Below are positions 1 through 64,000 of a stretch of 64,000 nucleotides of DNA, piece after piece (within the stretch, counting starts at the first letter, position 1; each line of letters begins with the position of its first letter). The stretch lies in the sequence record PQ303785.1. One strand, 5' to 3'. This DNA is from Escherichia phage LYE-01. The notes below the pieces were generated by a model. The model was not told the DNA's origin and did not search any database. It worked only from the letters and a program-made list of their open reading frames with translations. The translations under genes were made by a program, and so were the position numbers.

Positions 1-875
1 CTGTTGACCCAGGAGAAAACACTGCTTATATCAGTCCATTCTTTACGCACAAAGATTTTTATCAATGTGAACTCACTGAAGTTAAACGCAGTAATGCTCC
101 TATTATTGATGTAGCTACTGATGTTCGCAACGGTAAGTGGATTTATGATAAAATTGTTGACGGGCATGGAGTACGTGGATTTACTGGTGATACCGCTTTA
201 CGCGATTTTATGGTAAATTATTTTTCAATCGTAAAATCGCTAGATGATTTGTTTGAAAATCGTGTAATGGCATTTACGAATAAATCTGTTGATAAGTTAA
301 ATAGCATTATTCGCAAAAAGATTTTTGAAACTGATAAAGATTTTATCGTTGGTGAAATTATTGTAATGCAGGAACCATTAATTAAAACATATAAAATTGA
401 TGGAAAGCCTGTGTCAGAAATTATTTTTAATAACGGGCAATTAGTTCGTATTATAGAAGCAGAGTATACATCAACATTTGTTAAAGCTCGTGGTGTTTCT
501 GGAGAATATCTAATTCGTCATTGGGATTTAACAGTAGAAACTTACGGCGATGATGAATATTATCGTGAAAAGATTAAAATAATTTCATCTGATGAAGAGC
601 TGTATAAGTTTAACTTATTTTTAGGTAAAACGGCAGAAACTTATAAAAATTGGAATAAAGGTGGAAAAGCTCCGTGGAGTGATTTTTGGGATGCTAAATC
701 GCAGTTTAGTAAAGTGAAAGCACTTCCTGCATCAACGTTCCATAAAGCGCAGGGTATGTCTGTAGACCGTGCTTTCATCTATACGCCTTGTATTCATTAT
801 GCAGACGCTGAATTGGCTCAGCAGCTTCTTTATGTTGGTGTCACTCGTGGTCGTTATGATGTGTTTTATGTATGA
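1..875 (+). CDS. dda: DNA helicase Dda, C-terminal part (5' end lies upstream of the window)
   Basis: Frame 3 is open from the window edge to TGA 873-875; position immediately upstream of dexA.2/dexA.1/dexA matches T4 order. Confidence 0.75.
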   Translation, partial: VDPGENTAYISPFFTHKDFYQCELTEVKRSNAPIIDVATDVRNGKWIYDKIVDGHGVRGFTGDTALRDFMVNYFSIVKSLDDLFENRVMAFTNKSVDKLNSIIRKKIFETDKDFIVGEIIVMQEPLIKTYKIDGKPVSEIIFNNGQLVRIIEAEYTSTFVKARGVSGEYLIRHWDLTVETYGDDEYYREKIKIISSDEELYKFNLFLGKTAETYKNWNKGGKAPWSDFWDAKSQFSKVKALPASTFHKAQGMSVDRAFIYTPCIHYADAELAQQLLYVGVTRGRYDVFYV

Positions 876-881
876 TTAAAT

Positions 882-1142
882 TTGAGGAAGCTATTCGTGG
901 AAATAACTAAAGATCAGTTTTATCTTCTTCAAGATAAAGTAAGCGAAATTTATGAAATTGCTTATAGCAAAAATCGTGAAACTGTAAAAATAGAATCTAG
1001 TAAGTTGATGCTTCAATTAGAAGAAATTGAACGAGATTTAATTGCGTTAGAATTCTTTTGTGGTGAAGTTAAAACTGTTACAATCAATGATTACGTTTTA
1101 GGCGAAATTAGCTATCTTTATAAGGCGATTATTAATGATTGA
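882..1142 (+). CDS. hypothetical early protein (dexA.2 position)
   Basis: ORF track; track start is TTG 882, GTG 897 lies 8 nt after GAGGA; start uncertain. Confidence 0.45.
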   Translation: MRKLFVEITKDQFYLLQDKVSEIYEIAYSKNRETVKIESSKLMLQLEEIERDLIALEFFCGEVKTVTINDYVLGEISYLYKAIIND

Positions 1143-1377
1143 ATTAAGTTGGTACCAATTTAAATCTCTTATGACAAATGTTAAAGCTGTCATTGAAGAA
1201 AATCCGGGTCCTGAAAATATTACTATTCGCGAAAAAGCTTTAAAGATAGTATACAGTCTTGAAGAAATACAAAAAGATATTGAATCTATGGCAAAATTTA
1301 TTGATGAGCCTATCAATAAAGTTTATATTCAAGACTATACTGTAGGTCAAATTCGTGATTTAGCGAGGAAAATTTAA
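1135..1377 (+). CDS. hypothetical early protein (dexA.1 position)
   Basis: ORF track, ATG 1135, tightly packed with neighbours. Confidence 0.5.
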   Translation: MIELSWYQFKSLMTNVKAVIEENPGPENITIREKALKIVYSLEEIQKDIESMAKFIDEPINKVYIQDYTVGQIRDLARKI

Positions 1378-2060
1378 TGTTTGATTTTATTATAGATTTT
1401 GAAACAATGGGAAGCGGTGAAAAAGCAGCTGTTATTGATTTGGCTGTAATTGCTTTTGACCCTAACCCAGAAGTAGTTGAAACATTTGATGAATTAGTTT
1501 CACGCGGCATTAAAATCAAATTTGATTTAAAAAGCCAAAAAGGACATCGTCTTTTTACTAAAAGCACTATCGAATGGTGGAAGAATCAATCTCCTGAAGC
1601 TAGAAAAAATATTGCACCATCCGATGAAGATGTAAGCACTATCGATGGTATTGCAAAATTTAATGATTACATTAATGCACATAATATCGATCCTTGGAAA
1701 TCTCAAGGCTGGTGTCGTGGAATGTCATTTGATTTTCCAATTTTAGTCGATCTCATTCGTGATATTCAGCGTCTTAATGGTGTATCTGAGAATGAGCTTG
1801 ACACATTTAAGTTAGAACCATGTAAATTCTGGAATCAGCGTGATATTCGTACCAGAATTGAAGCACTTCTCCTTGTTCGTGATATGACCACATGTCCTCT
1901 TCCAAAGGGAACTTTAGATGGATTCGTTGCACATGATTCTATTCATGACTGTGCGAAAGACATCCTGATGATGAAGTATGCTTTGCGATATGCTATGGGT
2001 CTTGAAGATGCTCCGTCAGAGGAAGATTGCGATCCTCTATCTCTTCCAACAAAACGATAA
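1377..2060 (+). CDS. dexA: exonuclease A (DexA)
   Basis: 227 aa, N-terminus MFDFIIDFETMGSG (DEDD exonuclease-like), GAGGA SD; matches T4 DexA length and position. Confidence 0.85.
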   Translation: MFDFIIDFETMGSGEKAAVIDLAVIAFDPNPEVVETFDELVSRGIKIKFDLKSQKGHRLFTKSTIEWWKNQSPEARKNIAPSDEDVSTIDGIAKFNDYINAHNIDPWKSQGWCRGMSFDFPILVDLIRDIQRLNGVSENELDTFKLEPCKFWNQRDIRTRIEALLLVRDMTTCPLPKGTLDGFVAHDSIHDCAKDILMMKYALRYAMGLEDAPSEEDCDPLSLPTKR

Positions 2061-2066
2061 AAAGTT

Positions 2067-2096
2067 GTTTACTTCCTCGGTTAGTTGTGGTATTAT
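2067..2096 (+). promoter_or_regulatory. early promoter (GTTTAC, 18 bp, TATTAT)
   Basis: -35 at 2067-2072, -10 at 2091-2096. Confidence 0.6.
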
Positions 2097-2123
2097 AACA
2101 CCATAGCTACTGAGGATAATAAA

Positions 2124-2624
2124 ATGAAAATTTATCGTGTTGAATCATCTTTTAGTATTCTTAATTATGAAGATGCTATAACAATACGTCGAAATCTTTG
2201 TGTTCAAATAACGCCGTACAGGAGTATAATAGATTCATGGAGCGAAGAGTGGTTATTACACGTAGGTTATGATAGACCTAATTTTATGCATCATAGCGAT
2301 AATAATAAAAGAATTCCTTTACCACACGAAGATAAACTATTAGTTAAAAACGCTAATATAGTAATTAATACTAAGTTCAAGAAAGATTATGTTGGAGTAG
2401 AATATCATATTCCAGGATGGTTTATAGCTCTTTATCATTTTGCTTTCGCTAGTGAATATGATATGATGAGATGGTTCACACGAGAAGAGCGGGAAGAATT
2501 ATCTTCTAAAGGATTTTATCTTGCTGTATACGAAGTGCCAGATGACCAAGTTATCATTGGCAGGCGCCAAGTAATGTTCCGCAAATCACATGCTGAACTC
2601 GTAGATTTTATTGAAATGAGATAA
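2124..2624 (+). CDS. hypothetical protein (motB.2 position)
   Basis: Track ORF 2085-2624 begins with TTG inside the promoter; first ATG 2124 follows GAGGA. Confidence 0.5.
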   Translation: MKIYRVESSFSILNYEDAITIRRNLCVQITPYRSIIDSWSEEWLLHVGYDRPNFMHHSDNNKRIPLPHEDKLLVKNANIVINTKFKKDYVGVEYHIPGWFIALYHFAFASEYDMMRWFTREEREELSSKGFYLAVYEVPDDQVIIGRRQVMFRKSHAELVDFIEMR

Positions 2625-2625
2625 T

Positions 2626-3168
2626 ATGAAATTTAATTATACTCCTGAATACACACCAAATCCGGCAGCTAAACTGATTGATTTTGATGTTGTAAGCACT
2701 TATGTATGCCCTGTTAAACCACTGGAAATTAAGGAACCTACTATGACTACCGCTATTGAAATCGGCAAAACCTACAAACTGGTTGAAACTGAAATTAAAA
2801 CTAATGCCTTAATTTCCGGCCATAAAATTTTGACTGATGTTTTTGGCGAAGGCGAATTTACCGTTGAAGACTTTGAAAAAAGTAAATGGTTTACTAAATC
2901 TTATATTGTCCACGGTCGTCGTTTAGACAATAACAAAATAGAGAAAATCCTGGTTTATGAAGCAGAGTTCATCCTGTTCCAAGAAGTTGAAGAACAAGAC
3001 CCTACCGACCTTCTAACTCGTGCAGTAGCTATTAAGACCCCATTTATTTCGGTCTGCGGTTGGGTAACAGACCAGTGGGTTGAAGACGGTGTTGAACTTC
3101 TAAACGTTGTTCATGCAGGTGATTTTAGCGTAGTACCTCGTAGTGCGGTGGTAGCTATTTTAAATTAA
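2626..3168 (+). CDS. MotB paralog (motB.1 position)
   Basis: 180 aa; C-terminus CGWVTDQWVEDGVELLNVV closely matches C-terminus of the next ORF. Confidence 0.55.
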   Translation: MKFNYTPEYTPNPAAKLIDFDVVSTYVCPVKPLEIKEPTMTTAIEIGKTYKLVETEIKTNALISGHKILTDVFGEGEFTVEDFEKSKWFTKSYIVHGRRLDNNKIEKILVYEAEFILFQEVEEQDPTDLLTRAVAIKTPFISVCGWVTDQWVEDGVELLNVVHAGDFSVVPRSAVVAILN

Positions 3169-3170
3169 TA

Positions 3171-3200
3171 GTTTACAAACTCTTGGGACCGGAGTATAAT
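3171..3200 (+). promoter_or_regulatory. early promoter for motB
   Basis: GTTTAC 3171-3176, TATAAT 3195-3200; -10 sits in the loop of GGGACC/GGTCCC. Confidence 0.6.
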
Positions 3201-3244
3201 GGTCCCGCGGAGTATAAAATCTTTTTAACAAGTGAGAGATAACT

Positions 3245-3733
3245 ATGATTATTAATATTGGTGAAATTGCTCGTGTATCTGATAAATCTCGTTCTAAAGC
3301 AGCAGGAAAATTGGTCGAAATTGTAAGCATTCAGCTTAAACACGGCGTTAAAGATGAAGATTCTGAAGTAAAAGTGCGTATCATTCCTAAAGATGGAAAG
3401 TCTAAACCTCAGTTTGGCTATGTTCGTGCGAAATTTCTTGAATCTGCGTTTTTGAAAGCTGTTCCCGCTAAAGGAATTGAGACGATTGATACTTCGCATG
3501 TAGGTGTAGACTTTAAGTGGAAACTCGGTCAATCTATTAAGTTCATTGCTCCTTGCGAATTTAAATTCATTCCAGATGATGGAAAGGCTGTTTATACTCG
3601 TGCTATGTGTGGATACATTACCGATCAATGGGTAGAAGATGGTGTTAAGTTGTACAACGTGGTATTTTTAGGAACATACAAAGTCATTCCTGAAAGTTGG
3701 ATTAAACACTATAGAAATGCGCTCTATGCATAA
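3245..3733 (+). CDS. motB: MotB-like modifier of transcription
   Basis: 162 aa (T4 MotB length), early promoter upstream, position between dexA and gene 39. Confidence 0.65.
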   Translation: MIINIGEIARVSDKSRSKAAGKLVEIVSIQLKHGVKDEDSEVKVRIIPKDGKSKPQFGYVRAKFLESAFLKAVPAKGIETIDTSHVGVDFKWKLGQSIKFIAPCEFKFIPDDGKAVYTRAMCGYITDQWVEDGVKLYNVVFLGTYKVIPESWIKHYRNALYA

Positions 3734-3830
3734 AGTTTAAAATTTTTTCATAAAACTATATACATCAGTAGTTGATTATGGTACTATATCAATATCAACT
3801 ACTGATACAGAAAACAACTTGGAGAATAAA

Positions 3831-4100
3831 ATGGAAAACTTAATTATCATCGAACAATCTTTCAACGATTATGGTATGGCTTACGGTTATCGTGCGATAA
3901 TGGAAGATTCTCGTGGATGTGTTATCGATATTGCTGAATGTAAAGATTTACTGCAGCTTTTGAAGATTGTTCGCAAAAATTGGGATTGTGAAAACATTAA
4001 AGTTCGTGTTGTAACGGAAGAAGAAACTGTTTTTCATGATGTAAAATTTGCCAAAGGTGCTGCTACTCTTCTGAAACGCATCGCTCCACTGTTCAATTAA
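3831..4100 (+). CDS. hypothetical protein
   Basis: Track ORF starts TTG 3819; first ATG 3831 after GGAG. Confidence 0.45.
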   Translation: MENLIIIEQSFNDYGMAYGYRAIMEDSRGCVIDIAECKDLLQLLKIVRKNWDCENIKVRVVTEEETVFHDVKFAKGAATLLKRIAPLFN

Positions 4101-4113
4101 TGAGGAAATTGTA

Positions 4114-4329
4114 ATGAAACGTAAAATTGTTCAGAACTGCACTAATGACGAATTTGAAGATGTATTATTCGATCCAGATTTGGTAGTAGTTCAAAAGGAA
4201 CACACCATTAAGTTTACCCACTTGACTTCGGTTTATGTGTATGAAAAGGTTGGTGATAAACAACCAATTTACGGTGTATTTCGTGAAATTACTGAAGATG
4301 GCACAACTTACTGGAAGGAAATTTATTAA
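4114..4329 (+). CDS. hypothetical 71-aa protein, possibly Cef (tRNA-processing modifier)
   Basis: 71 aa equals T4 cef length; synteny only. Confidence 0.4.
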
Positions 4330-4748
4330 TGGCTATTAAATTTGAAGTTAATAAATGGTATCAATTTAAAAATAAACAAGCTCAAGAAAATTTTATTAAA
4401 GACCATACTGATAACGGAATCTATGCACGACGTTTAGGTATAGAACCTTTTAAAATTTTAGATGTTGACTATTACGGGCGTCCTACTAAAATTGTGACAT
4501 CTACTGGCACAATTGGATATTCAACATGTGGTACAGTCATTGACGAAAACTTTATCTGGCTCTCTACTAACGAAGCTGAGTTCTTTGATGAAGTTGAAAA
4601 TCCATATCAGGCATCTGAAGAGCAAGGGCAGGAAGAGCAAGAACAAATAGAAGATTTCACAGAATTCCCTGTCATGAAAGTTACTATTGAAAATAATGAA
4701 CAGGCATGGTCCTTGTATCAGATGTTGAAAGCACACTTTAAGGAATAA
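4329..4748 (+). CDS. hypothetical 139-aa protein, possibly GoF/ComC-alpha
   Basis: Size and position resemble T4 goF; acidic C-terminal tail. Confidence 0.4.
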
Positions 4749-4750
4749 TT

Positions 4751-4927
4751 ATGCCAATGTATGATTATAAATGCCAATCCGAAGATTGTGGGCATGAATA
4801 TGAAAAAATTAAAAAGATTTCTGAACGAGAAAATGATGTTTGCCCTAAATGTCATCGTTTGTCTACTCGTCGGCCTTCTGCTCCTAAGCATGTGAATGGT
4901 GGATTTTACGACTTACTTAAAGGGTAA
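4751..4927 (+). CDS. small zinc-ribbon protein (58 aa, two CxxC pairs)
   Basis: Not in ORF track (under 60 aa); ATG 4751 to TAA 4925-4927; CQSEDC ... CPKC. Confidence 0.5.
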   Translation: MPMYDYKCQSEDCGHEYEKIKKISERENDVCPKCHRLSTRRPSAPKHVNGGFYDLLKG

Positions 4928-4929
4928 TT

Positions 4930-5301
4930 ATGTTTAAAATCGGTAAGAAATATCGTGTTCGCGAAGGTGAAGAAAAGAAATATCTACTTTCTTCTATTTA
5001 TAGGAATAGTTCTATTAATACTGTAATATCTACAAGCGAATTTATCGTTGAAGATATGAAAGGTCATAATGTTACAATGATTAGTACAGCATCTGGAAAT
5101 GATGGAAAAATTCTTCACAGCTTTCAGAGTAATGTTCTAATTTATGATGAAGAATTTGACTTCTTCGAAGAAGTTACAGAAGATTTTGATTTTGGATGCA
5201 CCATCACTATGAAATCTGGTGACCCTCTTTCATTTACGGTTAAAGATGAAAGAAGTCGCTTGAGAATTATTAGTCTTCTTCAAGCCATTAAATTTGAGTG
5301 A
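4930..5301 (+). CDS. hypothetical protein
   Basis: ORF track, ATG 4930. Confidence 0.5.
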   Translation: MFKIGKKYRVREGEEKKYLLSSIYRNSSINTVISTSEFIVEDMKGHNVTMISTASGNDGKILHSFQSNVLIYDEEFDFFEEVTEDFDFGCTITMKSGDPLSFTVKDERSRLRIISLLQAIKFE

Positions 5302-5305
5302 AATT

Positions 5306-5566
5306 ATGAAATATGTTAATCGTTCTATCGCGGCATTAGTATTAGCAGTATCTTTAGTAGGATGTACTGATGCTGATAATGCAACCAAAGTTTTGTCTTC
5401 AAGTGGGTTTACTAATATTGAAATCACTGGATACAATTGGTTTGGTTGCTCTGAAAATGATTTCCAACACACTGGATTTCGTGCTATTGGACCTACTGGG
5501 CAGAAAGTAGAAGGAACCGTGTGTTCTGGTCTATTCTTCAAGGATTCGACTATCCGTTTTAAATAA
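5306..5566 (+). CDS. putative lipoprotein (lipobox LVGC)
   Basis: Track ORF starts TTG 5294; from ATG 5306: MKYVNRSIAALVLAVSLVGC, signal peptide plus lipobox cysteine. Confidence 0.5.
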   Translation: MKYVNRSIAALVLAVSLVGCTDADNATKVLSSSGFTNIEITGYNWFGCSENDFQHTGFRAIGPTGQKVEGTVCSGLFFKDSTIRFK

Positions 5567-5583
5567 AAGGCCTTCGGGCCTTT
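5566..5583 (+). terminator. hairpin terminator AAAGGCC-TTCG-GGCCTTT
   Basis: GC stem, UUCG loop, followed by TTTAGCTTT. Confidence 0.55.
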
Positions 5584-5584
5584 A

Positions 5585-5608
5585 GCTTTATGATTACTGG
5601 AGTATAAT
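5585..5608 (+). promoter_or_regulatory. candidate promoter for gene 39
   Basis: TATAAT 5603-5608 preceded by TAGCTTTA (MotA-box-like); no GTTTAC. Confidence 0.4.
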
Positions 5609-5635
5609 ATTCCCGAAACCAAACGAGGATAAGTG

Positions 5636-7453
5636 ATGATTAAGAATGAAATTAAAATTCTGAGCGATATTGAACATATCAAAAAGCGTAGCGGCATGTA
5701 CATTGGCTCTTCCGCTAATGAAATGCATGAGCGCTTTCTGTTTGGTAAATGGGAAAGTGTTCAGTATGTACCTGGTCTTGTTAAGCTTATTGATGAAATT
5801 ATTGATAACTCAGTAGATGAAGGTATTCGTACTAAGTTTAAATTCGCAAATAAAATTAATGTTACTATCAAAAACAATCAAGTAACAGTTGAAGATAACG
5901 GTCGTGGTATTCCACAAGCGATGGTTAAAACACCTACCGGTGAAGAAATTCCTGGTCCAGTTGCTGCATGGACTATTCCAAAGGCAGGTGGTAACTTTGG
6001 TGATGATAAAGAACGCGTCACTGGTGGTATGAATGGTGTTGGTTCTAGTTTAACTAACATTTTTTCTGTGATGTTTGTCGGTGAAACTGGCGACGGTCAA
6101 AATAATATTGTAGTTCGTTGTTCAAATGGCATGGAAAATAAATCATGGGAAGATATTCCTGGAAAATGGAAAGGAACACGTGTTACTTTCATTCCTGATT
6201 TTATGTCATTTGAAACTAATGAGCTATCTCAGGTTTATCTTGACATTACACTAGATCGTCTCCAGACACTTGCGGTAGTTTATCCTGATATTCAATTTAC
6301 CTTTAATGGTAAAAAGGTTCAGGGTAATTTTAAGAAATATGCACGCCAATATGATGAACACGCTATCGTTCAAGAACAAGAAAATTGTTCTATTGCGGTT
6401 GGTCGTTCACCTGATGGTTTTCGTCAATTAACATACGTTAATAACATTCATACTAAGAATGGTGGCCATCACATTGACTGCGTTATGGATGATATTTGTG
6501 AAGACCTTATTCCACAAATCAAACGTAAGTTCAAAATTGATGTAACTAAAGCACGTGTTAAAGAATGTTTGACTATCGTTATGTTTGTTCGTGATATGAA
6601 AAACATGCGATTTGATTCTCAAACTAAAGAGCGTTTGACTTCTCCATTTGGTGAAATTCGTAGTCATATTCAGCTTGATGCTAAAAAGATTTCACGTGCT
6701 ATTTTAAATAATGAAGCAATTTTAATGCCAATCATTGAAGCTGCCTTGGCTCGTAAATTGGCGGCAGAAAAAGCAGCAGAAACTAAAGCAGCTAAAAAGG
6801 CTTCTAAAGCCAAGGTTCATAAACATATTAAAGCGAATCTTTGTGGTAAAGATGCTGATACTACTCTTTTCTTGACTGAGGGTGATTCTGCTATCGGATA
6901 TCTTATTGATGTTCGTGATAAAGAACTTCATGGTGGTTATCCATTGCGTGGTAAAGTTCTCAACAGTTGGGGTATGTCTTATGCTGATATGCTTAAAAAC
7001 AAAGAACTGTTTGATATTTGCGCAATCACTGGATTGGTTCTTGGTGAAAAGGCTGAAAACTTAAATTATCATAATATTGCAATTATGACCGATGCTGACC
7101 ATGATGGTCTAGGAAGCATTTATCCTTCTCTGCTCGGATTTTTTAGTAATTGGCCAGAACTGTTTGAACAAGGAAGAATTCGCTTCGTCAAAACTCCTGT
7201 AATCATCGCTCAGGTCGGTAAAAAACAAGAATGGTTTTATACAGTCGCTGAATATGAGAGTGCTAAAGATGCTCTACCTAAACATAGCATCCGTTATATT
7301 AAAGGACTTGGCTCTTTGGAAAAATCTGAATATCGTGAGATGATTCAAAACCCAGTATATGATGTTGTTAAACTTCCTGAGAATTGGAAAGAGCTTTTTG
7401 AAATGCTCATGGGAGATAATGCTGACCTTCGTAAAGAATGGATGAGCCAGTAG
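5636..7453 (+). CDS. 39: DNA topoisomerase II large subunit, uninterrupted 39+60 type
   Basis: 605 aa; GyrB-like ATPase N-terminus through Toprim region ending EWMSQ; DADHDG-LGSIY is continuous. Confidence 0.9.
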   Translation: MIKNEIKILSDIEHIKKRSGMYIGSSANEMHERFLFGKWESVQYVPGLVKLIDEIIDNSVDEGIRTKFKFANKINVTIKNNQVTVEDNGRGIPQAMVKTPTGEEIPGPVAAWTIPKAGGNFGDDKERVTGGMNGVGSSLTNIFSVMFVGETGDGQNNIVVRCSNGMENKSWEDIPGKWKGTRVTFIPDFMSFETNELSQVYLDITLDRLQTLAVVYPDIQFTFNGKKVQGNFKKYARQYDEHAIVQEQENCSIAVGRSPDGFRQLTYVNNIHTKNGGHHIDCVMDDICEDLIPQIKRKFKIDVTKARVKECLTIVMFVRDMKNMRFDSQTKERLTSPFGEIRSHIQLDAKKISRAILNNEAILMPIIEAALARKLAAEKAAETKAAKKASKAKVHKHIKANLCGKDADTTLFLTEGDSAIGYLIDVRDKELHGGYPLRGKVLNSWGMSYADMLKNKELFDICAITGLVLGEKAENLNYHNIAIMTDADHDGLGSIYPSLLGFFSNWPELFEQGRIRFVKTPVIIAQVGKKQEWFYTVAEYESAKDALPKHSIRYIKGLGSLEKSEYREMIQNPVYDVVKLPENWKELFEMLMGDNADLRKEWMSQ

Positions 7454-7482
7454 TTTACTTTACCACAAGGATGTGGTATAAT
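7453..7482 (+). promoter_or_regulatory. early promoter upstream of rIIA.1/rIIA
   Basis: GTTTAC 7453-7458, TATAAT 7477-7482. Confidence 0.65.
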
Positions 7483-7507
7483 TAATTGGGCAAATGAGGA
7501 TATTGAA

Positions 7508-7711
7508 ATGAAATCATATAAAGTAAATTTAGAACTTTTTGATAAAGCAGTTCATCGAGAATATAGAATCATTCAACGCTTTTTCGATATGGGAGAAGCT
7601 GAAGAGTTTAAAAACCGCTTTAAGGATATTAGAGATAAAATTCAATCCGACACCGCAACTAAAGATGAACTACTAGAAGTTGCTGAAGTTATTAAACGCA
7701 ATATGAATTAA
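7508..7711 (+). CDS. hypothetical protein (rIIA.1 position)
   Basis: ORF track, 67 aa, downstream of an early promoter. Confidence 0.5.
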
Positions 7712-7721
7712 TGAGGAAATT

Positions 7722-9899
7722 ATGATTATCACCACTGAAAAAGAAACAATTCTTGGTAATGGTTCTAAATCAAAAGCATTTAGCATCACAGCGTCTCCTA
7801 AAGTATTTAAAATTCTGTCATCTGATTTGTATACAAACAAGATTCGCGCAGTGGTTCGTGAATTGATTACCAATATGATTGATGCCCATGCTCTTAATGG
7901 AAATCCTGAAAAATTTATCATTCAAGTTCCAGGACGATTAGATCCGCGATTTGTTTGCCGAGATTTTGGTCCAGGTATGAGCGATTTTGATATTCAGGGT
8001 GATGATAATTCTCCTGGGTTGTATAATTCATACTTCAGTTCATCTAAGGCTGAATCTAACGATTTCATTGGTGGATTTGGTTTAGGTTCTAAATCTCCGT
8101 TTAGTTATACTGATACGTTTAGTATTACTTCGTACCATAAAGGTGAAATTCGCGGTTATGTAGCTTATATGGATGGTGACGGTCCGCAGATTAAACCTAC
8201 ATTCGTAAAAGAAATGGGTCCAGACGATAAAACTGGTATTGAAATCGTAGTTCCAGTTGAAGAAAAAGACTTTAGAAACTTTGCTTATGAAGTTTCTTAT
8301 ATCATGCGACCATTCAAAGATTTGGCTATCATTAATGGTCTTGACCGCGAAATTGATTATTTTCCGGATTTTGATGATTATTACGGCGTAAATCCAGAAA
8401 GATACTGGCCAGATCGTGGTGGATTGTATGCTATCTATGGTGGTATTGTTTATCCTATTGATGGTGTTATTAAAGACCGTAACTGGTTGAGCATTCGCAA
8501 TGAAGTGAATTACATTAAGTTTCCAATGGGTTCACTTGATATTGCTCCATCACGTGAGGCTCTTTCATTAGATGATCGTACTCGTAAAAATATTATTGAG
8601 CGTGTTAAAGAGCTTAGTGAGAAGGCATTCAATGAAGATGTAAAACGATTTAAAGAATCTACATCTCCTCGTCATACATACCGTGAATTGATGAAGATGG
8701 GATATTCTGCTCGAGATTATATGATTAGTAATTCGGTCAAATTCACGACTAAAAATCTGTCATATAAAAAGATGCAGAGCATGTTTGAGCCTGATAGTAA
8801 GTTATGCAATGCAGGGGTTGTGTATGAAGTAAATCTTGACCCTCGACTGAAACGCATTAAACAAAGTCATGAAACTTCAGCCGTTGCATCAAGTTATCGT
8901 CTGTTTGGTATTAACACAACAAAAATTAATATCGTTATTGATAATATTAAAAATCGTGTTAATATTGTCCGTGGATTAGCACGTGCATTAGATGATAGTG
9001 AATTTAATAACACTTTGAATATTCATCACAATGAGCGTCTTCTGTTTATTAATCCGGAAGTAGAATCGCAGATTGATTTGCTTCCTGATATTATGGCAAT
9101 GTTTGAAAGTGATGAAGTTAACATTCATTATCTGTCAGAAATTGAGGCTTTAGTTAAAAGTTATATTCCAAAGGCAGTAAAAAGTACAGCTCCTCGTCCT
9201 AAAGCTGCTACTGCGTTTAAGTTTGAAATTAAAGACGGTCGCTGGGAAAAAGAGGAACTGTTTACGCTCACATCAGAAGCAGATGAAATTACTGGTTATG
9301 TAGCATACATGCATCGTTCTGATATTTTCTCTATGGATGGTACTACATCGCTTTGTCATCCATCTACGAATATTTTGATTCGTATGGCTAATCTTATTGG
9401 CATTAATGAATTTTATGTTATTCGTCCGCTTTTGCAGAAAAAGGTAAAAGAACTTGGTCAGTGCCAATGTATTTTTGAAACTTTGCGTGATTTATATGTA
9501 GATGCTTTTGATGATGTAGATTATGATAAGTATGTAGGTTATTCAAGTTCAGCTAAACGATATATTGATAAAATTATCAAGTATCCTGAACTAGATTTTA
9601 TGATGAAGTACTTCAGTGTAGATGAAGTTTCTGAAGAATATACACGACTCGCTAATATGGTTAGTTCATTACAGGGTGTATATTTCAACGGTGGAAAAGA
9701 TACCATCGGTCATGACATCTGGACAGTAACTAATCTTTTTGATGTATTATCAAATAATGCTTCAAAAAACAGTGATAAAATGGTTGCTGAGTTTACCAAG
9801 AAATTCCGTATTGTTTCCGACTTCATCGGTTATCGCAACTCTTTAAGTGATGATGAAGTTTCCCAAATCGCTAAAACTATGAAGGCCCTTGCGGCCTAA
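7722..9899 (+). CDS. rIIA: rIIA protein
   Basis: 725 aa, [15 protein letters not shown]-terminus, GAGGA SD. Confidence 0.9.
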
Positions 9900-9910
9900 T
9901 AAGGAAAATT

Positions 9911-10849
9911 ATGTACAATATTAAATGCCTGACCAAAAACGAACAAGCTGAAATTGTTAAACTGTATTCAAGTGGTAATTACACCCAACAGGAATTGGCT
10001 GATTGGCAAGGTGTATCGGTTGACACAATCCGTCGTGTTTTGAAAAATGCTGAAGAAGCTGAGCGTTCCAAAGTTACTATTAGCGGTGATATTACAGTTA
10101 AAGTTAAGAGTGATGTAGCTATTGCTTCAGTTGCTAAATCTGACATTATTTGGAATGCATCTAAAAAATTCATTTCAATTACTGTTGATGGCGTAACTTA
10201 CAACGCAACTCCTAATACTCATTCAAACTTCCAGGAAATTCTTAATCTGCTTGTTGCAGATAAATTGGAAGAAGCGGCACAAAAAATTAATGTTCGTCGC
10301 GCTGTTGAAAAATATATTTCCGGTGATGTTCGAATTGAAGGTGGAAGCCTGTTCTATCAAAATATTGAATTGCGGTCTGGTTTAGTTGATCGTATTCTCG
10401 ATTCGATGGAAAAAGGTGAAAACTTTGAATTTTATTTTCCGTTCTTGGAAAATCTGCTGGAAAACCCGAGCCAAAAAGCGGTATCTCGACTCTTTGATTT
10501 CTTGGTAGCAAACGATATTGAAATTACAGAAGACGGTTACTTCTATGCTTGGAAAGTAGTTCGCAGCAATTACTTTGACTGTCACTCAAATACCTTTGAT
10601 AACAGTCCTGGTAAAGTAGTTAAAATGCCACGTACTCGTGTGAATGACGATGATACACAAACTTGTTCTCGTGGTCTGCATGTGTGTTCTAAATCTTATA
10701 TTCGTCACTTTGGCAGTTCAACCAGTCGAGTTGTAAAAGTTAAAGTACATCCTCGCGATGTAGTATCAATTCCGATTGATTACAACGATGCTAAAATGCG
10801 TACCTGCCAATACGAAGTAATTGAAGACGTTACTGAACAATTTAAATAA
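9911..10849 (+). CDS. rIIB: rIIB protein
   Basis: 312 aa, MYNIKCLTKNEQAEI N-terminus, follows rIIA. Confidence 0.9.
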   Translation: MYNIKCLTKNEQAEIVKLYSSGNYTQQELADWQGVSVDTIRRVLKNAEEAERSKVTISGDITVKVKSDVAIASVAKSDIIWNASKKFISITVDGVTYNATPNTHSNFQEILNLLVADKLEEAAQKINVRRAVEKYISGDVRIEGGSLFYQNIELRSGLVDRILDSMEKGENFEFYFPFLENLLENPSQKAVSRLFDFLVANDIEITEDGYFYAWKVVRSNYFDCHSNTFDNSPGKVVKMPRTRVNDDDTQTCSRGLHVCSKSYIRHFGSSTSRVVKVKVHPRDVVSIPIDYNDAKMRTCQYEVIEDVTEQFK

Positions 10850-10863
10850 GGGCTTCGGCCCTT
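10849..10863 (+). terminator. hairpin after rIIB
   Basis: AGGGC-TTCG-GCCCT; weak U-run. Confidence 0.45.
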
Positions 10864-10877
10864 AACTAAGGAAAATT

Positions 10878-11072
10878 ATGTTAGGTTATCAAGCACGAGT
10901 AAAAGAAGAATACGATCAATTAATGCTCAAAATTAATGCACTGAGCAAATTTTTAGAAAGCACAAAGTTTCTAACGATTAATGAAGTTGAGCAAGAACTG
11001 TTGCTTTCACAATTTATCTCAATGAAATCTTACGCAGATTGTTTAGAGAAAAGAATTGCACAATTCAAATAA
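10878..11072 (+). CDS. hypothetical protein
   Basis: ORF track; bracketed by hairpin terminators. Confidence 0.45.
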   Translation: MLGYQARVKEEYDQLMLKINALSKFLESTKFLTINEVEQELLLSQFISMKSYADCLEKRIAQFK

Positions 11073-11076
11073 AATA

Positions 11077-11099
11077 AGGGGCTTCGGCCCTTTTGTTTT
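11077..11099 (+). terminator. rho-independent terminator
   Basis: GGGC-TTCG-GCCC then TTTTGTTTT. Confidence 0.6.
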
Positions 11100-11110
11100 A
11101 AGGAAAAATT

Positions 11111-11440
11111 ATGATTTATTGTATGAATATCGGTGATTCCGACATAAAAGAGATTAAACTGCACGGAAATCATCACGCTAATATTGTGTACTGCAATAAA
11201 TTTGAGTTTGGTCACGAAAAACTTGGGTTTCTTTACTGCAATGATGTTATAGTCATGGATAAAAAGAAACTCGATGAACTTGACCGTGAGTCTTTAAATG
11301 AAAATGATCGAATTTATTATGGTACTCTTAAAGTATATAACGCTTATCTTAGTGGTAAAAAGGAAAGTCTAAATGCAGAAAACGAATCCAGGTTTACAGA
11401 GACTATTTCAGATTCCGACATTTACCCTATCGAACAGTGA
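11111..11440 (+). CDS. hypothetical protein (denB.1 position)
   Basis: ORF track; overlaps denB start. Confidence 0.45.
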   Translation: MIYCMNIGDSDIKEIKLHGNHHANIVYCNKFEFGHEKLGFLYCNDVIVMDKKKLDELDRESLNENDRIYYGTLKVYNAYLSGKKESLNAENESRFTETISDSDIYPIEQ

Positions 11441-11930
11441 CTTGACTAGTGAAATGAAGGTCAAAATTGCTGATACAGCAAGATACTCTTTAAAACAAAA
11501 TCCTAATCAGGATAAAGCAGAAGTTATTGAAAGATGTCGCATCGCTGTGTACGCAGAATTTTTTGTAGCAGATTGGCTAAGCGGGTATGTTAACAAAGGC
11601 CAAGAGGATGTTAATGACCCGTATACATATGCGTGGGATGTACTGGCGCATCCAAAATACTGCGGGCTTCGTGTAGAAGTCAAAACACATCAAACTGACT
11701 CACGTTGGATTTCGGTAACAACCGGATGCAGCGGAGAGTATCCATACGGTTCTGGAATAAATCTAGGGCCCATTCTGAATCATCAAGTCGCTGACTGTAT
11801 AATTATATTCAACACTAAAGAAATTCATCCAGGTGTCATCCAGTACACTCCGAAGTTCATCGGTGATAGAGAAGACCTTCGTAAGGTTGTAAGAAAAAGC
11901 AACTACAACGGATGGTATCTTTCCATTTAA
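11373..11930 (+). CDS. denB: endonuclease IV (DenB)
   Basis: 185 aa (T4 DenB length); position after rIIB. Confidence 0.7.
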   Translation: MQKTNPGLQRLFQIPTFTLSNSDLTSEMKVKIADTARYSLKQNPNQDKAEVIERCRIAVYAEFFVADWLSGYVNKGQEDVNDPYTYAWDVLAHPKYCGLRVEVKTHQTDSRWISVTTGCSGEYPYGSGINLGPILNHQVADCIIIFNTKEIHPGVIQYTPKFIGDREDLRKVVRKSNYNGWYLSI

Positions 11931-11946
11931 AAATTTTCACAAAACG

Positions 11947-11976
11947 GTTTACATACCACAAGGACTGTGGTACTAT
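11947..11976 (+). promoter_or_regulatory. early promoter
   Basis: A/T tract, GTTTAC 11947-11952, TGTGG then TACTAT 11971-11976. Confidence 0.6.
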
Positions 11977-12010
11977 ACAACTATCAACTGATACGGATTT
12001 GGAGAATAAA

Positions 12011-12217
12011 ATGTTTACTACAGCTGAATTAAAACGAGCAAAAGCTAAGAAAGGGCAAGGAAAATATAAAGCTGAATTAGTTAAAGAACTTCAGTTTGCT
12101 GAGGCTGAATTGAATTCAATGATTATTCAAAATGCTCCAGAAACTGAAATTGCTCTTAAACGTATTGCGAATAAGTGTCTTCGTGATGCAATCGTCGTTC
12201 TTTTAGCGGATTATTGA
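12011..12217 (+). CDS. hypothetical 68-aa protein
   Basis: Track ORF 11912-12217 starts inside denB and upstream of the promoter; ATG 12011 follows GGAG. Confidence 0.5.
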   Translation: MFTTAELKRAKAKKGQGKYKAELVKELQFAEAELNSMIIQNAPETEIALKRIANKCLRDAIVVLLADY

Positions 12218-12245
12218 GTAAAATGAAAATCGTTGAGATTGAACT

Positions 12246-12332
12246 ATGAGTTCATTATGGTGGTGTTTCATTTGGTTAATTAGTATTCCATTAATTTGTT
12301 TAACATTTACTTTTGTGATGAGGTTATTATGA
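12246..12332 (+). CDS. hydrophobic micro-ORF (28 aa)
   Basis: MSSLWWCFIWLISIPLICLTFTFVMRLL; below track cutoff. Confidence 0.35.
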   Translation: MSSLWWCFIWLISIPLICLTFTFVMRLL

Positions 12333-12427
12333 AAATTTTGAATTCTGTACTTATTGCTTGTGCGTGGTGGGTTGCGCAAGTTTCGGCAGTAGTGATTGGT
12401 ATTCACATTTATTACGAATATTTTTAA
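12329..12427 (+). CDS. hydrophobic micro-ORF (32 aa)
   Basis: MKILNSVLIACAWWVAQVSAVVIGIHIYYEYF; start overlaps previous stop. Confidence 0.35.
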   Translation: MKILNSVLIACAWWVAQVSAVVIGIHIYYEYF

Positions 12428-12434
12428 AAAAGTT

Positions 12435-12464
12435 GTTTACAAGACTGTTCCTCTGTGGTATTAT
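12435..12464 (+). promoter_or_regulatory. early promoter
   Basis: GTTTAC 12435-12440, TATTAT 12459-12464. Confidence 0.6.
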
Positions 12465-12492
12465 TACTCTATCAACTACGGAGGAACAGAAA

Positions 12493-12606
12493 ATGAAAAA
12501 GATTGTTAAAGCTATATGGAATGTAGTTATAATACTAGTAGTTTTGAGTATATTCCCAATCGTTTTAATGATTGATGTATTAAACGCTTACTTTGGATTT
12601 ATGTGA
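12493..12606 (+). CDS. hydrophobic micro-ORF (37 aa)
   Basis: MKKIVKAIWNVVIILVVLSIFPIVLMIDVL...; ATG after GGAGGAACAG and an early promoter. Confidence 0.45.
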   Translation: MKKIVKAIWNVVIILVVLSIFPIVLMIDVLNAYFGFM

Positions 12607-12613
12607 GGAAAAT

Positions 12614-12811
12614 ATGAAGCGTAAACGCAGTGCTTTTACATTTATTGAATGGTTTTTCGATAATATTTTTCCGGCTTTATTCATTTTCATGTTGATTTTC
12701 GCCTTAGGTTCTGTTGTAGTTGGAATCTATTTGATGGCAGTTGTCGGAATGGATATTCACCAAAATGGTTTAAAATCTGTGGTTGAAACAATTTGGAATG
12801 GTGTAAAATGA
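12614..12811 (+). CDS. small membrane protein (65 aa)
   Basis: ATG 12614 after GAGGA; MKRKRSAF then two hydrophobic helices. Confidence 0.5.
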   Translation: MKRKRSAFTFIEWFFDNIFPALFIFMLIFALGSVVVGIYLMAVVGMDIHQNGLKSVVETIWNGVK

Positions 12812-12918
12812 TGAATTTACTAAACATTTGGTTTTATATTCTTATGTTTTACATTGGCGCAAATATCCCATATTGGATGGGATGGTCAACAACTGCATTT
12901 GGATTTTATACTCCCTGA
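12808..12918 (+). CDS. hydrophobic micro-ORF (36 aa)
   Basis: MMNLLNIWFYILMFYIGANIPYWMGW...; overlaps previous stop. Confidence 0.35.
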   Translation: MMNLLNIWFYILMFYIGANIPYWMGWSTTAFGFYTP

Positions 12919-12926
12919 GGTGAATT

Positions 12927-13142
12927 ATGAAAATCTTTAAAGATGTAAAAGTTGGTGAAATTTTTTGCTTAGATAGTGGTGATCAGTTAATTCGTATTTC
13001 ACCTCTTAAGAGCACTAGCGAGAAAATGACGGTTAATGCTACTTTAGCAAATAACAGTAATGAACGTTTCTGTATTGAAAATGATACTGAAACTTATACT
13101 GTAGAAGAGTTCTGGGAATTGAGCGTCGCCTGCGACGATTAA
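12927..13142 (+). CDS. hypothetical 71-aa protein
   Basis: ORF track, GAGG SD. Confidence 0.5.
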   Translation: MKIFKDVKVGEIFCLDSGDQLIRISPLKSTSEKMTVNATLANNSNERFCIENDTETYTVEEFWELSVACDD

Positions 13143-13148
13143 TTTATC

Positions 13149-13170
13149 GGCCGTATGAATTCATACGGCC
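13149..13170 (+). terminator. perfect 22-nt palindrome before ndd
   Basis: GGCCGTATGAATTCATACGGCC (contains GAATTC); no U-run. Confidence 0.35.
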
Positions 13171-13202
13171 TTGGAGTAGAAAATAATTTAGAGGAAATTA
13201 AC

Positions 13203-13658
13203 ATGAAATATATGACTGTTACTGATTTGAATAATGCAGGCGCAACTGTTATTGGTACAATCAAGGGCGGTGAATGGGTTTTTGGAACTCCGCATAAAGA
13301 CATTTTGTCTAACCCTGGATTTTACTTTTTAGTGAGTAAATTTGGTGGTCCATTTGATAGTCCGTGTGTATCTGCACGATTTTATGTAGGTAATCAGCGT
13401 TCTAAGCAAGGATTCAGTGCAGTTCTAAGTCATATTCGTCAGCGTCGGTCTCAGCTTGCGCGTACTATTGCAAATAACAATGTTCCATACACAGTATTTT
13501 ATCTACCTTCTTCTAAGATGAAACCTCTGACGACGGGATTTGGAAAAGGTCAGTTAGCTTTAGCGTTTACTCGTAATCATCATTCTGAGTATCAAACGCT
13601 TGAAGAAATGAACCGTATGTTGGCTGATAACTTTAAATTTGTTTTGCAGGCATATTAA
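13203..13658 (+). CDS. ndd: nucleoid disruption protein Ndd
   Basis: From ATG 13203 (after GAGGA) 151 aa equals T4 Ndd; track start 13155 lies inside a palindrome. Confidence 0.7.
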
Positions 13659-13738
13659 TGAGTAATTTCCATAACGAACATGTGATGCAGTTTTATCGTA
13701 ATAATCTTAAAACTAAAGGCGTCTTCGGACGCCAGTGA
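13658..13738 (+). CDS. stp: Stp peptide (26 aa)
   Basis: [26 protein letters not shown] matches my recollection of T4 Stp; below track cutoff. Confidence 0.75.
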
Positions 13739-13745
13739 GGAAAAT

Positions 13746-13901
13746 GTGAATATTGCAAAATTATTAGGAGTTATTTCATTTATTTGTTGGATAGTAGCAT
13801 GTGTTTTAACTATCTGTATTGATGCCAGCAGCGTGTTTTCGCAAGCTTTAGCTCAGGGTATGTGTGCATATTTAACATTTGCGTTGTTATCTAATGATTA
13901 A
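13746..13901 (+). CDS. ac: Ac-like small membrane protein (51 aa, GTG start)
   Basis: 51 codons from GTG 13746; single hydrophobic helix; position between stp and gene 52. Confidence 0.55.
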   Translation: MNIAKLLGVISFICWIVACVLTICIDASSVFSQALAQGMCAYLTFALLSND

Positions 13902-14034
13902 GAAAATCTTGGGCTATTCATTAGCCCTTGCTACTTTATTGGTAGCACTATATTATGGAGTAATGTTCGGATTAATTCAAGTCGTGCTTTTCATTTCTGA
14001 TGTTATTATGGCACTACATTCACTAGTATGGTAA
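13894..14034 (+). CDS. small membrane protein (46 aa; 52.1 position)
   Basis: MIKKILGYSLALATLLVALYYGVMFGLIQVV...; ends 5 nt before gene 52. Confidence 0.4.
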   Translation: MIKKILGYSLALATLLVALYYGVMFGLIQVVLFISDVIMALHSLVW

Positions 14035-14038
14035 ATTT

Positions 14039-15367
14039 ATGCAACTGAATAATCGCGATTTAAAAAGTATCATTGATAATGAAGCATTGGCTTATGCTAT
14101 GTACACGGTTGAAAATCGTGCTATTCCAAATATGATTGATGGATTTAAGCCAGTTCAACGATTTGTTATCGCTCGAGCTCTTGATTTGGCGCGGGGAAAT
14201 AAAGATAAGTTTCACAAACTCGCTTCTATTGCAGGTGGTGTAGCTGACCTTGGATATCATCATGGCGAAAACTCTGCACAAGATGCGGGGGCTTTGATGG
14301 CTAACACTTGGAATAATAACTTTCCTTTGTTAGATGGTCAAGGAAACTTTGGTTCTCGTACCGTTCAAAAAGCAGCGGCAAGCCGTTATATTTTTGCTCG
14401 TGTAAGTAAAAATTTCTATAACGTATATAAAGATACTGAATATGCTCCGGTACATCAAGATAAAGAACACATTCCTCCTGCTTTCTATTTGCCTATTATT
14501 CCTACTGTTCTTCTTAATGGTGTTTCCGGTATTGCAACTGGTTATGCAACTTACATTCTTCCTCATAGTGTTTCTTCTGTCAAGAAAGCTGTACTACAAG
14601 CTCTTCAAGGAAAGAAAGTAACTAAACCGAAGGTAGAATTCCCAGAATTTCGTGGTGAAGTCGTTGAGATTGACGGGCAATATGAAATTCGTGGAACATA
14701 TAAGTTTACTTCACGAACTCAAATGAATATCACTGAGATTCCGTATAAGTATGATCGTGAAACTTATGTGAGTAAAATCTTAGACCCGCTTGAAGATAAG
14801 GGCTTCATTACATGGGATGATGCTTGCGGTGAGCATGGTTTTGGCTTTAAAGTTAAATTCCGCAAAGAATATTCTTTGAGCGATAACGAAGAAGAACGCC
14901 ATGCAAAAATTATGAAAGACTTTGGGTTGATTGAGCGTCGTTCCCAAAATATTACAGTCATCAACGAGAAAGGAAAGTTACAAGTTTACGATAACGTAGT
15001 TGATTTAATTAAAGACTTCGTTGAAGTTCGTAAAACTTATGTCCAAAAACGAATTGATAACAAAATCAAAGAAACTGAATCAGCATTTCGTTTAGCCTTT
15101 GCCAAGGCGCATTTCATTAAGAAAGTAATTTCAGGTGAAATCGTTGTACAGGGTAAAACTCGTAAAGAACTGACCGAAGAACTTTCTAAAATTGATATGT
15201 ATTCTTCTTATGTTGATAAACTAGTTGGAATGAATATTTTTCATATGACTTCCGACGAAGCAAAGAAACTTGCTGAAGAAGCTAAAGCTAAGAAAGAAGA
15301 AAACGAATATTGGAAAACTACTGATGTAGTTACAGAATACACCAAAGATTTAGAGGAAATCAAATGA
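14039..15367 (+). CDS. 52: DNA topoisomerase II medium subunit (GyrA-like)
   Basis: 442 aa; breakage-reunion domain motifs; T4 gp52 length. Confidence 0.9.
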   Translation: MQLNNRDLKSIIDNEALAYAMYTVENRAIPNMIDGFKPVQRFVIARALDLARGNKDKFHKLASIAGGVADLGYHHGENSAQDAGALMANTWNNNFPLLDGQGNFGSRTVQKAAASRYIFARVSKNFYNVYKDTEYAPVHQDKEHIPPAFYLPIIPTVLLNGVSGIATGYATYILPHSVSSVKKAVLQALQGKKVTKPKVEFPEFRGEVVEIDGQYEIRGTYKFTSRTQMNITEIPYKYDRETYVSKILDPLEDKGFITWDDACGEHGFGFKVKFRKEYSLSDNEEERHAKIMKDFGLIERRSQNITVINEKGKLQVYDNVVDLIKDFVEVRKTYVQKRIDNKIKETESAFRLAFAKAHFIKKVISGEIVVQGKTRKELTEELSKIDMYSSYVDKLVGMNIFHMTSDEAKKLAEEAKAKKEENEYWKTTDVVTEYTKDLEEIK

Positions 15368-15513
15368 GTCCATTTATAGGTATTACAAGCGCGGCATTAG
15401 TATCTGGTGGCATTTTACTAGCGGGGGTAGGTGTTGTTCCAGCCGTAGCAGGAGGTCTTCTTGCATTCGGAATTCAACGCGTTATCATGACAGTTATCAC
15501 AGTCATGCAGTAA
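15364..15513 (+). CDS. hydrophobic 49-aa protein (motA.1 position)
   Basis: ATGA overlap with gene 52 stop; glycine-rich transmembrane peptide; followed by terminator. Confidence 0.4.
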   Translation: MSPFIGITSAALVSGGILLAGVGVVPAVAGGLLAFGIQRVIMTVITVMQ

Positions 15514-15518
15514 TTTTA

Positions 15519-15546
15519 GGGAGAGCCTCGGCTCTCCCTTTTTTAT
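15519..15546 (+). terminator. rho-independent terminator
   Basis: GGGAGAGC-CTCG-GCTCTCCC then TTTTTTAT. Confidence 0.7.
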
Positions 15547-15569
15547 TTCAAAATTTTTTTCACAAAACG

Positions 15570-15599
15570 GTTTACAACCAAAGCATACTGTGGTACTAT
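15570..15599 (+). promoter_or_regulatory. early promoter for motA
   Basis: A/T tract, GTTTAC 15570-15575, TACTAT 15594-15599. Confidence 0.6.
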
Positions 15600-15640
15600 A
15601 CAACTATCAACTACTGATACAGAATTACGGAGATTAGAAA

Positions 15641-16276
15641 ATGTCTAAAGTAACTTACATCATCAAAGCTTCTAACGATGTTCTGAATGAAAAAACTGCT
15701 GCGATTTTAATTACCATTGCTAAGAAAGATTTCATTACAGCTGCAGAAGTTCGTGAGGTGCATCCAGATTTAGGTAATGCAGTAGTTAATAGTAATATTG
15801 GGGTATTGATTAAAAAAGGCCTGGTGGAGAAATCTGGTGATGGATTAATCATTACAGGTGAAGCTCAGGATATTATTTCAAATGCAGCAACTTTATACGC
15901 ACAGGAAAACGCTCCTGAACTGCTGAAAAAACGAGCAACTCGTAAAGCTCGTGAGATTACTTCTGATATGGAAGAAGATAAAGACTTCATGTTAAAACTT
16001 TTAGATGAAAATGGATTTGTTCTTAAAAAGGTTGAAACTTATCGTAGTAACTATCTCGCTATTTTAGAAAAACGCACTCACGGAATTCGTAATTTTGAAA
16101 TTAACAACAATGGAAATATGCGAATTTTTGGATACAAAATGATGGAACATCATATTCAGAAATTTACTGATATCGGAATGTCATGTAAAATCGCTAAAAA
16201 CGGTAATGTGTATCTTGACATTAAACGCTCGGCAGAAAACATTGAAGCTGTAATCACCGTAGCATCTGAACTGTGA
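15641..16276 (+). CDS. motA: middle-transcription activator MotA
   Basis: 211 aa, MSKVTYIIKASNDVLNEKTAAIL N-terminus. Confidence 0.9.
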   Translation: MSKVTYIIKASNDVLNEKTAAILITIAKKDFITAAEVREVHPDLGNAVVNSNIGVLIKKGLVEKSGDGLIITGEAQDIISNAATLYAQENAPELLKKRATRKAREITSDMEEDKDFMLKLLDENGFVLKKVETYRSNYLAILEKRTHGIRNFEINNNGNMRIFGYKMMEHHIQKFTDIGMSCKIAKNGNVYLDIKRSAENIEAVITVASEL

Positions 16277-16286
16277 GGAATAAATA

Positions 16287-16616
16287 ATGAACAAGTTAGA
16301 AATTGTCAATGAACTTCGTCGTTGCGCAGAACCTACTCAAGAGGGATGGGACATTTGGTACCATGGGGCTTATCTTGGAACTATTGTAAAGATTAAGACT
16401 GGCAAATACATGATTATTCGTGAAAGTAAAGATGCTCCAGTAGGTATTCGCAATAATTTCATGGCAGCGATAAGTTCCTTTACGGATTCAGCTTACGAAA
16501 TTTACCTTGCCGATTATAAAGAATTCCAGGAATCTCAACCAGTTATTCGCTCAATTGGTGTTAACAAAGCTCAACAGAAAACTTTATGGCAACGTATTAA
16601 AGGATGGTTTAAATGA
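16287..16616 (+). CDS. hypothetical protein (arn.4 position)
   Basis: ORF track. Confidence 0.5.
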
Positions 16617-17074
16617 ACCCATTTATTAATCGTTTAAAAATGCTGAATGTTCCTTTATCTCGTGAAACTCCAGAAAGTCTTGCTGAAAAATTTAAAGCGC
16701 ATGGTTATAAATGCACAGAAGAAGATATTTTAAAAGAAGTTCCTGAAATCTGTTGGCAGTCTGCATACTGGGATGAAAACCAAAAGTACCAACGACGGAT
16801 TGTTTGCGCAGCCAACCGTTTTAAATTAAAAGATGGACGAACTCTTATTATTCCGGGTGCTCGTCATTATTCTAAAGATATGGCCGAAGTTTTAGATGTA
16901 GTTAAACCCCAATTAGTTACTCAGCAAGTTTGTGATGATGACCAAGGGTTTATTGACCAATATAGTAATTATTGGACACGTGAAGAAGCAATGATTATTG
17001 CAACTTACGCTGGACAAGTACGTATTGAACGTGGTGGCAGTGAAAAAGAACTTTACTCTGAGGACCTTTACTAA
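16613..17074 (+). CDS. hypothetical protein (arn.3 position)
   Basis: ORF track. Confidence 0.5.
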
Positions 17075-17370
17075 TGAATATTAAAAAGTTTCAAATTGAT
17101 GGAATTACTAATCAAATCCAGGCATTGGAATATGCCAATAAAATGATGTCAACTAATTGGGGAATTTATGCTAATGAACCTGCATTTCAGTTTTGTGATA
17201 TGGAATTAACTAAAAAGCTCGTAGGAAAAGATTATGTATGTCCATTTAGTTCTCCAGTAAATGGAATGTTAAAACCTGCTTTACGCGATCTTTATATTGC
17301 GATGAACGAAGAGATGATAAAAGAGCTAAAACGTCAACTGAAGGTGATTCAATTTGGCCAGGGAAATTAA
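17074..17370 (+). CDS. hypothetical protein (arn.2 position)
   Basis: ORF track. Confidence 0.5.
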   Translation: MNIKKFQIDGITNQIQALEYANKMMSTNWGIYANEPAFQFCDMELTKKLVGKDYVCPFSSPVNGMLKPALRDLYIAMNEEMIKELKRQLKVIQFGQGN

Positions 17371-17572
17371 TTCAAAATCAGATTATTTTAATTCTCTCAA
17401 CGATAAAGATAAAAATCTAATACGGCACTTTATCGTTGAGATGGGATATACTGACACACGTGATTTAAGAGAACATATATTTGAGTGTGGTGTAGCTAAA
17501 AAGTTTTCATTCACATGCAAATGTTTAAGAGAGGTAATTCAGCATTATGAACAATTTAGTAGCAAAACATAA
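17354..17572 (+). CDS. hypothetical protein, start codon unclear (TTG in track)
   Basis: ORF track only; no in-frame ATG near the 5' end. Confidence 0.3.
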   Translation: MAREINSKSDYFNSLNDKDKNLIRHFIVEMGYTDTRDLREHIFECGVAKKFSFTCKCLREVIQHYEQFSSKT

Positions 17573-17655
17573 TTTTAATAAAGCTTCTGTCCATAAGGAT
17601 AAAAAGAAAGCGTTTAAAGAATCTAATCGCAAACAGAAACATAAGGGGAAGGTCT

Positions 17656-17934
17656 ATGATTATTGATTCTCAATCTGTGGTTCAATATACAATCAAAATT
17701 GATATTTTAGAAAAGCTATATAAGTTTCTACCAAATTTATACCACTCAATTGTTAATGAATTAGTTGAAGAACTACATCTTGAAAATAATGATTTTTTGG
17801 TTGGAACTTATAAAGATAACTCAAAGGCGGGATATTTCTACGTAATTCCAGCTCCAGGAAAAAGTATTGATGATGTATTAAAAACTATAATGTTTTACGT
17901 CCATGATTACGAAATTGAAGATTATTTCGAATGA
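17656..17934 (+). CDS. arn: probable Arn (anti-restriction, McrBC inhibitor)
   Basis: 92 aa acidic protein at the T4 arn position before asiA. Confidence 0.55.
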   Translation: MIIDSQSVVQYTIKIDILEKLYKFLPNLYHSIVNELVEELHLENNDFLVGTYKDNSKAGYFYVIPAPGKSIDDVLKTIMFYVHDYEIEDYFE

Positions 17935-18083
17935 GTCATAATCTTGAAAAGGTAATCGAGCATAATGTAGCTCAGGAACGCGAGTCGTTCAAGGAATTCG
18001 TAGAAAAAATTTTTGAAGAAAATAACACAGACCAGTTTACAAATCGAGTGTCTGATGATATTATAATAAAGTCAACTAATTGA
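17931..18083 (+). CDS. small 50-aa ORF (asiA.1 position)
   Basis: ATGA overlap with arn stop; contains the asiA promoter; coding status uncertain. Confidence 0.3.
   Translation: MSHNLEKVIEHNVAQERESFKEFVEKIFEENNTDQFTNRVSDDIIIKSTN
18035..18067 (+). promoter_or_regulatory. early promoter for asiA
   Basis: GTTTAC 18035-18040, TATTAT/TATAAT around 18059-18067. Confidence 0.5.
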
Positions 18084-18095
18084 GTGGTATAGTTA

Positions 18096-18368
18096 ATGAA
18101 TAAAAACATTGATACAGTTCGTGAAATTATTACTGTTGCATCTATTTTGATTAAATTTTCCAGAGAAGATATTGTTGAGAATCGTGCTAATTTTATTGCA
18201 TTTCTGAATGAGATTGGAGTAACGCATGAAGGTAGAAAGTTAAATCAGAATTCATTCCGTAAAATTGTTTCTGAATTAACCCAAGAAGATAAGAAAACCC
18301 TCATCGACGAATTCAACGAGGGTTTTGAGGGTGTATATCGATATCTAGAGATGTATACAAACAAATAA
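18096..18368 (+). CDS. asiA: anti-sigma70 factor AsiA
   Basis: 90 aa, MNKNIDTVREIITVASILIKFSREDIVENRANFIAFL. Confidence 0.9.
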   Translation: MNKNIDTVREIITVASILIKFSREDIVENRANFIAFLNEIGVTHEGRKLNQNSFRKIVSELTQEDKKTLIDEFNEGFEGVYRYLEMYTNK

Positions 18369-19025
18369 TTATTTAGCCCTTCCTAATATTCTGGCCGCCT
18401 GAGAACATATTGATTCAAGGCGGTCATTACTTATATGATCATTTCTATACCAGTACATGGTTATCGTTCCAGCATAGATATTATCCAAATTAAAATATGG
18501 ACAACTGTACATGTAGTTTATTTCGGGAGTAGGCTTTTTAGTTGGTAAAAAAGCAAATTTTGAGTTGGAATAATAATGACGTCCATTTAAATGAACTGTA
18601 TATTCATCCATAGTTTTATCAACAGGATATCCTCCAAGTGATTTTTCGCTTATTGTTGAAGGTAATTTTCCTTCATATGCTATAATATCAACAAAATAGT
18701 TTAAGTTTTTAGGGCGGAAAGAATACACCGCACTAAAGTCTGCCTCAGATGATATATGAACTATCTGGAGTTGTTCCAGGGCGACAGATTCAAAGCGTGC
18801 ATTTCTTTCCTTTTCAATAATTTCACTGTATGTTTCATACTTTGATTGCTTATAGTACTCAAAGAAACTATCTCCCCTATACCAAACAATCGCCATTATA
18901 AACAAAAGAATTACGACAGCTACTCGGGAAGCAAGAACCTTCCCGGTAGCGTTATCTTTGAACAAGCGATCTAGAACACCCAACAGAATATCAGAGGGCG
19001 AAAATGATATTCTAGGTGCTGCCAT
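18369..19025 (-). CDS. t: holin T
   Basis: 218 aa, MAAPRISFSPSDILLGVLDRLF with one N-terminal transmembrane segment. Confidence 0.9.
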   Translation of the reverse strand: MAAPRISFSPSDILLGVLDRLFKDNATGKVLASRVAVVILLFIMAIVWYRGDSFFEYYKQSKYETYSEIIEKERNARFESVALEQLQIVHISSEADFSAVYSFRPKNLNYFVDIIAYEGKLPSTISEKSLGGYPVDKTMDEYTVHLNGRHYYSNSKFAFLPTKKPTPEINYMYSCPYFNLDNIYAGTITMYWYRNDHISNDRLESICSQAARILGRAK

Positions 19026-19055
19026 AGACCCTCCTTTTAAGGATATTTATTCAAA

Positions 19056-19835
19056 TTATACTCTTGGACCATATATTGCTCCAACGTTTTGCCATGTCGG
19101 TGTAGACCCTATGACGGCATAACCAGCAGCACCACCGTTATATTCTGTACCGTTCCCATGAATATTACATCTACCTCCTGCTGAGCCAACTTCACCGCCA
19201 TTCCCGCCTGTATATACCCAAAGAGACCCCTCACCGACAGATCCTGCACCCGGAGCGGAAATGGTGCCAGCGGTTGCACCAGCACCCATATGAGAGGAAG
19301 ACCCGCCAGCACCGAATGGGCGACCACCACCACCACCAAATGATAGTCTACCGTAGTTACCGCCGCCGCCACCGCCACCGCCGCCTGCAATAGCTCCACC
19401 ATTATTAATTCTTAGTCTCCCACCAATATCGTTTTGAATACAATGACCTCCAGCTGAGCCAGGACTATTGCTACCGCCATTACCGCCACGTCCATACATC
19501 GTTACGCCGTGTATATTCAACTGAACATATTCATTCGGTGTATCTCCGTACATGAAGAATAAAGGAACATCTTTAGAATATGATACTAAATCTCCAGTGA
19601 TATTAAACACTATAGGTGTACTACCTGCCTCAAAACATCTATCTCGGAACCATTGACCATTGAAGTTATGGTCTGCTCCAAGTGTATGAATAATTTCTCT
19701 TGAGCGACCTGCAAATTGACTCATCCAGCAAGGAACACCCAATCTTAATTGACCAGCTGCTTGACTCATCCAGCGCTGACCCGTTTCATTTACGGCTGAA
19801 CTTCCAATCCAGCCAGGAACTCCAACTACTGCCAT
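19056..19835 (-). CDS. 38: long-tail-fibre adhesin gp38, T2 type with glycine-rich motifs
   Basis: 259 aa; poly-Gly runs between variable segments; immediately downstream of gene 37. Confidence 0.8.
19320..19390 (-). repeat. glycine-codon low-complexity runs within gene 38
   Basis: + strand CCACCACCACC... and CCGCCGCCGCCACCGCC... encoding poly-Gly. Confidence 0.8.
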
Positions 19836-19850
19836 AATTTATACTCCAAA

Positions 19851-19865
19851 GGGGGCATTTCCCCC
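19851..19865 (-). other. GC hairpin between genes 37 and 38
   Basis: GGGGG-CATTT-CCCCC in the 36-nt spacer. Confidence 0.4.
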
Positions 19866-19871
19866 TTGTTG

Positions 19872-22800
19872 TTAGAATTTAAAATATTTACTAATTTTGC
19901 GAGCAATTTTAGTAAAGAGAGGCGTTTTCAATTCTTTAATTTCTTCACTCATTTCCTGAATAGCCTTAATTAAAAGAGCATTCACTGTAGAGTTAGAAAT
20001 TGTTAAAATCTCTTCTGGGTTATCAAGAGATCCGACATTAGAAGTGCTAACAGCTTCCGGTAAAATTTCTTGTAAATCCTGCGCGATAATACCAATCTCA
20101 TGTGCGATGACTTCTCGGTCAGAAAGAGACTTAACTTTATCGTAGGTTTTAACTTTTAGTTTATTTACCTTATCTACCGCATTTTCTTCGTAGTCTTCAA
20201 CGTTAATTTTCAGACGACGGTCGGAACGAATATAAACATCGTTACAGTAAACCGACGCACTAGATGTGAAATCGCCATTTGCAGCCCATGAATACCAGCC
20301 GCCTTTGTTCATATGCATCATTACGGTAGCTTGACCACCGCCAGCATGAACACCCATTGCCGCAAGATGATCAACACCCCAATGAGTTGCTTTCCAAATT
20401 GAATATGCTCGGGTTTGTGAATCCTGACAATCTAAGAGAATACCAGCAGGACGGTTGCGCCAGTCATCCCAAGCACCACCAAAAACATCACCACGGATAA
20501 GAGCGTATTCACTATTATAAGGAACTTGCTCTCCCGCTTTAATCATTGCACCCTGGAAGTGATGACTAAATGAACCCCCATGATTATTTCGTATATGTAA
20601 AATACCCTCATCTGTAGCCCAGATAACAGCCTTTTCTGCATCGCTATCATCTCTAAACCAGATATGGCGAGCACCAGTTGAGTTTTTGATGGTTATTCCG
20701 CTAGGTCCATGCACGGTCAAAGAACCAGCAACATCAAACATCAAACTGTTATCTGTCCTGCGTTCAGCATAGAAGTGATAACCTTTTGAATCGCCGACTT
20801 CCAATACTGCCGCGCGACCAACTTCTGAATTTCCCCAATTGTTGATAGAGAATCGTTCAGAGCTATTATTCATCTGATTTAGGTATAATGTACCATCAGT
20901 GAATGTTTCGCCAAAGAAACGAGTTTTAATTGCACCTGTCGCTAAAGTACGTTCAGTGGAAAAATGGGCGCCTTGACTATCTTCTAACTGGATGATGTTA
21001 TCACGAGCGTTATTGCTATCACCCCAATGGTTAAATTTAAAATAATCTCGTGATCCTAAACGTCCGGCGTCAAAAGTCATCAAGCCTTTCATGTTAATAT
21101 CACCGCCGACCAGAACGTTATCCGGGAAGTTAACTGTACCATCAGCATTAAATCTTGATGTATGGCCCTGTGTTCCATCTTCTTTGATATGGTGTATCAC
21201 GAATGTACCTGAATTAATTTCAGTACCTAAAGACCAAACTGCTTTACCTTGAAGGTATTTTTGCTTAACAATCGGATAATATTTGTTTACAGCATCATCA
21301 TCGATTTCCTGGAAAATAGGAGCCGCTTGAACATATTGAATATCATAACCACCAGCGCCAGCGCCATGACCAACAAATTTAATATAGCCGTTCGCAGCGA
21401 ACGTATTGTAACTTGATTGTAAATCTGGAATAGTAACTTTACCGGTATCTAAAGCCATACTAAACGGGCGAAGTGGACCGATATCGCCATGTTTACCTTC
21501 ACCATAAGCAGTTGGAATAATATGAAGACTGCCTTCTGAACGTCTAAAAATAGCTCCATAATCTGCGTTCCAAATGCGAAGACCATTTACAGCATTTGTC
21601 GCGATTTCACCGGCTGCGCTGATTGTACCGTCAAATGTAGCATTTTTTACTACTGTAAAGTTTTCATTAACAATCTGGGTGCCATTTATAACCGATTCGA
21701 TTTTACCCGCAGTTGTTCGTTGAATATAATGCATCCATCCAATATCATCAGAAATTTCCATGACATTTTTACGGGTGCCTTCACTTGGATTAGTAAAAGT
21801 ATTTCCCCAAACAGCTATATACATGTTATCAACGGAGCTTTGACCCATGGTATAGCCTTTAAACATTAAAGTTGAATTATTATTTCTACCATCAATATTA
21901 ACCGAACCACCAATAACGTCAATATTGCCTGGAGTAACTAACAAACCGCCATGAGTATTAATGTTTGTGGTACCCTTACCGCGGAAATAGTGATGATAGT
22001 TACCGCCTTGATAATATCCTAAAAGAGTTTGACCGTCACCATACGCGTTATTATCATGGTAAGTAACAACAGTGGCTAATGCATAGTTTTCTGTCGGTGG
22101 CGTTGTCATAAGAATCCCATCCGGAGAATAACCCATAACCATTTTTCTAAGGCTTTGTGTTTCCGCAGGACCGTAAATGAAAGTTCTTGTTCCGTTGTTT
22201 ACTGCATGAAAATATCCGTCCTGATGCCATTTAAATCCGGTATCATTATCGCCAATAGCAATAGAACCTTTACCTAAGGCTGAATATGTCATAGGACTTG
22301 ATTCCATACCTACTGCAATTGAATGGCCTGCTTGAAGCCCACCGGAATAAGAAAATGACAACATGTAATCAGTAGGGGTTGAACCAGAATACCAACTGAT
22401 GCCGTTATTTTCACAAATTTCATGGAGCATTGCGGCCGCTGGGTCGGTACGTACAATGCGCAAATAGTTTTTATCTGTGTCAGAATTATTATTTGCTAAT
22501 GAAGATATATCATAATCGCCCGTCTTCTTCCCATCTGTAATAACTTTATCGGTCAGAATTTGTGGAGACGAAATAGATTTCCATGCTGATACTTCAGGTG
22601 AAGTAAATAGGCCACTGCCTGAAAATGCATAGGTGCTTTCATCACCAGCGGCGTAGTCTTGAACCCTGATATTAAGTACTTGTGTAGTTAATCCATCATT
22701 AGCCGGGGCATAAATTATTCCGCGTTCGCGGTTATTGCCATCGAAAAAACGAACATGCGCTGTACCTGAACTTTTTGTAATAAGTTCTCCGCCCTCAGTC

Positions 22801-23114
22801 ATAATCTGCCCGGCGGCAATAATATCGCGAGTTACTCGAGCAATACCAGTTAAATTAAAATTACCTGTCTGAGTGAAAGCGCCATTTAAAGTATAATCAC
22901 CAGTTTGATTATAGTTTCCTATATGAATAACATTCCCGTCAATGCTACCGCCCTTAGCAAAACCAAGATCAATGATATTTCCTTGGTCGTCTTTAGTAAA
23001 AAGTACGCGGTCTTTTAAGTTTATAGCCAATTCACCTTCGGCTAATACTGAAGCGGCAGGACGTGCTCCTGCAGTTTTGCTTCTTTTAAATTGTATTTGT
23101 TTTAAAGTAGCCAT
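19872..23114 (-). CDS. 37: long tail fibre distal subunit gp37
   Basis: 1080 aa; fibre repeats; C-terminal SDRRLK chaperone-like segment. Confidence 0.85.
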   Translation of the reverse strand: MATLKQIQFKRSKTAGARPAASVLAEGELAINLKDRVLFTKDDQGNIIDLGFAKGGSIDGNVIHIGNYNQTGDYTLNGAFTQTGNFNLTGIARVTRDIIAAGQIMTEGGELITKSSGTAHVRFFDGNNRERGIIYAPANDGLTTQVLNIRVQDYAAGDESTYAFSGSGLFTSPEVSAWKSISSPQILTDKVITDGKKTGDYDISSLANNNSDTDKNYLRIVRTDPAAAMLHEICENNGISWYSGSTPTDYMLSFSYSGGLQAGHSIAVGMESSPMTYSALGKGSIAIGDNDTGFKWHQDGYFHAVNNGTRTFIYGPAETQSLRKMVMGYSPDGILMTTPPTENYALATVVTYHDNNAYGDGQTLLGYYQGGNYHHYFRGKGTTNINTHGGLLVTPGNIDVIGGSVNIDGRNNNSTLMFKGYTMGQSSVDNMYIAVWGNTFTNPSEGTRKNVMEISDDIGWMHYIQRTTAGKIESVINGTQIVNENFTVVKNATFDGTISAAGEIATNAVNGLRIWNADYGAIFRRSEGSLHIIPTAYGEGKHGDIGPLRPFSMALDTGKVTIPDLQSSYNTFAANGYIKFVGHGAGAGGYDIQYVQAAPIFQEIDDDAVNKYYPIVKQKYLQGKAVWSLGTEINSGTFVIHHIKEDGTQGHTSRFNADGTVNFPDNVLVGGDINMKGLMTFDAGRLGSRDYFKFNHWGDSNNARDNIIQLEDSQGAHFSTERTLATGAIKTRFFGETFTDGTLYLNQMNNSSERFSINNWGNSEVGRAAVLEVGDSKGYHFYAERRTDNSLMFDVAGSLTVHGPSGITIKNSTGARHIWFRDDSDAEKAVIWATDEGILHIRNNHGGSFSHHFQGAMIKAGEQVPYNSEYALIRGDVFGGAWDDWRNRPAGILLDCQDSQTRAYSIWKATHWGVDHLAAMGVHAGGGQATVMMHMNKGGWYSWAANGDFTSSASVYCNDVYIRSDRRLKINVEDYEENAVDKVNKLKVKTYDKVKSLSDREVIAHEIGIIAQDLQEILPEAVSTSNVGSLDNPEEILTISNSTVNALLIKAIQEMSEEIKELKTPLFTKIARKISKYFKF

Positions 23115-23122
23115 AAGTCCTC

Positions 23123-23779
23123 TTAATAATAGCCGAAATCTTGAACAGAATCCTTAATAACAATTTGATCAAATCGTGGAACATGTGAAGGTTGAGATGC
23201 AGGATTCTGCGAAAAAAGGTTTGGCGCAGTTAAATTTCCTGTCATAGTATCTCCAGAGCGTAATACCCTAGAGTTTGCGTTTGCTGTAACAATATTTATT
23301 GCTCCATCAACATAATCTTTCCGTGTAAGGTCATAATTATTTACTGGAGATAATGAAGTTGCGCGTATTTGTGATGCTTCAATTACACCCTTTGAGCTAA
23401 TATCTCCATTTCGCGTGTTAATTACTACAGTTCTACCCGCTGAACCCTGTGATGATTTAAAACCAATACCATACCACGAAACAATATCCATATTTGTAGT
23501 ATCATATGTGGCATTATCACCAGGACCAGCAAAAATACCGTTGTCACCTGACCCTGCACCAGGAACAGTCATTCCTTTATTAAAAATTACTTTATTTAAA
23601 TACGTACCACCGTTAGCTTTAGAAACGAAATCGTTATCAGCAGCTTGTGGCTTATTATATTCTGAATATATTTTAAATGATTTATAGAGTACATCGTCAC
23701 CGGCTGGATTCAATGGAAAATTTCCTTGATGCCAAATGACAGAGCCTCCAGTTGTTGAACCTACTTTTAAATCAGCCAT
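23123..23779 (-). CDS. 36: long tail fibre subunit gp36
   Basis: 218 aa; late promoter upstream; synteny. Confidence 0.8.
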   Translation of the reverse strand: MADLKVGSTTGGSVIWHQGNFPLNPAGDDVLYKSFKIYSEYNKPQAADNDFVSKANGGTYLNKVIFNKGMTVPGAGSGDNGIFAGPGDNATYDTTNMDIVSWYGIGFKSSQGSAGRTVVINTRNGDISSKGVIEASQIRATSLSPVNNYDLTRKDYVDGAINIVTANANSRVLRSGDTMTGNLTAPNLFSQNPASQPSHVPRFDQIVIKDSVQDFGYY

Positions 23780-23802
23780 TGTATGCCCCTTTATTTTAAT
23801 AG

Positions 23803-23810
23803 TATTTATA
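23803..23810 (-). promoter_or_regulatory. late promoter (TATAAATA on - strand) for gene 36
   Basis: + strand TATTTATA between gene 35 terminator and gene 36 start. Confidence 0.65.
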
Positions 23811-23818
23811 AAGAAAAA

Positions 23819-23836
23819 GGGAACCCGAAGGCTCCC
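23819..23836 (-). terminator. terminator after gene 35
   Basis: - strand GGGAGCC-TTCG-GGTTCCC followed by a T-run. Confidence 0.6.
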
Positions 23837-23841
23837 TCAAT

Positions 23842-24960
23842 TTATACTTCTCTAAATTCTTGCCCAAATACTTTACCAGCTTTAGACGATGCTTGCGTAG
23901 GAAGTACCATTATATCCGGAGGTGAAGCAGATTCACAGATATAATTAACACGAATGCCGTTGATACCAAATTCAGCAGGTTTCGAAATACTTCCATTTCT
24001 TGACACTTCCGAAAAGCTTAAATTCCTCATGCCACCTTGACCAGCTTGAGCAGTTCTTTGTGCATATATCGTAAATCCTACTGCATTTTCTGGAATAACT
24101 ACATAATCTTCCTTTAATTCCCATGACCCAGCTTGTCCAGTAAACTCAGCATGTGTTGAAGAAATATATCCATTTGATGCATCATAAAAACGAATGGATA
24201 TATTTGTAGTTCCAAGATCAAGTAAATCAGCATCAGCATATAACTGTGCTTTAAGATAAAGAACATCACCAGGAATTAAATTATAATCAGATAGTTTACT
24301 TATAGCAGCTGAAGTTGGTAATCGCGCAATTTCGTTATTAGTTCCACCAACTGCTGACATAAATTGCTCGACACTTTCATATGTTCTTTTAGGAAATCCT
24401 GTAGCTCCGACGTCTTCTAAACTATCAAATACAACATCTAAAATAGTTTGATAGTCATCTGTGCTTTTTCTATTACTTAGTTTAACATGTTCCAATGCAA
24501 TAGCTCTTTTAGAAGAAGTATAAAAGGCAGCATATGATACGTCAAATCTTGACAATACAGAATCAGATGGAAAAGCAGACGTTCCTGCGGTTCTTATCCA
24601 AGATACTACCTCAGGAGGAAAATTAACTTTTCCGTTAGTTAATATAGCAACAAGTCTATTATTCGTCAAAGAGTTCATGAAACCAACAAAAGCAGCTGAT
24701 GTAGTATCATTTGAAGCCGAAAAAGCATATGACTTACTATCAACTAATGCTCCTGTAGAAGGGTCAAAAACTCTTAAATGAAGTCCTGCGCTAAATGTTT
24801 GACTTCCAACAGGATTATCCTGAAATTTAACGTATGGTCCTTCTGCAGTAGAAAGCGGGCAAGAACCCGCTATACTTATTTTATATCTTACTGAATTGCT
24901 TTCCGATAAAAATGGCGTTTGGACATATCCTTGTCCAAACTCTGCCATAAATTTTTCCAT
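23842..24960 (-). CDS. 35: long tail fibre hinge gp35
   Basis: 372 aa (T4 gp35 length); synteny. Confidence 0.8.
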   Translation of the reverse strand: MEKFMAEFGQGYVQTPFLSESNSVRYKISIAGSCPLSTAEGPYVKFQDNPVGSQTFSAGLHLRVFDPSTGALVDSKSYAFSASNDTTSAAFVGFMNSLTNNRLVAILTNGKVNFPPEVVSWIRTAGTSAFPSDSVLSRFDVSYAAFYTSSKRAIALEHVKLSNRKSTDDYQTILDVVFDSLEDVGATGFPKRTYESVEQFMSAVGGTNNEIARLPTSAAISKLSDYNLIPGDVLYLKAQLYADADLLDLGTTNISIRFYDASNGYISSTHAEFTGQAGSWELKEDYVVIPENAVGFTIYAQRTAQAGQGGMRNLSFSEVSRNGSISKPAEFGINGIRVNYICESASPPDIMVLPTQASSKAGKVFGQEFREV

Positions 24961-24968
24961 AATACCTC

Positions 24969-27900
24969 TTATTCAACCCATTCAAATTTAACCGTTTTAT
25001 TCACTGGGTCAGGAATAATGCGAACATTACCAATTCGTAAGAAATCACGAATAGTAAGATTCCCCATTATAGCATTATCAGATGGTAAAGCACCGATATC
25101 AGATGGCTGAGGAGGGTTACCTCCATCAAATACCTGAACAAAGCTTGACCAAGAATTTTTGGTTTTCTGCCATGTACGCGTCCAGCGAGTGGTGCGCGCT
25201 TCTGGGGTCGTTGGATAAGTAATCCAATCTTGGTAAAGCGAATCGAGTGTGTTACCAAATTGAGTCAGCGTACCAGGAGATTTAACCTCTTCACCGCGTT
25301 CTAAGTATGGAAGCCCAGTCACTTCATTAGTTTTTTCAACCATTTTAAAATAACCCGGGAACTGGTTATAAGTGGCTGAATCATTAATATCGATTGACCA
25401 GAATCCTACAGTATCAGATGTTGGCGCCCGGGTATATAAATCAGAGGTTTTAGTACCCTGAGAACGAATTCTCGAGTTAACAGTTAAACCACCTGAAGTT
25501 ATAGTAGCACCTTTGGCAATGATTAAGCTTTCACCAATTGTAACCTGACCAGATTGATTATTAATTGATAATGGACGTAATCCATTAAACCCACCAGTCT
25601 GATCACCAGATGCAGTAAGCATAAAATAGGTGTTAGCACCATCATTACGAATAAAGAATCCGTAATCACCATTTATTGCTCTAAAAGCATTCGACGATTT
25701 ACTGATAAATTCGCCATTAGCAGTAACTGAACTACCGAATGTTGCAACGCCATTCGCATTCAATGTTCCTGAAGCATTCACATTTATCGGTGTTACTGTA
25801 CCATTGATATTAAATGTTATATTACCAGCTTTATTGCGCTGAGAATAAAAGTGACTAGACGTTTCATCACTAACTTCAAATACAGTAGAACGCGTTGTGT
25901 CTGATTCACCACTAAATTGATTTCCCCACACTTTGACTGTCATCGTTTGAGCCGGGTTCGTTCCAGTTTGAGGTCCTTTCTCAAAAATCAGACGAGTTGC
26001 TGTTCCAGTATTAGAAATGGTTAGTGTACTATTTGCTGAAACTGATCCACCGAACGTAGCAGTACTAGATGATACAAGAGGGGCACTCAGATTCGTTTGT
26101 TGGGTTAAGGTTAGTGAACCATTAACCGTTTGTGCAATATCCCTACGAATGAACTGAGATGAATCTAGACCATCCAGTAAATTACTATCTACAGCTTTTG
26201 CTTTTAACGGCAAATAATTTGCTAATACACGGTTTAATTCGTATGGCGATACTGCATAACTATTTTTCTCGTACAATTCTAATGACTGTGTTGAACCAAC
26301 TGTATCATTACCAACGAATGTAATTGAACCAGATGAAGTTTTAACAAAACCTCTTACCAGAGTAGTAGCTGCCCAAGTAGGTTCACTCTGCACAATCCAT
26401 TTTAAATTTTTTGGAGATACAGCAGTATTTGCTGACGTTCCAGCTACAGTTTCAGACTGAGTTGCAACTTTAATAACGCCTTCCTGTGCTTCAGTAGATT
26501 TAGTACCTAAAAGCTTTTTAGGAGTTATTAAAACATTATCCAATGTTCCTGCAGCAGCTTCAACTTGCGTAGCCACACGAAGTGTACCACGCTGTGTCTC
26601 ATTTGCTTCAAGAATATTAAGGGTATAATGGTCCCAGAGAGTTCCTGATTCAACTAATCCAGATAGAGCAACAACAGAAGTACGATCAGTACTATTAAAT
26701 CTGGTTTTAATTTTTAATGGTGTAGAGATACGAGTATCGTCGACGCCTGCGTCGAATTCAACTTGCGTAGCAATTTCAGCTATACCACTTAAACTTTCAG
26801 TTGCTTTACGGCCATTTAAAGTTTTAGGAGTGACTGCACGAGTATAATCAGTTCCTGTATTAACTTCACTTTGCGTAGCAATTTCAATTAAACCAATTCT
26901 TGCATCAGTTGATGTCTTTTTATGTAACGTTTCTGGCGTTACAACCGCATTTGCCCATCCTTCTTGACTCTGTCCAGCAATTACTTCACTTTCAACTGCT
27001 AAAATTACTGCACCTTGTTGGGTTGGAGTAGCTTTATACTGATCCAAAGCTTTAGGCGAAACAACTAAATTATTAGTGTTTTTATTATAAACATTTGTAC
27101 CATTTAATTCACGACTAGAAGCTGCAGTAGCTCCTGCAGTAGATACAAAAGTTACAATACCAGATAATGATTCAGAACCTTGACGAGCTTGAAGCTTTTT
27201 AGGAGTGATGATTGTAGTATCATCAGTACCTGCATTAGTTTCTTGCTGTGTAGCAATTTCAGCAACACCTCTACGAGTTTCTGTAGCAGTTCTTTCATTC
27301 AGCTTTTTAGGAGTGACGATAATATCATCAGCAAAAGAGAATGTAGTATCCTGGTTCACTTGAGCAGTGGTTGCTATTCTTGCGATACCTCTACGAGTTT
27401 CTGTAGCAGTACGGTTAGCTAATGTTTCTGGGGTAATTGCTAATTCTTTTTGCGGAGAATTTTCTAAATCAGCATTTGCTTGAGCTTGTGTAGCTAAAGC
27501 AATTACGCCTAATCTTGCTCTAGTAGAATCATTTAAAGAATCAACTCTTTCAACTGTTGGCACGTTTTGCTGCACCACCCAGTATTTTCCATCAGAATCT
27601 TCTATATAAGCAAGCTGTAAAACTGGAACATAATTAGTTTCGCCGTTAAAAACTAATTCTTGAACAGTCACCCATTCAGCTTCAGGCGGATACTCTGAAC
27701 GTTTTGGGAATTGCAACAATTGAACTGAAGAAGCAATTTTATCTTCACCGGCAGCTTTGATTTTAACTGTTTGGCCTTTTCTCATGTAATTCATGGAAAT
27801 TTTAACAGTATCACCAATGGAAATATCGGTTGGAAGTTGAAGTTCAATTGTTTGGGTTGTTCCGTTATTCGCTCCAAATACCATGACTTCTTCATTTGGA

Positions 27901-28838
27901 CGAATACTAGAATTAGTTGTTATAATACGTAAACGTGCTTTACTATCCCCGTCAAACAATCTCCACAATTTTTCATTATCATCATACATCAAGAAACCAT
28001 CAATCGATGTACGGCCTTCAATGGAATGAGTTCCAACTTCTTGCACTGAAGTTGTTTCATCGTATGTAGTAACAATTGTATGATAAAGTGGATTTAATTT
28101 GTCTAAATCGACGAAATTAATAATATCGCCATGATTAGCAAATCTCGGAAGTTTAATATTAATCGCCGCGGCTGAAGTAAATCTGCGCACGATAAAATCG
28201 TTAGATTGCGCCTGATAAAGACTTGCCGGTGTTACGACTACAGCTTCTCTGCTATAATCAGCAACATACATTTGCCACAGACGATTACTAAAAATTAAAA
28301 CTATCTGCGATTTTGGATGAGTCATTAGTACTGAACGTACTTGTTCGCCTCTGAAGTTTACAATACTTTGCACTGGAGCTACAATTAAAACCTGGTTAAC
28401 ACCAGGTTTTCCTCCAATGTCTTGGAGAACGATAGTATCTCCATCAATTGGGGAAGATGGTAAAGTAAATGTAATGTCATTACCAGCTGCAGTATCAACT
28501 GAAATTGATTCGCCTGACTTTAATTGATAAGGTCCTGATGAAACAGTTGTCCAATTAGCATCAGTACGTAATGCTCTCCAACGCACGCTATTAAAAGCTC
28601 CTGCTGGTTTTGGAATATCATTTATAGCAGCCCAAAAGCGGTTATCATAAATGATTACAAAATCTTTTAAATATCCACGAGTTGGATCGTATTGTTGAAC
28701 TGTGTTTTCTTGAATTAAGTAATCAACGTTAACACCGTCAGTTCCTACGGTACGATCAGCTAAAGCTACGTTGATTATTTTATCGCCACCTGCGTCCAGA
28801 CCGTCTTCTGCTCTGAACTTTCTTTTAATCTCGGCCAT
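24969..28838 (-). CDS. 34: long tail fibre proximal subunit gp34
   Basis: 1289 aa (T4 gp34 length); internal repeats; late promoter upstream. Confidence 0.9.
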   Translation of the reverse strand: MAEIKRKFRAEDGLDAGGDKIINVALADRTVGTDGVNVDYLIQENTVQQYDPTRGYLKDFVIIYDNRFWAAINDIPKPAGAFNSVRWRALRTDANWTTVSSGPYQLKSGESISVDTAAGNDITFTLPSSPIDGDTIVLQDIGGKPGVNQVLIVAPVQSIVNFRGEQVRSVLMTHPKSQIVLIFSNRLWQMYVADYSREAVVVTPASLYQAQSNDFIVRRFTSAAAINIKLPRFANHGDIINFVDLDKLNPLYHTIVTTYDETTSVQEVGTHSIEGRTSIDGFLMYDDNEKLWRLFDGDSKARLRIITTNSSIRPNEEVMVFGANNGTTQTIELQLPTDISIGDTVKISMNYMRKGQTVKIKAAGEDKIASSVQLLQFPKRSEYPPEAEWVTVQELVFNGETNYVPVLQLAYIEDSDGKYWVVQQNVPTVERVDSLNDSTRARLGVIALATQAQANADLENSPQKELAITPETLANRTATETRRGIARIATTAQVNQDTTFSFADDIIVTPKKLNERTATETRRGVAEIATQQETNAGTDDTTIITPKKLQARQGSESLSGIVTFVSTAGATAASSRELNGTNVYNKNTNNLVVSPKALDQYKATPTQQGAVILAVESEVIAGQSQEGWANAVVTPETLHKKTSTDARIGLIEIATQSEVNTGTDYTRAVTPKTLNGRKATESLSGIAEIATQVEFDAGVDDTRISTPLKIKTRFNSTDRTSVVALSGLVESGTLWDHYTLNILEANETQRGTLRVATQVEAAAGTLDNVLITPKKLLGTKSTEAQEGVIKVATQSETVAGTSANTAVSPKNLKWIVQSEPTWAATTLVRGFVKTSSGSITFVGNDTVGSTQSLELYEKNSYAVSPYELNRVLANYLPLKAKAVDSNLLDGLDSSQFIRRDIAQTVNGSLTLTQQTNLSAPLVSSSTATFGGSVSANSTLTISNTGTATRLIFEKGPQTGTNPAQTMTVKVWGNQFSGESDTTRSTVFEVSDETSSHFYSQRNKAGNITFNINGTVTPINVNASGTLNANGVATFGSSVTANGEFISKSSNAFRAINGDYGFFIRNDGANTYFMLTASGDQTGGFNGLRPLSINNQSGQVTIGESLIIAKGATITSGGLTVNSRIRSQGTKTSDLYTRAPTSDTVGFWSIDINDSATYNQFPGYFKMVEKTNEVTGLPYLERGEEVKSPGTLTQFGNTLDSLYQDWITYPTTPEARTTRWTRTWQKTKNSWSSFVQVFDGGNPPQPSDIGALPSDNAIMGNLTIRDFLRIGNVRIIPDPVNKTVKFEWVE
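27267..27410 (-). repeat. in-frame direct repeat within gene 34
   Basis: 24-nt ACCTCTACGAGTTTCTGTAGCAGT occurs twice, 120 nt apart (TATETRRG in both protein copies). Confidence 0.7.
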
Positions 28839-28871
28839 TCTCCCGGCTCCTATTGTGTTTTCAATAATAAG

Positions 28872-28879
28872 TATTTATA
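28872..28879 (-). promoter_or_regulatory. late promoter (TATAAATA on - strand) for gene 34
   Basis: + strand TATTTATA about 34 nt upstream of the gene 34 ATG. Confidence 0.65.
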
Positions 28880-28882
28880 CTT

Positions 28883-28912
28883 GTTTACTTTAAGATTCGG
28901 ATGGTATATAAT
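28883..28912 (+). promoter_or_regulatory. early promoter for rnh
   Basis: GTTTAC 28883-28888, TATAAT 28907-28912. Confidence 0.6.
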
Positions 28913-28941
28913 AGAAATCTCACTAATTGAACGAGGTTCAT

Positions 28942-29859
28942 ATGGATTTAGAAATGATGCTGGATGAAGATTACAAAGAAGGAATCTGCTTAATTGACTT
29001 TAGTCAAATTGCGCTTTCAACTGCTCTAGTAAACTTCCCAGATAAAGAAAAAATTAATTTATCAATGGTTCGTCATTTGATATTGAACTCAATTAAGTTT
29101 AATGTCAAAAAAGCAAAAACTCTTGGATACACTAAAATTGTACTGTGTATCGATAACGCGAAATCTGGATACTGGCGTCGTGATTTTGCTTATTATTATA
29201 AGAAAAACCGTGGAAAAGCACGAGAAGAATCTACTTGGGACTGGGAAGGTTATTTTGAATCCAGTCATAAAGTTATAGATGAATTGAAAGCTTATATGCC
29301 ATACATTGTTATGAATATTGATAAGTATGAAGCAGATGACCATATTGCTGTTCTTGTTAAAAAGTTCTCTTTAGAAGGACATAAGATTTTAATCATTTCA
29401 TCGGATGGTGACTTTACTCAACTTCACAAGTATCCAAATGTTAAGCAATGGTCACCGATGCACAAGAAATGGGTTAAAATTAAAAGCGGTTCTGCTGAAA
29501 TTGACTGTATGACTAAAATTCTTAAGGGTGATAAAAAGGATAACGTTGCTTCAGTTAAAGTACGATCTGACTTTTGGTTTACCAGAGTTGAAGGTGAACG
29601 AACTCCTTCAATGAAAACCTCTATTGTTGAAGCTATTGCTAATGACCGTGAGCAAGCTAAGGTGCTTCTTACCGAATCTGAATATAATCGATATAAAGAA
29701 AATTTAGTTCTAATTGATTTTGATTATATTCCTGATAATATTGCTTCAAATATTGTGAATTACTATAATTCATATAAATTACCACCGCGCGGCAAAATTT
29801 ATTCATATTTTGTAAAAGCGGGTCTTTCTAAATTAACTAATAGCATTAATGAATTTTGA
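28942..29859 (+). CDS. rnh: RNase H (5'-3' exonuclease/flap endonuclease)
   Basis: From ATG 28942: MDLEMMLDEDYKEGICLIDFSQIAL, 305 aa; track start 28927 is TTG. Confidence 0.9.
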   Translation: MDLEMMLDEDYKEGICLIDFSQIALSTALVNFPDKEKINLSMVRHLILNSIKFNVKKAKTLGYTKIVLCIDNAKSGYWRRDFAYYYKKNRGKAREESTWDWEGYFESSHKVIDELKAYMPYIVMNIDKYEADDHIAVLVKKFSLEGHKILIISSDGDFTQLHKYPNVKQWSPMHKKWVKIKSGSAEIDCMTKILKGDKKDNVASVKVRSDFWFTRVEGERTPSMKTSIVEAIANDREQAKVLLTESEYNRYKENLVLIDFDYIPDNIASNIVNYYNSYKLPPRGKIYSYFVKAGLSKLTNSINEF

Positions 29860-29867
29860 GGCGAATA

Positions 29868-30137
29868 ATGGCTAAAAAAGAAATGGTTGAATTTGATGAA
29901 GCTATCCATGGCGAAGACTTGGCTAAATTTATTAAAGAAGCATCTGACCATAAACTGAAAATTTCTGGTTATAATGAATTGATTAAAGATATTCGAATTC
30001 GTGCTAAAGATGAACTTGGCGTTGATGGTAAGATGTTTAATCGTCTATTAGCTTTGTATCATAAAGATAATCGTGATGTGTTTGAAGCTGAAACCGAAGA
30101 GGTAGTTGAACTTTATGACACAGTTTTCTCTAAATGA
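29868..30137 (+). CDS. dsbA: dsDNA-binding protein DsbA
   Basis: From ATG 29868: MAKKEMVEFDEAIHG, 89 aa. Confidence 0.8.
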   Translation: MAKKEMVEFDEAIHGEDLAKFIKEASDHKLKISGYNELIKDIRIRAKDELGVDGKMFNRLLALYHKDNRDVFEAETEEVVELYDTVFSK

Positions 30138-30453
30138 TATTCGTCCGGTCGATGAGACCGGTCTTTCAGAAAAAGAACTTTCAATTAAGAAAGAAAAGGA
30201 TGAAATAGCAAAGCTTCTTGACCGCCAAGAAAATGGATTTATTATTGAAAAAATGGTAGAAGAGTTTGGAATGAGTTATCTTGAAGCTACAACAGCATTC
30301 TTAGAAGAAAATTCTATTCCTGAAACTCAATTTGCTAAATTTATTCCTTCGGGTATAATTGAAAAAATTCAGTCAGAAGCTATTGACGAAAATCTTTTAC
30401 GTCCTTCTGTTGTTCGTTGTGAAAAAACTAATACATTAGATTTTCTACTATGA
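30115..30453 (+). CDS. 33: late transcription co-activator gp33
   Basis: From ATG 30115: MTQFSLNDIRPVDETG, 112 aa. Confidence 0.8.
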   Translation: MTQFSLNDIRPVDETGLSEKELSIKKEKDEIAKLLDRQENGFIIEKMVEEFGMSYLEATTAFLEENSIPETQFAKFIPSGIIEKIQSEAIDENLLRPSVVRCEKTNTLDFLL

Positions 30454-31103
30454 TTAAACTCCGCATGCCTGCTGGTGGTGAAAGATATATTGATGGTAAA
30501 TCAGTTTATAAATTATACTTAATGATAAAACAACATATGAATGGAAAGTATGATGTAATTAAGTATAATTGGTGCATGCGGGTGTCTGATGCCGCTTATC
30601 AAAAGCGAAGGGATAAGTATTTTTTCCAGAAGTTATCAGAAAAATATAAATTAAAAGAACTTGCTTTAATCTTTATAAGCAATCTTGTTGCTAACCAGGA
30701 TGCTTGGATTGGTGACATCTCTGACGCTGATGCACTTGTGTTTTATCGTGAATATATCGGACGCTTAAAGCAAATTAAATTTAAGTTTGAAGAAGATATT
30801 CGCAATATTTATTATTTTAGTAAAAAAGTTGAAGTTTCTGCTTTTAAAGAAATCTTTGAGTATAATCCAAAAGTTCAATCAAGTTATATTTTTAAACTAC
30901 TTCAATCGAATATAATTTCGTTTGAGACGTTTATCTTGCTTGATTCGTTTTTAAATATAATTGATAAACATGATGAACAGACTGATAATTTAGTCTGGAA
31001 TAATTATTCTATAAAGTTAAAAGCTTATAGAAAAATTTTAAATATTGATTCACAGAAAGCTAAAAGTGTTTTCATTGAAACTGTGAAATCTTGCAAGTAT
31101 TAA
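30450..31103 (+). CDS. 59: helicase loader gp59
   Basis: 217 aa, MIKLRMPAGGERYIDGKSVYKLY. Confidence 0.85.
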   Translation: MIKLRMPAGGERYIDGKSVYKLYLMIKQHMNGKYDVIKYNWCMRVSDAAYQKRRDKYFFQKLSEKYKLKELALIFISNLVANQDAWIGDISDADALVFYREYIGRLKQIKFKFEEDIRNIYYFSKKVEVSAFKEIFEYNPKVQSSYIFKLLQSNIISFETFILLDSFLNIIDKHDEQTDNLVWNNYSIKLKAYRKILNIDSQKAKSVFIETVKSCKY

Positions 31104-31111
31104 TTGCTTAT

Positions 31112-31119
31112 TATAAATA
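31112..31119 (+). promoter_or_regulatory. late promoter (TATAAATA) for gene 32
   Basis: Exact TATAAATA; MotA-box-like TTGCTTA 31104-31110 and TATAAT 31123-31128 are adjacent. Confidence 0.55.
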
Positions 31120-31136
31120 GATTATAATTATCTCAC

Positions 31137-31202
31137 TGACCAGCTATGAGGTCATACATCGTCATAGCACCAACTGTTAATTAAATTAAAAAGGAAATAA
31201 AA
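31137..31202 (+). promoter_or_regulatory. gene 32 translational operator: 5' pseudoknot plus A/U-rich leader
   Basis: TGACC-AGCTATGA-GGTCA-TACATCG-TCATAGC (two interleaved stems), then TTAATTAAATTAAAAAGGAAATAAAA before the ATG. Confidence 0.75.
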
Positions 31203-32111
31203 ATGTTTAAACGTAAATCTACTGCTGAACTCGCTGCACAAATGGCTAAACTGGCTGGAAATAAAGGTGGTTTTTCTTCTGAAGATAAAGGCGAGTGGAA
31301 ACTGAAACTCGACAATGCGGGTAACGGTCAAGCAGTAATTCGTTTTCTTCCGTCTAAAAATGATGAACAAGCACCATTCGCAATTCTTGTAAATCACGGT
31401 TTCAAGAAAAATGGTAAATGGTATATTGAAAACTGTTCATCTACCCACGGTGATTACGATTCTTGTCCAGTATGTCAGTACATCAGTAAAAATGATTTGT
31501 ACAACACTGACAATAAAGAGTATGGTCTTGTTAAACGCAAAACTTCTTACTGGGCTAACATTCTTGTAGTAAAAGACCCAGCTGCTCCAGAAAATGAAGG
31601 CAAAGTATTTAAATACCGTTTTGGTAAGAAAATCTGGGATAAAATCAATGCAATGATTGCAGTTGATGTTGAAATGGGTGAAACTCCGGTTGATGTAACT
31701 TGTCCGTGGGAAGGTGCTAACTTTGTACTGAAAGTTAAACAAGTTTCTGGGTTTAGTAACTACGATGAATCTAAATTCCTGAATCAATCTGCGATTCCAA
31801 ACATTGATGATGAATCTTTCCAGAAAGAACTGTTCGAACAAATGGTTGACCTTTCTGAAATGACTTCTAAAGATAAATTCAAATCGTTTGAAGAACTGAG
31901 CACTAAGTTCAGTCAAGTTATGGGAACTGCTGCTATGGGCGGTGCCGCAGCAACTGCCGCTAAGAAAGCCGATAAAGTTGCTGATGATTTGGATGCATTC
32001 AATGTTGATGACTTCAAAACAAAAACTGAAGATGATTTTATGAGCTCAAGCTCTGGCAGTTCATCTAGTGCTGATGACACGGACCTGGATGACCTTTTGA
32101 ATGACCTTTAA
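31203..32111 (+). CDS. 32: single-stranded DNA-binding protein gp32
   Basis: [24 protein letters not shown]; zinc ligands; acidic C-tail; operator pseudoknot upstream. Confidence 0.95.
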
Positions 32112-32133
32112 TAGATTATATTACTAATTAATT

Positions 32134-32160
32134 GGGGACCCTAGAGGTCCCCTTTTTTTT
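32134..32160 (+). terminator. rho-independent terminator after gene 32
   Basis: GGGGACC-CTAGA-GGTCCCC then T8. Confidence 0.8.
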
Positions 32161-32184
32161 ATTTCAAATTTTTTTCACAAAACA

Positions 32185-32214
32185 GTTTACATCCTTGCTC
32201 TTCTATGGTACTAT
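32185..32214 (+). promoter_or_regulatory. early promoter
   Basis: A/T tract, GTTTAC 32185-32190, TACTAT 32209-32214. Confidence 0.6.
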
Positions 32215-32257
32215 ACAACTATCGGCAATACTGCTGATGATTAAAGAGGAAAATAAC

Positions 32258-32485
32258 ATGGCTAAAGTTGATATTGACATCGTTGATTTTGAATATATTG
32301 AAGAAATTATTCGTAATCGTTATCCTGAACTTAGAATCACAAATGTACAAGATTCTAAGTTTTGGAGTATTCAAATCGTTATTGAAGGTCCTCTTGAAGA
32401 CCTCACCCGCTTTATGGCTAATGAATACTGTGATGGCATGGATTCTGAAGACGCAGAATTTTACATGGGACTGATCGAACAATAA
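32258..32485 (+). CDS. hypothetical 75-aa protein
   Basis: Track ORF starts upstream inside terminator/promoter; ATG 32258 follows AAGAGGA. Confidence 0.5.
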
Positions 32486-32491
32486 TTATTA

Positions 32492-32509
32492 AGGGGCTAT
32501 CAAGCCCCT
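32492..32509 (+). terminator. hairpin AGGGGCT-ATCA-AGCCCCT
   Basis: 7-bp GC stem; no clear U-run. Confidence 0.4.
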
Positions 32510-32528
32510 ATTAAAATGAGGAAACATT

Positions 32529-32909
32529 ATGTATACTGGTAGAAAGTATGAACTTGTTCCAAGACTTATTGATACATTTATTAATTATAGCCCACGTTCT
32601 AATTCATCAATAGTTAAAGCTATTCGAGATAATGGCGGATGGTTTGAAGTTAAAGAAGTTTCCGTCGCTAATGGATATAAAGCAGTAAAACACATTGAAT
32701 GCGCAAATGGAAAACATTTTTACCTCAAAGATAGACTTTTAGAAATTTGTGAAGACGAATTTCATTGTTTTCGTGAGTATAAAGAACCGACTTCTGAAGA
32801 AGATGAAGTCGAAGACAAGATTTCTGGCGTAACAAAAATTCACTGCATTGTTGACGAAAACAATGTAGATGAAATCATTGAACTTTTGCGAAAAACTTTC
32901 AAAAAGTAG
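32529..32909 (+). CDS. hypothetical protein
   Basis: ORF track. Confidence 0.5.
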   Translation: MYTGRKYELVPRLIDTFINYSPRSNSSIVKAIRDNGGWFEVKEVSVANGYKAVKHIECANGKHFYLKDRLLEICEDEFHCFREYKEPTSEEDEVEDKISGVTKIHCIVDENNVDEIIELLRKTFKK

Positions 32910-32938
32910 TTTACAGAAGGGTAGTAGTGTGATACTAT
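32909..32938 (+). promoter_or_regulatory. early promoter
   Basis: GTTTAC 32909-32914, TACTAT 32933-32938. Confidence 0.55.
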
Positions 32939-32963
32939 TACCCTATCAATTAAGGAGAATAAA

Positions 32964-33206
32964 ATGAGATTACAACGCCAGAGCATCAAAGATTCAGAAG
33001 TTAGAGGTAAATGGTATTTTAATATCATCGGTAAAGATTCTGAACTCGTTGAAAAAGCTGAACATCTTTTACGTGATATGGGATGGGAAGATGAATGCGA
33101 TGGATGCCCTCTTTATGAGGATGGAGAAAGCGCAGGATTCTGGATTTATCATTCTGACGTCGATCAGTTTAAAGCTGATTGGAAAATTGTGAAAAAGTCT
33201 GTTTGA
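32964..33206 (+). CDS. hypothetical protein
   Basis: ORF track; early promoter and AAGGAG SD upstream. Confidence 0.5.
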   Translation: MRLQRQSIKDSEVRGKWYFNIIGKDSELVEKAEHLLRDMGWEDECDGCPLYEDGESAGFWIYHSDVDQFKADWKIVKKSV

Positions 33207-33216
33207 GGAAAATATT

Positions 33217-33552
33217 ATGTCTGACATTCACGTAACTGGAATTGCCCAAGTAAACATCCGTTGCCAATTTAAAACTGTACCTGGGGTGACTCATATTACT
33301 TTATCACACGACCCATATTCTCGTGGAAGACAGATAACTGGCGTAATTAAGTTTTTCGGTGGAATTGGCGGAAACGAATTTACTATAGGCGATGACGAAA
33401 TTGTTGGCTGTAAACTAAAAGTTCAAAAGGGCGTGTTAGAACTTTTTAGTGATGAAGTTTTTGATGAAATCTCACGAGCAGTTAATAAAGGAATGTTAAC
33501 GTTAATCAAAATGATTAAAGCCAGTGGATATGTTCCCGATCCTTTATATTAG
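33217..33552 (+). CDS. hypothetical protein
   Basis: ORF track. Confidence 0.5.
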   Translation: MSDIHVTGIAQVNIRCQFKTVPGVTHITLSHDPYSRGRQITGVIKFFGGIGGNEFTIGDDEIVGCKLKVQKGVLELFSDEVFDEISRAVNKGMLTLIKMIKASGYVPDPLY

Positions 33553-33560
33553 GAGATAAT

Positions 33561-34387
<827 letters not shown>

Positions 34388-34407
34388 AATAACGCGTGGC
34401 GGAAAAT

Positions 34408-34755
34408 ATGAACTTTAATTATTATCCTATTCTATTAGAAAAAGACGCAAAACAACCAAAATGGCAGGGTCCTCAGTTTATTAAAGGCGTCTATCAATTA
34501 GTAGTTCCTAAAGACAAGATTTATAGTAGTTGTTTCACTGAATCCGCTTGCAGTATTTTCGGTAATAGTTCTCCGTATTGGAATTTTGATATAAAGCTGG
34601 ATAGAAATATTGATATTTGGTTGAAAGCTATGGATATTGACAATATCACGTTTGATGAGAATAATTATCATATTATTGGTCGTTTTTCCAAACGTGGTAA
34701 AGAATTATATTTCACGCCTGAAATTGAAAGAAAATTTGACGCTAAACCGTATTGA
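34408..34755 (+). CDS. hypothetical 115-aa protein between frd and td
   Basis: Track ORF starts GTG 34396; first ATG 34408; no recognisable motif. Confidence 0.45.
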   Translation: MNFNYYPILLEKDAKQPKWQGPQFIKGVYQLVVPKDKIYSSCFTESACSIFGNSSPYWNFDIKLDRNIDIWLKAMDIDNITFDENNYHIIGRFSKRGKELYFTPEIERKFDAKPY

Positions 34756-34800
34756 TTATTTAGCTTCATAAAATGTATTATAATTTATATAAGGTACTAA

Positions 34801-35661
34801 ATGAAACAATACCAAGATTTAATTAAAGACATTTTTGAAAATGGCTATGAAACTGATGACCGAACAGGCACAGGAACAATTGCTTTGTTCGGTACTAAAT
34901 TACGCTGGGATTTAAGTAAAGGTTTTCCTGCAGTAACAACTAAGAAGCTCGCCTGGAAAGCTTGCATTGCTGAGCTAATATGGTTTTTATCAGGAAGCAC
35001 AAATGTCAATGATTTACGATTAATTCAGCATGATTCATTAATTCAAGGCAAAACAGTCTGGGATGAAAATTACGAAAATCAAGCAAAAGATTTAGGATAC
35101 CATAGCGGTGAACTTGGTCCAATTTATGGAAAACAATGGCGTGATTTTGGCGGTGTAGACCAAATTATAGAAGTTATTGATCGTATTAAAAAACTGCCGA
35201 ATGATAGGCGTCAAATTGTTTCTGCATGGAATCCAGCTGAACTTAAATATATGGCATTACCGCCTTGTCATATGTTCTATCAGTTTAATGTGCGTAATGG
35301 CTATTTGGATTTGCAGTGGTATCAAAGAAGTGTTGACGTGTTCTTGGGCTTGCCATTCAACATTGCATCATATGCTGCATTAGTTCATATTGTAGCTAAG
35401 ATGTGTAATCTTATTCCAGGAGATTTGATATTTTCTGGTGGTAATACTCATATCTATATGAATCACGTAGAACAATGTAAAGAAATTTTGCGTCGTGAAC
35501 CTATGGATTTATGCGAATTACAATTAAAATTTCCAGATGAATTTGATGAATGGGACACAGAATCACAGGTATTTTGGTTGAGTCAATTCGCAAAGCCGCA
35601 TAATTTTGTTCTTAACAACTATGTATCTCACCCTCCTATTAAAGGAAAAATGGCGGTGTAA
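34801..35661 (+). CDS. td: thymidylate synthase, uninterrupted (no intron)
   Basis: 286 aa continuous ORF; LPPCH active-site motif. Confidence 0.9.
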   Translation: MKQYQDLIKDIFENGYETDDRTGTGTIALFGTKLRWDLSKGFPAVTTKKLAWKACIAELIWFLSGSTNVNDLRLIQHDSLIQGKTVWDENYENQAKDLGYHSGELGPIYGKQWRDFGGVDQIIEVIDRIKKLPNDRRQIVSAWNPAELKYMALPPCHMFYQFNVRNGYLDLQWYQRSVDVFLGLPFNIASYAALVHIVAKMCNLIPGDLIFSGGNTHIYMNHVEQCKEILRREPMDLCELQLKFPDEFDEWDTESQVFWLSQFAKPHNFVLNNYVSHPPIKGKMAV

Positions 35662-35684
35662 TTAATTATTAATTGTGAGGATAT

Positions 35685-35948
35685 ATGATTTTACGATTTA
35701 AAGATACTTCTGGTGTAGTTCTTTTTACACTTCCTAACCCAAGCGAGTTAGAAGTTCCAGGACCAAATCAGCCTATTATAATTTATGGCAAAAAATATTA
35801 TACTCATAAAATGACTCGTGAGTATTTTGATAATAAAATTTCTACGGTTAAAACTTCTTCAGATTGTTATTATGATATTACTGTTTTAACGGAAAAACAA
35901 TATGACGAATTATTACCGCGCGGGCCGTCTATGCCAAGTAGTGAATAA
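35685..35948 (+). CDS. hypothetical protein (nrdA.2 position)
   Basis: ORF track. Confidence 0.45.
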
Positions 35949-36228
35949 ATATAAATCCGACTTTGATGTTAATATTCACCGTGGTACATTTTGGGGAAAT
36001 TACGTCGGTAAAGATGCTGGCAGCCGGGAGGCTGCCATTGAATTATTCAAAAAAGATTTTATACGTCGAATTAAATCCGGAGAAATAACTAAAGCACATT
36101 TAGAGCCTTTACGTGGAATGAGGCTAGGATGCACATGTAAACCAAAGCCGTGTCATGGTGATATAATAGCTCATATAGTTAACCGATTGTTTAAAGACGA
36201 TTTTCAAGTTGAGGACTTATGCAATTAA
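35902..36228 (+). CDS. hypothetical protein, DUF4326-like (nrdA.1 position)
   Basis: [13 protein letters not shown] motif resembles DUF4326; from memory. Confidence 0.4.
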
Positions 36229-38483
36229 TTAATGTTATCAAAAGTAGTGGTGTTTCTCAAAGCTTTGACCCGCAAAAAATTATTAAAGTTTTATCTTGGG
36301 CAGCTGAAGGAACATCTGTAGATCCTTATGAATTATATGAAAATATTAAATCATATCTCCGTGATGGAATGACAACTGATGACATTCAGACTATTGTCAT
36401 TAAGGCTGCTGCGAATTCTATTTCAGTTGAAGAGCCTGATTATCAATACGTAGCTGCACGCTGTTTAATGTTTGCTCTTCGTAAACATGTGTACGGACAA
36501 TATGAACCACGTTCATTTATTGACCATATTTCTTACTGTGTAAATGAAGGTAAATACGACCCTGAACTGTTGTCAAAATATTCAGCAGAAGAAATTACAT
36601 TTTTAGAATCAAAAATTAAGCACGAACGGGATATGGAATTTACTTATTCCGGGGCGATGCAATTAAAAGAAAAATATCTCGTTAAAGATAAAACCACTGG
36701 TCAAATTTATGAAACTCCACAGCTTGCATTTATGACTATTGGAATGGCATTGCATCAAGATGAACCTGTTGACAGATTAAAACATGTTATTCGTTTTTAT
36801 GAAGCAGTATCTACTCGACAGATTTCATTGCCAACTCCTATTATGGCTGGTTGTCGTACTCCAACTCGGCAGTTTAGTTCATGCGTTGTTATTGAGGCAG
36901 GTGATTCGCTGAAGTCTATCAACAAAGCTTCTGCTTCAATTGTTGAATATATCTCCAAACGAGCTGGAATTGGCATTAACGTTGGTATGATTCGTGCCGA
37001 AGGTTCTAAGATTGGCACAGGTGAAGTGCGTCATACTGGTGTTATTCCTTTTTGGAAACATTTTCAGACTGCTGTTAAATCATGTTCACAGGGCGGAATT
37101 CGTGGCGGCGCTGCTACTGCTTATTATCCTATTTGGCATTTGGAAGTTGAAAATCTTCTCGTTTTGAAAAATAACAAAGGCGTAGAAGAAAACCGTATCC
37201 GTCATATGGATTATGGTGTCCAGCTGAATGATTTGATGATGGAACGTTTTGGAAAGAACGACTACATTACTTTGTTCAGTCCGCATGAAATGGGTGGCGA
37301 GCTTTATTATTCTTATTTTAAAGACCAAGACCGTTTCCGTGAATTATACGAAGCAGCAGAAAAAGATCCTAATATTCGTAAAAAGCGTATTAAAGCTCGT
37401 GAACTATTTGAATTGCTCATGACTGAACGCTCAGGAACAGCAAGGATTTATGTGCAGTTCATTGATAATACGAATAACTATACTCCGTTTATTCGTGAAA
37501 AGGCACCTATTCGTCAGAGTAACTTGTGTTGTGAAATTGCTATTCCAACAAATGATGTGAATAGTCCTGATGCTGAAATTGGATTGTGCACGTTATCTGC
37601 ATTTGTGTTGGATAACTTCGATTGGCAAGACCAAGATAAAATTAATGAATTAGCAGAAGTTCAAGTTCGCGCTCTTGATAATCTTTTGGATTACCAAGGA
37701 TATCCAGTTCCTGAAGCAGAAAAAGCTAAAAAGCGTCGAAATCTTGGTGTAGGTGTTACCAACTATGCAGCTTGGCTGGCAAGTAACTTTGCTTCTTATG
37801 AAGATGCTAACGATTTAACACATGAACTATTTGAGAGATTACAGTATGGACTCATTAAAGCATCCATTAAGCTCGCCAAAGAAAAAGGACCTTGCGAATA
37901 TTATTCAGACACTCGTTGGTCTCGAGGCGAATTACCTATCGACTGGTACAATAAAAAGATTGACCAAATCGCAGCTCCAAAATACGTTTGTGACTGGTCG
38001 GCGCTGCGGGAAGACCTTAAGCTCTTTGGCATCCGTAATAGCACATTATCAGCACTTATGCCATGTGAGTCATCTTCCCAAGTTTCTAACAGTACAAACG
38101 GTATCGAGCCTCCACGTGGACCAGTCTCTGTTAAAGAATCAAAAGAGGGTTCCTTTAATCAAGTCGTGCCCAATATTGAACATAACATAGACCTATATGA
38201 TTATACGTGGAAATTAGCTAAGAAAGGTAATAAACCTTATCTTACGCAGGTAGCTATTATGCTGAAATGGGTATGTCAATCAGCTTCAGCGAATACATAT
38301 TATGACCCGCAGATTTTTCCAAAAGGAAAGGTTCCAATGTCTGTAATGATTGATGACCTTTTGTACTTTTGGTATTTTGGCGGAAAAAATTTCTATTATC
38401 ATAATACCCGTGATGGTTCTGGTACTGATGATTATGAAATAGAAACTCCAAAAGCTGAAGATTGTTCATCCTGTAAATTATGA
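36219..38483 (+). CDS. nrdA: ribonucleotide reductase large subunit
   Basis: 754 aa; ATP-cone N-terminus; catalytic cysteines. Confidence 0.9.
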   Translation: MQLINVIKSSGVSQSFDPQKIIKVLSWAAEGTSVDPYELYENIKSYLRDGMTTDDIQTIVIKAAANSISVEEPDYQYVAARCLMFALRKHVYGQYEPRSFIDHISYCVNEGKYDPELLSKYSAEEITFLESKIKHERDMEFTYSGAMQLKEKYLVKDKTTGQIYETPQLAFMTIGMALHQDEPVDRLKHVIRFYEAVSTRQISLPTPIMAGCRTPTRQFSSCVVIEAGDSLKSINKASASIVEYISKRAGIGINVGMIRAEGSKIGTGEVRHTGVIPFWKHFQTAVKSCSQGGIRGGAATAYYPIWHLEVENLLVLKNNKGVEENRIRHMDYGVQLNDLMMERFGKNDYITLFSPHEMGGELYYSYFKDQDRFRELYEAAEKDPNIRKKRIKARELFELLMTERSGTARIYVQFIDNTNNYTPFIREKAPIRQSNLCCEIAIPTNDVNSPDAEIGLCTLSAFVLDNFDWQDQDKINELAEVQVRALDNLLDYQGYPVPEAEKAKKRRNLGVGVTNYAAWLASNFASYEDANDLTHELFERLQYGLIKASIKLAKEKGPCEYYSDTRWSRGELPIDWYNKKIDQIAAPKYVCDWSALREDLKLFGIRNSTLSALMPCESSSQVSNSTNGIEPPRGPVSVKESKEGSFNQVVPNIEHNIDLYDYTWKLAKKGNKPYLTQVAIMLKWVCQSASANTYYDPQIFPKGKVPMSVMIDDLLYFWYFGGKNFYYHNTRDGSGTDDYEIETPKAEDCSSCKL

Positions 38484-38534
38484 TATAATTTGACTCACGG
38501 ACGAGTCACTATCTATTAACTAAGTGGAAAATTT

Positions 38535-39713
38535 ATGAGCACAGTTTTTAATACAAATCCAGTTGATGTTTTAAAAGAACCTATGTTCTTCGGTTCAGGT
38601 CTTGGTATTGCGCGTTACGATATTCAACGTCATAAAGTTTTTGAAGATTTAACTGAAAAGCAGTTGTCATTTTTCTGGCGTCCTGAAGAAGTAAACTTGA
38701 TGATGGATGCTGCGCAATTTAACAAGCTTCCTCAGTATCAGCAAGATATTTTTACTAATAACCTGAAGTATCAATCACTTCTAGATAGCATTCAGGGTCG
38801 TGCACCGTCTGCAGTACTTATGTCATTAATTTCAGATCCAAGTCTTGATACATGGGTTGCTACATGGACTTTTAGTGAAACTATTCACAGCCGTTCATAT
38901 ACTCATATCATGCGAAATCTTTATACTGATCCATCAAAGGTATTTGATGAGATTGTACTAGATAAAGCTATTATGAAACGTGCTGAGTCCATTGGTCGCT
39001 ATTACGATGATGTTCTTAAAAAGACCCGTGAATGGGAAAATGCTAAAGAATTTGTAGAACTAGCTAAAGAATCTCCTGATGCTGATTTTCGTTTAAATCG
39101 AGCTATTAAACAAGAAGCCGAAGCTAAACGAGCACTAATGAAATCTCTTTATCTTTGCCTCCATGTAATCAATGCATTGGAAGCTATTCGTTTTTATGTA
39201 TCTTTCGCATGTACCTTTAACTTCCATAAGAACATGGAAATCATGGAAGGTAATGCTAAGATTATGAAGTTCATTGCGCGTGATGAGCAACTTCATCTTA
39301 AAGGCACTCAATATATTATTCGTCAACTTCAACTTGGCACTGACGGTGATGAATGGGTTAAAATTGCTCAAGAGTGTGAACAAGAAGCAGTTGATATTTT
39401 CATGGAAGTTAACCGTCAAGAAAAAGACTGGGCAGTTCATTTATTTAAAGATGGCGATGTTCCCGGATTAAATACAAATAGCATGTGGAGCTTTATTGAT
39501 TACTTAACTGTATCTCGTATGAAACATTGTGGTCTTCCATGTCCAATTACCGATGCTCCGGTTAAACATCCATATCCTTGGATTCGTGAATACCTTAATT
39601 CTGATAATGTTCAATCCGCGCCACAAGAAGTAGAACTGTCATCTTACCTTGTAGCACAGATTGATAATGATGTTGATGATAAAGTTATGATGAGTTTTAA
39701 AAAATATTTTTAA
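38535..39713 (+). CDS. nrdB: ribonucleotide reductase small subunit, uninterrupted
   Basis: 392 aa continuous ORF; di-iron ligand motifs. Confidence 0.9.
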   Translation: MSTVFNTNPVDVLKEPMFFGSGLGIARYDIQRHKVFEDLTEKQLSFFWRPEEVNLMMDAAQFNKLPQYQQDIFTNNLKYQSLLDSIQGRAPSAVLMSLISDPSLDTWVATWTFSETIHSRSYTHIMRNLYTDPSKVFDEIVLDKAIMKRAESIGRYYDDVLKKTREWENAKEFVELAKESPDADFRLNRAIKQEAEAKRALMKSLYLCLHVINALEAIRFYVSFACTFNFHKNMEIMEGNAKIMKFIARDEQLHLKGTQYIIRQLQLGTDGDEWVKIAQECEQEAVDIFMEVNRQEKDWAVHLFKDGDVPGLNTNSMWSFIDYLTVSRMKHCGLPCPITDAPVKHPYPWIREYLNSDNVQSAPQEVELSSYLVAQIDNDVDDKVMMSFKKYF

Positions 39714-39717
39714 GGAG

Positions 39718-39737
39718 TGGGCCGCAAGGCCCATTTT
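39718..39737 (+). terminator. hairpin with GNRA loop after nrdB
   Basis: TGGGCC-GCAA-GGCCCA then TTTTATT; directly precedes the denA ATG. Confidence 0.55.
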
Positions 39738-39740
39738 ATT

Positions 39741-41328
<1,588 letters not shown>

Positions 41329-41331
41329 GCT

Positions 41332-41361
41332 GTTTACAAGTCCCTCGTGTTGTGTTACAGT
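41332..41361 (+). promoter_or_regulatory. early promoter for alc
   Basis: GTTTAC 41332-41337, TACAGT 41356-41361; near-duplicate of the 57151 cassette. Confidence 0.55.
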
Positions 41362-41392
41362 AGTCTTACTGACATAACATGAGGACTTTATG

Positions 41393-41896
41393 ATGGATTT
41401 ACAGCTTATTACTACTGAAATGGTCGTTGAAGCATATGGTGATACTACAGATGGGATTTCTGTATTTAAAGGAAATCGTCGAGTTGGATATATCACCGAT
41501 CTTAAGAAAGATTTAGCTAAGCAAGTTAAGCGGAAAACGACCATCAAAGAATATCGAAATCGTCGTCTTGAGCAAGCCCGTGATATGCTTCCTGATGCAG
41601 TTGAGGAGATGAAAGTCTTTTTAGAAAATCAGCTTGCGAAATATGATTGTGAAGTATTCATTAATCAGACTCAACCTAATGTTCATATTAATAACTGTAA
41701 ATGCTACATCATTGTTAATCCTTTGACAGAAAAGCATCGTCTTGGAATTAGTAATCCAAATCGTAGCGCATCAGATATGGCAGAAGATGTTGAGGCATGC
41801 TTTAAAATTTCTAAATCTCCAGCTGAACATCATATTTTAATTAACGGTCTTTCTCAAGACGATATTGTAGAGGTTATTAAAACTTTATGCATGTAA
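41393..41896 (+). CDS. alc: Alc (host transcription unfolding protein)
   Basis: 167 aa from second ATG; position after gene 63. Confidence 0.7.
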   Translation: MDLQLITTEMVVEAYGDTTDGISVFKGNRRVGYITDLKKDLAKQVKRKTTIKEYRNRRLEQARDMLPDAVEEMKVFLENQLAKYDCEVFINQTQPNVHINNCKCYIIVNPLTEKHRLGISNPNRSASDMAEDVEACFKISKSPAEHHILINGLSQDDIVEVIKTLCM

Positions 41897-42240
41897 GTAA
41901 TTTTACAGCTGGATTGCTATTACTTGTAATAGCATTTGGCGGAACATCTATTATTTTAAAAAATAAGGTAGAAAGATTAGAAACATCGGTTACTGAAATT
42001 ACAAAAACGGCCAATGAAAACGCTTTAGCATTAGATAATTTGCGAATTCAGTATAATTATATTGATGCGATGAATAATAAAAATCGTGAGGCAATTGCTG
42101 CTATTGAGCGTGAAAATGAAAAACTGCGCAAAGATGCAAAGAAGGCGGATGTGGTGGCTCATAAGCCAGGATTGGTTGAAAAACAAATCAACAACTCCTT
42201 CAACAAGTTCGCAGAAGACATCCAGGACCTTTCTAAATGA
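41887..42240 (+). CDS. inner-membrane spanin (Rz-like; pseT.3 position)
   Basis: 117 aa; N-terminal transmembrane segment then coiled coil. Confidence 0.55.
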   Translation: MHVSNFTAGLLLLVIAFGGTSIILKNKVERLETSVTEITKTANENALALDNLRIQYNYIDAMNNKNREAIAAIERENEKLRKDAKKADVVAHKPGLVEKQINNSFNKFAEDIQDLSK

Positions 42241-42536
42241 TTAAACTATCGGCAGTAATATTATCTATTGGTCTTCTAGTTGGTTGTTCGACAAAGCCTC
42301 TAGAAGTAAAGAAAGAAACAGTTCATCCTAATTGGCCTGTGCAAATAAAGTCATATGATGAAGCTAAACTATCTTGGCAAGTTAAAGTCATTGATGGTAA
42401 AGCTTGGGTCGGTATGCCATTTGAAGATTCCCAGGAATTTCGTATTTGGCTTAATGATGTAAAACGATATGTACATGACCAAAAAACTATGATATGTTAT
42501 TATCGTCAAGAGCTAAAAGAGGATAAATGTAAATGA
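42237..42536 (+). CDS. outer-membrane lipoprotein spanin (Rz1-like; pseT.2 position)
   Basis: MIKLSAVILSIGLLVGCSTKP signal plus lipobox; adjacent to the i-spanin. Confidence 0.55.
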   Translation: MIKLSAVILSIGLLVGCSTKPLEVKKETVHPNWPVQIKSYDEAKLSWQVKVIDGKAWVGMPFEDSQEFRIWLNDVKRYVHDQKTMICYYRQELKEDKCK

Positions 42537-42759
42537 TTTCATGGCATCAATTTGAACATCTCAAAGGATTGATTTATGAATCTGAGATGGCTGCAATGAT
42601 TTATGGACGCCAGATTCAACGATTAGAATCTTTGCCTCCAACTAATGATGTTTTATTAGCTCAATCACGTGCTAATCTCAAAAATGAATACCAAAATAAG
42701 TGGGGTAAAGCATCTAAAGACCTGCATGATTATATTCAATCATTAGTTGAGAAAAATAA

Positions 42760-42763
<4 letters not shown>
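42533..42763 (+). CDS. hypothetical protein
   Basis: ORF track. Confidence 0.45.
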
Positions 42764-43984
<1,221 letters not shown>

Positions 43985-43985
<1 letters not shown>

Positions 43986-44182
43986 TGGCTTTGCATCATG
44001 AAACTTGGGCTATTGTTATTGTAAATAGTGGTTTAGTTGGTACTAGTAATGGGCAATTTTGTGTTTTCACTAGTGAAATCAGAGCTTGGGAGGAATGCCT
44101 TAAATTAAGAGAAAAGAATCCTGATGTTGAACTAACAGTAAAGAAAACTAAACTGCCTTTACCATGGAAAACTTATGAATAA
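43985..44182 (+). CDS. hypothetical protein
   Basis: ORF track. Confidence 0.45.
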
Positions 44183-44375
44183 CATAGAAAAGATTTATCG
44201 TCTTTGTGATAAAATTGAAAAAGAAAAGAAATATCTATTTTGTCTATGGCCTATTGTTGACGGAAGAGTAGGCTTAGATGTTATTGATTATGAAACAGAA
44301 GACAAAGTAGATGGTTCAATTTTTGATAACGCTTTGGATGTTATTGATTGGCTTGAAGAAAATTATGTGAGGTAA
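44175..44375 (+). CDS. hypothetical protein
   Basis: ORF track. Confidence 0.45.
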   Translation: MNNIEKIYRLCDKIEKEKKYLFCLWPIVDGRVGLDVIDYETEDKVDGSIFDNALDVIDWLEENYVR

Positions 44376-44377
44376 AT

Positions 44378-44653
44378 ATGTTTCCGACTTACTCTAAAAT
44401 CGTAGAAGTAGTGTTTAGCCAAATTATCGCTAATAATATGTTTGAAAAACTTGATAACGCAGCTGAGCTTCGAATTCATGCTCAAGTGACTCATGTATTG
44501 AACACTTTGCTTCCAGACCAGGTGGATTCTATCGCCATTACACTGTATCCAGGTTCTGCGCATATCATTGTTGTATTTGGTCTTGATGCTGAGTTAGTTA
44601 TCAAGGGCGATATTCGCTTTGAATCGCAGACATCAGAATTCAAAGCAATTTAA
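44378..44653 (+). CDS. hypothetical protein
   Basis: ORF track. Confidence 0.45.
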   Translation: MFPTYSKIVEVVFSQIIANNMFEKLDNAAELRIHAQVTHVLNTLLPDQVDSIAITLYPGSAHIIVVFGLDAELVIKGDIRFESQTSEFKAI

Positions 44654-44655
44654 CA

Positions 44656-44685
44656 GTTTACTTTACGGTAGAGTTGTGATATTAT
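44656..44685 (+). promoter_or_regulatory. early promoter
   Basis: GTTTAC 44656-44661, TATTAT 44680-44685 inside the loop of GGTAGAG/CTCTACC. Confidence 0.55.
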
Positions 44686-44715
44686 AGCTCTACCAAAACA
44701 AATGAGGAAATTGAA

Positions 44716-45243
44716 ATGAGCGAATGGTTTGAAGAAGATAAGGTTTATCGCTTTAAAGCTGGATATAAAGATATTTTTAATGAAACTTGCGGAGCTAATA
44801 AACGAATTGCACAGTTTATTGGGGAAAATTCATTTAAAGTAAAAATAGATCCTGCGAAAAATGTTATTAGCATTAAACGTGAAATTGATGATTGCTGGTA
44901 TAAAGCTGTTGATGTAATGGGTGAATCCTATAAAGTTAGTCCGTTATTTTCAATTGCTTATATGTTAGAATATTCTTTTTTCGAAGAAGTTCAAAAAGAT
45001 GATTCTGTCAGTAAATTTGAAATTAAAGCTGATAAAGAAATTAAATGGAAAGTAGTAGGTATTACTGGTTGTATGTTCTATATCTATGCTCAAACTGATA
45101 CGAAGGAAGAAGCTAAAAAGAAAGCTCTAGAATATCTTGAAGAGTATGAAGAAGGTCCGGTAATGATTACTCAAGATGCCGAATTAGTTTCTGTCAAATT
45201 AGTTAAAAACGTTGAAAGTAAGGAGCTTGGATCAACATGCTAA
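44716..45243 (+). CDS. hypothetical 175-aa protein
   Basis: ORF track; early promoter and GAGGA SD upstream. Confidence 0.5.
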   Translation: MSEWFEEDKVYRFKAGYKDIFNETCGANKRIAQFIGENSFKVKIDPAKNVISIKREIDDCWYKAVDVMGESYKVSPLFSIAYMLEYSFFEEVQKDDSVSKFEIKADKEIKWKVVGITGCMFYIYAQTDTKEEAKKKALEYLEEYEEGPVMITQDAELVSVKLVKNVESKELGSTC

Positions 45244-45473
45244 GCGAAAAACCAATTACTGTTAAAGAATTCCAAGAAAAAGTTAAACTATTTGCTCAGG
45301 AATTGGTAAATAAGGTTTCTGAACGATTTCCTGAAACATCGGTTCGTGTTATTACCGAAACTCCTCGTTCAGTATTAGTAATTGTGAATCCAGGTGATGG
45401 TGACCAAATAACACATCTCAAATTGGATTTTGATGGATTAGTTGAAGCACAAAGGGTGTATGGCGTACTATGA
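45237..45473 (+). CDS. hypothetical protein
   Basis: ORF track. Confidence 0.45.
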   Translation: MLSEKPITVKEFQEKVKLFAQELVNKVSERFPETSVRVITETPRSVLVIVNPGDGDQITHLKLDFDGLVEAQRVYGVL

Positions 45474-45808
45474 TGAATTTAACTGATATAATTGATAATT
45501 GTCTTGAAAATGATACTGGCGATCATAGAGCGCTTGATTCTGAAACAGCACAGTTCATTAGAATAACTTTAATGAATGATACTCTAGTGAATAGTATTCA
45601 TCCTTCTGTGTATGATGCTATTATTGTGACGAAGTATCCAGTTGAGCTTCACAAAAAGATGGCTGGTGCAATTTTTATTGATAAGAAAAACCGCTTTAAA
45701 GATGGGCAGAATATAATTAGTTCTGTTATTAAAAGTATAACTAAACTTCGTCACGAAATTTATCGTGTTGAAACTGCTAAATCTGCTTATCTGGTGATTA
45801 TGAAATGA
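45470..45808 (+). CDS. hypothetical protein
   Basis: ORF track. Confidence 0.45.
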   Translation: MMNLTDIIDNCLENDTGDHRALDSETAQFIRITLMNDTLVNSIHPSVYDAIIVTKYPVELHKKMAGAIFIDKKNRFKDGQNIISSVIKSITKLRHEIYRVETAKSAYLVIMK

Positions 45809-46386
45809 AAGCGAGTACAGTACTTCAAATTGCATATTTAGTATCACAAGAATCAAAATGTTGCTCCTGGAAGGTAGGAGCAGTAATTGAAAAGAATGGA
45901 CGTATTATTTCTACTGGGTATAATGGTTCGCCTGCAGGTGGTGTGAATTGCTGTGATTATGCTGCTGAGCAAGGTTGGTTGCTGAATAAGCCTAAACATA
46001 CTATCATTCAAGGTCATAAGCCTGAATGCGTATCATTTGGTTCAACTGATCGTTTTGTCTTAGCGAAAGAACACCGCAGCGCTCATTCTGAATGGTCGTC
46101 TAAAAATGAAATTCATGCTGAACTAAATGCAATTTTGTTTGCTGCACGAAATGGTTCTTCAATTGAAGGTGCTACTATGTATGTAACACTTTCTCCTTGC
46201 CCAGATTGTGCAAAAGCGATAGCTCAATCTGGAATTAAAAAGCTGGTTTATTGTGAAACATACGATAAAAATAAACCTGGCTGGGATGATATTCTGCGAA
46301 ATGCGGGTATTGAAGTGTTTAATGTTCCTAAGAAAAACTTGAATAAGTTAAACTGGGAAAATATCAACGAATTCTGTGGTGAATAA
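45805..46386 (+). CDS. cd: dCMP deaminase
   Basis: 193 aa; HAE and PCPDC zinc-binding deaminase motifs. Confidence 0.85.
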   Translation: MKASTVLQIAYLVSQESKCCSWKVGAVIEKNGRIISTGYNGSPAGGVNCCDYAAEQGWLLNKPKHTIIQGHKPECVSFGSTDRFVLAKEHRSAHSEWSSKNEIHAELNAILFAARNGSSIEGATMYVTLSPCPDCAKAIAQSGIKKLVYCETYDKNKPGWDDILRNAGIEVFNVPKKNLNKLNWENINEFCGE

Positions 46387-46622
46387 TGAAATTTCGTTTG
46401 GTACAACTCACAGCAATTAGTTCTTATTCCAACGAGAACATTTCATTTGCTGTAGAGTATAAGAAATATTTTTTCTCTAAATGGAAACAGTATTATAAGT
46501 CAGACTGGGTTTGTATTGATAGACCGTATAGTTGGAAATCTGATTTAGAAAAATGCCAAAAACTGCTTTCCACTCTTAAAGAACGTGGAACAACTCATAT
46601 TAAAACTGTGATAGGTAAATAA
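46386..46622 (+). CDS. hypothetical protein (31.2 position)
   Basis: ORF track. Confidence 0.45.
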   Translation: MKFRLVQLTAISSYSNENISFAVEYKKYFFSKWKQYYKSDWVCIDRPYSWKSDLEKCQKLLSTLKERGTTHIKTVIGK

Positions 46623-46931
46623 ATGAAACTGACGACTGAACAGAAAGTAGCAATTCGTGAAATTTTGAAAACTAAATTGTCCATGGGTATTTCAAACGTA
46701 GTTTTTGAAAAGTCTGATGGTACTATTCGTACTATGAAAGGTACTCGTGATGCAGACTTTATGCCAACCATGCAAACCGGTAAATTGACTGAATCAACTC
46801 GGAAAGAATCTACTGATATGATTCCAGTATTTGATGTTGAGCTTGGTGCATGGCGAGGTTTTTCTATTGACAAATTGATTTCTGTTAATGGTATGAAAGT
46901 TGAGCATTTGCTTCAATTTATTGGTAAATAA
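46623..46931 (+). CDS. hypothetical protein (31.1 position)
   Basis: ORF track. Confidence 0.45.
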   Translation: MKLTTEQKVAIREILKTKLSMGISNVVFEKSDGTIRTMKGTRDADFMPTMQTGKLTESTRKESTDMIPVFDVELGAWRGFSIDKLISVNGMKVEHLLQFIGK

Positions 46932-46987
46932 ATGCTTTAAGAATTATTTGTTATTATTAATTCATCTGTTAACAAAAAGGAAAAACG

Positions 46988-47323
46988 ATGTCTGAAATAC
47001 AACAGCTACCAATTCGTGCTGTCGGTGAATATGTTATTTTAGTTTCTGAACCTGCGCAAGCCGGTGATGAAGAAGTTACAGAATCAGGACTTATTATCGG
47101 TAAACGTGTTCAAGGTGAAGTTCCTGAACTGTGTGTAATTCACTCTGTCGGTCCTGATGTTCCTGAAGGTTTTTGTGAAGTTGGTGATTTGACTTCTCTT
47201 CCAGTTGGTCAAATTCGAAACGTTCCGCATCCTTTTGTAGCTCTGGGTCTTAAGCAGCCAAAAGAAATTAAACAAAAATTCGTTACCTGTCACTATAAAG
47301 CTATTCCATGTCTTTATAAGTGA
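46988..47323 (+). CDS. 31: co-chaperonin gp31 (GroES analogue)
   Basis: 111 aa, [38 protein letters not shown]. Confidence 0.9.
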
Positions 47324-47331
47324 TATAAATA
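47324..47331 (+). promoter_or_regulatory. late promoter (TATAAATA) for rIII
   Basis: Exact TATAAATA right after gene 31 stop. Confidence 0.55.
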
Positions 47332-47470
47332 ATAATATGAATTGGGTGTCGGAATAATAAGTTAACCGAACAATTCTATGTGGTAGTCTACAACTGAGAG
47401 ATCTGTCGAAAGAAGATGAAATTCAGAAGAACGTGACTACCGAGTTTTAATCTCTAACGAGAATTTTTAA

Positions 47471-47719
47471 ATGATTAAACAATTACAACACGCTCTTGAA
47501 CTGCAACGAAACGCATGGAATAATGGTCACGAAAACTATGGCGCATCTATTGATGTTGAAGCCGAAGCTCTTGAAATCCTGCGTTATTTCAAACATCTGA
47601 ATCCTGCTCAAACTGCATTAGCTGCTGAGCTTCAGGAAAAAGATGAACTTAAATATGCTAAGCCTCTGGCTTCTGCTGCACGAAAAGCAGTTCGTCACTT
47701 TGTGGTAACATTGAAGTAA
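47471..47719 (+). CDS. rIII: rIII lysis-inhibition accessory protein
   Basis: 82 aa; late promoter upstream. Confidence 0.8.
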   Translation: MIKQLQHALELQRNAWNNGHENYGASIDVEAEALEILRYFKHLNPAQTALAAELQEKDELKYAKPLASAARKAVRHFVVTLK

Positions 47720-47964
47720 TTTATTGGAGATTCACTGCCTTAGTGTGAGCTAAAATCGAGGAGCCGTCGAACTGTCTGATTAATGATTTGCGAATCATTA
47801 TAGTTTTAAGACCCCGGCAGTTTTACGGTGTACCTCTTGAATGTGAATGATGACGGGTTTATGGTTATCCTGGTCGTTAAATATCCAAAAACCTATGTTC
47901 CCCTTGAGGGCTTGCGCAGGCAATGCCAATAAGTCCTGCATTTTCATTTAAAAGAGAATTTATA

Positions 47965-48141
47965 ATGGCAAAACAAGCTAAAGCAAAGAAAGCAGTTGAA
48001 AAGAAAGTTGGTGATTCTAAACGCGCTGGTTACAAGCGTGGGTCGAACTCTCGTATCAATCAAACTGTTGAGAAGATCATGCGCCGAGCACGTGCGGTTC
48101 TTCGAGATGATGCTTCTCGTTTTGGTAAGCAGAAAGCATAA
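47965..48141 (+). CDS. small basic protein (58 aa; 30.9 position)
   Basis: MAKQAKAKKAVEKKVGDSKRAGYKRG; track start 47923 extends upstream; strong terminator follows. Confidence 0.5.
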   Translation: MAKQAKAKKAVEKKVGDSKRAGYKRGSNSRINQTVEKIMRRARAVLRDDASRFGKQKA

Positions 48142-48146
48142 GTTGA

Positions 48147-48170
48147 GGACTCCTTCGGGAGTCCTTTTTT
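48147..48170 (+). terminator. rho-independent terminator
   Basis: GGACTCC-TTCG-GGAGTCC then T6. Confidence 0.8.
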
Positions 48171-48194
48171 ATTTTCCAAAGATTGCACAAAGTT

Positions 48195-48227
48195 GTTTAC
48201 AGTATAGTTCCTTTGTGATAGTATTAT
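48195..48227 (+). promoter_or_regulatory. early promoter
   Basis: GTTTAC 48195-48200, TAGTAT/TATTAT 48219-48227. Confidence 0.55.
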
Positions 48228-48251
48228 CTTACACAAACAAAGGAGAATAAA

Positions 48252-48584
48252 ATGAAAACGATTAATCTGAACGCTGCGGTTAAAGCTAAATGTTTCAATG
48301 GTGAATATAACGAAACTATGTGGTTCTTAATGGCAGTTGAAGGTGATATTATTGAAGTAGAAACAACAGAAGGTATGGGAACAGATTTCACCTTTACAAT
48401 TCAAGTTCATAATTTCTTTACTGGTTGGATTTATGAATTGAATACAGTAATCGTTGGAAAAATTGAACAAAATGAATTAGGTGAATGGTATTATGTTACA
48501 GCTCGCCAACGTGCAGAACGCTTAATTGAGAAGATGAAAAAAGTTGGCAAACTTGACATGCAGCACTGGAAAGTAGTAAAATAA
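48252..48584 (+). CDS. hypothetical protein (30.8 position)
   Basis: ORF track; early promoter, AAGGAG SD. Confidence 0.5.
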   Translation: MKTINLNAAVKAKCFNGEYNETMWFLMAVEGDIIEVETTEGMGTDFTFTIQVHNFFTGWIYELNTVIVGKIEQNELGEWYYVTARQRAERLIEKMKKVGKLDMQHWKVVK

Positions 48585-48586
48585 TT

Positions 48587-48615
48587 GTTTACTTTGGTAC
48601 AGGATATGATATTAT
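48587..48615 (+). promoter_or_regulatory. early promoter
   Basis: GTTTAC 48587-48592, TATTAT 48610-48615 inside the loop of GGTACAGG/CCTGTACC. Confidence 0.55.
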
Positions 48616-48652
48616 ATACCTGTACCGCAATTAAACATCTTGGAGAATAAAA

Positions 48653-49018
48653 ATGAACTACATCAACTTTGAACGTAAATATGTTTCTAACGGTATTGCA
48701 GGTTCTATTGATACTATTTGCCTTTGGAAACATCAAAATGGATCAGTATGCGAAATTGAACAGTATATGACTCCTAACTACGTTTATATGCGATTTGAAA
48801 ATGGCATCACGGTTTCAATCACGAAAGAAGGTTCTTCTTTTAAAATCGCATTAGATGATGATTTCCGTCAACGCGATTTAGGTACTCATCCTTGCTGGAA
48901 TGGCGTCAATCGTAAGCTTCTGGTTAAAACTTGGATTCGTCATATTCTGAGTAACAGAGCTAAACCTGAGCATCTTGAAGCGATCTTTGATGTAGTTCTT
49001 AATGAATTTGATATTTAA
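48653..49018 (+). CDS. hypothetical protein (30.7 position)
   Basis: ORF track; early promoter, GGAG SD. Confidence 0.5.
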   Translation: MNYINFERKYVSNGIAGSIDTICLWKHQNGSVCEIEQYMTPNYVYMRFENGITVSITKEGSSFKIALDDDFRQRDLGTHPCWNGVNRKLLVKTWIRHILSNRAKPEHLEAIFDVVLNEFDI

Positions 49019-49026
49019 AATAAAAT

Positions 49027-49042
49027 AGGGGCTTCGGCCCCT
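49027..49042 (+). terminator. hairpin AGGGGC-TTCG-GCCCCT
   Basis: GC stem with UUCG loop; no U-run. Confidence 0.4.
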
Positions 49043-49058
49043 TACTGAGGAAAATACT

Positions 49059-49346
49059 ATGTTTATGACTACTTATTTTGATACTCGTAAAAATTTTTGC
49101 GAAGTAGTTTTCTCTAAGGCGCCTAAAGACCTTCCTGCTCATTTGCAGCCTACCAGTGAATCGATTAAAAACTACGTTAATGTAGTATGTCCTTTAGAGT
49201 TCCGTACTGTAAATGGGCGTGATACTCTAGCTATCGCTAAACTCAATCGTGAAATTGACATTGACCCTTCAATTGCGCGTGAAATTAACATTTCTGATAT
49301 TGACGGCGGTAATGTTAAATCGCATGGTTTTCAGATGAGGTTCTAA
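49059..49346 (+). CDS. hypothetical protein (30.6 position)
   Basis: ORF track. Confidence 0.45.
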   Translation: MFMTTYFDTRKNFCEVVFSKAPKDLPAHLQPTSESIKNYVNVVCPLEFRTVNGRDTLAIAKLNREIDIDPSIAREINISDIDGGNVKSHGFQMRF

Positions 49347-49543
49347 TGAAATTCTTTTTGGGTCAAACTGTTGAATTAAAGGGAGTCGGTATACCTGGAT
49401 TAATTTCTAAGGTTCTACCTCCATTTAAATGGAGTGGTATTCAAATAAAAGAGGCTTATATTGTTTCCTGGGTAGATGGAAATGAAGACCTTCGTATGGG
49501 TGATGAATTATCTCCTATCTATGGATTAAAGGAATTAGTATGA
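49346..49543 (+). CDS. hypothetical protein (30.5 position)
   Basis: ORF track. Confidence 0.45.
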   Translation: MKFFLGQTVELKGVGIPGLISKVLPPFKWSGIQIKEAYIVSWVDGNEDLRMGDELSPIYGLKELV

Positions 49544-49746
49544 ATATAATTAATAAGATTTTTGGAATTCAGTACATTAAGGTCACATATAAAGTAACGT
49601 ATAAAGGTCCGTATACCGATGAACATGAAGAACCACAAGTTAAGTCTATTATATTAGAAAAGGACCCTAACTGGCCAGTTGAATTTCGTCTTCCTTGCTA
49701 TGGTCATTGGGCTGATGTTGAAATTATAAGTATTGAAAATGTCTGA
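49540..49746 (+). CDS. hypothetical protein (30.4 position)
   Basis: ORF track. Confidence 0.45.
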   Translation: MNIINKIFGIQYIKVTYKVTYKGPYTDEHEEPQVKSIILEKDPNWPVEFRLPCYGHWADVEIISIENV

Positions 49747-50197
49747 GCTAGAAATAAGAAGCAATTTTAGATGGCCATCATGTGCATTAAGCAATTTCGC
49801 CCAATGGCCTTTCGTTATGGATGGTATCCAATTTGGAGGTCTCGAAGGATTCCTTCAAGGATGTAAGGTGAAAAATGCTGAACAACAACGTCGTATATTT
49901 GGGTTATCCGGGCTTGCCGCCCAACAAGCTGGAAGGTCTTATGCTAGAGCTCAAGACCGTGGGACCCTCTTCTGGCTTGGAGTTCCGTTTTCAAGATACT
50001 CTCCAGCGTGGAAAGAATTATACACAAATGCATACTTTGAAGCAGCGATCCAAAACAAGGGCTTTCGTGATGCATTACAAGCCTCGAAAGGAAAAGTTTT
50101 GAAGCACAGCATGGCTAGTGGTCTAACAAAAGATGATACAATACTAACCGAAGCTGAATTTATTGATGTGTTAAACCTATTAAGAGACTCTCTATGA
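49733..50197 (+). CDS. possible NADAR/YbiA-like domain protein (30.3 position)
   Basis: LSNFAQWPFVMDGIQFGGLEGFLQGCK resembles the YbiA/NADAR core motif as I remember it; not verified. Confidence 0.35.
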   Translation: MKMSELEIRSNFRWPSCALSNFAQWPFVMDGIQFGGLEGFLQGCKVKNAEQQRRIFGLSGLAAQQAGRSYARAQDRGTLFWLGVPFSRYSPAWKELYTNAYFEAAIQNKGFRDALQASKGKVLKHSMASGLTKDDTILTEAEFIDVLNLLRDSL

Positions 50198-51033
50198 AGC
50201 CTACTATTTTAACTGATATTGATGGAGTATGTTTAAGCTGGCAATCAGGTCTTCCTTATTTTGCTCAAAAATATAATCTTCCATTAGAACATATTTTAAA
50301 AATGATCCAAGATGAGAAATTTATTTCTCCAGGTAAACTCTTTAATTGTGACGAAGAACTTGGCGTCAAGTTAATTGAAAAATACAATCGTTCAGATTTT
50401 ATTCGTTACTTGTCTCCGTATAAAGATGCCCTGTGTGTAATTAACAAATTAAAGGAAGATTATAATTTTGTAGCTGTTACAGCATTGGGCGATTCTATTG
50501 ACGCTCTGTTGAATCGTCAATTTAATTTGAATGCTCTTTTTCCTGGTGCCTTCTCAGAAGTAATGATGTGTGGTCATGATTCTTCAAAAGAAGAGCTGTT
50601 CAAAAAGGCAAAAGAGAAATATAACGTAATTTGTTATATTGACGATCTCGCTCATCACTGCGATCATGCAAGTGAAATATTAAATGTTCCTGTTTATTGG
50701 ATGGCTCGAGGGGAGCGTGATAATATTCCAAAAACTGCTCAGCGAGTTTATACATGGAATGATGTAGAAAATAAGCTTTTTTCGCCGAAGGAAAATAAAG
50801 AAAGTTTTGATAGTGAAAAAGCTATAAAAGATTTAATTGAGAAGATGGTTAAAAACGATTCTTTTCCTTGGAACACTACCTGGAGAACGCCTGGATTAAA
50901 TCCTTATAATCATCTATATCATCCATATCAGACACATCCGTTTCAGACATGGAACTATATTAAACCTGGTGGCATAGAGTATTTGTATAATAGACCTACT
51001 AGTGGTGATAATATTTTTCAAGGAGCATTCTAA
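50194..51033 (+). CDS. HAD-superfamily hydrolase-like protein (30.2 position)
   Basis: N-terminal ILTDIDGV (HAD motif I) and downstream YIDD. Confidence 0.45.
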   Translation: MKPTILTDIDGVCLSWQSGLPYFAQKYNLPLEHILKMIQDEKFISPGKLFNCDEELGVKLIEKYNRSDFIRYLSPYKDALCVINKLKEDYNFVAVTALGDSIDALLNRQFNLNALFPGAFSEVMMCGHDSSKEELFKKAKEKYNVICYIDDLAHHCDHASEILNVPVYWMARGERDNIPKTAQRVYTWNDVENKLFSPKENKESFDSEKAIKDLIEKMVKNDSFPWNTTWRTPGLNPYNHLYHPYQTHPFQTWNYIKPGGIEYLYNRPTSGDNIFQGAF

Positions 51034-51302
51034 TGTTTGTTGTTCATACTATTTATGAAAATGAAGGTAATACTACACGTGATTACGGTCACGTAAATCA
51101 ATTTTTTAGATGCAATCCAGAATTCCGTGCTCAAAAAGACGAACGAATTTTTAAAAAATGTGTAGAACAAGGTTTCATTTACGTCAAGCACTGGATGCAA
51201 GGAAATAAAGTTAGAACTACATATCATAGGTCTTTGCCTGAGCTTAATGATGAATTGATTTATAATAGAGCTGTAAACCAAACCTTGAAGGATGAGCAAT
51301 GA
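51033..51302 (+). CDS. hypothetical protein (30.1 position)
   Basis: ORF track. Confidence 0.45.
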   Translation: MFVVHTIYENEGNTTRDYGHVNQFFRCNPEFRAQKDERIFKKCVEQGFIYVKHWMQGNKVRTTYHRSLPELNDELIYNRAVNQTLKDEQ

Positions 51303-52759
51303 TTCTTAAAATTCTGAATGAAATAGCATCTATTGGATCAACTAAGCAGAAGCAAGCAATTCTTGAAAAGAATAAAGATAATGAATTGCTTAAACGAGTA
51401 TATCGTCTGACTTATTCTCGTGGGTTACAGTATTATATCAAGAAATGGCCTAAGCCTGGTATTGCTACCCAGAGTTTTGGAATGCTGACTATTACCGATA
51501 TGCTTGACTTCATTGAATTCACGTTAGCTACTCGGAAATTGACTGGAAATGCAGCAATTGAGGAATTAACTGGATATATCACTGATGGTAAAAAGGATGA
51601 TGTTGAAGTTTTGCGTCGGGTTATGATGCGAGACCTTGAATGCGGTGCTTCAGTATCTATTGCAAACAAAGTTTGGCCAGGTTTAATTCCTGAACAACCT
51701 CAAATGCTGGCAAGTTCTTATGATGAAAAAGGCATTAGTAAGAATATCAAGTTTCCAGCCTTTGCGCAGTTAAAAGCAGATGGAGCTCGGTGTTTTGCTG
51801 AAGTCCGAGGCGATGAATTAGATGATGTTCGTCTTTTATCGCGAGCTGGTAATGAATATCTAGGATTAGATCTTCTTAAGGAAGAGTTAATCAAAATGAC
51901 TGCTGAAGCCCGCCAGATTCATCCAGAAGGTGTGTTAATTGATGGCGAATTGGTATACCATGAGCAAGTTGAAAAGGAACCAGAAGGCCTAGATTTTCTT
52001 TTTGATGCTCCTGAAATCAGTAAAGCTAAAGAGTTTGCCGAAGTAGCTGAATCTCGTACTGCTTCTAATGGAATCGCTAATAAATCTTTAAAGGGAACTA
52101 TTTCAGAAAAAGAAGCCCAATGTATGAAGTTTCAGGTCTGGGATTATGTTCCGTTGGTAGAAATATACGGTCTTCCGGCGTTTCGTTTAAAATATGATGT
52201 ACGTTTTTCTAAACTAGAACAAATGACATCAGGATATGATAAAGTAATTTTAATTGAAAACCAAGTAGTAAATAACCTAGATGAAGCTAAGGTAATTTAT
52301 AAAAAATATATTGACCAAGGTCTTGAAGGTATTATTCTCAAAAATACCGATGGATTGTGGGAAAATGCTCGTTCAAAAAATCTCTATAAATTTAAAGAAG
52401 TAATTGATGTTGATTTAAAAATTGTAGGAATTTATCCTCACCGTAAAGACCCTACTAAAGCGGGTGGATTTATTCTTGAATCAGAGTGTGGAAAAATTAA
52501 AGTAAATGCTGGTTCAGGCTTAAAAGATAAAGCCGGTGTAAAATCACATGAACTTGACCGTACTCGCATTATGGAAAACCAAAATTATTATATTGGAAAA
52601 ATTCTAGAGTGCGAATGCAATGGTTGGTTAAAATCTGATGGTCGCACTGATTACGTTAAATTATTTCTTCCAATTGCGATTCGTTTACGTGAAGATAAAA
52701 CTAAAGCTAATACATTCGAGGATGTATTTGGTGATTTTCATGAGGTAACTGGTTTATGA
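51299..52759 (+). CDS. 30: ATP-dependent DNA ligase
   Basis: 486 aa, MILKILNEIASIGSTKQKQAIL; adenylation-domain motifs. Confidence 0.9.
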   Translation: MILKILNEIASIGSTKQKQAILEKNKDNELLKRVYRLTYSRGLQYYIKKWPKPGIATQSFGMLTITDMLDFIEFTLATRKLTGNAAIEELTGYITDGKKDDVEVLRRVMMRDLECGASVSIANKVWPGLIPEQPQMLASSYDEKGISKNIKFPAFAQLKADGARCFAEVRGDELDDVRLLSRAGNEYLGLDLLKEELIKMTAEARQIHPEGVLIDGELVYHEQVEKEPEGLDFLFDAPEISKAKEFAEVAESRTASNGIANKSLKGTISEKEAQCMKFQVWDYVPLVEIYGLPAFRLKYDVRFSKLEQMTSGYDKVILIENQVVNNLDEAKVIYKKYIDQGLEGIILKNTDGLWENARSKNLYKFKEVIDVDLKIVGIYPHRKDPTKAGGFILESECGKIKVNAGSGLKDKAGVKSHELDRTRIMENQNYYIGKILECECNGWLKSDGRTDYVKLFLPIAIRLREDKTKANTFEDVFGDFHEVTGL

Positions 52760-52944
52760 AAGCTTACTTAGAAACAATTGTCGTGGCTCAAAAAGAAGGT
52801 GGAGATGTTTCTACTTCGGTATCACAAGTCATTCTCGAATTTGTAGATGCATATGCTTATAATAAATTTACAGAAACATTTGATGCCTACGAAAAAGGTC
52901 CAAAGTTTGAAATATATCGTACTCTCTTACCACTAGATTATTAA
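52756..52944 (+). CDS. hypothetical 62-aa protein
   Basis: ORF track; followed by hairpin terminator. Confidence 0.45.
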   Translation: MKAYLETIVVAQKEGGDVSTSVSQVILEFVDAYAYNKFTETFDAYEKGPKFEIYRTLLPLDY

Positions 52945-52960
52945 AGGCCTTCGGGCCTTT
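52943..52960 (+). terminator. hairpin terminator, identical to the one at 5566
   Basis: AAAGGCC-TTCG-GGCCTTT then AATTTT; precedes the alt late promoter. Confidence 0.55.
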
Positions 52961-52965
52961 AATTT

Positions 52966-52973
52966 TATAAATA
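52966..52973 (+). promoter_or_regulatory. late promoter (TATAAATA) for alt
   Basis: Exact TATAAATA between terminator hairpin and alt start. Confidence 0.65.
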
Positions 52974-52996
52974 GAATAAACACTAGAGAGGATATG

Positions 52997-55090
52997 ATGG
53001 AACTCATTACAGAATTATTTGACGAAGATACTACTCTTCCGATTACAAACTTAAATCCAAAGAAGAAAATACCACAAATTTTTTCAGTTCATGTTGATGA
53101 TGCAATTGAACAACCAGGCTTTCGTTTATGTACCTATACATCTGGAGGTGATACTAATCGCGATTTAAAAATGGGCGATAAAATGATGCATATTGTTCCT
53201 TTTACATTAACTGCTAAAGGTTCAATTGCTAAATTAAAAGGTCTCGGTCCAAGTCCAATTAATTACATCAATTCAGTTTTTACTGTTGCAATGCAGACGA
53301 TGCGTCAGTATAAAATTGATGCCTGTATGCTTCGTATTCTTAAGTCTAAAACTGCTGGTCAAGCTCGACAAATTCAAGTTATTGCTGATAGACTTATCCG
53401 TAGTCGTTCAGGTGGCAGATACGTCCTTCTTAAGGAACTCTGGGATTACGATAAAAAGTACGCATATATTCTTATACATCGCAAAAATGTATCACTAGAA
53501 GACATTCCAGGAGTTCCGGAAATTAGTACCGAGCTTTTTACTAAAGTCGAATCGAAGGTCGGCGATGTTTATATCAATAAAGATACTGGAGCTCAAGTAA
53601 CTAAAAATGAAGCAATTGCAGCATCTATTGCGCAAGAAAATGATAAACGTTCTGACCAAGCTGTAATCGTTAAAGTTAAAATTTCCCGTAGAGCAATTGC
53701 GCAAAGTCAATCATTAGAATCTTCTAGATTTGAAAGCGAATTATTCCAGAAGTATGAATCTACCGCAGCCAATTTTAATAAGCCTGCTACTGCTCCTTTA
53801 ATTCCAGAAGCAGAAGAAATGAAGCTTGGAATTAATTCATTAGCTTCTAAAACTAAGGCAGCAAAAATCATTGCCGAAGGAACCGCAGATGAACTTCACT
53901 ATGACTATAAATTCTTTTCAAAAAGTGAGGTTAATGAAGTTTCTGAAAAAATTAAAGATGTAATTCTTAATGCGATTAAAAATGAACCAACTACTTCAAT
54001 AAAATGTTTAGAGAAATACGCAGCAGCTGTTAATCAATTCTTTGAAGAATATAAAGATAATTGGCTTGATAAACATAATAAAACTCGTAAAGGACAGCCA
54101 GATGAAGTCTGGGAAGAAATAACTAAAAATTCCTGGAACGCAGCAAAAACTAAATTCCTCAAACGAATGATTTATAGCTTTTCTGGAATTGGTGCAGGTC
54201 CAATGATTGATATTACCATTGCCCGTGATGGTTCTAAATACACTCCATCGCAAAAGCGCGGAATTAGAGAGTATTGCGGATCAGGATATACTGACATCAA
54301 TAATCTTCTTTTAGGCCGCTACAATCCAGAACGATATGATGTAATGAGTGAAAAAGAAATTGAATCTGCGATAAATAATTTAGATTCAGCTTTTGAAAAT
54401 GGTGACCGTATACCAGAAGGCATTACAGTTTATCGTGCTCAAAGTATGACTGCTCCTATATATGAAGCACTAGTTAAAAATAAAGTGTTCTATTTCAGAA
54501 ATTTTGTATCTACTTCTTTAACTCCTATCATTTTTGGACGTTTTGGAATTACACATGCTGGTATCGGTCTTTTAGAACCAGAAGCTCGCAATGAATTAAC
54601 AGTTGATAAAAATGAAGAAGGAATAACTATTAATCCAAACGAAATAAGAGCGTATAAAGAAAATCCTGAATACGTTAAAGTTCAAATAGGATGGGCTATT
54701 GATGGAGCTCATAAAGTTAATGTTGTATATCCAGGAAGTCTCGGAATAGCAACAGAAGCTGAAGTTATTCTACCACGCGGATTGATGGTCAAAGTTAATA
54801 AAATAACTGATGCTTCTAATAATGATGGAACAACATCTAATAATACAAAACTCATTCAAGCTGAAGTTATGACTACGGAAGAACTCACCGAATCGGTAAT
54901 TTATGACGGTGACCGTCTAATGGAAACTGGTGAATTGGTTGCAATGACAGATGATATTGAAATAGAAGACAGAGTTGACTTTGCATCATTTGTTTCATCA
55001 AATGTTAAACAGAAAGCAGAATCATCTCTCGGAATTATTGCGTCTTGCATAGATATTACAAACATGCCTTACAAGTTCGTTCAAGGATAA
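52997..55090 (+). CDS. alt: ADP-ribosyltransferase Alt (head-packaged)
   Basis: MELITELFDEDTTLPITNL N-terminus; R (YRAQ), STS (FVSTSLTP) and ExE (EAEVILPRG) motifs; late promoter upstream. Confidence 0.85.
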   Translation: MELITELFDEDTTLPITNLNPKKKIPQIFSVHVDDAIEQPGFRLCTYTSGGDTNRDLKMGDKMMHIVPFTLTAKGSIAKLKGLGPSPINYINSVFTVAMQTMRQYKIDACMLRILKSKTAGQARQIQVIADRLIRSRSGGRYVLLKELWDYDKKYAYILIHRKNVSLEDIPGVPEISTELFTKVESKVGDVYINKDTGAQVTKNEAIAASIAQENDKRSDQAVIVKVKISRRAIAQSQSLESSRFESELFQKYESTAANFNKPATAPLIPEAEEMKLGINSLASKTKAAKIIAEGTADELHYDYKFFSKSEVNEVSEKIKDVILNAIKNEPTTSIKCLEKYAAAVNQFFEEYKDNWLDKHNKTRKGQPDEVWEEITKNSWNAAKTKFLKRMIYSFSGIGAGPMIDITIARDGSKYTPSQKRGIREYCGSGYTDINNLLLGRYNPERYDVMSEKEIESAINNLDSAFENGDRIPEGITVYRAQSMTAPIYEALVKNKVFYFRNFVSTSLTPIIFGRFGITHAGIGLLEPEARNELTVDKNEEGITINPNEIRAYKENPEYVKVQIGWAIDGAHKVNVVYPGSLGIATEAEVILPRGLMVKVNKITDASNNDGTTSNNTKLIQAEVMTTEELTESVIYDGDRLMETGELVAMTDDIEIEDRVDFASFVSSNVKQKAESSLGIIASCIDITNMPYKFVQG

Positions 55091-55093
55091 ATC

Positions 55094-57151
55094 ATGGAAC
55101 TTATTACAGAATTATTTGACGGCGCTTCGGCGCCGGTTGTTAACTTAAATCCTAAGCATAAAATACCTCAAATTTTTGCTATTCAAGCAGGCGAAGAAAG
55201 CGTGCTTCCTGGATTTAGATTTTGTACATACACCTCTGGCGGTGATACAAATAAAAACGTTAAGCCAGGCGATAAAATGATGCATATCGTAATGATAGGT
55301 GTCAATGAGAAACTATCATTAGTTAAACTTAGAAACTTGGGTGGAAATCCAATTGGTGTCATTAATGCGGTTTTTGATACTGCTCTTCAGACAATGAAAC
55401 AATACAAAATTGACGCATGCTTATTCCGCGTACTAAAGAGTAAAACAAATGGTGCAGCTCGTCAAATGCAAGTTATTGCCGACCGTTTAGTACGTACTAA
55501 AGGAGCAGGTCGATATGTTCTTTTAAAGGAAATCTGGGATTACGATAAAAAGTACGCATATATTATGGTTTACCGTAAAAATGCTAATTTAGAAGACATT
55601 CCAGGTGTACCTCCTATTTCAACTGAGTTATTCACAAAAGTTGAATCAAAGGTTGGTGATGTTTATGTAGATGTTAAAACAGGTAATGCTGTTCCTAAAG
55701 CTGTTGCTGTTGCTGCTTCTATTGCTTTAGAAAATGATAAGCGCACGGATCAAGCTGTTATTCAGAAAACTAAAATTAGTCGTCGGTTAGCAGCACAAGC
55801 TCAATATTCTACTGTCGATGCTTCACTTCAGGGTGATAGCTTCGCTGCTAAGAAATATCAAGAGTTTGAATCTAAAGTTCCGGTATATAAAGCAGAAGGA
55901 CCAATGAACTCTGGCGTTATTCAGGTTGGTTCAAACTTCAGCAAAGGAGCTATCGGTGGTATGAGAAGTGCTTCCCGTTTTAAATCTAGTGATTATGAAT
56001 TAGAAAGCTTCCGAAATCATATTGCATTGGCTCATGCGCGTTTACGTGATCCATCTATCAAGTTACAGAGCGATATATCATATCAAGGTTCTCAAGAATA
56101 TTTAAAGAATAAAGAATTTTTTGATTATAAAACTGATAAAATTTTAAGTGATCTTGCTGACATTAATATTTCTAATAGCTTTGATGTTATTAAGAAAATT
56201 GTCAATGATTTAGTTAAAGGTTCTAAAGCCACACCAGATGAAAAGGTAGCTATTGTTCAATTTGTCATGAATGGCGTTTATAAATTGATTAATGAGTCTG
56301 CTTCTCAAGCGTATGAATATGCAAGTACTGAAGTAACTCCAAAAGGATTAACTCAGGCTGAGTCTGATGTAATTGAAGATTATTGTGCAGATTCATATGT
56401 TGAAATGAACTCGTTCCTTTTAGGTAAACCGGATTCTACTCGTGAAGAATACATGGAACGAGCTATTAAACACATCGAGACAATGGATTCTGCCTTTGCC
56501 AAAGGATCAGTTCTTCCTCCAGGAACTACACTTTACCGTGGACAAGAAGTTACCTTTAAAACTTTACGTCATAATATTGAAAATAAAATGTTCTACTTCA
56601 AGAACTTCGTATCCACATCGCTTAAACCAAATATCTTCGGTGAGTATGGTAAAAACTATATGGCTCTAGATGATTCCGGCGCAGTATTTTCTGGTGAAGG
56701 AGAAGGTTCAGTTGACGCAGAAGATTTGATGCATATGGGCAGTCACTCTGCTTATGCGAATGAAGATGCTGAAACTAGCGTGGGTATGGTAATTAAAGGA
56801 GCTGAGCGAATCAAAGTTATCGTTCCAGGACATTTATCAGGATTTCCATCAGAAGCTGAAGTTATTTTACCGCGTGGAATTTTGCTGAAGATTAATAAAG
56901 TGAGTACGTACATGATGAAAGAAACTGCTTATAATAAGTATCTAATCGAAGGCACAATCGTTCCTCCTTCTGAACAATTAGAAGAATCGGTATATGATGG
57001 CGACCATCTAATGGAAACTGGTGAAGTTCGTCCAATGGCTGGATTTAATCAATTCCTTGTAGAAGAATCAAAAGAAGAGGAAAACGAAGTTTCTCAAATC
57101 TTGGCTTCTTTGGTTAACATCAACGGAATGTCTAAAAAGTTCAAGATGTAG
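55094..57151 (+). CDS. Alt paralog, second ADP-ribosyltransferase
   Basis: 685 aa; N-terminal ~200 aa nearly collinear with Alt; YRGQ / FVSTSLKP / EAEVILPRG motifs intact. Confidence 0.75.
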   Translation: MELITELFDGASAPVVNLNPKHKIPQIFAIQAGEESVLPGFRFCTYTSGGDTNKNVKPGDKMMHIVMIGVNEKLSLVKLRNLGGNPIGVINAVFDTALQTMKQYKIDACLFRVLKSKTNGAARQMQVIADRLVRTKGAGRYVLLKEIWDYDKKYAYIMVYRKNANLEDIPGVPPISTELFTKVESKVGDVYVDVKTGNAVPKAVAVAASIALENDKRTDQAVIQKTKISRRLAAQAQYSTVDASLQGDSFAAKKYQEFESKVPVYKAEGPMNSGVIQVGSNFSKGAIGGMRSASRFKSSDYELESFRNHIALAHARLRDPSIKLQSDISYQGSQEYLKNKEFFDYKTDKILSDLADINISNSFDVIKKIVNDLVKGSKATPDEKVAIVQFVMNGVYKLINESASQAYEYASTEVTPKGLTQAESDVIEDYCADSYVEMNSFLLGKPDSTREEYMERAIKHIETMDSAFAKGSVLPPGTTLYRGQEVTFKTLRHNIENKMFYFKNFVSTSLKPNIFGEYGKNYMALDDSGAVFSGEGEGSVDAEDLMHMGSHSAYANEDAETSVGMVIKGAERIKVIVPGHLSGFPSEAEVILPRGILLKINKVSTYMMKETAYNKYLIEGTIVPPSEQLEESVYDGDHLMETGEVRPMAGFNQFLVEESKEEENEVSQILASLVNINGMSKKFKM

Positions 57152-57180
57152 TTTACAAGTCACTCGTGTTGTGTTATAAT
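57151..57180 (+). promoter_or_regulatory. early promoter for the 96-aa ORF
   Basis: GTTTAC 57151-57156, perfect TATAAT 57175-57180. Confidence 0.6.
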
Positions 57181-57211
57181 AATCTTACTGACATAACATG
57201 AGGAACACAAA

Positions 57212-57502
57212 ATGAAATCTTCTTTGCGCTTTTTAGGTCAAGAACTCGTAGTTGAAGGCGTTATTCCTGCTGATAACGCTTTTAATGAAGCGGTTTACGA
57301 CGAATTTATCAAAATTTTTGGAACAGATAAAAAGTTCGGAATTTTTCCTTCTGAAAATTTTTCAAAGCCAGAACAGACTGAAAGCATTTTCCAAGGTGTA
57401 GTAACAGGTAAATTTGAGTCAGAAGCTCCGGTAAAAATTGAAGTTTATATTGAAGACAGTTTAGTTGCTTCAGTTGCTGCTTTTATTTCATTCCGTAAAT
57501 AA
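57212..57502 (+). CDS. hypothetical 96-aa protein
   Basis: ORF track; own early promoter; bidirectional terminator follows. Confidence 0.5.
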   Translation: MKSSLRFLGQELVVEGVIPADNAFNEAVYDEFIKIFGTDKKFGIFPSENFSKPEQTESIFQGVVTGKFESEAPVKIEVYIEDSLVASVAAFISFRK

Positions 57503-57508
57503 AAATAT

Positions 57509-57526
57509 GGGGACCTTTCGGTCCCC
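57509..57526. terminator. bidirectional hairpin between convergent genes
   Basis: GGGGACC-TTTC-GGTCCCC between the + ORF ending 57502 and gene 54 ending 57531. Confidence 0.6.
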
Positions 57527-57530
57527 ATTG

Positions 57531-58496
57531 TTATATTGCTCCTAATATTTTACTTTGCGAATTGACAATTCCTGTCATAGTATTAATGTTTGAAATGCTT
57601 CCTGCAGTTCCTCCTAATCTACTAAGTCGTGAAAGCGAATTAGATAGTCCAGTAACACCTCCACTATTTCCGAGAACGCTTTGAATACCGTTTATAGCAG
57701 CAGATTCAAGCCATTCAAGAGCAGCTTGTCTATCAACCGCTCCAGCCTGCATGACTCTATACGCAAAAGTAACATCAAATGTAGTTATTTGGTTATCTCC
57801 ATCGTATGATAACTCAGGAGCGCTCACTGACACTGGAATGCATCCAGTGAACATCACCGCAGTATGAGGCAATCCATTGCGAGCATGAAGATTAACTTGA
57901 ATATCTGCTTCAACATCTTGTGGTAAAGCACGTAATCCAGTTACTGGGTCTTGAACAGCGTTAACCCAGTCTTGCATCGCACGATAATTACACGACTCTG
58001 AATCCATTCTAAATGAAATAACCAAAGGGTCTAATTCTCTTCCGGTTATGCGAATATTAGGAGAATTATAGTTCCAGTCAGTTTCATAGGATAATCTATT
58101 CTCTGGCATTTTTACGGAGTATATCATCAATCCAGATGAGTTATATGCCATGTTAAAGAAGTCAATTAAATATGTACCAACTGTAAATGAGCCTAATAAA
58201 CTTTGAACTGTACGTTGACTCATGGCACCAATAAGATATTTACTAACCCCTGATTTTCTTATCAGTTTTTGTGTGCCAGCAGTAATTAGCGTAGTAATTC
58301 CCTGATTAATATCGCCTTGAGTTAATCCTAACCAATCTGAATTTAGGCCCAAGTTATTATAAGAAAAGTTGCTAATTGAACTTATCAACGAAGAGCTTTT
58401 AGTTGATGGAGTTGTCGCAAAAACGCAGCTAAACATATTATTACGTTGGAAATCTGCGTTTATTGCTTGATTATTAAATTCCTCTAAAGAATACAT
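57531..58496 (-). CDS. 54: baseplate tail-tube initiator gp54
   Basis: 321 aa; synteny in baseplate operon. Confidence 0.8.
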   Translation of the reverse strand: MYSLEEFNNQAINADFQRNNMFSCVFATTPSTKSSSLISSISNFSYNNLGLNSDWLGLTQGDINQGITTLITAGTQKLIRKSGVSKYLIGAMSQRTVQSLLGSFTVGTYLIDFFNMAYNSSGLMIYSVKMPENRLSYETDWNYNSPNIRITGRELDPLVISFRMDSESCNYRAMQDWVNAVQDPVTGLRALPQDVEADIQVNLHARNGLPHTAVMFTGCIPVSVSAPELSYDGDNQITTFDVTFAYRVMQAGAVDRQAALEWLESAAINGIQSVLGNSGGVTGLSNSLSRLSRLGGTAGSISNINTMTGIVNSQSKILGAI

Positions 58497-59590
58497 TAAA
58501 AAGTCCCCGCATATAAAGAAGCACGGTTTAACGTGATAATTTCTCTCATAGTAATCTCAAGAGTAAATGTACTAGGGAGGTTTGGAGCAATAGCTAATCC
58601 GTTAAAGTTACCATTAGGTGTTTTATCAAATCTGATGCTCTGTATTTGGCATGGGCCAAATATTTCCGTTTTTCCATCAAACTTAGATGTTGCACCAAAG
58701 TTTTTCACCATCCAAATTGTCGGGTTTGAAACTACTAGAACGTTAGTTAAACTCGATGTCATTTTCTCAAATAGTGTTTTATTTTTAGCTGCGTCTTCCG
58801 GAGATAAAGGTTCAATTAACGTAGAACGATACCAATCATCTAAATACCCCTTTATTTCAGCAGCATATTGAGATTTGCCCGTTTCACCATAAGAAAAATA
58901 GTTAAAATATTGATAGATATTAATAATAGCCATTAAATCTTCTGTGGAACGTGGAGTCAAATCCCATGTAAACACTTTAGTTCTATTTTCAGCGCCGCCA
59001 TACATACTTCTGGCTGTCGTATAAATCTGTTCATTATTATCAGCCATTATACCTTGTGTTATACTTTCCAGTGCTCCAAATACTGCAGTTGAAGCAATAT
59101 TACTTAGCACACCAGTAGCAGTACCTCCGCCTCTGCTGATAAGACTTTCTTGAACATCATTAAATCTATGTGATGATGTATCAACATCGGATTTAGATCT
59201 TGGTAAAAGAATATTTGCAACAGGGGCTTTACTTATTGTTCCTGAATTATTATCTGATATTAATCCATTTGACAGTTTTGATACTGTATTACTGATAGTG
59301 TTTCTGGCTGTACGTAAAATACTCGAAGATGAAGAAGAGTAGTTAGATCTCATCGATCTAAGACTTCCAGAATCCCTAGATGACATATTGTACGCAGTAA
59401 ATAATAATCCATTCTTATATAGATCTGTTACCTGGAAGTCCCCTGTAGTGTCATTACCACTAGCACGCCCAGTTGGAAACTGGGCAGTGTATGTTTTAGT
59501 TGCTACTTCTGATTTAGTACTCTGTCCGGCTGAAATTTTCTCACCGGACTTTTTAATTAAATCAGCAGTTATTTCTTTAACAATTGCCAT
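58496..59590 (-). CDS. 48: baseplate tail-tube cap gp48
   Basis: 364 aa; synteny. Confidence 0.8.
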   Translation of the reverse strand: MAIVKEITADLIKKSGEKISAGQSTKSEVATKTYTAQFPTGRASGNDTTGDFQVTDLYKNGLLFTAYNMSSRDSGSLRSMRSNYSSSSSSILRTARNTISNTVSKLSNGLISDNNSGTISKAPVANILLPRSKSDVDTSSHRFNDVQESLISRGGGTATGVLSNIASTAVFGALESITQGIMADNNEQIYTTARSMYGGAENRTKVFTWDLTPRSTEDLMAIINIYQYFNYFSYGETGKSQYAAEIKGYLDDWYRSTLIEPLSPEDAAKNKTLFEKMTSSLTNVLVVSNPTIWMVKNFGATSKFDGKTEIFGPCQIQSIRFDKTPNGNFNGLAIAPNLPSTFTLEITMREIITLNRASLYAGTF

Positions 59591-59598
59591 ATTATTCC

Positions 59599-61371
59599 TT
59601 AATTAACTCCAGTCGCATCAAATACACCAGGAGCAGTCGTGCTCGTAACAGGTGTCATATTATGAACGACAGTATTTTTCTTAATAACATTATTAGTATT
59701 ATTGATCGAAGGAGATACTTGTTGAACAGGAGCTTGCTGTGCTTTGTTCTTTTCAATAACCTGGACTTGTTTTGCTTCTGGCGATTTAGCAGAAGTTTCA
59801 GGCTTGGCGTTAGGCTGATTTTTCTTAAGCTCTTGATAAGTAGCATCAATTTTAGAAAATCTAGCAGCAAGTTCTTTTTTAACTGCCGGTGAATTATTTA
59901 AATCCGGGTCATCCATCCGTTTTTTAAGGTCTTCATAGGCAGCTTCAACTGATTTAACTGTTGAGTCTTTACTCATATCAGCTGAATCGGCATATTGATC
60001 AAAACGATTCATAGCAGCACGAGCTTCATTAGCTTTCATTAAAGCAATTTTAGCTTCCTCCGGAGAAAGTTGCTTTAATTTTTCTTCTTCCTCTGCCCTC
60101 TCTTCATCAGTCGTTAGTGCTTCTTTATTATCAACACCACGAATCCAGTTAGATGCACGAGTTTTCCAGTTCGCAATTTTGTCTAGTCCTTTTGCTATCG
60201 GACCAAGTTCTCCATTCATTCTTTTATATTGATAGTTTGCAACTTTTTCTTGGTCTTCTTTGTTAAGAGAAGCATTTGTAGTATTTTGGAAATTTTCTAG
60301 TGCTCTTCCTTCTACTTCATCAGCGGTATCCTTCATGCCAGGAATGACTCGAAGAATTGCAGCAGATAATTTAGCCATACCTAATTGAATAAGCTCTCCT
60401 AAATTAAAAAGAACCTTTCCAAGCCCTTCTACAATAGCTACAGTCAAACCACCCCAGTCTCCCGCTTCCCAGAATTTTTTAATTTCATCGATAGAACTAA
60501 AGATGCTTTGTAATAAAGGACCCCATGTTCCGGTTTCGCTAGAGAATTTAGTAAAGTCTGTACTAAACAAATCCCAAGCCTGTGAAAATTTATCTGACCA
60601 ATATTTGAAATGAACCATCAACAGGTCTATTCCGACAACAACAGCCAATATCATTGCTGTCATTTTAGCAGCTTCAATAGCAGCACTGACGGTATACTTA
60701 AATAGCATGCTTGATATTTTATCAGTAATTGAAATAGATTTCTTAAATCCGAAATCAACAGTCTTTGTTAATTTATCTAAAGCTTGAGATAATTTTAAGT
60801 TAAATGCGTCTTTTTTCTGTTTTTCTTCTGGCGATTCTTGTTTGGGCTCAACTGGCTGAGGGGTAGGGAAAAAATCAGCATCAGGATCATTATTAACTGC
60901 TTCAGGAGCCGGTAATAAAGGACCCACAGATTCAGCTGTATCATCCTCAACAACTTTAACAGGAATAGCGCTTTCAACCGTGGCTAAACTAGTTCCCGTC
61001 TGTTGAATTCCAGCTGTCTGAATTTTTTGCTCTAGTAAACTTGTTAATTTATCTAATTTGCTCCCGAGCGATTCACCAATTTCTTTATTAATATTGTTGC
61101 CAATTTCGACAGTTTCAGCAATTAATTCAGAACCGGCAGTAGTATCACTCACTGCGCTTTCTACATTATCAATTGCTCCAATTATTTCATTTGATTTTTC
61201 TTCGACCGTTTGAGCAATTAATTCAGAAGCAGCTTGAGCATCATCCAATTTCGTAGATATATCGTTAAGTCCAGATAAAGTGTTAGAAGCGGATTTAGCC
61301 GCTTCCTGTGTTGGTTTATTATCTGAAATAACTTTTCTACGCATCGTTTGCATTTCTTGTGGCTTTTTCAT
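59599..61371 (-). CDS. 29: tail-length tape measure / baseplate hub gp29
   Basis: 590 aa; long helical acidic regions; synteny. Confidence 0.8.
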   Translation of the reverse strand: MKKPQEMQTMRRKVISDNKPTQEAAKSASNTLSGLNDISTKLDDAQAASELIAQTVEEKSNEIIGAIDNVESAVSDTTAGSELIAETVEIGNNINKEIGESLGSKLDKLTSLLEQKIQTAGIQQTGTSLATVESAIPVKVVEDDTAESVGPLLPAPEAVNNDPDADFFPTPQPVEPKQESPEEKQKKDAFNLKLSQALDKLTKTVDFGFKKSISITDKISSMLFKYTVSAAIEAAKMTAMILAVVVGIDLLMVHFKYWSDKFSQAWDLFSTDFTKFSSETGTWGPLLQSIFSSIDEIKKFWEAGDWGGLTVAIVEGLGKVLFNLGELIQLGMAKLSAAILRVIPGMKDTADEVEGRALENFQNTTNASLNKEDQEKVANYQYKRMNGELGPIAKGLDKIANWKTRASNWIRGVDNKEALTTDEERAEEEEKLKQLSPEEAKIALMKANEARAAMNRFDQYADSADMSKDSTVKSVEAAYEDLKKRMDDPDLNNSPAVKKELAARFSKIDATYQELKKNQPNAKPETSAKSPEAKQVQVIEKNKAQQAPVQQVSPSINNTNNVIKKNTVVHNMTPVTSTTAPGVFDATGVN

Positions 61372-61901
61372 TCAAATAATCCAATAATATTGCCAATTCC
61401 GGTTATTGGACCATTAGGGCCAGGAATTGCTAAAGTTGTAAAAATGTCATTTGCCCATTTTAAAACGAATGCTGGCATCTCAAGAAAATTAATTTCTTTA
61501 ACTTCATCATTGACCTTAAGCAAGCACTTGGATAACATATCGCTCACAGTTAAAAATTGTTCAAATTTTCCAGGCGGTCTAAAATAAAATGTATTTCCTT
61601 GGTATTGAAATTCCAATCTTTGGCATACATAAACATCATTAATGTCATAAGTATAACCATCTATTTCTTTACGAGATTTAATCTTTCCATTAAATTCCAA
61701 TAAATGAATAGAAACGAAATCAACTTCTGCCGGTGATAAATTCGGACAAATAGAATCAATAAGAAGTTTTAAATTTTCATCAGGACCTTTAACATCTTTT
61801 AAAATGTTATAATGTTTAAGACCCATTTTAGGAATAGAAACTTCTTTATTGCTTATTGGAAGAACTACTTTCTTCAGTGGTAGTATCAGATTTAAATTCA
61901 T
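61368..61901 (-). CDS. 28: baseplate hub distal subunit gp28
   Basis: 177 aa; synteny. Confidence 0.75.
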
Positions 61902-63021
61902 TTTTAACCTTAACTGGGTCTATTGTTTCCAGTTTCGTTGCATTAGTGAACATATATAGATGAGTTACTGAATTATTATTGGATAATTCATGAATAACTT
62001 CATCAACGTAAAATTCTGTTTTAAATTGGTTTTTACTATCATTAAAAATAATTTTAACGCCAGGAGTCAAGTTAAAATTACCGACAGTAGAACATTTAGC
62101 ATAGCCATCGTATTGCGCCATAGTTTGAAGACGAATAGCTTCTTCATATCCATTCCTATAAGTCATTTCAGAATAAGCACCTGACCTTGACACTACAATA
62201 GAGTTTTCGCCCTTTCCTGTAGTAATCATTGGCAATGAAGAATCTAAAAATGAATGAGCATAGATAGTAGCGTTTTTCATTGGGTTACGTTTGTGAGGAT
62301 TCGATTTAGTCAACCAAACGAAATCATATGCCAATGGATATTTTAATTCTTGGATGAATTGACCTATTAAAGATGGCTCACCGACAATCATTGGATACGG
62401 TTCTTGATTTATCATCATATCATAGTCCATCATGTTAACTCCCATGATGTCTTGCCATACAAATACAAATTTGTCACTTCCTACAGCTAGAGCAACTTCT
62501 CTGACATACGACAAATAGTTTTCAAATGTACTAGTCCACGGAATATCAGGAACATAAGCATTTATAGCATTTATTGCTGGAGTCAATAGCGTACGGTCTT
62601 GATAAATGACGCCAAGCATTTCCTTTATAGATTCACCTGCATCAGGAAAAAACGGTCTGCCAAATTTAAGATTTTCTATAGAATGAATAGTTCCCAATTC
62701 AATAGCAATGATGTTATCACCTTTTGAATCTACTGACACGGAAAAATGCTTACATCCATAAATTCTTGTTTTAACATTATTAATATCGTTTGCATTAGCT
62801 ACAGAAATCTGAATTATTTCATTTCCATCCATTTTTGTATGGATGTTTTTAGAATCATAAAACTGCAGCATTCCTTCATTTCGGCCATAAAGAGAATCCC
62901 GCATAGTTAATGTGGTAATAGTAGCAGCTAATTCAACAAATCTATTATTACTCCAAGCGTCGTAGCTATCAAATAATTTAACGCTGAGATTTGGATATCC
63001 TGGGCGTTGCAACATACTCAT
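61846..63021 (-). CDS. 27: baseplate hub subunit gp27
   Basis: 391 aa; overlaps gene 28 start. Confidence 0.8.
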
Positions 63022-63770
63022 TATTGTTTATCCTTCTCAATCAGTTTTAATACGAATCCGCGCTCGGCAGGAATCATTTTCATTATTGAATTTAAGCTAT
63101 AATTACTTTTTACGAGTGTGTGATTAATTTGATAAAAAGTAAATATTTCATCTGGGTTAACTAATAGCTTAAACACATCTACTATATCAGTGTATTTTTT
63201 TACATACTTATCACAGCAGGACATATGTAGCGTTAAATTAATAGGATTCAATGCATCGAGAATTTTTTCTAATGTTTCTATCTCGATGGCATCAACAAGT
63301 TCTATTTGACTTGATTCACTAATTTCCTTCCAATCATACCATGTTTCATCTACTTGAACAGAATGAATATTTTCAGTAATCATCTTTGCTTTATTTTCAT
63401 AAAACTCAGAAGGAAACTTTAATTTAATTTTAACATTAGCTACATCGAAAACAGGTTCCTTTAATTCTTTTTGATATATTTCAAATGGAACTGTCTTTTC
63501 TTTTTTACATTTTGGACATACAAATGTGACCGGTACTTTAGTTTTACCTATTGATCCTACAAATACCTGCAAAAATATAAATGGTTGCCAAGTCTTCGGA
63601 TAGTCTCCAAAATAATCGGCAATTAAATCAGCAATTATTTCTTTTTGTTCTTGTGGTGACCGATGTTCTATATCGTTTCGAACTAACAAAAAATCTCGAT
63701 AATCTTCTACCGTAAATGGTTTAAAACGATGAACACCATCTGGTAATTTACAACGAATAATGTTTGCCAT
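63021..63770 (-). CDS. 51: baseplate hub assembly catalyst gp51
   Basis: 249 aa; Cys pairs (CPKCKK); late promoter upstream. Confidence 0.8.
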
Positions 63771-63787
63771 AGATGCTCCTTTTATTC

Positions 63788-63795
63788 TATTTATA
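63788..63795 (-). promoter_or_regulatory. late promoter (TATAAATA on - strand) for gene 51 operon
   Basis: + strand TATTTATA; overlaps the gene 26 promoter by 4 bp. Confidence 0.6.
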
Positions 63796-63799
63796 AATA
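63792..63799 (+). promoter_or_regulatory. late promoter (TATAAATA) for gene 26
   Basis: Exact TATAAATA about 22 nt before ATG 63821. Confidence 0.65.
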
Positions 63800-63820
63800 T
63801 GATAAATAAAGGAGCTAAAT

Positions 63821-64000
63821 ATGTATGAATACAAATTTGACGTGAGAGTTGGTTCTAAAATAATCAACTGTCGCGCATTTACTCTTAAAGAATATCTAGA
63901 ACTTATTACTGCTAAAAAGAACGGTTCAGTCGAAGAAATTGTTAAAAAGCTAATTAAAGACTGTACAAATGCAAAAGATTTAAACCGTCAAGAATCAGAA
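63821..64000 (+). CDS. 26: baseplate hub subunit gp26, N-terminal part (continues past window)
   Basis: ATG 63821 after AAGGAG; [20 protein letters not shown]; late promoter upstream. Confidence 0.7.

Follow-up and report, generated by a model that had tools for sequence, protein, structure and literature searches.

The stp, ac and 52.1 genes of Escherichia phage LYE-01: orthologues of T4 early micro-genes with a C(UUCG)G hairpin at the 3′ end of stp

Organization of the ndd–52 region

The stretch of DNA analysed here, referred to as the window, comprises 64,000 nucleotides of Escherichia phage LYE-01 (PQ303785.1). On its plus strand, positions 13203–15367 carry the genes ndd, stp, ac, 52.1 and 52 in an order collinear with that of T4, and the window as a whole comes from a T4-like phage (Tequatrovirus). 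The region around stp corresponds to positions 165209–166040 of the T4 reference sequence (NC_000866), in which all five genes are annotated on one strand and have the same lengths and overlaps as in the window. A megablast search with positions 13100–14100 returned 562 phage records sharing 90–99% identity, nearly all of them from Tequatrovirus phages of Escherichia, Shigella or Yersinia. When a 24-kb piece of the window was used as the query, no match was both near-complete and more than about 97% identical.

The two larger genes that border the cluster are readily assigned. The upstream one, ndd (13203–13658, +), encodes the nucleoid disruption protein of 151 aa (Pfam Phage_T4_Ndd; E-value, 2.6 × 10−88), 143 residues of which are identical to those of T4 Ndd. 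The downstream one, gene 52 (14039–15367, +), encodes the medium subunit of DNA topoisomerase II (442 aa; Pfam DNA_topoisoIV; E-value, 1.6 × 10−76) and differs from T4 gp52 at two positions (440/442 aa identical). Between them lie stp (13658–13738), ac (13746–13901) and 52.1 (13894–14034), all on the plus strand. The stop codon of ndd (TAA, 13656–13658) shares its last base with the start codon of stp (ATG, 13658–13660), giving the one-base overlap TAATG; stp and ac are separated by 7 nt, ac and 52.1 overlap by 8 nt at ATGATTAA, and 52.1 ends 4 nt before gene 52 (TAA-N4-ATG). The description of the region as an overlapping micro-gene string, made in an earlier note on this DNA, thus holds for the ndd/stp and ac/52.1 pairs, while stp/ac and 52.1/52 are spaced, though tightly packed. 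Positions 13000–14700 were read with ORFs of at least 20 aa considered, and all of the coordinates that the note had assigned to stp, ac, 52.1 and the hairpin match the letters. Its remark that the ORF track had missed the three genes is plausible, since no ORF of 60 aa or more, the default cut-off, is listed between 13659 and 14038. The three ORFs are far from chance occurrences: the Pfam and PHROG matches have E-values of 10−21 to 10−25, and the differences from T4 are mostly synonymous.

The Stp peptide

The stp ORF encodes a peptide of 26 aa (GRAVY, −1.03) with all 26 residues identical to T4 Stp (NP_049878); the three nucleotide differences between the two genes are synonymous (3/3). The peptide matches PF08133 (Nuclease_act, anticodon nuclease activator) over its full length of 1–26 with 75.3 bits against a cut-off of 25 (E-value, 2 × 10−21), and phrog_6763 with an E-value of 4 × 10−21. 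The N-terminal 18 residues, to which loss-of-function mutations map in T4, are unchanged. The earlier identification of the peptide as Stp is borne out by its identity to the T4 peptide, a score above the Pfam cut-off, and a position right after ndd and upstream of ac, 52.1 and 52. The comparison with the T4 stp and ac entries that had been proposed as a check left Stp the same in 26 of 26 residues, and Ac with a V46A substitution and a different start codon.

In T4, Stp is necessary and sufficient for activation of the anticodon nuclease (ACNase), the peptide alone being enough to elicit it; the suppressor mutations are concentrated at residues 4–14 (PMC3014915; for further literature on Stp function in T4, see PMC1484252). 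In view of this sufficiency of the peptide and of the location of the suppressors inside it, stp has to be regarded as a real gene. T4 Stp also inhibits the type Ic restriction enzymes EcoprrI and EcoR124I (PMC3014915). The notion that Stp directly activates PrrC therefore needs rewording, although the identity of the peptide stands: it is better described as an EcoprrI inhibitor whose action unmasks PrrC (PMC3014915). A T4 Stp that lacks the eight C-terminal codons is only moderately less active (PMC3014915), and this large dispensability of the C-terminus had prompted a hairpin-only view of its conservation.

In T4, Stp binds to EcoprrI and inhibits it; in prr+ hosts, this unmasks PrrC, the anticodon nuclease associated with the enzyme, with cleavage of tRNALys as the result, and the cut tRNALys is healed by phage Pnk and sealed by Rnl1. 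Both members of this tRNA repair pair are encoded in the window alongside stp: RNA ligase 1 (T4 gene 63) at 40168–41328 (+; start codon unrefined; Pfam RNA_lig_T4_1 and T4_Rnl1_C), and polynucleotide kinase/3′-phosphatase (T4 pseT) at 43077–43985 (+; Pfam AAA_33 and HAD_PNKP). Since the peptide is identical to that of T4, we infer that Stp of this phage has the same EcoprrI/PrrC activity. For neither Stp/PrrC nor Ac does the region bring anything new.

The ac gene and its GTG start codon

The second small gene is ac (13746–13901, +), the acridine sensitivity or "resistance" gene, which has 51 codons and matches phrog_2501 (E-value, 5.4 × 10−25); no Pfam family matched Ac. The hydrophobic ORF with a GTG start, which had been placed in the ac position from the sequence, proves to be the orthologue of T4 ac. 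Its product differs from T4 Ac (NP_049877) by V46A only (49 of the 50 post-initiator residues are identical), and the genes differ by five synonymous changes, one non-synonymous change and the start codon. In the AF2 single-sequence model (pLDDT, 77), helices span residues 3–24 and 29–50; with a GRAVY of 1.41, Ac is predicted to be a two-helix inner-membrane micro-protein.

The start codon is GTG in the window and ATG in T4 and nearly all relatives. The T4 sequence around the start, AATATGAAT, reads AATGTGAAT in the window, and AATATGAAT was found in all other relatives examined except G28 and BP32. The ATG>GTG change also produces an out-of-frame ATG-TGA start-stop at 13744–13749 (+). In a megablast search with a 55-nt query centred on the G, which seeds only on G-bearing sequences, the GTG allele was retrieved from three records (G28 twice, and BP32), as compared with about 560 records that match the region, and the exact GTG pattern had no match in IMG/VR. 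Between the window and G28 and BP32, four synonymous and no non-synonymous differences are found within ac, which weakly argues for continued selection on the GUG-initiated gene. GUG is a functional start codon in bacteria, and the change probably lowers ac translation and does not abolish it.

T4 lacking ac is acridine-resistant, and expression of Ac sensitises E. coli to acridines (bioRxiv 10.1101/2025.06.30.662393; PMC13250531); blockage of AcrAB-TolC efflux by Ac has been proposed, without proof, in the preprint (bioRxiv 10.1101/2025.06.30.662393). In LYE-01, the presence of Ac would make the infection acridine-sensitive, as in T4, at an expression level that is uncertain given the GTG start. 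As regards the 4:0 ratio of synonymous to non-synonymous changes among the phages with GTG-initiated ac, short-tract recombination rather than continued selection is an alternative cause.

Gene 52.1

The overlapping hydrophobic ORF of 46 codons, previously proposed to occupy the 52.1 position, corresponds to T4 gene 52.1. It runs from 13894 to 14034 (+), and its ATG lies inside the last codons of ac (ATGATTAA); the mechanical ORF call for this frame begins further upstream, at TTG 13879. The product is identical to T4 gp52.1 (NP_049876) in 45 of 46 residues, the exception being A14T, and matches the Pfam family DUF7396 (PF24129) with 81.9 bits (cut-off, 27), as well as phrog_3595. The AF2 single-sequence model consists of one helix (residues 2–45; pLDDT, 94), and the GRAVY is 1.68. 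Based on the model and on its conservation in relatives, gp52.1 is predicted to be a conserved single-helix hydrophobic protein. The AF2 models of Ac and gp52.1 only confirm that both are helical hydrophobic peptides.

A 52.1 homologue of 45–46 aa was found directly 5′ of gene 52 in almost all of the 36 loci recovered from IMG/VR through Ndd, so that this adjacency is seen in the window and about 30 related loci. The motif YYG..[YF]G....VLFISD.I....S..W is invariant across the related loci, down to about 50% identity. Across genera, 26, 16 and 39 of the 46 columns are variable at the first, second and third codon position, respectively, and the other two frames hold stops.

In an omics supplement on T4, stp, ac and 52.1 are "early" in one class column and "NA" in the other, while Ndd is "early" in both (PMC9697503). 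The likeliest reading of this "NA" is that early RNA was present and the protein was not detected, and for that reason translation of T4 ac and 52.1 rests mainly on genetics and conservation. A literature search for ribosome-profiling or small-protein evidence on the T4 micro-genes gave nothing useful.

The C(UUCG)G hairpin at the 3′ end of stp

The hairpin GGCGUC-UUCG-GACGCC, with a 6-bp stem and a C(UUCG)G tetraloop, occupies 13718–13733 (+), and the GGCGTC-TTCG-GACGCC sequence lies in the 3′ end of stp exactly as had been claimed. It falls within stp codons 21–26, is translated as G-V-F-G-R-Q and ends 2 nt 5′ of the stp stop codon. The predicted free energy is −10.0 kcal/mol (z = −4.3), and only one of 200 shuffled sequences was as stable. 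The T4 hairpin at the same place has the same sequence. Among the 22 distinct T4-like stp sequences collected, which encode eight peptide variants, the hairpin is kept in all 22; the only stem variants are C3>T, A12>G and C16>T, each of which leads to a G.U pair, and the loop is UUCG or UUUG. No compensatory double changes in the stem were found among these 22 sequences. Covariation is uninformative in this case because the single changes are transitions that give G.U pairs automatically. A search of positions 12800–14300 against Rfam with a permissive threshold gave only a chance snoRNA match (E-value, 0.47); the hairpin thus falls within no known RNA family.

Hairpins of this type are said to have been first described in T4 mRNA, as "extraordinarily stable" C(UUCG)G hairpins, by Tuerk et al. 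in 1988. The C(UUCG)G tetraloop is exceptionally stable (PMC4371310). In a census of the plus strand of the window for C(UUCG)G hairpins with a stem of at least 6 pairs, eight were found, six of them intercistronic and located just 3′ of stop codons. At three of these six, at 10847, 11076 and 49027, AGGAAAA follows within 3–8 nt and an ATG a few nucleotides further on, as at stp, and those at 48145 and 52940 have long, terminator-like T-runs. The stp hairpin has the UUCG loop, the C-G closing pair and a stable stem on the transcribed strand that define the class, and it departs from the intercistronic placement in being coding (stp codons 21–26).

Two arguments about the conservation of the hairpin were set aside. 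The proposal that the hairpin, not the peptide, is the sole cause of the conserved Stp C-terminus is contradicted by Kagunavirus Stp, which keeps GVFG with different codons and without a hairpin; the C-terminus is therefore also constrained as a peptide. Conservation at synonymous sites was likewise rejected as evidence for the hairpin, as the whole of stp is near-identical at the nucleotide level across genera in which Ndd is only about 62% identical. This discrepancy points to a recent exchange of stp.

The ndd–52 interval in related phages and Stp homologues in siphophages

In related phages, a few small-protein families make up the ndd–52 interval, which has the form of a cassette array. 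A 57-aa membrane ORF (phrog_5941), absent from T4, lies 3′ of ndd in most genera, and Stp is restricted to loci whose Ndd shares about 62% identity or more with that of the window. The Ac family (phrog_2501) takes in divergent members with the common motif SSV[FIA].Q, and phrog_9347 can fill the post-junction slot in place of an Ac-family member. Throughout the array, gp52.1 stays next to gene 52. Relatives share the junction TGAGGAAAATATG unchanged with any downstream gene, and the hairpin with UGAGGAAAAUAUG behind it is likewise retained whichever gene comes next. Two loci, L011 and L014, each contain two stp modules and a truncated 52.1 fragment, a layout that is consistent with recombination at the hairpin junction.

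Searching by tblastn with Stp also yielded matches in phages with genomes of 42–50 kb. Intact Stp-family ORFs of 25–27 aa, each with its own Shine-Dalgarno (SD) site and ATG, occur in several groups that are not T4-like: Kagunavirus (RP180 and Ro145clw; 14 residues, [NH], 10 residues), Nouzillyvirus (phage PH1062), and Segzyvirus-like phages (peptide MSNWHNEHIMQWYRRRIKAI...). All of these score above the Pfam cut-off, with 35–70 bits. In these homologues, the 18 N-terminal residues that make up the functional core in T4 are conserved and the hairpin is absent. With the Segzyvirus-type peptide as the tblastn query, 174 records were retrieved at E-values of 10−3 or lower, nearly all of which have no annotated feature at this place; Bas81 is the one record in which the peptide is named as a PrrC activator. 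A degenerate-pattern scan of 185,579 genomes revealed no Stp-like ORF in bacteria or archaea. A literature search on Stp homologues outside T4-like phages found nothing, and a review of 2025 still presents Stp as a T4 peptide.

Translational layout and interpretation of the region

Duplex energies with the anti-SD sequence differ widely among the five genes: −6.0 kcal/mol for ndd, −6.5 for ac, −2.5 for stp and −2.8 for gene 52, with no duplex for 52.1. The strong site of ac (GAGGA, 13737–13741, +) overlaps the stop codon of stp (UGAGGA) and stands 4–5 nt before GTG 13746. Since the SD site of stp itself is weak (−2.5 kcal/mol), its translation is probably coupled to termination of ndd. Judged from SD strength and spacing, with strong sites at ndd and ac only and with the TAATG, ATGATTAA and TAA-N4-ATG junctions, the genes probably fall into two units of coupled translation, ndd>stp and ac>52.1>52. 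The hairpin would then lie at their border, 5′ of the ac ribosome-binding site, where it may serve as a barrier in RNA stability or processing; our best guess, by analogy with the intercistronic C(UUCG)G hairpins found elsewhere in the genome, is that it most likely acts as such an RNA barrier or stabiliser at the unit boundary.

Taken as one joint reading, positions 13658–14034 are considered to carry orthologues of stp, ac and 52.1, early micro-genes that are annotated in T4, with a T4-like Stp activity, two coupled units, a hairpin barrier and ac expression lowered by the GTG start. The probability of this reading is put at about 0.93, with all functions in this phage carried over from T4 by sequence identity. 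The three genes are already annotated in T4 and nothing about them is new in kind; as the analysis re-identifies annotated T4 genes, the finding is already known.

Two alternatives concern the translation of the small ORFs. According to one of them, some of these ORFs are untranslated, and the 46-codon ORF is a leader of gene 52 conserved for reasons of RNA structure or promoter function. ATG 13894 is not preceded by an SD site, the ORF contains a promoter-like match at 13928–13956, and the "NA" entries in the T4 omics supplement, most likely meaning that no protein was detected (PMC9697503), can be read in the same sense. A leader of this kind is nevertheless highly improbable: the frame, the length of 45–46 aa and the motif persist at identities as low as about 50%, variation is greatest at third codon positions and both other frames are closed by stops, a curated Pfam family (DUF7396) exists for the 46-aa protein, and in many genera the ATG sits within the stop region of the ORF before it, which is the classical layout of translational coupling. 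According to the other alternative, ac is a natural loss-of-function, acridine-resistant allele, silenced by the GTG together with the out-of-frame ATG-TGA and lowering 52.1 by polarity. The rarity of the allele (the two G28 records and BP32 of about 560, none in IMG/VR), the viability of ac-null phages, in which the non-essential gene is dispensed with at the gain of acridine resistance, and the lack of an SD site of its own in 52.1 would all fit a null allele. Its likelihood is rated low because the four ac substitutions that separate the window from G28 and BP32 are all synonymous; moreover, the ORF is intact with V46A as the sole internal change relative to T4, and a GUG located 4–5 nt 3′ of a strong SD site (−6.5 kcal/mol) is a workable initiation context. 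Translated genes, with ac expressed at a reduced level, are thus preferred to either alternative.

A further alternative is that the hairpin is a transcription terminator, either of the early plus strand or of antisense transcription on the minus strand. The G28 record labels it "putative transcriptional terminator, -10.30", and a consensus scan flags the minus-strand reading of the hairpin, which is followed by TTTAGTTTTA. On the plus strand, however, the sequence 3′ of the hairpin is AGUGAGGAAAAUGUG, and the strand continues AGUGAGGAAAAUG with no U-tract of the kind that follows Rho-independent terminators, which makes the G28 annotation unlikely. Moreover, ac, 52.1 and gene 52 lie downstream with no strong plus-strand promoter match in between, and the C(UUCG)G hairpins at 48145 and 52940 that do look like terminators have long T-runs. 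As for the minus strand, its T-run is encoded by Stp codons 17–20 and is weaker in variant lineages (..AAATTAACT..), and the UUCG loop is exceptional in the plus sense only, the minus-strand loop being CGAA. Termination is accordingly considered an unlikely role for this element, and that of an RNA barrier or stabiliser is retained. Assignment of the junction to the PeSL cassettes (PMC2839356, PMC4122927) was rejected, as the early promoter TTTACW-N17-TAYWAT is missing 3′ of the stem-loop; with the consensus from PMC4122927, no promoter-like site was found on the plus strand between 13187 and 13928.

Beyond the preferred reading, a broader one is offered tentatively, at a probability that we put well below even. 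It holds that the last six Stp codons double as the C(UUCG)G hairpin and, together with the invariant UGAGGAAAAUAUG, form a portable "hairpin-SD-AUG" joint, which would separate ndd>stp from ac>52.1>52 and serve as a swap site for membrane micro-genes (Ac family phrog_2501 or phrog_9347). In LYE-01, the joint would have mutated to AUGUGA/GUG, tuning down ac and perhaps 52.1 and 52. Stp, as a separate part of this broader reading, would not be confined to T4-like phages and would be a widespread and largely unannotated peptide directed against type Ic restriction in virulent enterobacterial siphophages.

Implications for annotation

Annotations routinely omit very small phage genes whose functions are proven. 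In the GenBank records of G28 and BP32, the closest sharers of the GTG allele, no CDS is given between ndd and gene 52, and stp is usually unannotated in the records inspected. The three micro-genes of the window can be annotated simply by homology. The side-leads that emerged, namely the rare GTG allele of ac, the coding hairpin at an exchange junction, the coupled units and the siphophage Stp, are small and testable. As the stp hairpin can be destroyed synonymously, it is open to a cheap test. The Stp homologues in about 174 siphophage genomes could extend what is known of peptides against type Ic restriction and of PrrC-type triggers.

Comparison with known systems

The closest known counterparts are the T4 genes themselves. 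Like T4 stp, the stp of LYE-01 encodes the same 26 aa, follows ndd through the TAATG overlap, carries the 3′ hairpin and occurs in a genome with pnk and rnl1; the two differ by three synonymous nucleotides only. The ac genes agree in their 51 codons, position, SD site and the 8-nt overlap with 52.1, and differ in the GTG of the window in place of ATG, with the resulting out-of-frame ATG-TGA, and in V46A. Gene 52.1 has 46 aa and lies directly upstream of gene 52 in both phages, A14T being the only difference. With the other C(UUCG)G stable hairpins, the stp hairpin shares the C-G-closed UUCG loop, the G+C-rich stem, the early strand and a location just 5′ of an AGGAAAA ribosome-binding site; it is located inside a coding sequence, in contrast to the others, which are found after a stop codon. 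Finally, the region resembles the PeSL cassettes of the hyperplastic regions of T4-type phages in that a conserved stem-loop marks a junction at which related phages swap different small ORFs, but the conserved partner of the stem-loop is here an SD site with a start codon rather than an early promoter.

Stp-family genes in siphophages

Intact Stp-family ORFs of 25–27 aa are carried by virulent siphophages (Kagunavirus, Nouzillyvirus and Segzyvirus-like). Each has its own SD and ATG, passes the Pfam PF08133 cut-off and conserves the N-terminal 18 residues, and the T4-type hairpin is absent from these ORFs. They are found in phages RP180 (L044 2001–2078, equivalent to NC_048181 43056–43133) and Ro145clw (L045 2001–2078), both kagunaviruses, in the nouzillyvirus PH1062 (L046 2001–2078), in LPSTLL (L047 2001–2081), and in some 25 contigs of 42–50 kb from IMG/VR and metagenomes (among loci L049–L113; coordinates are local to each locus). 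Siphophage-type Stp is present in 174 phage records, and the site is unannotated in almost all of them; Bas81 is one record in which it is annotated, as PrrC activator. No Stp-family ORFs were found across 185,579 bacterial and archaeal genomes.

Ac family and variation of the ndd–52 interval

The tblastn search placed Ac in about 459 Tequatrovirus records. The family is broader than this, because it has divergent phrog_2501 members that are linked by a common motif, [ST]SV[FIA].Q, where helix 2 begins. ORFs for such proteins, with N-termini exemplified by MKFVHG.., MNILQGF.. and MLNLAIA..., lie 3' of the stp junction in loci L097, L098, L102, L011 and L024, while the slot directly 3' of the junction is occupied by phrog_9347 in other phages.

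Two IMG/VR T4-like contigs (L011 1941–2618 and L014 2109–2786) contain, in tandem, two different stp variants and a truncated 52.1 fragment; this arrangement suggests that an stp-X-52.1 module has been duplicated or has recombined. An additional ORF of about 57 aa is located between ndd and stp in Shigella phage ESh26 (L002 2058–2231), in L014 and in L038; that of L014 is a membrane ORF of the phrog_5941 type, which follows ndd in most non-T4 genera.

Region upstream of ndd

Another string of small, mostly hydrophobic ORFs is found 5' of ndd (12358–13142, + strand). These are the counterparts of the T4 ndd.1–ndd.6 region and, with the exception of the ndd.1 homologue (71 aa), also fall under the 60-aa cut-off. 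At 12436–12464 (+), TTTACA-N17-TATTAT with a TG upstream fits the T4-type early promoter consensus TTTACW-N17-TAYWAT; this putative promoter would serve the ndd.x-ndd-stp-ac operon. The interval separating the ndd.1 homologue from ndd contains a 9-bp hairpin, GGCCGTATG-AATT-CATACGGCC (13149–13170, +); its folding energy is −16.9 kcal/mol (z = −4.5), and no T-run follows it 3'.

C(UUCG)G hairpins and a promoter-like site in 52.1

Besides the stp hairpin, the only C(UUCG)G hairpin within coding sequence in the window is CGGCGC-TTCG-GCGCCG at 55120–55135 (+), in a 685-aa ORF (55094–57151) at a distance of about 27 nt from its 5' end. Two others (48145–48166 and 52940–52963, both +), with stems of 9–10 bp followed by a T-run, look like genuine early-strand intrinsic terminators. 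Three intercistronic C(UUCG)G hairpins (10847–10864, 11076–11093 and 49027–49042, all +) are each followed 3–8 nt downstream by AGGAAAA and, a few nt further on, by ATG; this hairpin-SD-start module is the same as that of the stp/ac junction.

A promoter-like TTGCTA-N17-TATTAT is located inside 52.1 (13928–13956, +), where it may provide gene 52 with a middle promoter. The equivalent T4 site reads GCTGCTTTA...TATTAC and contains the Mot-box-like word TGCTT, which is altered in the window by the A at 13933, the same A that causes A14T in gp52.1.

Follow-up and report, generated by a model that had tools for sequence, protein, structure and literature searches.

Gene 38 of Escherichia phage LYE-01 encodes a T2-type glycine-rich adhesin that is expected to recognise OmpA

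We find that gene 38 of Escherichia phage LYE-01, which lies on the minus strand of the 64,000-nt stretch of PQ303785.1 analysed here (the window), is a textbook T2-type gp38 adhesin gene, and the first-pass annotation of this DNA had read it correctly. With a probability of about 95%, its product is a monomeric protein that serves a T2/T6-type Tequatrovirus long tail fibre as its receptor-recognising adhesin and binds OmpA by a four-step mechanism. This reading draws on family membership, fold, gene context, the location of sequence variability and sequence identity with adhesins whose receptors are known, all observed here. In the proposed mechanism, gp37 would trimerise assisted by the Peptidase_S74 chaperone at its C-terminus, which would then be cut off after Ser964, and the exposed gp37 tip would be capped by one gp38 through a three-helix N-terminal attachment domain containing W9, W22 and W37. 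The glycine-rich motifs (GRMs) would be arranged as polyglycine-II helices in a rigid three-layer sandwich, and the four variable segments between them (HVSs) would form five loops at its distal end, where they would bind the extracellular loops of OmpA in the reversible first step of adsorption.

A 259-aa product had been claimed for positions 19056-19835, with no strand given, and an ORF with matching coordinates and length is found there on the minus strand. The gene order is 37-38-t, as in T4, T2 and IME340, with the gp36 and gp35 genes, together with gene 37, upstream of gene 38. The features of the locus are as follows.

18369..19025, minus strand: gene t (holin), downstream neighbour of gene 38 (Pfam Phage_holin_T, 8.4e-118)
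19056..19835, minus strand: gene 38, T2-type receptor-recognising adhesin, 259 aa plus stop (ORF, Pfam, 100% identity to IME340/SP1/JE01 gp38)
19844..19847, minus strand: GGAG ribosome-binding site, read from the sequence, 8 nt upstream of the gene 38 ATG
19872..23114, minus strand: gene 37, long tail fibre distal subunit, 1080 aa, the gp38 partner (ORF, Pfam Gp34_trimer and Peptidase_S74)
19875..20222, minus strand: gp37 aa 965-1080, C-terminal intramolecular chaperone (Peptidase_S74), with a predicted cut after S964 (IRS/DRRLK, the slash marking the cut)

The composition of the gene 38 product is skewed toward glycine in its C-terminal part (35% of aa 116-259, compared to 12% of aa 1-115). 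The G+C content is 47.9% for the gene and 53% for its 3' part, against 35.8% for the whole window, a rise that is due to the GGN codons. All three glycine motifs quoted in the first-pass annotation occur in the product, starting at aa 152, 166 and 210, and the first of them falls within a run of nine glycines (aa 151-159), eight of which had been quoted. The "long poly-Gly runs" described there come down to two true runs, of nine and five residues, the other motifs being rich in glycine but not poly-Gly. Likewise, the "short variable segments" are present, but at 7, 7, 31 and 12 aa they are not all short.

We also searched the surrounding DNA for non-coding features. Scanning positions 18200-20100 for promoters and terminators gave counts at the level of shuffled controls, and the sole terminator-like match near gene 38 was on the opposite strand. 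The intergenic stretch between genes 37 and 38 (19836-19871) holds a GGGGG-AAAUG-CCCCC hairpin at 19851-19865, between the gene 37 stop and the gene 38 GGAG, whose folding compared to shuffled sequences is marginal at best (z=-1.98). The T4 late-promoter consensus is TATAAATA; the sequence TATAAATT, immediately before the gene 38 ATG, matches this consensus at 7 of 8 positions. Across the 64-kb window, Rfam at gathering thresholds returned no family and ARAGORN found no tRNA genes.

Family membership was clear at both ends of the protein. Pfam GP38 (PF05268) covers aa 47-259 (5e-69; 232.9 bits against a cut-off of 25) and Gp38_N (PF21721) covers aa 1-42 (1.1e-20; 73.8 bits, same cut-off), each with full profile coverage. 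Searching 50,697 phage records by tblastn gave matches in 814 of them, and together with the Pfam scores this count argues that gene 38 is not a chance ORF. Among proteins of known structure, the sequence matches the PP01 gp38 receptor-binding domain (9v85, 5.3e-78) and S16 gp38 (6f45_D, 3.1e-53); these matches and the two Pfam families bear out the T2/T6-type adhesin architecture that had been proposed. The gp38 proteins of IME340, SP1 and JE01 are 100% identical to it, and their annotations read tail fibre adhesin or receptor-recognising protein. Two database entries of the family stand out for other reasons. In an E. coli assembly, Peptidase_S74 and GP38/Gp38_N occur together in a 303-aa protein that resembles a gp37 C-terminus fused to gp38 and could be either a real read-through or fusion product or a gene-calling artefact. 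A gp38 cluster at 90% identity is named from 'Bacillus cereus', probably through phage contamination of the assembly.

To place the variability of gp38, we ran a homologue search, which gave 199 proteins at E <=1e-5 and listed the best 120 of them, and aligned 119 full-length sequences, computing column entropy on the residues of the LYE-01 protein. The resulting domain plan, with mean entropies, is given below (all on the minus strand).

19710..19835: aa 1-42, N-terminal attachment domain with W9/W22/W37, predicted to dock on the gp37 trimer tip (Pfam Gp38_N)
19497..19709: aa 43-113, linker and beta-helix domain, conserved, 0.74 bits; aligns to the 9V85/6F45 beta-helix
19473..19496: aa 114-121, GRM1 (YGRGGNGG), 0.42 bits
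19452..19472: aa 122-128, HVS1 (SNSPGSA), equivalent of PP01 loop A, 1.81 bits
19359..19451: aa 129-159, GRM2, which holds the nine-glycine run, 0.53 bits
19338..19358: aa 160-166, HVS2 (NYGRLSF), equivalent of PP01 loop B, 2.32 bits
19302..19337: aa 167-178, GRM3, 0.38 bits
19209..19301: aa 179-209, HVS3, equivalents of PP01 loops C and D, 1.55 bits
19173..19208: aa 210-221, GRM4, 0.99 bits
19137..19172: aa 222-233, HVS4, equivalent of PP01 loop E, 1.93 bits
19059..19136: aa 234-243, GRM5, and aa 244-259, conserved C-terminal strand returning to the beta-helix, 0.79 and 0.99 bits

Five GRMs alternating with four HVSs are the C-terminal plan described for gp38 by Trojet et al. 2011 (PMC3157838), and LYE-01 gp38 follows it, with GRMs at 0.38-0.99 bits and HVSs at 1.55-2.32 bits. 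Averaged over the 119 sequences, HVS columns reached 1.76 bits compared to 0.60 bits for GRM columns (Mann-Whitney p=1.5e-13). In an alignment of 68 sequences, G152-G156, G167-G171, P173 and G175 were invariant, as was W9, while W22 was conserved in at least 90%; W9, W22 and W37 align with the tryptophans of S16 gp38. Other gp38 proteins carry insertions after aa 109, 124, 161 and 225, clustered at HVS1, HVS2 and HVS4, with HVS2 as the main site (447 inserted residues after aa 161 among the 119 sequences). When aligned to LYE-01 gp38, PP01 loops A to E fall at aa 121-124, 159-165, 179-185, 200-208 and 224-231, on or beside the HVSs, and loop E is the one that governs PP01 specificity (PMC12892980). 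The earlier proposal that the segments between the glycine motifs are the probable receptor-contact loops therefore stands, since variability maps to these segments and they align with the receptor-recognition loops of PP01.

We then modelled the protein with AlphaFold2 from the 68-sequence alignment, which gave a mean pLDDT of 87.5 and a pTM of 0.78. The model has three short helices in aa 1-42, beta strands in aa 43-113 at a pLDDT of about 90, and further strands in aa 241-255. In a Foldseek search of the PDB, the only significant matches were gp38 structures, namely 9v85_A (rmsd 1.8 A), 9v85_C and 6f45_D (TM 0.82), at E values of 1e-23 to 1e-25, and the next match had E=3.4. The predicted structure of LYE-01 gp38 thus has the three-domain fold of attachment domain, beta-helix and polyglycine-II sandwich, and alignment to 9V85 and 6F45 would put the HVS loops at the distal end. 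In the S16 crystal structure (6F45), one gp38 sits at the fibre tip and is anchored there by three tryptophans that fill pockets on the gp37 trimer (PMC6851490). From such homologous structures we infer the cleavage of gp37, the 1:3 stoichiometry of gp38 to gp37 and the choice of loops that would touch OmpA.

The partner protein has the corresponding design. Gene 38 directly follows a gene 37 whose product ends in an S74 chaperone domain, as is characteristic of the T2 type: Pfam Peptidase_S74 (PF13884) spans gp37 aa 964-1022 (2.9e-14), S964 begins an SDRRLK motif and is followed by 116 residues, and the C-terminal part matches the S16 gp37 chain 6f45_A (9.4e-11). The junction motif, in the form SDxRLK, is common to T2 and FL33 gp37, and self-cleavage after Ser964 would be in keeping with both the motif and the homology. 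In T4 gp37, on the other hand, the Pfam search found no Peptidase_S74 but Collar and Phage_fiber domains. Because gp37 of LYE-01 has the S74 junction and matches S16 gp37, unlike T4 gp37, its fibre is of the T2/S16 design, in which gp37 would fold with its own chaperone, the chaperone would be removed, and a separate adhesin would cap the tip. Elsewhere in the fibre module, the gp35 hinge connector (23842-24960, minus strand) scores 32.6 bits (cut-off 27) over aa 59-127 with Pfam PF15711 (ILEI, Interleukin-like EMT inducer), a surprising name to meet in a phage fibre.

The receptor can be predicted from phages with the same or nearly the same adhesin. LYE-01 gp38 is 100% identical to that of vB_EcoM_IME340 (AWD91689.1), whose GenBank record (MH051916) labels the gene 'tail fiber adhesin'. 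IME340 was isolated on E. coli BL21(DE3) by Li et al. 2019, who found ompA lesions in resistant mutants; deletion of ompA abolished infection and left adsorption poor, complementation brought both back, and the phage was indifferent to the tsx, ompF and fadL deletions that stopped other phages of the same study (PMC6499177). The gp38 of EV240 (Escherichia phage T4_ev240, 166,954 bp, for which we took LR597657.1 as the record) is 96% identical, differing at 10 residues. RB-TnSeq gave OmpA/HepI as the EV240 receptor, and EV240 gp38 placed in the Tsx phage CM8 redirected it to OmpA although the exchanged part comprised HVS2 onward only, a swap that places specificity in the C-terminal half of gp38 (bioRxiv 10.64898/2026.04.02.716166). 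The predicted OmpA dependence of LYE-01 is carried over from this published work on an identical and a 96%-identical protein.

A comparison of the HVSs across the family points the same way. HVS identity to LYE-01 gp38 was as follows.

FL12 gp38, receptor OmpA type 2: 86.0%
FL18 gp38, receptor OmpA type 2: 82.5%
Ac3 gp38: 81%
FL20 gp38, receptor OmpA type 2: 80.7%
T6 gp38, receptor Tsx: 57.9%
M1 gp38, receptor presumably OmpA: 33%
S16 gp38, receptor OmpC: 17%
T2 gp38, receptor FadL/OmpF: 17%
PP01 gp38, receptor OmpC: 17%
FL08 and AV119 gp38, receptor OmpA type 1: 11.9%
FL33 gp38, receptor OmpF: 8.6%

Within HVS3, 24-27 of 31-32 aligned positions match FL12, FL20, FL18 and Ac3, compared to 15 of 31 for T6. 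LYE-01 gp38 thereby shares the HVS1-4 set of FL12, FL18 and FL20, the OmpA 'type 2' phages that Lutz et al. 2025 showed to be OmpA-dependent and, by plating on OmpA-variant strains, to be limited to OmpA variants 1, 3 and 4 with a narrow host range (PMC12032242). R172, A189 and A253, contact residues predicted for type 2 by published in silico models rather than taken from a solved complex, are all present in LYE-01.

At the DNA level, we compared positions 17000-25000 of the window with IME340 and found 99.5% identity, with 44 of 8001 nt differing. Most of the differences (39 of 44) lie within 17024-18049, which holds small genes upstream of asiA in the arn and asiA.1 region, and the remaining five are spread over 18050-25000, the 7 kb with asiA, t, 38, 37, 36 and 35, suggesting a mosaic boundary near 18.05 kb and a tail-fibre module common to both phages and nearly unaltered. 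Gene order and spacing are the same. Gene 38 differs only by three synonymous GGT/GGC changes at glycine codons 153-155 (window positions 19371, 19374 and 19377); as they stand side by side in a gene of 780 nt that is otherwise identical, micro-conversion, slippage or an ambiguous assembly of the (GGY)n tract seems likelier than independent point mutations. Owing to these codons and the differences at 17024-18049, the LYE-01 window represents a close relative of IME340 and not the same record, and since 44 of 8001 nt differ in the compared region, the host and any co-receptor could differ as well. The gp37 proteins differ at one residue, Q900 in LYE-01 (window position 20415) being H in both IME340 and FL33; it precedes S964, the predicted point of cleavage, by about 64 residues and is close to the tip where gp38 would dock.

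LYE-01 and IME340 belong to a subtype of the OmpA type 2 clade. The HVS set of this clade occurs in 33 cluster representatives, including FL12 (Tequatrovirus), FL18 (Mosigvirus) and FL20 (Krischvirus). At positions 161, 165, 184, 206, 207 and 225, the subtype has Y, S, G, W, V and I in place of the R, V, S, S, A and T found in most of the clade, and these subtype residues occur in 5-9 of the 33 members; N228 is an additional difference from EV240. Of the predicted receptor loops, B contains Y161 and S165, C contains G184, D contains W206 and V207, and E contains I225 and N228. Across the receptor-binding domain, clade-variable positions were enriched in the PP01-equivalent loops (22 of 35) compared to elsewhere (38 of 111; Fisher p=0.003). 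The OmpA dependence of IME340 shows that the subtype residues do not shift the phage away from OmpA. We consider it possible, though rather doubtful, that they alter which OmpA alleles are recognised and so give a different or broader strain range than that of FL12, FL18, FL20 and EV240, with OmpA still needed.

Two other readings of gene 38 have to be weighed against an OmpA-binding adhesin. The protein could be a T4-type gp38, a non-structural chaperone that aids gp37 trimerisation and is absent from the virion. T4 gene 38 is likewise placed between gene 37 and t, and some database records still name the T2-type gp38 proteins of T6, JSE and wV7 'distal long tail fiber assembly catalyst'. However, a search for homology to the T4-type chaperone, which had been named beforehand as the result that would speak against an adhesin, found none: T4 gp38, confirmed in NC_000866 at the 183 aa that had been given approximately, shows no similarity to the gene 38 product (BLASTP best E=2 over 12 residues), and it matched no Pfam family, in contrast to the GP38 and Gp38_N matches here. 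The RefSeq note on T4 gene 38 (NC_000866) itself calls the T2-subfamily gp38 an unrelated adhesin. In addition, the gp37 of LYE-01 brings its own S74 intramolecular chaperone, in place of the Collar and Phage_fiber domains of T4 gp37, and amber mutants of T6 gp38 yield virions of normal morphology that do not adsorb (PMC3157838). We rejected the T4-type identity, as neither BLASTP nor Pfam links the two proteins, and regard it as having next to no chance of being right.

The other reading keeps the T2-type adhesin but gives LYE-01 a natural-host receptor other than OmpA, with Tsx as a candidate, or a second receptor in addition. T6 gp38, which uses Tsx, is 85% identical overall and shares all of HVS1 (7/7) and GRM4 (12/12); a single HVS3 substitution can change the receptor, as when Q206L moves RB68 from OmpF to OmpW (bioRxiv 10.64898/2026.04.02.716166); the LYE-01 subtype has rare loop residues at Y161, G184, W206, V207 and I225; and PST and RB32 are examples of gp38 phages that need more than one receptor (PMC3157838). 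On the other hand, IME340, whose protein is identical down to every rare residue, is OmpA-dependent and unaffected by tsx, ompF and fadL deletions (PMC6499177), and in HVS2-4 the resemblance to T6 is much lower than that to the OmpA type 2 set. Tsx itself was rejected, given that the similarity to T6 sits in the N-terminus, beta-helix, GRMs and HVS1 rather than in HVS2-4 and that IME340 depends on OmpA. Altogether, a receptor other than or additional to OmpA seems very unlikely to us, though less so than a chaperone.

For an OmpA-binding adhesin, the family, the fold, the modular variability and the receptor of the exact protein are all published and already known, and the adsorption and exchange experiments proposed in the first-pass annotation have been reported for the identical (IME340) and the 96%-identical (EV240) gp38. 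Correct naming of gene 38 matters for annotation, as several public records of T2-type gp38 still bear the T4-derived term 'assembly catalyst'. The sequence also allows a receptor prediction: LYE-01 should have OmpA as its primary receptor, and resistance should therefore arise through loss of ompA. In a cocktail, LYE-01 would complement phages that depend on Tsx, OmpF, OmpC or FadL.

Compared with known systems, LYE-01 gp38 resembles T4 gp38 (NP_049864.1, an assembly chaperone) in gene name and slot only, the T4 protein being unrelated in sequence, shorter and without glycine motifs. T2 gp38 belongs to the same family and has the same architecture and slot, but it is only 50% identical overall, with the HVSs at the level listed above, and the T2 gp37 tip matches that of LYE-01 at 47 of 226 positions despite the common SDxRLK S74 junction; "T2-type" denotes membership of the family here and not close similarity to T2. 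S16 and PP01 provide the structural parallel, as the S16 gp37-gp38 tip (6F45) and the PP01 gp38 receptor-binding domain (9V85) have the same three-domain fold with conserved GRMs and tryptophans. Both bind OmpC, however, and their HVSs are as distant as those of T2; relative to PP01, HVS2 of LYE-01 is shorter than loop B and its loop D equivalent is longer. T6 gp38 is the closest of the classical proteins in its N-terminus (41/42) and has the same position after gene 37, but it differs by a longer HVS2, a shorter HVS3 and its receptor.

The closest parallels show how the modules of gp38 are combined. The N-terminal domain of LYE-01 is of the T6/M1/FL33/FL20 type (41-42 of 42 residues), while FL12 gp38 joins the same HVS set to a T2-type N-terminus (29/42) and FL18 and Ac3 gp38 have a third, Ac3-type N-terminus. 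The FL18 gene (277-990 of the stretch examined) probably has its start codon called too far downstream, since the annotated product of 237 aa is missing some 22 N-terminal residues of the attachment domain and with them the first conserved tryptophan. For FL20, neither a holin gene nor gene 37 adjoins gp38 in the stretch examined (PP400781.1, 449-1228), in agreement with a reported distance of about 55 kb between gp38 and gp37 in Krischvirus (bioRxiv 10.64898/2026.04.02.716166). The spread of the OmpA type 2 set over at least three genera agrees with the published idea that gp38 is shuffled at its GRMs (PMC3157838). FL33, which depends on OmpF (PMC12032242), matches LYE-01 at 199 of 200 positions in the gp37 tip, 117 of 117 in the chaperone domain and 42 of 42 in the gp38 N-terminus, yet has the least similar HVSs of all. 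The pair would represent a natural exchange, with the same shaft and docking module, different C-terminal gp38 domains and different receptors, as the adhesin model predicts. FL12, FL18, FL20 and EV240, all experimentally OmpA-dependent, share with LYE-01 the HVS set, the GRMs and the conserved R172, A189 and A253, at 81-86% HVS identity for the three FL phages and 85-94% over the receptor-binding domain (aa 114-259) for the type 2/EV240 set.

Follow-up and report, generated by a model that had tools for sequence, protein, structure and literature searches.

The C-terminus of the long tail fibre protein gp37 encoded in the analysed window (the whole 64,000-nt stretch of Escherichia phage LYE-01) is a peptidase S74-type intramolecular chaperone domain, an assignment supported by Pfam, by matches to solved structures, by the predicted fold and by conservation of a Ser/Lys pair. 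We consider it very probable that this S74 chaperone is released by autocleavage, with Ser964 and Lys969 cutting the Arg963-Ser964 bond, and that the product of the neighbouring gene, gp38, docks on the tip exposed in this way. Membership of the family is established by profile, fold and catalytic residues, as is the gene context; the cleavage, the precise bond that is cut and the docking of gp38 are what we infer from homologues that are 36–43% identical within the domain. Earlier publications already cover the family and its mechanism, report it in T2-type gp37 and contain an explicit prediction of the cut site for a motif almost the same as this one.

Gene 37 and its genomic context

Between positions 19000 and 23200 (4.2 kb), the DNA of the window was 99.9% identical to that of Enterobacteria phage vB_EcoM_IME340 (Tequatrovirus), in which the matching open reading frame is annotated as 'long tail fiber distal subunit' within the gene order g34-g35-g36-g37-g38-t. 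On the basis of this synteny, the open reading frame was assigned as gene 37 (Table 1). The motif YIRSDRRLK begins at residue 961 of gp37, in the context ...DVYIR-S964-D-R-R-L-K969..., and 116 residues follow Ser964 to the end of the protein. Mapping of Ser964 to its codon therefore showed that positions 19872..20225 correspond exactly to the stretch that starts with the Ser964 codon and ends with the stop codon. The preliminary description had proposed a C-terminal segment of about 115 residues following a YIRS sequence, and this segment is present, with coordinates that proved to be exact. The S-D-x-R-x-K signature that it had recognised is indeed present, and occurs a single time in the six-frame translation (127,996 residues) of the 64-kb window; a chance motif was rejected, given that this unique occurrence lies inside a strong Pfam profile match.

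Table 1. Coordinates of gene 37, its predicted maturation products and neighbouring elements in the window.
Feature	Position	Strand	Basis
Gene 37, long tail fibre distal subunit precursor, 1080 aa + stop	19872..23114	minus	Open reading frame and synteny
Predicted mature gp37, residues 1-963, end ...NDVYIR	20226..23114	minus	Homologue cut sites (PMC4690869, PMC7917993) and alignments
Intramolecular chaperone/peptidase S74 domain, residues 964-1080, 117 aa	19875..20225	minus	Pfam, profile, AlphaFold, Foldseek
Peptidase_S74 profile-matched stretch, residues 964-1022	20049..20225	minus	Pfam
Ser964 codon, predicted catalytic nucleophile, P1', first residue of the released domain	20223..20225	minus	Pfam position 1 and conservation
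Asp965 codon	20220..20222	minus	
Lys969 codon, predicted general base of the Ser-Lys dyad (Ser + 5)	20208..20210	minus	Spacing and conservation
Long C-terminal helix, residues 1041-1077, predicted trimeric coiled coil	19884..19994	minus	DSSP on fragment model
Basic amphipathic tail, residues 1064-1080	19875..19925	minus	
Gp34_trimer match, residues 446-552	21459..21779	minus	Pfam
Gene 37 stop codon	19872..19874	minus	
GC-rich stem-loop between genes 37 and 38	19850..19866	minus	
Gene 38 Shine-Dalgarno, GGAG	19844..19847	minus	
Gene 38, T2/T6/S16-type tail-fibre adhesin, 259 aa	19056..19835	minus	Pfam GP38 E 5e-69, Gp38_N E 1.1e-20

Gene 38 lies directly downstream of gene 37. Over residues 1-145, its product shared 52% identity with T2 gp38; identity to STP4-a gp38 was 49%, and the N-terminal tryptophans Trp9, Trp22 and Trp37 were common to T2 gp38. 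The strand preceding the predicted cut in gp37, DVYIR, is identical in the fPS phages (PMC7917993), STP4-a and LPML1, and reads NVYIR in T2. The presence of a T2/T6-type gp38 gene next to gp37 fits the published model in which chaperone release bares a docking tip, and gp38 is accordingly expected to dock on the tip bared by cleavage (model in PMC7917993 and PMC3157838).

Two further elements were observed in and around gene 37. Inside gp37, residues 446-552 matched the Pfam family Gp34_trimer, the trimerisation domain of the long tail fibre proximal subunit, at 33.4 bits (cut-off 27), which points to a module common to the proximal and distal fibre subunits. Between the gene 37 stop codon and the gene 38 Shine-Dalgarno sequence, we found a GC-rich stem-loop, AGGGGG-AAAUG-CCCCCU; the 61-nt stretch containing it had a minimum free energy of -15.8 kcal/mol (z -2.06). 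In T2, STP4-a and KP15 this place is likewise occupied by a hairpin, which has another stem sequence and a UUCG loop, such that the position is conserved and the sequence is not. The hairpin is probably an intercistronic element of RNA stability or translation, and elements of this kind have long been known in T4.

A peptidase S74-type domain at the gp37 C-terminus

The last 142 residues of gp37 scored 56.9 bits (E 2.7e-15) against PF13884 (Peptidase_S74, "chaperone of endosialidase"), and full-length gp37 scored 53.5 bits, relative to a curated gathering score of 22 bits. Residues 964-1022 aligned with profile positions 1-57 of 58, with Ser964 at position 1. The domain takes up the final 117 residues of the 1080-residue gp37, and likewise ends the open reading frame in all eight of the homologues compared. 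When the single sequence was searched against solved structures, it matched a gp37 construct of Salmonella phage S16 (6F45_A, E 2.1e-10), and also the autocleavage domain of MyRF (7DC3) and a tail fibre (8JOV). A profile built from nine fibres (gp37 of the window, of T2 and of STP4-a, a T5-like pb1, pneumococcal PblB, LPML1, Aeh1, KP15 and a cyanophage) recovered the same three PDB sequences at E 7.3e-27, 3.4e-13 and 1.8e-10, respectively, and additionally the GA-1 neck-appendage chaperone 3GUD (E 2.8e-4). At E <= 0.01, this profile search of PDB sequences missed the chains of T5 pb1 and endoNF; endoNF was reached by fold only (Foldseek), and T5 pb1 is linked only via the pb1 homologue in the alignment.

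Structure prediction gave a consistent picture. A database protein search returned 24 homologue matches, mostly fragments, a set adequate for modelling rather than for broad statistics. While a single-sequence AlphaFold model of gp37 residues 905-1080 was uninformative (pLDDT 39.5), the model used here, a monomer of the 142-aa fragment built on a 22-sequence alignment, reached a pLDDT of 81.4. It consists of a small alpha/beta body, which includes two beta-hairpins, and a single long helix at the end (in fragment numbering H41-47, four strands and H103-139), and the DSSP helix at fragment residues 103-139 equates to gp37 residues 1041-1077. Based on the T5 and MyRF structures (PMC4690869, PMC8326128), we infer a coiled-coil role for this helix. 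The top 11 Foldseek matches in the PDB were exclusively chaperone or autocleavage domains (7DC3, 3GUD and endoNF 3GW6), the best being MyRF 7DC3 (E 2.6e-6, TM 0.62), and the first match beyond these 11 had an E value of only 0.42. The helical tail put forward in the preliminary description thus corresponds to one long helix in the model, and its proposal of an S74-like intramolecular chaperone is upheld by the PF13884 score, the structure matches, the fold and conservation of the dyad.

Among the database homologues, P0002-P0021 were mostly short, partial entries labelled 'tail fiber domain-containing protein' from Salmonella, Shigella and E. coli assemblies, and these are probably T-even phage DNA within bacterial sequencing projects. 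A further match, 'Listeria phage LPML1' (OK283618.1, L006 535..960), has a fibre ending in the sequence context DVYIRSDRRLK, identical at the cut site to the window and 48% identical over the domain. The host on record for LPML1 is Listeria, yet its classification is Ounavirinae; either the module has been exchanged horizontally or the host label is doubtful.

Conservation of the catalytic dyad

The S, D, R and K of the S-D-x-R-x-K motif were invariant across the nine diverse phage fibres, and these four residues were nearly invariant in the 22 database homologues wherever the site was covered. The S-x4-K spacing of Ser964 and Lys969 equals that of the dyads defined by experiment in T5 pb1 (Ser1264/Lys1269), endoNF (S911/K916) and MyRF (S587/K592) (PMC4690869, PMC8326128). 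MyRF and endoNF cannot cleave without the dyad (PMC8326128), and in T5 pb1 the S1264A substitution blocks cleavage (PMC4690869), Ser-to-Ala exchange being known to prevent release of the chaperone.

In endoNF and T5, an upstream arginine contributed by the neighbouring chain (Arg897 and Arg1250, respectively) serves as a folding sensor or oxyanion helper. No obvious counterpart of either was seen in gp37, where Arg963 is the sole arginine in the 25 residues before Ser964. The cleavage trigger may therefore differ, as in MyRF, whose cleavage works without stalk contacts (PMC8326128).

This feature bears on whether the domain cuts itself at all. If a separate phage or host protease removed the C-terminal segment, the resemblance to S74 would reflect a folding module only; the lack of an evident arginine sensor would suit such a scheme, as would the early T2 work, which, as cited in PMC3157838, established processing and not its mechanism. 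Both dyad residues are conserved with canonical spacing, though, and recombinant S16 and T5 fragments self-cleave in E. coli and are blocked by Ser-to-Ala exchange, which makes removal by a separate protease highly improbable. Autoproteolytic release has been shown by experiment for T5 pb1 (PMC4690869) and MyRF (PMC8326128), and also for S16 gp37 (as described in PMC7917993); S16, T5, K1F and phi29 are named as bearers of C-terminal chaperones (PMC7289586).

Position of the predicted cut

The most likely cut lies between Arg963 and Ser964, which would leave a mature C-terminus of ...DVYIR and release 117 residues rather than 116. This expectation follows from T5 pb1, K1F and S16 gp37, in all of which the chain is cut before the serine. 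The scissile bond of T5 pb1 is Thr1263-Ser1264, and the mature fibre lacks density for the serine, which departs together with the chaperone; the K1F tailspike behaves alike (PMC4690869). The S16 gp37 cut, in the closest solved relative, is DLNVS^SDRRIKK, and in fibres with DVYIR^SDGRLKI the predicted cut separates Arg from Ser (PMC7917993).

The preliminary description had stated that such domains cleave after the serine, and accordingly placed the cut between Ser964 and Asp965, so that mature gp37 would end in ...YIRS with the domain otherwise as described here. The phi29 appendage is the only case modelled with the serine retained, and its density is weak (PMC4690869). Set against the T5, K1F and S16 cut sites, and against a PF13884 domain model that itself begins at the serine, a cut after Ser964 is unlikely; the general statement is probably wrong and the specific position probably one residue off. 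The same description had stated that T2 gp37 is trimmed at its C-terminus, and this is in the literature (PMC3157838, citing Drexler et al. 1986). As the P1 residue of the expected Arg963-Ser964 cut is Arg963, tryptic proteomics alone would be unable to confirm the ...DVYIR end.

Proposed maturation of the fibre tip

Given the predicted release of residues 964-1080 after trimerisation, maturation could proceed as follows. The coiled-coil helix and alpha/beta body of residues 964-1080 would put three nascent gp37 chains in register, and the chaperone domain would nucleate folding of the distal fibre tip, starting from the C-terminal end. In the correctly folded trimer, Lys969 would activate Ser964 for attack on the Arg963-Ser964 bond of each chain, and the 117-residue chaperone trimer would leave, such that mature gp37 would end in ...DVYIR. 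The flat, triangular DVYIR tip exposed by this step may then be where gp38 docks by its N-terminal attachment domain, which bears the tryptophans, and the docked adhesin would be the carrier of receptor specificity.

The T4 fibre offers a different arrangement, described as a replacement by lambda-like sequences, in which the tip of gp37 is retained (PMC3157838). Were this phage to follow T4 gp37, the C-terminal segment would stay on the virion as part of a receptor-binding tip and gp38 would act as an assembly chaperone only; T4 itself works in this way, and nothing in the present data speaks for a retained tip. The downstream gp38 is of the adhesin type (GP38 at 5e-69, with Gp38_N) and not the T4 chaperone type, the gp37 C-terminus matches S74 and no receptor-binding tip, and in T5 an uncleaved chaperone blocks receptor binding, so that a retained segment is scarcely credible here. 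A T4-type gp37 tip was accordingly rejected in view of the S74 domain at the C-terminus and the adhesin-type gp38.

The basic C-terminal tail

The only mildly unusual point was the basic tail at residues 1064-1080, which is common to just a subset of homologues. This proline-initiated, amphipathic stretch, TPLFTKIARKISKYFKF, follows the coiled-coil helix. It was found in some homologues only (P0007, P0008), and most aligned homologues were without it; in the alignment it was not present in T2, Aeh1 and KP15, and STP4-a gp37 and the T5-like pb1 have shorter, different extensions. AlphaFold confidence over these residues was low (pLDDT 53-69). The freed chaperone trimer might have a second role via this tail, for which membrane association or control of gp38 loading could be candidates, or, given the missing upstream arginine sensor, cleavage might be triggered differently, with Arg963 at P1 participating; we regard these readings as very unlikely.

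Practical implications

Pfam detects the domain routinely, and the value of the assignment is practical rather than one of discovery. Maturation at ...DVYIR963, if it occurs as predicted, would be useful to know for recombinant fibre expression and virion proteomics, and for host-range engineering by swaps of the gp37 tip or the gp38 adhesin. Judged by its sequence, the phage appears to use receptor recognition of the T2/S16 style, with a separate gp38 adhesin, and not the T4 style.

Comparison with known systems

The S16 gp37 (6F45) resembles gp37 of the window in being a T-even distal long tail fibre with the domain at its extreme C-terminus, in its S-D-R-R-x-K motif and in the polyglycine gp38 adhesin gene downstream. 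According to PMC7917993 (describing Dunne et al. 2018), the last 113 residues of S16 gp37 are a chaperone that autocleaves after trimerisation and bares the gp38 docking surface. The released piece is 113 residues in S16 versus 117 here, the strand before the cut is DLNVS in S16 and DVYIR here, and in gp37 of the window the coiled coil is followed by some 17 additional residues that form a basic tail. The single-sequence match to 6F45 starts 13 residues before Ser964, and no similarity to the S16 shaft was detected further upstream. Almost identical at the cut site are the T4-like Yersinia phages fPS-2, -65 and -90, with DVYIR^SDGRLKI in gp37 compared with DVYIR-SDRRLKI here; for these phages, too, the chain is predicted in print to be cut between Arg and Ser, the chaperone to be released and gp38 to dock, and this is a prediction in both cases (PMC7917993).

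In T2, gp37 (g37 at L002 829..4854) reads NVYIR/SDIRLK and continues into a homologous domain that is 43% identical (tblastn), with 99 residues from the serine to the end and no basic tail, compared with 117 here. The shafts are 31–33% identical and the proteins 1341 and 1080 aa long, respectively. Relative to T2, by sequence comparison, gp37 is strongly mosaic, with a divergent shaft, a closer chaperone and five near-identical residues before the cut. In T2 and T6, gp37 undergoes C-terminal cleavage, after which gp38 caps it (Drexler, Riede and Henning 1986, cited in PMC3157838).

Beyond the T-even phages, endoNF (3GW6), T5 pb1 and the GA-1/phi29 appendage (3GUD), classified as MEROPS S74 or PF13884, likewise have the S-x4-K dyad at the C-terminus of a trimeric fibre or spike. 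The fold is shared with 3GW6 and 3GUD at a Foldseek probability of 0.97–1.00, albeit with an identity of 10–16% in the structural alignments. The carriers differ, being a tailspike (endoNF), a siphovirus side fibre (T5) and a neck appendage (GA-1), no upstream arginine sensor like that of endoNF and T5 was evident in gp37, and what release is expected to bare in gp37 is not a receptor-binding groove but the place where a separate adhesin docks. The best structural match, MyRF 7DC3, is 23–24% identical and has the same Ser-Lys dyad mechanism with activity in the trimer only (PMC8326128); in MyRF the carrier is a eukaryotic membrane-bound transcription factor, and cleavage frees a DNA-binding trimer and not a fibre.

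Follow-up and report, generated by a model that had tools for sequence, protein, structure and literature searches.

A conserved orphan gene between frd and td of T-even phages, probably lost from T4 by deletion

Introduction

In bacteriophage T4 (NC_000866), frd (145109–145690) and td (start at 145112) overlap by 4 bp (ATGA), and td is interrupted by an intron that carries I-TevI. Elsewhere, T4-type genomes contain indel hot spots flanked by promoter/stem-loop (PeSL) cassettes [PMC2839356, PMC4122927], in which an early promoter of the form TTTACW-N17-TAYWAT adjoins a stem-loop [PMC4122927]. Here, we describe the frd–td junction of Escherichia phage LYE-01 (PQ303785.1), analysed within a stretch of 64,000 nt that we call the window. 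In this genome, frd stops at 34387 and td starts at 34801, leaving an interval of 413 bp (34388–34800), and td is uninterrupted (the window–T4 alignment skips T4 144564–143544). A preliminary description of the same DNA had placed an open reading frame (ORF) of 115–119 codons in the interval and had stated that the two genes overlap in T4; its coordinates for the frd end, the td start, the ORF and the 413-bp interval are exact, and the overlap is indeed present, at 4 bp, in NC_000866. We refer to this ORF as orfA. Its biochemical role left aside, we consider it about 80% probable that orfA is what we describe below, namely an ancestral gene of this locus that T4 lost by deletion.

Layout of the frd–td interval

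The features discussed below are collected in Table 1. The window frd is 94% identical to T4 frd at the nucleotide level. ATG 34408 is taken as the start of orfA because homologues open with MNFNYYP, and the annotation of the T2-like phage SV76 has a ribosome-binding site at the position equivalent to the GGCGGA sequence upstream of it.

Table 1. Features of the frd–td region (positions in the window)
Feature	Position	Strand	Remarks
DUF7247 protein (PHROG 3566)	33217–33552		111 aa
PHROG 3183 protein	33561–33803		80 aa
frd (dihydrofolate reductase)	33806–34387	+	193 aa; Pfam DHFR_1, E 1.6e-19; PHROG 316
9-bp direct repeat TAAATGAAA, left copy	34381–34389	+	last frd codon, frd stop and two more bases; found by script
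Candidate weak Shine-Dalgarno-like GGCGGA	34398–34403	+	4 nt 5′ of ATG 34408; putative role
orfA (PHROG 1928 orphan family)	34408–34755	+	115 aa; ATG start, alternative GTG at 34396
Putative sigma-70-like site within orfA	34637–34665	+	TTGACA-17-AATAAT, 11/12
A/T-rich orfA–td spacer	34756–34800	+	45 bp; TATAAT, TTGATT-18-TATTAT, MotA-box-like tAGCTTcA, td Shine-Dalgarno AAGG
td Shine-Dalgarno AAGG	34791–34794	+	inside the 45-bp spacer
9-bp direct repeat TAAATGAAA, right copy	34798–34806	+	3 nt of leader and first two td codons
td (thymidylate synthase)	34801–35661	+	286 aa, no group I intron; Pfam Thymidylat_synt, E 7.9e-95

Coding status of orfA and regulatory signals in the spacer

Judged from its sequence, orfA is a genuine protein-coding gene. 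A frame of at least 115 codons stays open in 5 of 5000 shuffles of the 413-bp interval (36% G+C DNA), and dN/dS values of 0.015 against T2, 0.011 against T6 and 0.046 against NHEP36 indicate strong purifying selection, the comparison with T2 giving 13 synonymous differences and one non-synonymous difference. The HMM of PHROG 1928 matches orfA with an E value of 8.6e-35, aligning residues 8–115 with profile positions 2–125 of 126, and the window gene has the distinguishing marks of this family, including the motifs QxxW, (H/K)GxY and GRFxKxG...F, all of the residues Q16, W19, G27, Y29, G91, R92, F93, K95, G97 and F102, and a place directly 3′ of frd, a synteny that is kept in the 13 loci inspected.

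Alternatively, the frame could be open by chance, with the interval serving as a regulatory spacer that gives td its own promoter, and the spacer does contain promoter-like sequences. These are TATAAT at 34779–34784, TTGATT-18-TATTAT at 34752–34781, which is the best site of the spacer (9/12), and the MotA-box-like TTTAGCTTCA at 34759–34768 (tAGCTTcA at 34761–34768, hence AGCTTCA), which has the GCTTCA core, with A instead of the T of the consensus, and is followed by TATAAT 10 bp downstream and TAATTT 12 bp downstream. The T4 MotA box, (a/t)(a/t)(a/t)TGCTT(t/c)A, lies 11–13 bp 5′ of a –10 element TAnnnT, a middle-promoter definition with which the geometry in the spacer agrees only approximately. 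However, 21 sigma-70-like sites occur in 33000–36500, compared with 15.6 ± 4.5 in shuffles, so that the TATAAT noted in the preliminary description is present as sequence without being significant over shuffles. Any –10 box of the spacer would leave td a leader of roughly 8–13 nt, and NHEP36, whose spacer is only 15 bp long, is without most of this sequence. With its motifs at chance frequency and awkwardly spaced, a putative td promoter in the spacer is unproven. When these points are set beside dN/dS values of 0.01–0.05, protein conservation that reaches down to 25% identity with invariant residues, and an AlphaFold pLDDT of 89, the chance-frame explanation retains next to no probability.

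Neither a significant fold (z –1.1) nor an Rfam family was detected in the spacer RNA; the one sub-threshold Rfam match, which involves a Drosophila lncRNA model and the other strand, was set aside as chance. No terminator-like sites were found in 33000–36500, which makes read-through from upstream promoters the default, and for the same reason, together with the stop/start overlaps seen in other genera, orfA would be co-transcribed with frd and td as an early/middle gene.

One position of orfA sets the window apart. At codon 78 (34639–34641) the window has GAC (Asp), whereas T2, T6, NHEP36 and the metagenomic contig L015 have GGC or GGT (Gly), so that the window protein differs from the T2/T6-type proteins by a private Gly78Asp at a glycine that 38 of 45 family members have; its best database match is 99.1% identical, and none reaches 100%. 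The same window-private G-to-A change turns TTGGCA (T2; TTGGTA in T6) into a perfect –35 sequence, TTGACA, and the internal site that results outscores all other sigma-70-like sites of the 3.5 kb scanned. The change could have created an internal promoter directed into td, could be a private mutation with a mildly harmful effect, or could be an error of sequencing.

Distribution and annotation

The preliminary description had regarded the ORF as extra, and it is T4 that proves to be the exception (about 362 records with orfA versus 32 with the T4 junction). A 601-bp junction query matched 536 phage records, 354 of them with at least 80% query coverage and with identity up to 98.8%, and among these matches the ORF is annotated as a hypothetical protein in T2, RB27, RB32, RB33 and AR1. 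A tblastn search with the orfA protein returned 579 records, of which 362 are at 90% identity or above and 217 below 60%. The hypothetical protein of T2, T6, RB3, RB14, RB32 (RB32ORF229c), AR1 and PP01 is identical to the window protein at 114 of 115 residues (99.1%) and has the same position, flanks and 45-bp spacer.

The gene is thus already known, being annotated in hundreds of genomes, though it is uncharacterised. Every source name in a 154-member orfA cluster is ‘hypothetical protein’, and across sources the family names are either this or an evident mislabel; the literature searched contained no paper discussing orfA, RB32ORF229c or the phrase ‘frd and td’. In the 2003 T2 record AY310907, the ORF is present in the sequence and is left unannotated. 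Other labels include ‘putative homing endonuclease’ (AugustSocin, FelixPlatter and KarlGJung), ‘putative glucose-1-phosphate adenylyltransferase’ (SF2-1 and pSe_SNUABM_01) and ‘dihydrofolate reductase’ or ‘putative dihydrofolate reductase’ (Kelasse and ADUt), none of which is supported by a domain search. Identities as an NTP_transferase or a DHFR were rejected, as orfA has no Pfam match, is 115 aa long and has no similarity to the neighbouring DHFR. Annotation of the region is uneven in other respects as well: the T6 record AP018814 labels I-TevI ‘RNA polymerase sigma factor for late transcription’ and splits td into two CDS.

Synteny and paralogues across genera

Homologues of orfA lie directly 3′ of frd in at least eight Tevenvirinae genera, at 25–65% identity, and in metagenomic contigs. 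Those at 25–47% identity, found after frd in Kanagawavirus (Q7622, PEi20), Jiaodavirus (Mineola), Gelderlandvirus (Melville), Moonvirus (Merlin) and Kagamiyamavirus (EcS1), have start and stop codons that overlap or abut frd, and the homologues after frd in metagenomic T4-like contigs are 31–65% identical to the window protein. In most loci outside the T-even phages, a second ORF of 113–123 aa, orfB, stands between the orfA homologue and td, and tblastn searches with orfB add Karamvirus (CC31), Tegunavirus (TG1) and Winklervirus (CHI14, Kc304), among others. Profile comparison indicates that the two are paralogues (hhalign probability 99.1%, E 1.5e-18). The orfB proteins of Kanagawa-, Gelderland-, Moon- and Kagamiyamavirus and of metagenomic T4-like contigs belong to the family of the window orfA (PHROG 1928, E 7.9e-33 for orfB of L015) and have the QKxW, HGxY and GRFxKxGxxxxF motifs in common with it; what sets them apart from orfA is a stretch of some 20 additional residues (PTIxxYKxxPxxY) that follows the W motif, and their location 3′ of orfA and 5′ of td, which in the window is taken up by the 45-bp spacer alone. 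A six-frame HMM search of the window found no second family member, the only match being orfA itself.

An HMM search of 1.84 billion representative proteins gave 42 clusters, nearly all of 95–139 aa, with two short fragments; the matches to two large proteins (P0042 and P0044) were judged spurious, these being Ig-like tandem-repeat proteins matched in many short stretches. Within everything examined, the PHROG 1928 family is confined to T4-like phages and phage-like metagenomic contigs.

In most genera other than Tequatrovirus (L003–L008, L015–L017), frd-orfA-orfB-td forms an unbroken chain with overlaps of 1–35 nt, and this stop/start arrangement implies translational coupling of what would be the whole set. 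Among the alleles seen, only the T2-type allele of the window has orfA set apart on both sides, by 20 nt upstream and 45 nt downstream. The ancestral position of orfA would be directly 3′ of frd, usually in translational overlap with it; in many loci orfB, its tandem paralogue, comes next, and in some a third small gene (orfC) also precedes td. The preliminary description had written of a usually tight operon; it is not tight in that frd abuts td, the tightness being usually achieved through one to three small, translationally overlapped ORFs between the two genes.

Alleles of the frd–td slot

In Tequatrovirus-like genomes, the frd–td slot has three alleles, containing orfA, containing orfC, or empty as at the T4 junction. 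The orfA allele is found in about 362 Tequatrovirus-like records, and the window is the standard T2/T6-type form of it, with orfA only and the 45-bp spacer. In the orfC allele, an unrelated basic ORF of 68 aa (PHROG 9550; MSNKLKVKDVP...) overlaps frd by ATGA and abuts td; it is present in fPS-90, fFiEco06, JS98 and others, about 135 Tequatrovirus/Dhakavirus records carrying it at 95% identity or above. The orfC loci inspected are L021 and L022 (both 1321–1527) and L015 (4670–4879). That orfC might be a truncated orfA was discarded, BLASTP showing no similarity. Some Klebsiella phages have a version of orfC that is 79% identical, and the unrelated Phapecoctavirus phages (phAPEC8, ESCO13) one that is about 43% identical, a distribution that suggests movement between phage families.

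The empty T4 junction was found in 32 records with a 45-bp probe able to seed solely on a T4-type junction, and many of these are T4 itself, the others being RB55, RB59, HY03, SG1 and a few more. The metagenomic contig L015 has the order frd-orfA-orfB-orfC-td, and since it carries all three small genes, the Tequatrovirus alleles look like different remnants of a fuller cassette. The T4 overlap is probably a derived minority state, and orfA the common, ancestral one.

Probable loss of orfA from T4 and RB69

The junctions themselves point to how the gene was probably lost. The end of frd and the start of td have an exact 9-mer, TAAATGAAA, in common (Table 1), and removing one copy together with the intervening sequence (417 bp) from the window yields ...GTATAAATGAAACAATACC..., which is the T4 junction; over the flanking positions, the predicted deletion product and T4 are identical at 286 of 300. 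In other words, the T4 sequence ...TATAAATGAAACAATACC... is exactly what the window leaves once the segment between the copies is gone, and T4, with its 4-bp ATGA overlap, differs from the window in lacking the 417 bp, the flanking genes being 94–96% identical at the nucleotide level. The 5′ end of T4 td is identical to that of the orfA-type allele and different from that of the orfC type. In T4, illegitimate recombination or replication slippage between the two TAAATGAAA copies would remove the 417 bp, and the resemblance of the frd stop region to the td start region would be a matter of happenstance. A search with the PHROG 1928 HMM against the six-frame translation of the whole T4 genome found no family member (best E 0.48), in line with the preliminary description, which held the ORF to be absent from T4. 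Its further reading of the interval as an indel is sound relative to T4 and is not supported as to polarity and rarity, since the orfA state is the commoner one and the T4 overlap was found in 32 records.

In Mosigvirus, RB69, like T4, has a 4-bp frd/td overlap (144383–144386; locus L023). Its close relative NHEP36 (frd 97.8% and td 94.4% identical; region compared, 1198–1568 in locus L019) keeps orfA, which overlaps frd by ATGA and is flanked by copies of TAAATGAA 363 bp apart, compared with 417 bp for the T-even repeats. The empty junction of RB69 thus appears to be a separate loss, of 363 bp, at the same motif as in T4. Given that the same microhomology would have served for two deletions that differ in length, and given the synteny across genera, an ancestral gene with recurrent loss is much more parsimonious than recurrent precise insertion. 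The frd–td flanks are mosaic among the alleles compared, and we infer the direction of change, loss and not gain, from these comparisons. As orfA is missing from T4 and RB69, the phages would be able to grow on laboratory hosts without it, even though most lineages retain it under strong purifying selection.

The opposite polarity would make the ORF a lineage-specific insertion into an ancestrally overlapping junction, brought in by a mobile element or as a free-standing gene resembling those of homing endonucleases. Free-standing endonuclease genes (seg and mob) are plentiful in T4-type genomes, where they are inserted between conserved genes (T4 annotation); the slot itself comes in three alleles; and the endonuclease label given to the ORF in AugustSocin, FelixPlatter and KarlGJung would fit. 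However, neither Pfam and NCBIfam nor the PHROG functional assignment indicates a nuclease or any other domain, and the 115-aa beta-barrel model has no structural match to GIY-YIG or HNH proteins. Moreover, at least eight genera have a homologue in this slot, at 25–65% identity, which fits vertical descent; the empty state is rare; and the indel is bounded by a 9-bp direct repeat that the ends of the genes themselves form, a hallmark of deletion. We regard an insertion as very improbable.

The td intron

The preliminary description had also observed that the ORF coincides with the absence of the td intron. A mechanistic link is conceivable, for example if homing of I-TevI co-converted the roughly 550 bp of upstream exon and flank and carried the ORF-less junction along with it. 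The junction is only about 550 bp from the intron insertion site, a distance within typical co-conversion tracts of I-TevI homing, and those T4-type records that were also listed when I-TevI was searched for (T4, RB59 and, in part, G28) all contain it, whole or in part. Against this, a composite query of orfA and I-TevI found 79 records with both, including T6, RB3, IME340, ECML-134 and pSe_SNUABM_01, and IME340 is the closest match to the window junction. In addition, the orfC-type phages fPS-90 and fFiEco06 carry the td intron, Melville combines orfA and orfB with a td intron containing an endonuclease, and RB69 has neither orfA nor the intron. Since all combinations exist, the coincidence is incidental; a mechanistic link is scarcely less improbable than an insertion, and at most there is loose linkage of orfA and the intron within the T4 clade.

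Protein model and possible functions

A family alignment of 45 sequences (A4) was used for AlphaFold2 and for conservation. The model of orfA (pLDDT 89.2, pTM 0.82) is predicted to be a small beta-barrel with one helix, having strands at residues 6–12, 27–34, 38–40, 48–50, 62–64, 80–82, 86–96 and 99–104 and the helix at 68–76. In the alignment, W19, G91, K95 and G97 are invariant and Q16, G27, Y29, F93 and F102 nearly so; the GRFxKxG motif forms the last beta-hairpin of the model, and the family is mildly basic (median pI 8.8). A search of BFVD with the structure returned only uncharacterised proteins of T4-like phages (PM2, Muldoon, Cronus, Aeromonas Ah1 and phiAS5), a PDB sequence profile search gave chance matches only (E 0.1 or worse), and the PHROG 1928 barrel has no clear relative among solved structures. 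Pfam, NCBIfam and PADLOC returned no domain for orfA, orfB or orfC, in agreement with the preliminary description, which had recognised no motif in the ORF. A free-standing homing endonuclease, either a GIY-YIG protein of the Seg type or an HNH protein of the Mob type, was considered and rejected, with no Pfam or NCBIfam domain at E values up to 1 and no nuclease among the structural matches.

As a tentative suggestion, which we think more likely wrong than right, orfA may be a small OB-like binding module for nucleic acid, a nucleotide-like ligand or a partner protein, one that assists the DNA-precursor or replication apparatus without being indispensable to it. The possible counterparts among known folds are the nucleic-acid-binding OB-fold domains (S1, CSD, RPA, HIN and RecO N-terminal), an OB fold being a closed beta-barrel of five strands that has a helix between strands 3 and 4. 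The 13-kDa, mildly basic barrel would bind through a conserved aromatic and basic surface (W19, Y29, R92, F93, K95 and F102) and would be co-expressed, in most genera with translational coupling, with DHFR and thymidylate synthase.

About equally likely is that orfA, although real, serves in host takeover or anti-defence and has nothing to do with nucleotide metabolism, in which case it would adjoin frd for historical reasons only. It is small, non-essential, variably present and without homologues outside phages, traits that are typical of the early ‘accessory’ genes of T-even phages; the neighbouring small ORFs (frd.1–3, DUF7247, nrdA.1 and nrdA.2) are equally uncharacterised, and the use of the slot by the unrelated orfC (PHROG 9550), which has 43% identity to its Phapecoctavirus relatives, argues for a cargo site. 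Searches returned no match to defence-related models in a library that covers defence systems and not anti-defence proteins, and the unusually stable synteny with frd, with stop/start overlap across genera, speaks against such a role, as does purifying selection that stays strong over a range of hosts reaching from Escherichia to Edwardsiella and Erwinia, which fits a phage-internal role better than a host-specific arms race.

The accessory-module suggestion has a bolder version, which we consider a long shot: orfA and orfB could be an unrecognised part of the T-even thymidylate/DNA-precursor machinery, made, by way of translational coupling, in fixed proportion with DHFR and thymidylate synthase and perhaps tethering both to nucleic acid or gp32. 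If this were true, a component of that machinery would have been overlooked for 60 years because the model phage, T4, deleted it.

Neighbouring differences from T4

Several other differences from T4 lie close to the frd–td junction. Between frd.1 and frd, a second indel of about 512 bp (33274–33785) is absent from T4; the two ORFs in this region are listed in Table 1, and T2-like SV76 has only the 80-aa gene, metagenomic T4-like contigs having both the 80-aa and the 111-aa types. By this comparison, T4 is again the reduced genome. The window is also without the td intron and its I-TevI (insertion point 35348/35353), without the mobE/nrdB.1 segment (38480–38534, 55 bp instead of about 700 bp) and without the nrdB intron and its I-TevIII (39208/39211). 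Going by these differences, the nucleotide-metabolism cluster of the window is a T2-like, mobile-element-poor version.

Significance and comparison with known systems

The locus carries a caution, as T4, the reference of the group, is atypical here. The frd/td overlap of the textbooks seems to be the scar of a secondary deletion and not an ancestral operon design, and genetics centred on T4 could never reveal that a conserved orphan fold stands between two enzymes of the thymidylate cycle. Among the conserved T-even genes, orfA is one of many that are uncharacterised, and its position between these two enzymes is stable and translationally coupled. The losses in T4 and RB69 further suggest that overlapping stop/start signals (TAAATGAA) can serve as microhomology through which the gene between them is deleted.

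Among the closest described systems are the PeSL-flanked hot spots. The spacer does not resemble a PeSL cassette: its best site, TTGATT-N18-TATTAT, scores 9/12, it has no terminator-like stem-loop, and its fold has a z of –1.1. Unlike PeSL elements, the repeats of the window are 8–9 bp long and built from the genes' own stop/start overlap sequence. What the locus has in common with the PeSL hot spots is that close T4-type relatives differ in small, non-essential ORFs between conserved genes, the gain or loss of which proceeds by recombination at short repeated sequences.

Follow-up and report, generated by a model that had tools for sequence, protein, structure and literature searches.

This nucleotide-synthesis region is most likely (a probability of roughly 85%, judged from sequence) an ordinary T2-type T-even cluster, with homing behaviour predicted for its sites below. 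Two features set it apart from the ordinary: the I-TevI target in td is silently recoded, and the nrdA-nrdB spacer holds a conserved hairpin. Throughout, the window is the whole 64,000-nucleotide stretch of Escherichia phage LYE-01 DNA analysed here (PQ303785.1). The gene order can be read as frd, an optional ORF, td, nrdA.2, nrdA.1, nrdA, a 51-bp spacer, nrdB and denA, and td, nrdA and nrdB would be expressed from uninterrupted genes. In the ORF list td (34801-35661, +) is 286 codons, nrdA (36219-38483, +) 754 codons and nrdB (38535-39713, +) 392 codons, each without interruption; T2 nrdB has the same length and that of T4 has 388 codons. The nrdA-nrdB spacer covers 38484-38534.

BLAST comparison with T4 (NC_000866) gave collinear matches that broke precisely at the three extra elements of T4. 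The insertion site of the td intron with I-TevI maps to 35349|35350 and that of the nrdB intron with I-TevIII to 39210|39211, and about 700 bp of T4 carrying mobE and nrdB.1 corresponds to the 51-bp spacer. Both td and nrdB are collinear with the spliced exons of T4 and with T2 and RB32, with zero extra bases at the insertion sites. A first-pass annotation of this DNA had described td and nrdB as intron-free and proposed aligning them with T4; the alignment agrees and supplies the exact insertion points. The three T4 elements would be optional selfish insertions that are absent from the window lineage.

Remnants of such elements were also sought. At Rfam gathering thresholds the group I intron model RF00028 missed even the real T4 introns, so that search was uninformative. 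Permissive thresholds detected both T4 introns, at 40.3 and 35.7 bits, and the same settings gave no match at E<=10 in window positions 33000-41500. The covariance-model check that had been suggested for cryptic introns thus came back empty over this interval. Searches by tblastn with T4 I-TevI, I-TevIII, MobE and NrdB.1 found no match across the whole 64-kb window. The spacer, at only 51 bp, holds no HNH ORF; relatives with such ORFs have nrdA-nrdB gaps of 400-1600 bp. Together with the ORF coordinates, the tblastn result confirms the earlier view of a short spacer lacking a homing endonuclease gene.

The empty state is not special: T2, RB32 and the majority of sequenced Tequatrovirus are arranged in this way. 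T2 is the classical intron-less, mobE-less recipient for T-even homing crosses. The same layout occurs in T2, RB32 and hundreds of Tequatrovirus records, and 13 of the best 40 phage records are collinear over the full 6.4 kb. A query spanning the nrdA-spacer-nrdB junction matched over at least 80% of its length in one place in 612 of 820 matching records; for the td insertion site the count was 659 of 870 and for the nrdB site 1026 of 1531. T4-type td introns were found in 197-260 records, the nrdB intron in about 118 and mobE-like genes in about 140. Surveys likewise list most T-even phages without these elements (PMC2993671, Table 5). As first stated, the finding therefore adds little: such phages are the majority of sequenced relatives and have been standard homing recipients for decades. 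Its value is as a map, giving exact coordinates for four optional-element sites and three endonuclease target sites in this genome.

Two further segments lie in and around td:

34381-34806 (+): optional gene region between frd and td, with an ORF at 34396-34755 (119 aa from GTG, PHROG 1928).

35504-35607 (+): C-terminal cassette of td (aa 235-268), with no sequence relationship to that of T4/T2.

A 9-bp direct repeat, TAAATGAAA, flanks the optional gene at 34381-34389 and 34798-34806. T4, which lacks the gene, has a single repeat copy and an overlap of frd stop and td start, and the RB32 record annotates the gene as 'flanked by 9 bp repeat'. The td cassette assorts independently of the homing-site allele. 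In the relatives PEC04 and HY01 an HNH endonuclease gene at the position of 37565-37573 divides nrdA into two genes, and this position is empty in the window. A fourth optional endonuclease site lies inside nrdA and is occupied in close relatives. The frd-td optional gene, the nrdA endonuclease site and the conservation of the hairpin had all escaped the first-pass annotation.

We compared the endonuclease targets in nrdB with those of phages in which homing has been studied. The first is as follows:

38648-38690 (+): equivalent of the MobE target in nrdB, by comparison with T2 (PMC2790892).

The polymorphic nt 114-131 of nrdB correspond to 38648-38665 and the nick positions, nt 122-126, to 38656-38660. 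Codon 42 is AAG (38658-38660), as in the T2-type MobE target, and the FFWRPEE block at 38670-38690, TTTTTCTGGCGTCCTGAAGAA, is identical to T2. Over nt 114-131 the window matches T2 at 17 of 18 positions, with T in place of C at nt 120, two bases from the nick positions. That difference falls inside the proposed contact region of the MobE catalytic domain. A T2-type nrdB target is nicked by MobE in vivo, and for mobE, I-TevIII and I-TevI, inheritance by T2 is about double the input ratio (PMC2790892). The I-TevIII site is identical to intron-deleted T4 nrdB from -31 to +20 except at -5 (T>C) and -2 (G>A), the latter change being found in T2 also; the cut positions (-14/-16; PMC1865063) map to about 39194-39196. 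During co-infection with a T4-like donor, a MobE nick would be expected in nrdB around nt 122-126. Its repair on the donor template would bring in mobE and, by co-conversion, the nrdB intron, as shown experimentally for T2, and intact I-TevIII should likewise find its nrdB site. Invasion had been anticipated at all three empty loci. By near-identity to T2 and T4 this is upheld for the MobE target and the I-TevIII site, but for td, with its recoded RB32-type allele, it is doubtful. The susceptibility or resistance proposed for each site draws on its sequence and on published work with other phages.

The td target of I-TevI is the doubtful one of the three:

35323-35361 (+): equivalent of the I-TevI homing site, by comparison with T4, T2 and RB32.

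I-TevI recognises a 38-bp site and cuts at -23/-25 (PMC2988022). The CNNNG cleavage motif is CAAAG at 35323-35327 (-27 to -23); the critical C-27 and G-23 are kept, and the A/T-rich central triplet is among those preferred (PMC4065259). From within this motif runs a tract of 36 nt (35326-35361, -24 to +12, td nt 526-561) with 15 differences from T2, all synonymous. The remaining ~720 nt of td compared, which leave out the C-terminal cassette, also hold 15 synonymous differences (P ~1e-12). Against T4 there are 16 differences in about 39 site positions. Both the DNA spacer and the 20-bp primary binding region are thus unlike the alleles known to be cut (T4 intron-deleted and T2). The recoded tract is the RB32 allele, the window being identical to RB32 over CNNNG plus 15 bp. 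In published work the RB32 half comprising cleavage motif and spacer was the sole one of the natural td variants tested to show reduced activity of the I-TevI nuclease and linker (PMC4065259). That test used a nuclease/linker-TALE fusion (Tev-mTALEN) in yeast and the -27 to -8 half only (PMC4065259). Native I-TevI meets hydroxymethylated, glucosylated phage DNA, unlike the substrate of the yeast assay. With synonymous recoding across the 36 nt that I-TevI contacts, td is expected to be a poorer target, into which the intron of a T4-like phage would still home but at lower efficiency than into T2. The notorious tolerance of I-TevI for sequence change and the retained C-27 and G-23 speak against such a reduction. 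Because this rare, fully synonymous recoding is tied by published data to poorer I-TevI cleavage, 'empty' does not mean 'equally invadable'.

The recoded tract may, more tentatively, be an escape ('immune') allele, fixed because it protects intron-less td from I-TevI cleavage and subsequent marker exclusion. In that case a short gene conversion, with a more divergent T4-like phage as donor, is a more probable origin than 15 separate mutations. The tract coincides exactly with the I-TevI footprint (-24 to +12), and 11 of 12 consecutive codons are altered, all silently, with multi-base switches between codon families (CGA>AGA, TCA>AGT and, twice, CTT>TTG). The flanking 75-80 nt are nearly identical among all Tequatrovirus alleles compared. 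Codons of the tract recur in td of more distant T4-like phages; for L010, L035 and L007 the relative similarity to the window is higher within the patch than beyond it. RB32-type alleles are found in differing td backgrounds, GEP001 having the other C-terminal cassette, and the reduced cleavage of the RB32 substrate fits protection. Mosaicism is however common, with five clusters of difference between the window and T2 in 6.35 kb, and the chance of one overlapping the I-TevI site is therefore about 9%. The tract leaves CNNNG and its spacing intact, and activity was only partly lost in the published test. The RB32-type allele is present in just 30-38 or so of 870 records, a frequency at odds with a strong advantage. 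In phage N2 an ORF-less td intron directly adjoins an RB32-type 5' half, so this half is not incompatible with an intron. If selection for escape did shape the tract, it would show, in a natural setting, a target site evolving against a homing endonuclease.

We consider it improbable that the empty sites are secondary, that is, that an ancestor carried at least one element and lost it precisely, as could happen through recombination with a phage lacking introns, leaving the divergence clusters as scars of past co-conversion. The closest relative, IME340 (97.5% identity), has a td intron, yet its T4-type exon tract is short. Each endonuclease target has a divergence cluster nearby: in td at 35326-35379, in nrdA at 37589-37622, just 3' of the PEC04 split site, and in nrdB at 38990-39164. 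Compared with RB32 a further cluster, 38630-38684, covers the MobE site. Some relatives have ORF-less td introns, indicating that the elements decay. Against loss, the intron and endonuclease searches above found no remnant, and the promoter and hairpin module of the spacer is common to distant genera, which marks the empty spacer as the ancestral state. The data are compatible both with loss and with a lineage never invaded.

The second unusual feature of this otherwise ordinary cluster begins at the nrdA stop codon:

38481-38489 (+): TGATATAAT, the nrdA stop TGA fused to a perfect -10 hexamer, TATAAT.

The hexamer occupies 38484-38489, one base downstream of where it had first been placed, and directly abuts the stop, so that TGATATAAT reads as an extended -10. 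The hairpin had been located correctly (GACTC 38492-96, loop ACGGAC, GAGTC 38503-07), and its stem extends to 6 bp as TGACTC-ACGGAC-GAGTCA (38491-38508, +). No MotA box (GCTT) lies 13-15 nt upstream of TATAAT in the window or in T2-type spacers, and despite its perfect hexamer the site does not fit a T4 middle (MotA-dependent) promoter. Mosigvirus-type orthologues have AAGCTTTAA-N11-12-TATAAT, and one of these records annotates a middle promoter. The nrdB promoter of mobE-less phages has been placed here (PMC2790892). On the hexamer and that report, it is probably the nrdB promoter in the window also, and nrdB would be reached by read-through from nrdA and probably from it as well.

The hairpin is real and evolutionarily conserved, as comparison of sequences makes clear. 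In 25 T4-like loci that we fetched, nrdA is followed by a -10-like hexamer and then by a hairpin whose loop reads A-Y-G-G-A-N. Compensatory changes occur at each of the five stem pairs (GACTC, GGACC, GGCTC, GGACA, GGGAT and other stems). Across 18 distinct orthologues, whose NrdA C-termini diverge to about 77% identity, pairing is 95.6% against 25-49% in slid controls, and the loop never varies at A9, G11, G12 or A13. Every orthologous locus without mobE has the hairpin 1-3 nt after the hexamer, and mobE-carrying phages lack this hairpin. Within the 64-kb window the whole element occurs once, and in 2.1 Mb of related loci it is confined to the nrdA 3' end. Its 6-bp stem has 3 G-C pairs and is followed by CTATCTATTA with no U-tract, and orthologues also lack a T-run, so it does not fit an intrinsic terminator.

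A chance hexamer beside a chance inverted repeat, or a weak nrdA terminator, with no specific role in either case, would suit the single-sequence fold (z-score -1.29, no better than chance), the terminator-like sites (2 observed, 4.0 expected), a sigma-70 scan that leaves TATAAT uncalled because a -35 is absent and the report of no terminator in the spacer of mobE-less phages (PMC2790892), but is very unlikely given the double changes at every pair, the pairing well above slid controls, the invariant loop, the fixed spacing and the missing U-tract.

The conserved hairpin is thus an experimentally accessible candidate regulator of nrdB expression, and the module accounts for what a mobE insertion displaces. 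Two ideas taken together may be new, although we hold the combination only tentatively: that the td tract is a naturally selected I-TevI-escape allele that short-patch conversion has carried through intron-less Tequatrovirus, and that the -10/hairpin with its invariant A-Y-G-G-A-N loop is an undescribed cis-regulatory RNA. Across Tevenvirinae the latter might control how the ribonucleotide reductase message is processed, how stable it is or how it is translated, and mobE insertion would destroy and functionally replace it.

Among known systems, T2 and RB32 are the closest. They share the gene order, the lengths of td (861 nt), nrdA (2265 nt) and nrdB (1179 nt), the frd-td optional ORF and the 51-bp spacer, which differs by one loop base, at an overall identity of about 95%, with mosaic patches in window nrdA and nrdB. 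T2 differs in its td homing-site allele, that of the window being RB32-type, and lacks the extra 111-aa DUF7247 ORF found upstream of frd in the window; the td C-terminal cassette is unlike those of T2 and T4. The T4 td site encodes the same protein (...QRSVDVFLG|LPFNIASY) with CNNNG at the same position, but the window has no intron. Unlike mobE-bearing T4, the window lacks mobE, nrdB.1 and the nrdB intron, and its nrdB target is of the T2 type. Phages with mobE use a terminator inside that gene and an nrdB promoter embedded in it, whereas the window retains the ancestral -10/hairpin module. This module resembles the PeSL/PmSL elements (Arbiol 2010; Comeau 2014, PMC4122927) in being a short intergenic unit in which a stem-loop accompanies a phage promoter element ahead of the Shine-Dalgarno sequence and start codon of the next gene, at a place where genes come and go between relatives. 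It does not belong to them: the PeSL motif recurs around the genome and has its stem-loop immediately before the promoter, whereas here the stem-loop lies downstream of the -10 hexamer, as a single orthologous element with an A-Y-G-G-A-N loop.

The three loci that carry mobile elements in T4 were found empty in the window. The T4 record annotates td in two pieces with I-TevI inside, mobE and nrdB.1 between nrdA and nrdB, and nrdB in two pieces with a defective I-TevIII inside. The ORF table gave the following layout, with the window oriented in reverse of the T4 map.

Genes and spacer of the region in the window
33806-34387, plus strand, frd
34396-34755, plus strand, 119-aa ORF
34801-35661, plus strand, td (286 codons)
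35685-35948, plus strand, nrdA.2
35902-36228, plus strand, nrdA.1
36219-38483, plus strand, nrdA (754 codons)
38484-38534, between nrdA and nrdB, spacer (51 bp)
38535-39713, plus strand, nrdB (392 codons)
3' of nrdB, plus strand, denA, then RNA ligase 1

The T4 stretch was compared by BLAST plus inspection of junctions. The approximately 1.0 kb T4 td intron maps between 35349 and 35350 and the 598-nt nrdB intron between 39210 and 39211, whilst the spacer at 38484-38534 stands where T4 has about 700 bp of mobE and nrdB.1. In the alignment with T4, no extra bases were found in the window at any of the three junctions. The first-pass annotation had described td and nrdB as intron-free and the 51-bp spacer as lacking a homing endonuclease gene, and both the ORF table and the T4 alignment confirm this. 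The alignment, which it had proposed, located the insertion points exactly and found all three sites empty; the sole correction is to the spacer TATAAT, placed at 38483-38488 but actually at 38484-38489. The exon-1-equivalent part of nrdB is 84% identical to T4 compared with 94-96% elsewhere in the region, and the gene has 392 codons in the window and T2 and 388 in T4.

Other optional segments lie upstream. The frd-td segment (34381-34806) comprises 417 bp with the 119-aa ORF (PHROG 1928, function not assigned), which had no Pfam match, and is edged by a 9-bp direct repeat, TAAATGAAA. In T4 the repeat is present once, and the overlap of frd stop and td start falls within it. With one copy and no segment in T4, the frd-td site is thus 'filled' in the window, T2 and RB32 and 'empty' in T4. 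Two small ORFs that are not in T4 lie between frd.1 and frd (33217-33803), of 111 aa (DUF7247/PHROG 3566) and 80 aa (PHROG 3183). T2 and RB32 have only the 80-aa PHROG 3183 ORF and GEP001 has both.

We also searched for cryptic introns and endonuclease genes. Rfam at gathering thresholds gave no matches in the whole window, but the same run missed the real introns in T4 td and nrdB, so this result was dropped as proof of intron absence. The gathering threshold for RF00028 is 50 bits. At permissive thresholds, with T4 (L001) as positive control, RF00028 recovered both T4 introns, td at 40.3 bits (11596-11826) and nrdB at 35.7 bits (6509-6749), and gave no match in window 33000-41500. Cryptic intron-like sequence, which the first pass had judged absent from ORF continuity, was therefore not found by a covariance model that detects the T4 introns. 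As these introns score below the gathering threshold, a default Rfam scan cannot declare phage genes intron-free. A tblastn search of the full 64 kb with T4 I-TevI, I-TevIII, MobE and NrdB.1 found no match. The 119-aa frd-td ORF and neighbouring small ORFs had no GIY-YIG or HNH matches; the only GIY-YIG match in this check was denA, as expected. Separately, the idea that T4 mobE and nrdB.1 are a frameshifted full-length MobE was rejected, as NrdB.1 fails to align with the 243-aa MobE of another T4-like locus, L005.

Many Tequatrovirus genomes match the region at 95-97.5% identity, the best in the phage collection reaching 97.5% over 6.4 kb, so the window derives from a T4-like coliphage. T2 and RB32 share its layout, including the optional frd-td ORF, the 51-bp spacer and the 392-codon nrdB. 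Counting matching records with at least 80% of the query in one place, the td insertion site gave 659 of 870, the nrdB insertion site 1026 of 1531 and the nrdA-spacer-nrdB junction (171-nt query) 612 of 820. In the same collection the T4 elements were rarer than uninterrupted sites: the T4-type td intron was near full length in 197 records (260 with any match), the nrdB intron occurred in 118 and mobE-like sequence in 140. Published surveys list most T-even phages without intron-encoded endonucleases (PMC2993671, Table 5), and T2 is the standard recipient for homing crosses (PMC2790892). The region is ordinary, a T2-type, ancestral-like state that is already known.

The td site itself carries an unusual allele. 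The recognition site of I-TevI is 38 bp long; cleavage falls at -23/-25, and the enzyme's DNA-binding domain wraps a stretch of about 20 bp with the insertion site at its centre (PMC2988022). Window and T2 td differ at 98 positions: 68 within an alternative C-terminal cassette, 15 within nt 526-561 (-24 to +12) and 15 spread over the remaining ~720 nt (binomial P ~1e-12 for the clustering in nt 526-561). All 15 changes in the nt 526-561 tract are synonymous and alter 11 of 12 consecutive codons, and both flanks are almost invariant among the td alleles compared. This recoded allele is common to the window, GEP001 and RB32, and occurs in about 30-38 of 870 records; another is common to T2, T4, IME340 and three IMG/VR relatives. 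The C-terminal cassette (aa 235-268, 35504-35607) exists in two forms with no recognisable similarity, MDLCELQLKFPDEFDEWDTESQVFWLSQFAKPHN in the window, RB32 and IME340 and KELCELVISGLPYKFRYLSTKEQLKYVLKLRPKD in T4, T2, GEP001 and L006, and assorts independently of homing-site allele and of intron presence.

The CNNNG motif in window td reads CAAAG, with C-27 and G-23 kept. Kleinstiver et al. tested natural phage td segments of CNNNG plus 15 bp with an I-TevI nuclease/linker fusion (PMC4065259); activity was at least that on T4 for all but RB32, where it was reduced (PMC4065259). Over this segment window and RB32 do not differ, and the td site of the window is thus best seen not as a naive target but as a known, probably poorer, substrate of I-TevI. 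The first-pass view that all three empty sites are open to invasion stands as to emptiness, but not as to equal openness.

Within the recoded tract, the window is relatively nearer the distant td genes of three T4-like loci (L010, L035 and L007) than it is outside, and several of the changes are multi-base codon-family switches. Both features favour import as a short conversion patch over serial mutation, although caution is needed as mosaic patches are common in the region; a comparison of window and T2 shows five in 6.35 kb.

Mosaic patches and nearby targets
td site, near endonuclease target
37589-37622, near endonuclease target, immediately 3' of the point where PEC04 nrdA is split (37565-37573)
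38990-39164, near endonuclease target, upstream of the nrdB insertion site
38630-38684, versus RB32, over the MobE site

It is a known idea that endonuclease-induced repair creates local mosaicism. The patches near endonuclease targets fit such an origin, and selection for resistance is not required. Phage N2 (L087) has a td intron of about 250 nt that contains no ORF; its 5' flank is the RB32-type half and its 3' flank the T2-type half, indicating that the two allele halves recombine at the insertion site. An annotated I-TevI-like gene is free-standing in N2, on the opposite strand after nrdA.2 (intron and gene: L087 1253-1500 and 2073-2754), and ORF-less td introns of ~260-320 nt also occur in PD112, CE1, Shinka, MLP2 and others. 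PEC04/HY01, 97% identical to the window, have nrdA split in two by a 236-aa HNH (MobE-like) endonuclease gene just past the active-site NLCCEI motif (L090 3867-4779; uninterrupted in the window), with a short extension newly added to each half. The arrangement is a 'genes-in-pieces' reductase of the kind described for Aeromonas phage Aeh1.

For nrdB, Wilson and Edgell mapped MobE-dependent nicks in T2 to nt 122-126, and found codon 42 to be AAG in all mobE-less phages, adjoining a conserved FFWRPEE block (PMC2790892). In the window, codon 42 is AAG (38658-38660), the FFWRPEE-coding block is identical to T2 and 17 of 18 bases over nt 114-131 agree with T2. By inference from these identities, its nrdB is a predicted MobE substrate, and MobE action there would bring in the nrdB intron by co-conversion, as in T2. 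I-TevIII cuts at -14/-16 (PMC1865063); at its site, -5 and -2 are the only positions where the window and the T4 intron-deleted substrate disagree.

The spacer holds a conserved module. The nrdA stop codon and hexamer read TGATATAAT, and a hairpin, TGACTC-ACGGAC-GAGTCA, follows the TATAAT with one base between. A single-sequence fold of the spacer was not significant. The hairpin was settled only by comparative analysis, for which the nrdA-nrdB junction was taken from 43 related loci. In every locus whose nrdA stop is not fused to a mobE-type gene, as far as ~77% NrdA C-terminal identity, a -10-like hexamer is followed after 1-3 nt by a 4-6-bp stem with loop A-Y-G-G-A-N. A G+C-rich hairpin replaces it in the two most distant loci (L038 and L067), and in L018 the A-Y-G-G-A-N hairpin adjoins nrdB with a different hairpin after nrdA. 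Stems include GACTC/GAGTC, GGACC/GGTCC, GGCTC/GAGCC, GGACA/TGTCC, GCTC/GAGC and GGGAT/ATCCC. Among 18 distinct sequences, chosen partly for pairing so that the numbers are inflated, 95.6% of cells paired versus 25-49% with the partner column slid, all five stem pairs had both-sided changes, covariation scored 0.805 versus 0.278 for shuffles, and loop positions A9, G11, G12 and A13 were invariant; yet the element is syntenic in essentially every mobE-less locus.

Loci with mobE lack the module, since their mobE ATG overlaps the stop codon of nrdA; where small ORFs sit before nrdB, the module stays with the nrdA end. One or two such ORFs (54-100 aa, not endonuclease-like by eye) lie between hairpin and nrdB in many non-Tequatrovirus T4-like phages (L010, L012, L014, L016, L019-L021 and L024), making the spacer a general gene-insertion hotspot, not one for mobE alone.

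A sigma-70 consensus scan did not report the spacer TATAAT, as it has no -35. The T2-type spacer has an extended -10 without a GCTT box, and no MotA box was found in it by eye at the proper distance; a Mosigvirus record annotates the equivalent spot as a middle promoter, GCTT(N13-15)TATAAT. Transcription starting 7-8 nt past the hexamer would coincide with the conserved loop A, in which case the full hairpin could form only in read-through RNA from nrdA. Our best guess, held with low confidence, is an intercistronic RNA element that acts on the downstream message, setting its processing, stability or translation.

Of specialist interest are the I-TevI site with its silent recoding and the conserved module of -10 and hairpin that mobE displaces. 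The window has a single copy of the module, and across 2.1 Mb of loci it is confined to the position after nrdA. A dispersed PeSL-type repeat was rejected, as a regex search covering all loci, the T4 locus and the window met -10 and hairpin together only there. The module is similar to PeSL/PmSL promoter-stem-loop cassettes, from which it differs in having its parts in reverse order and a conserved loop.
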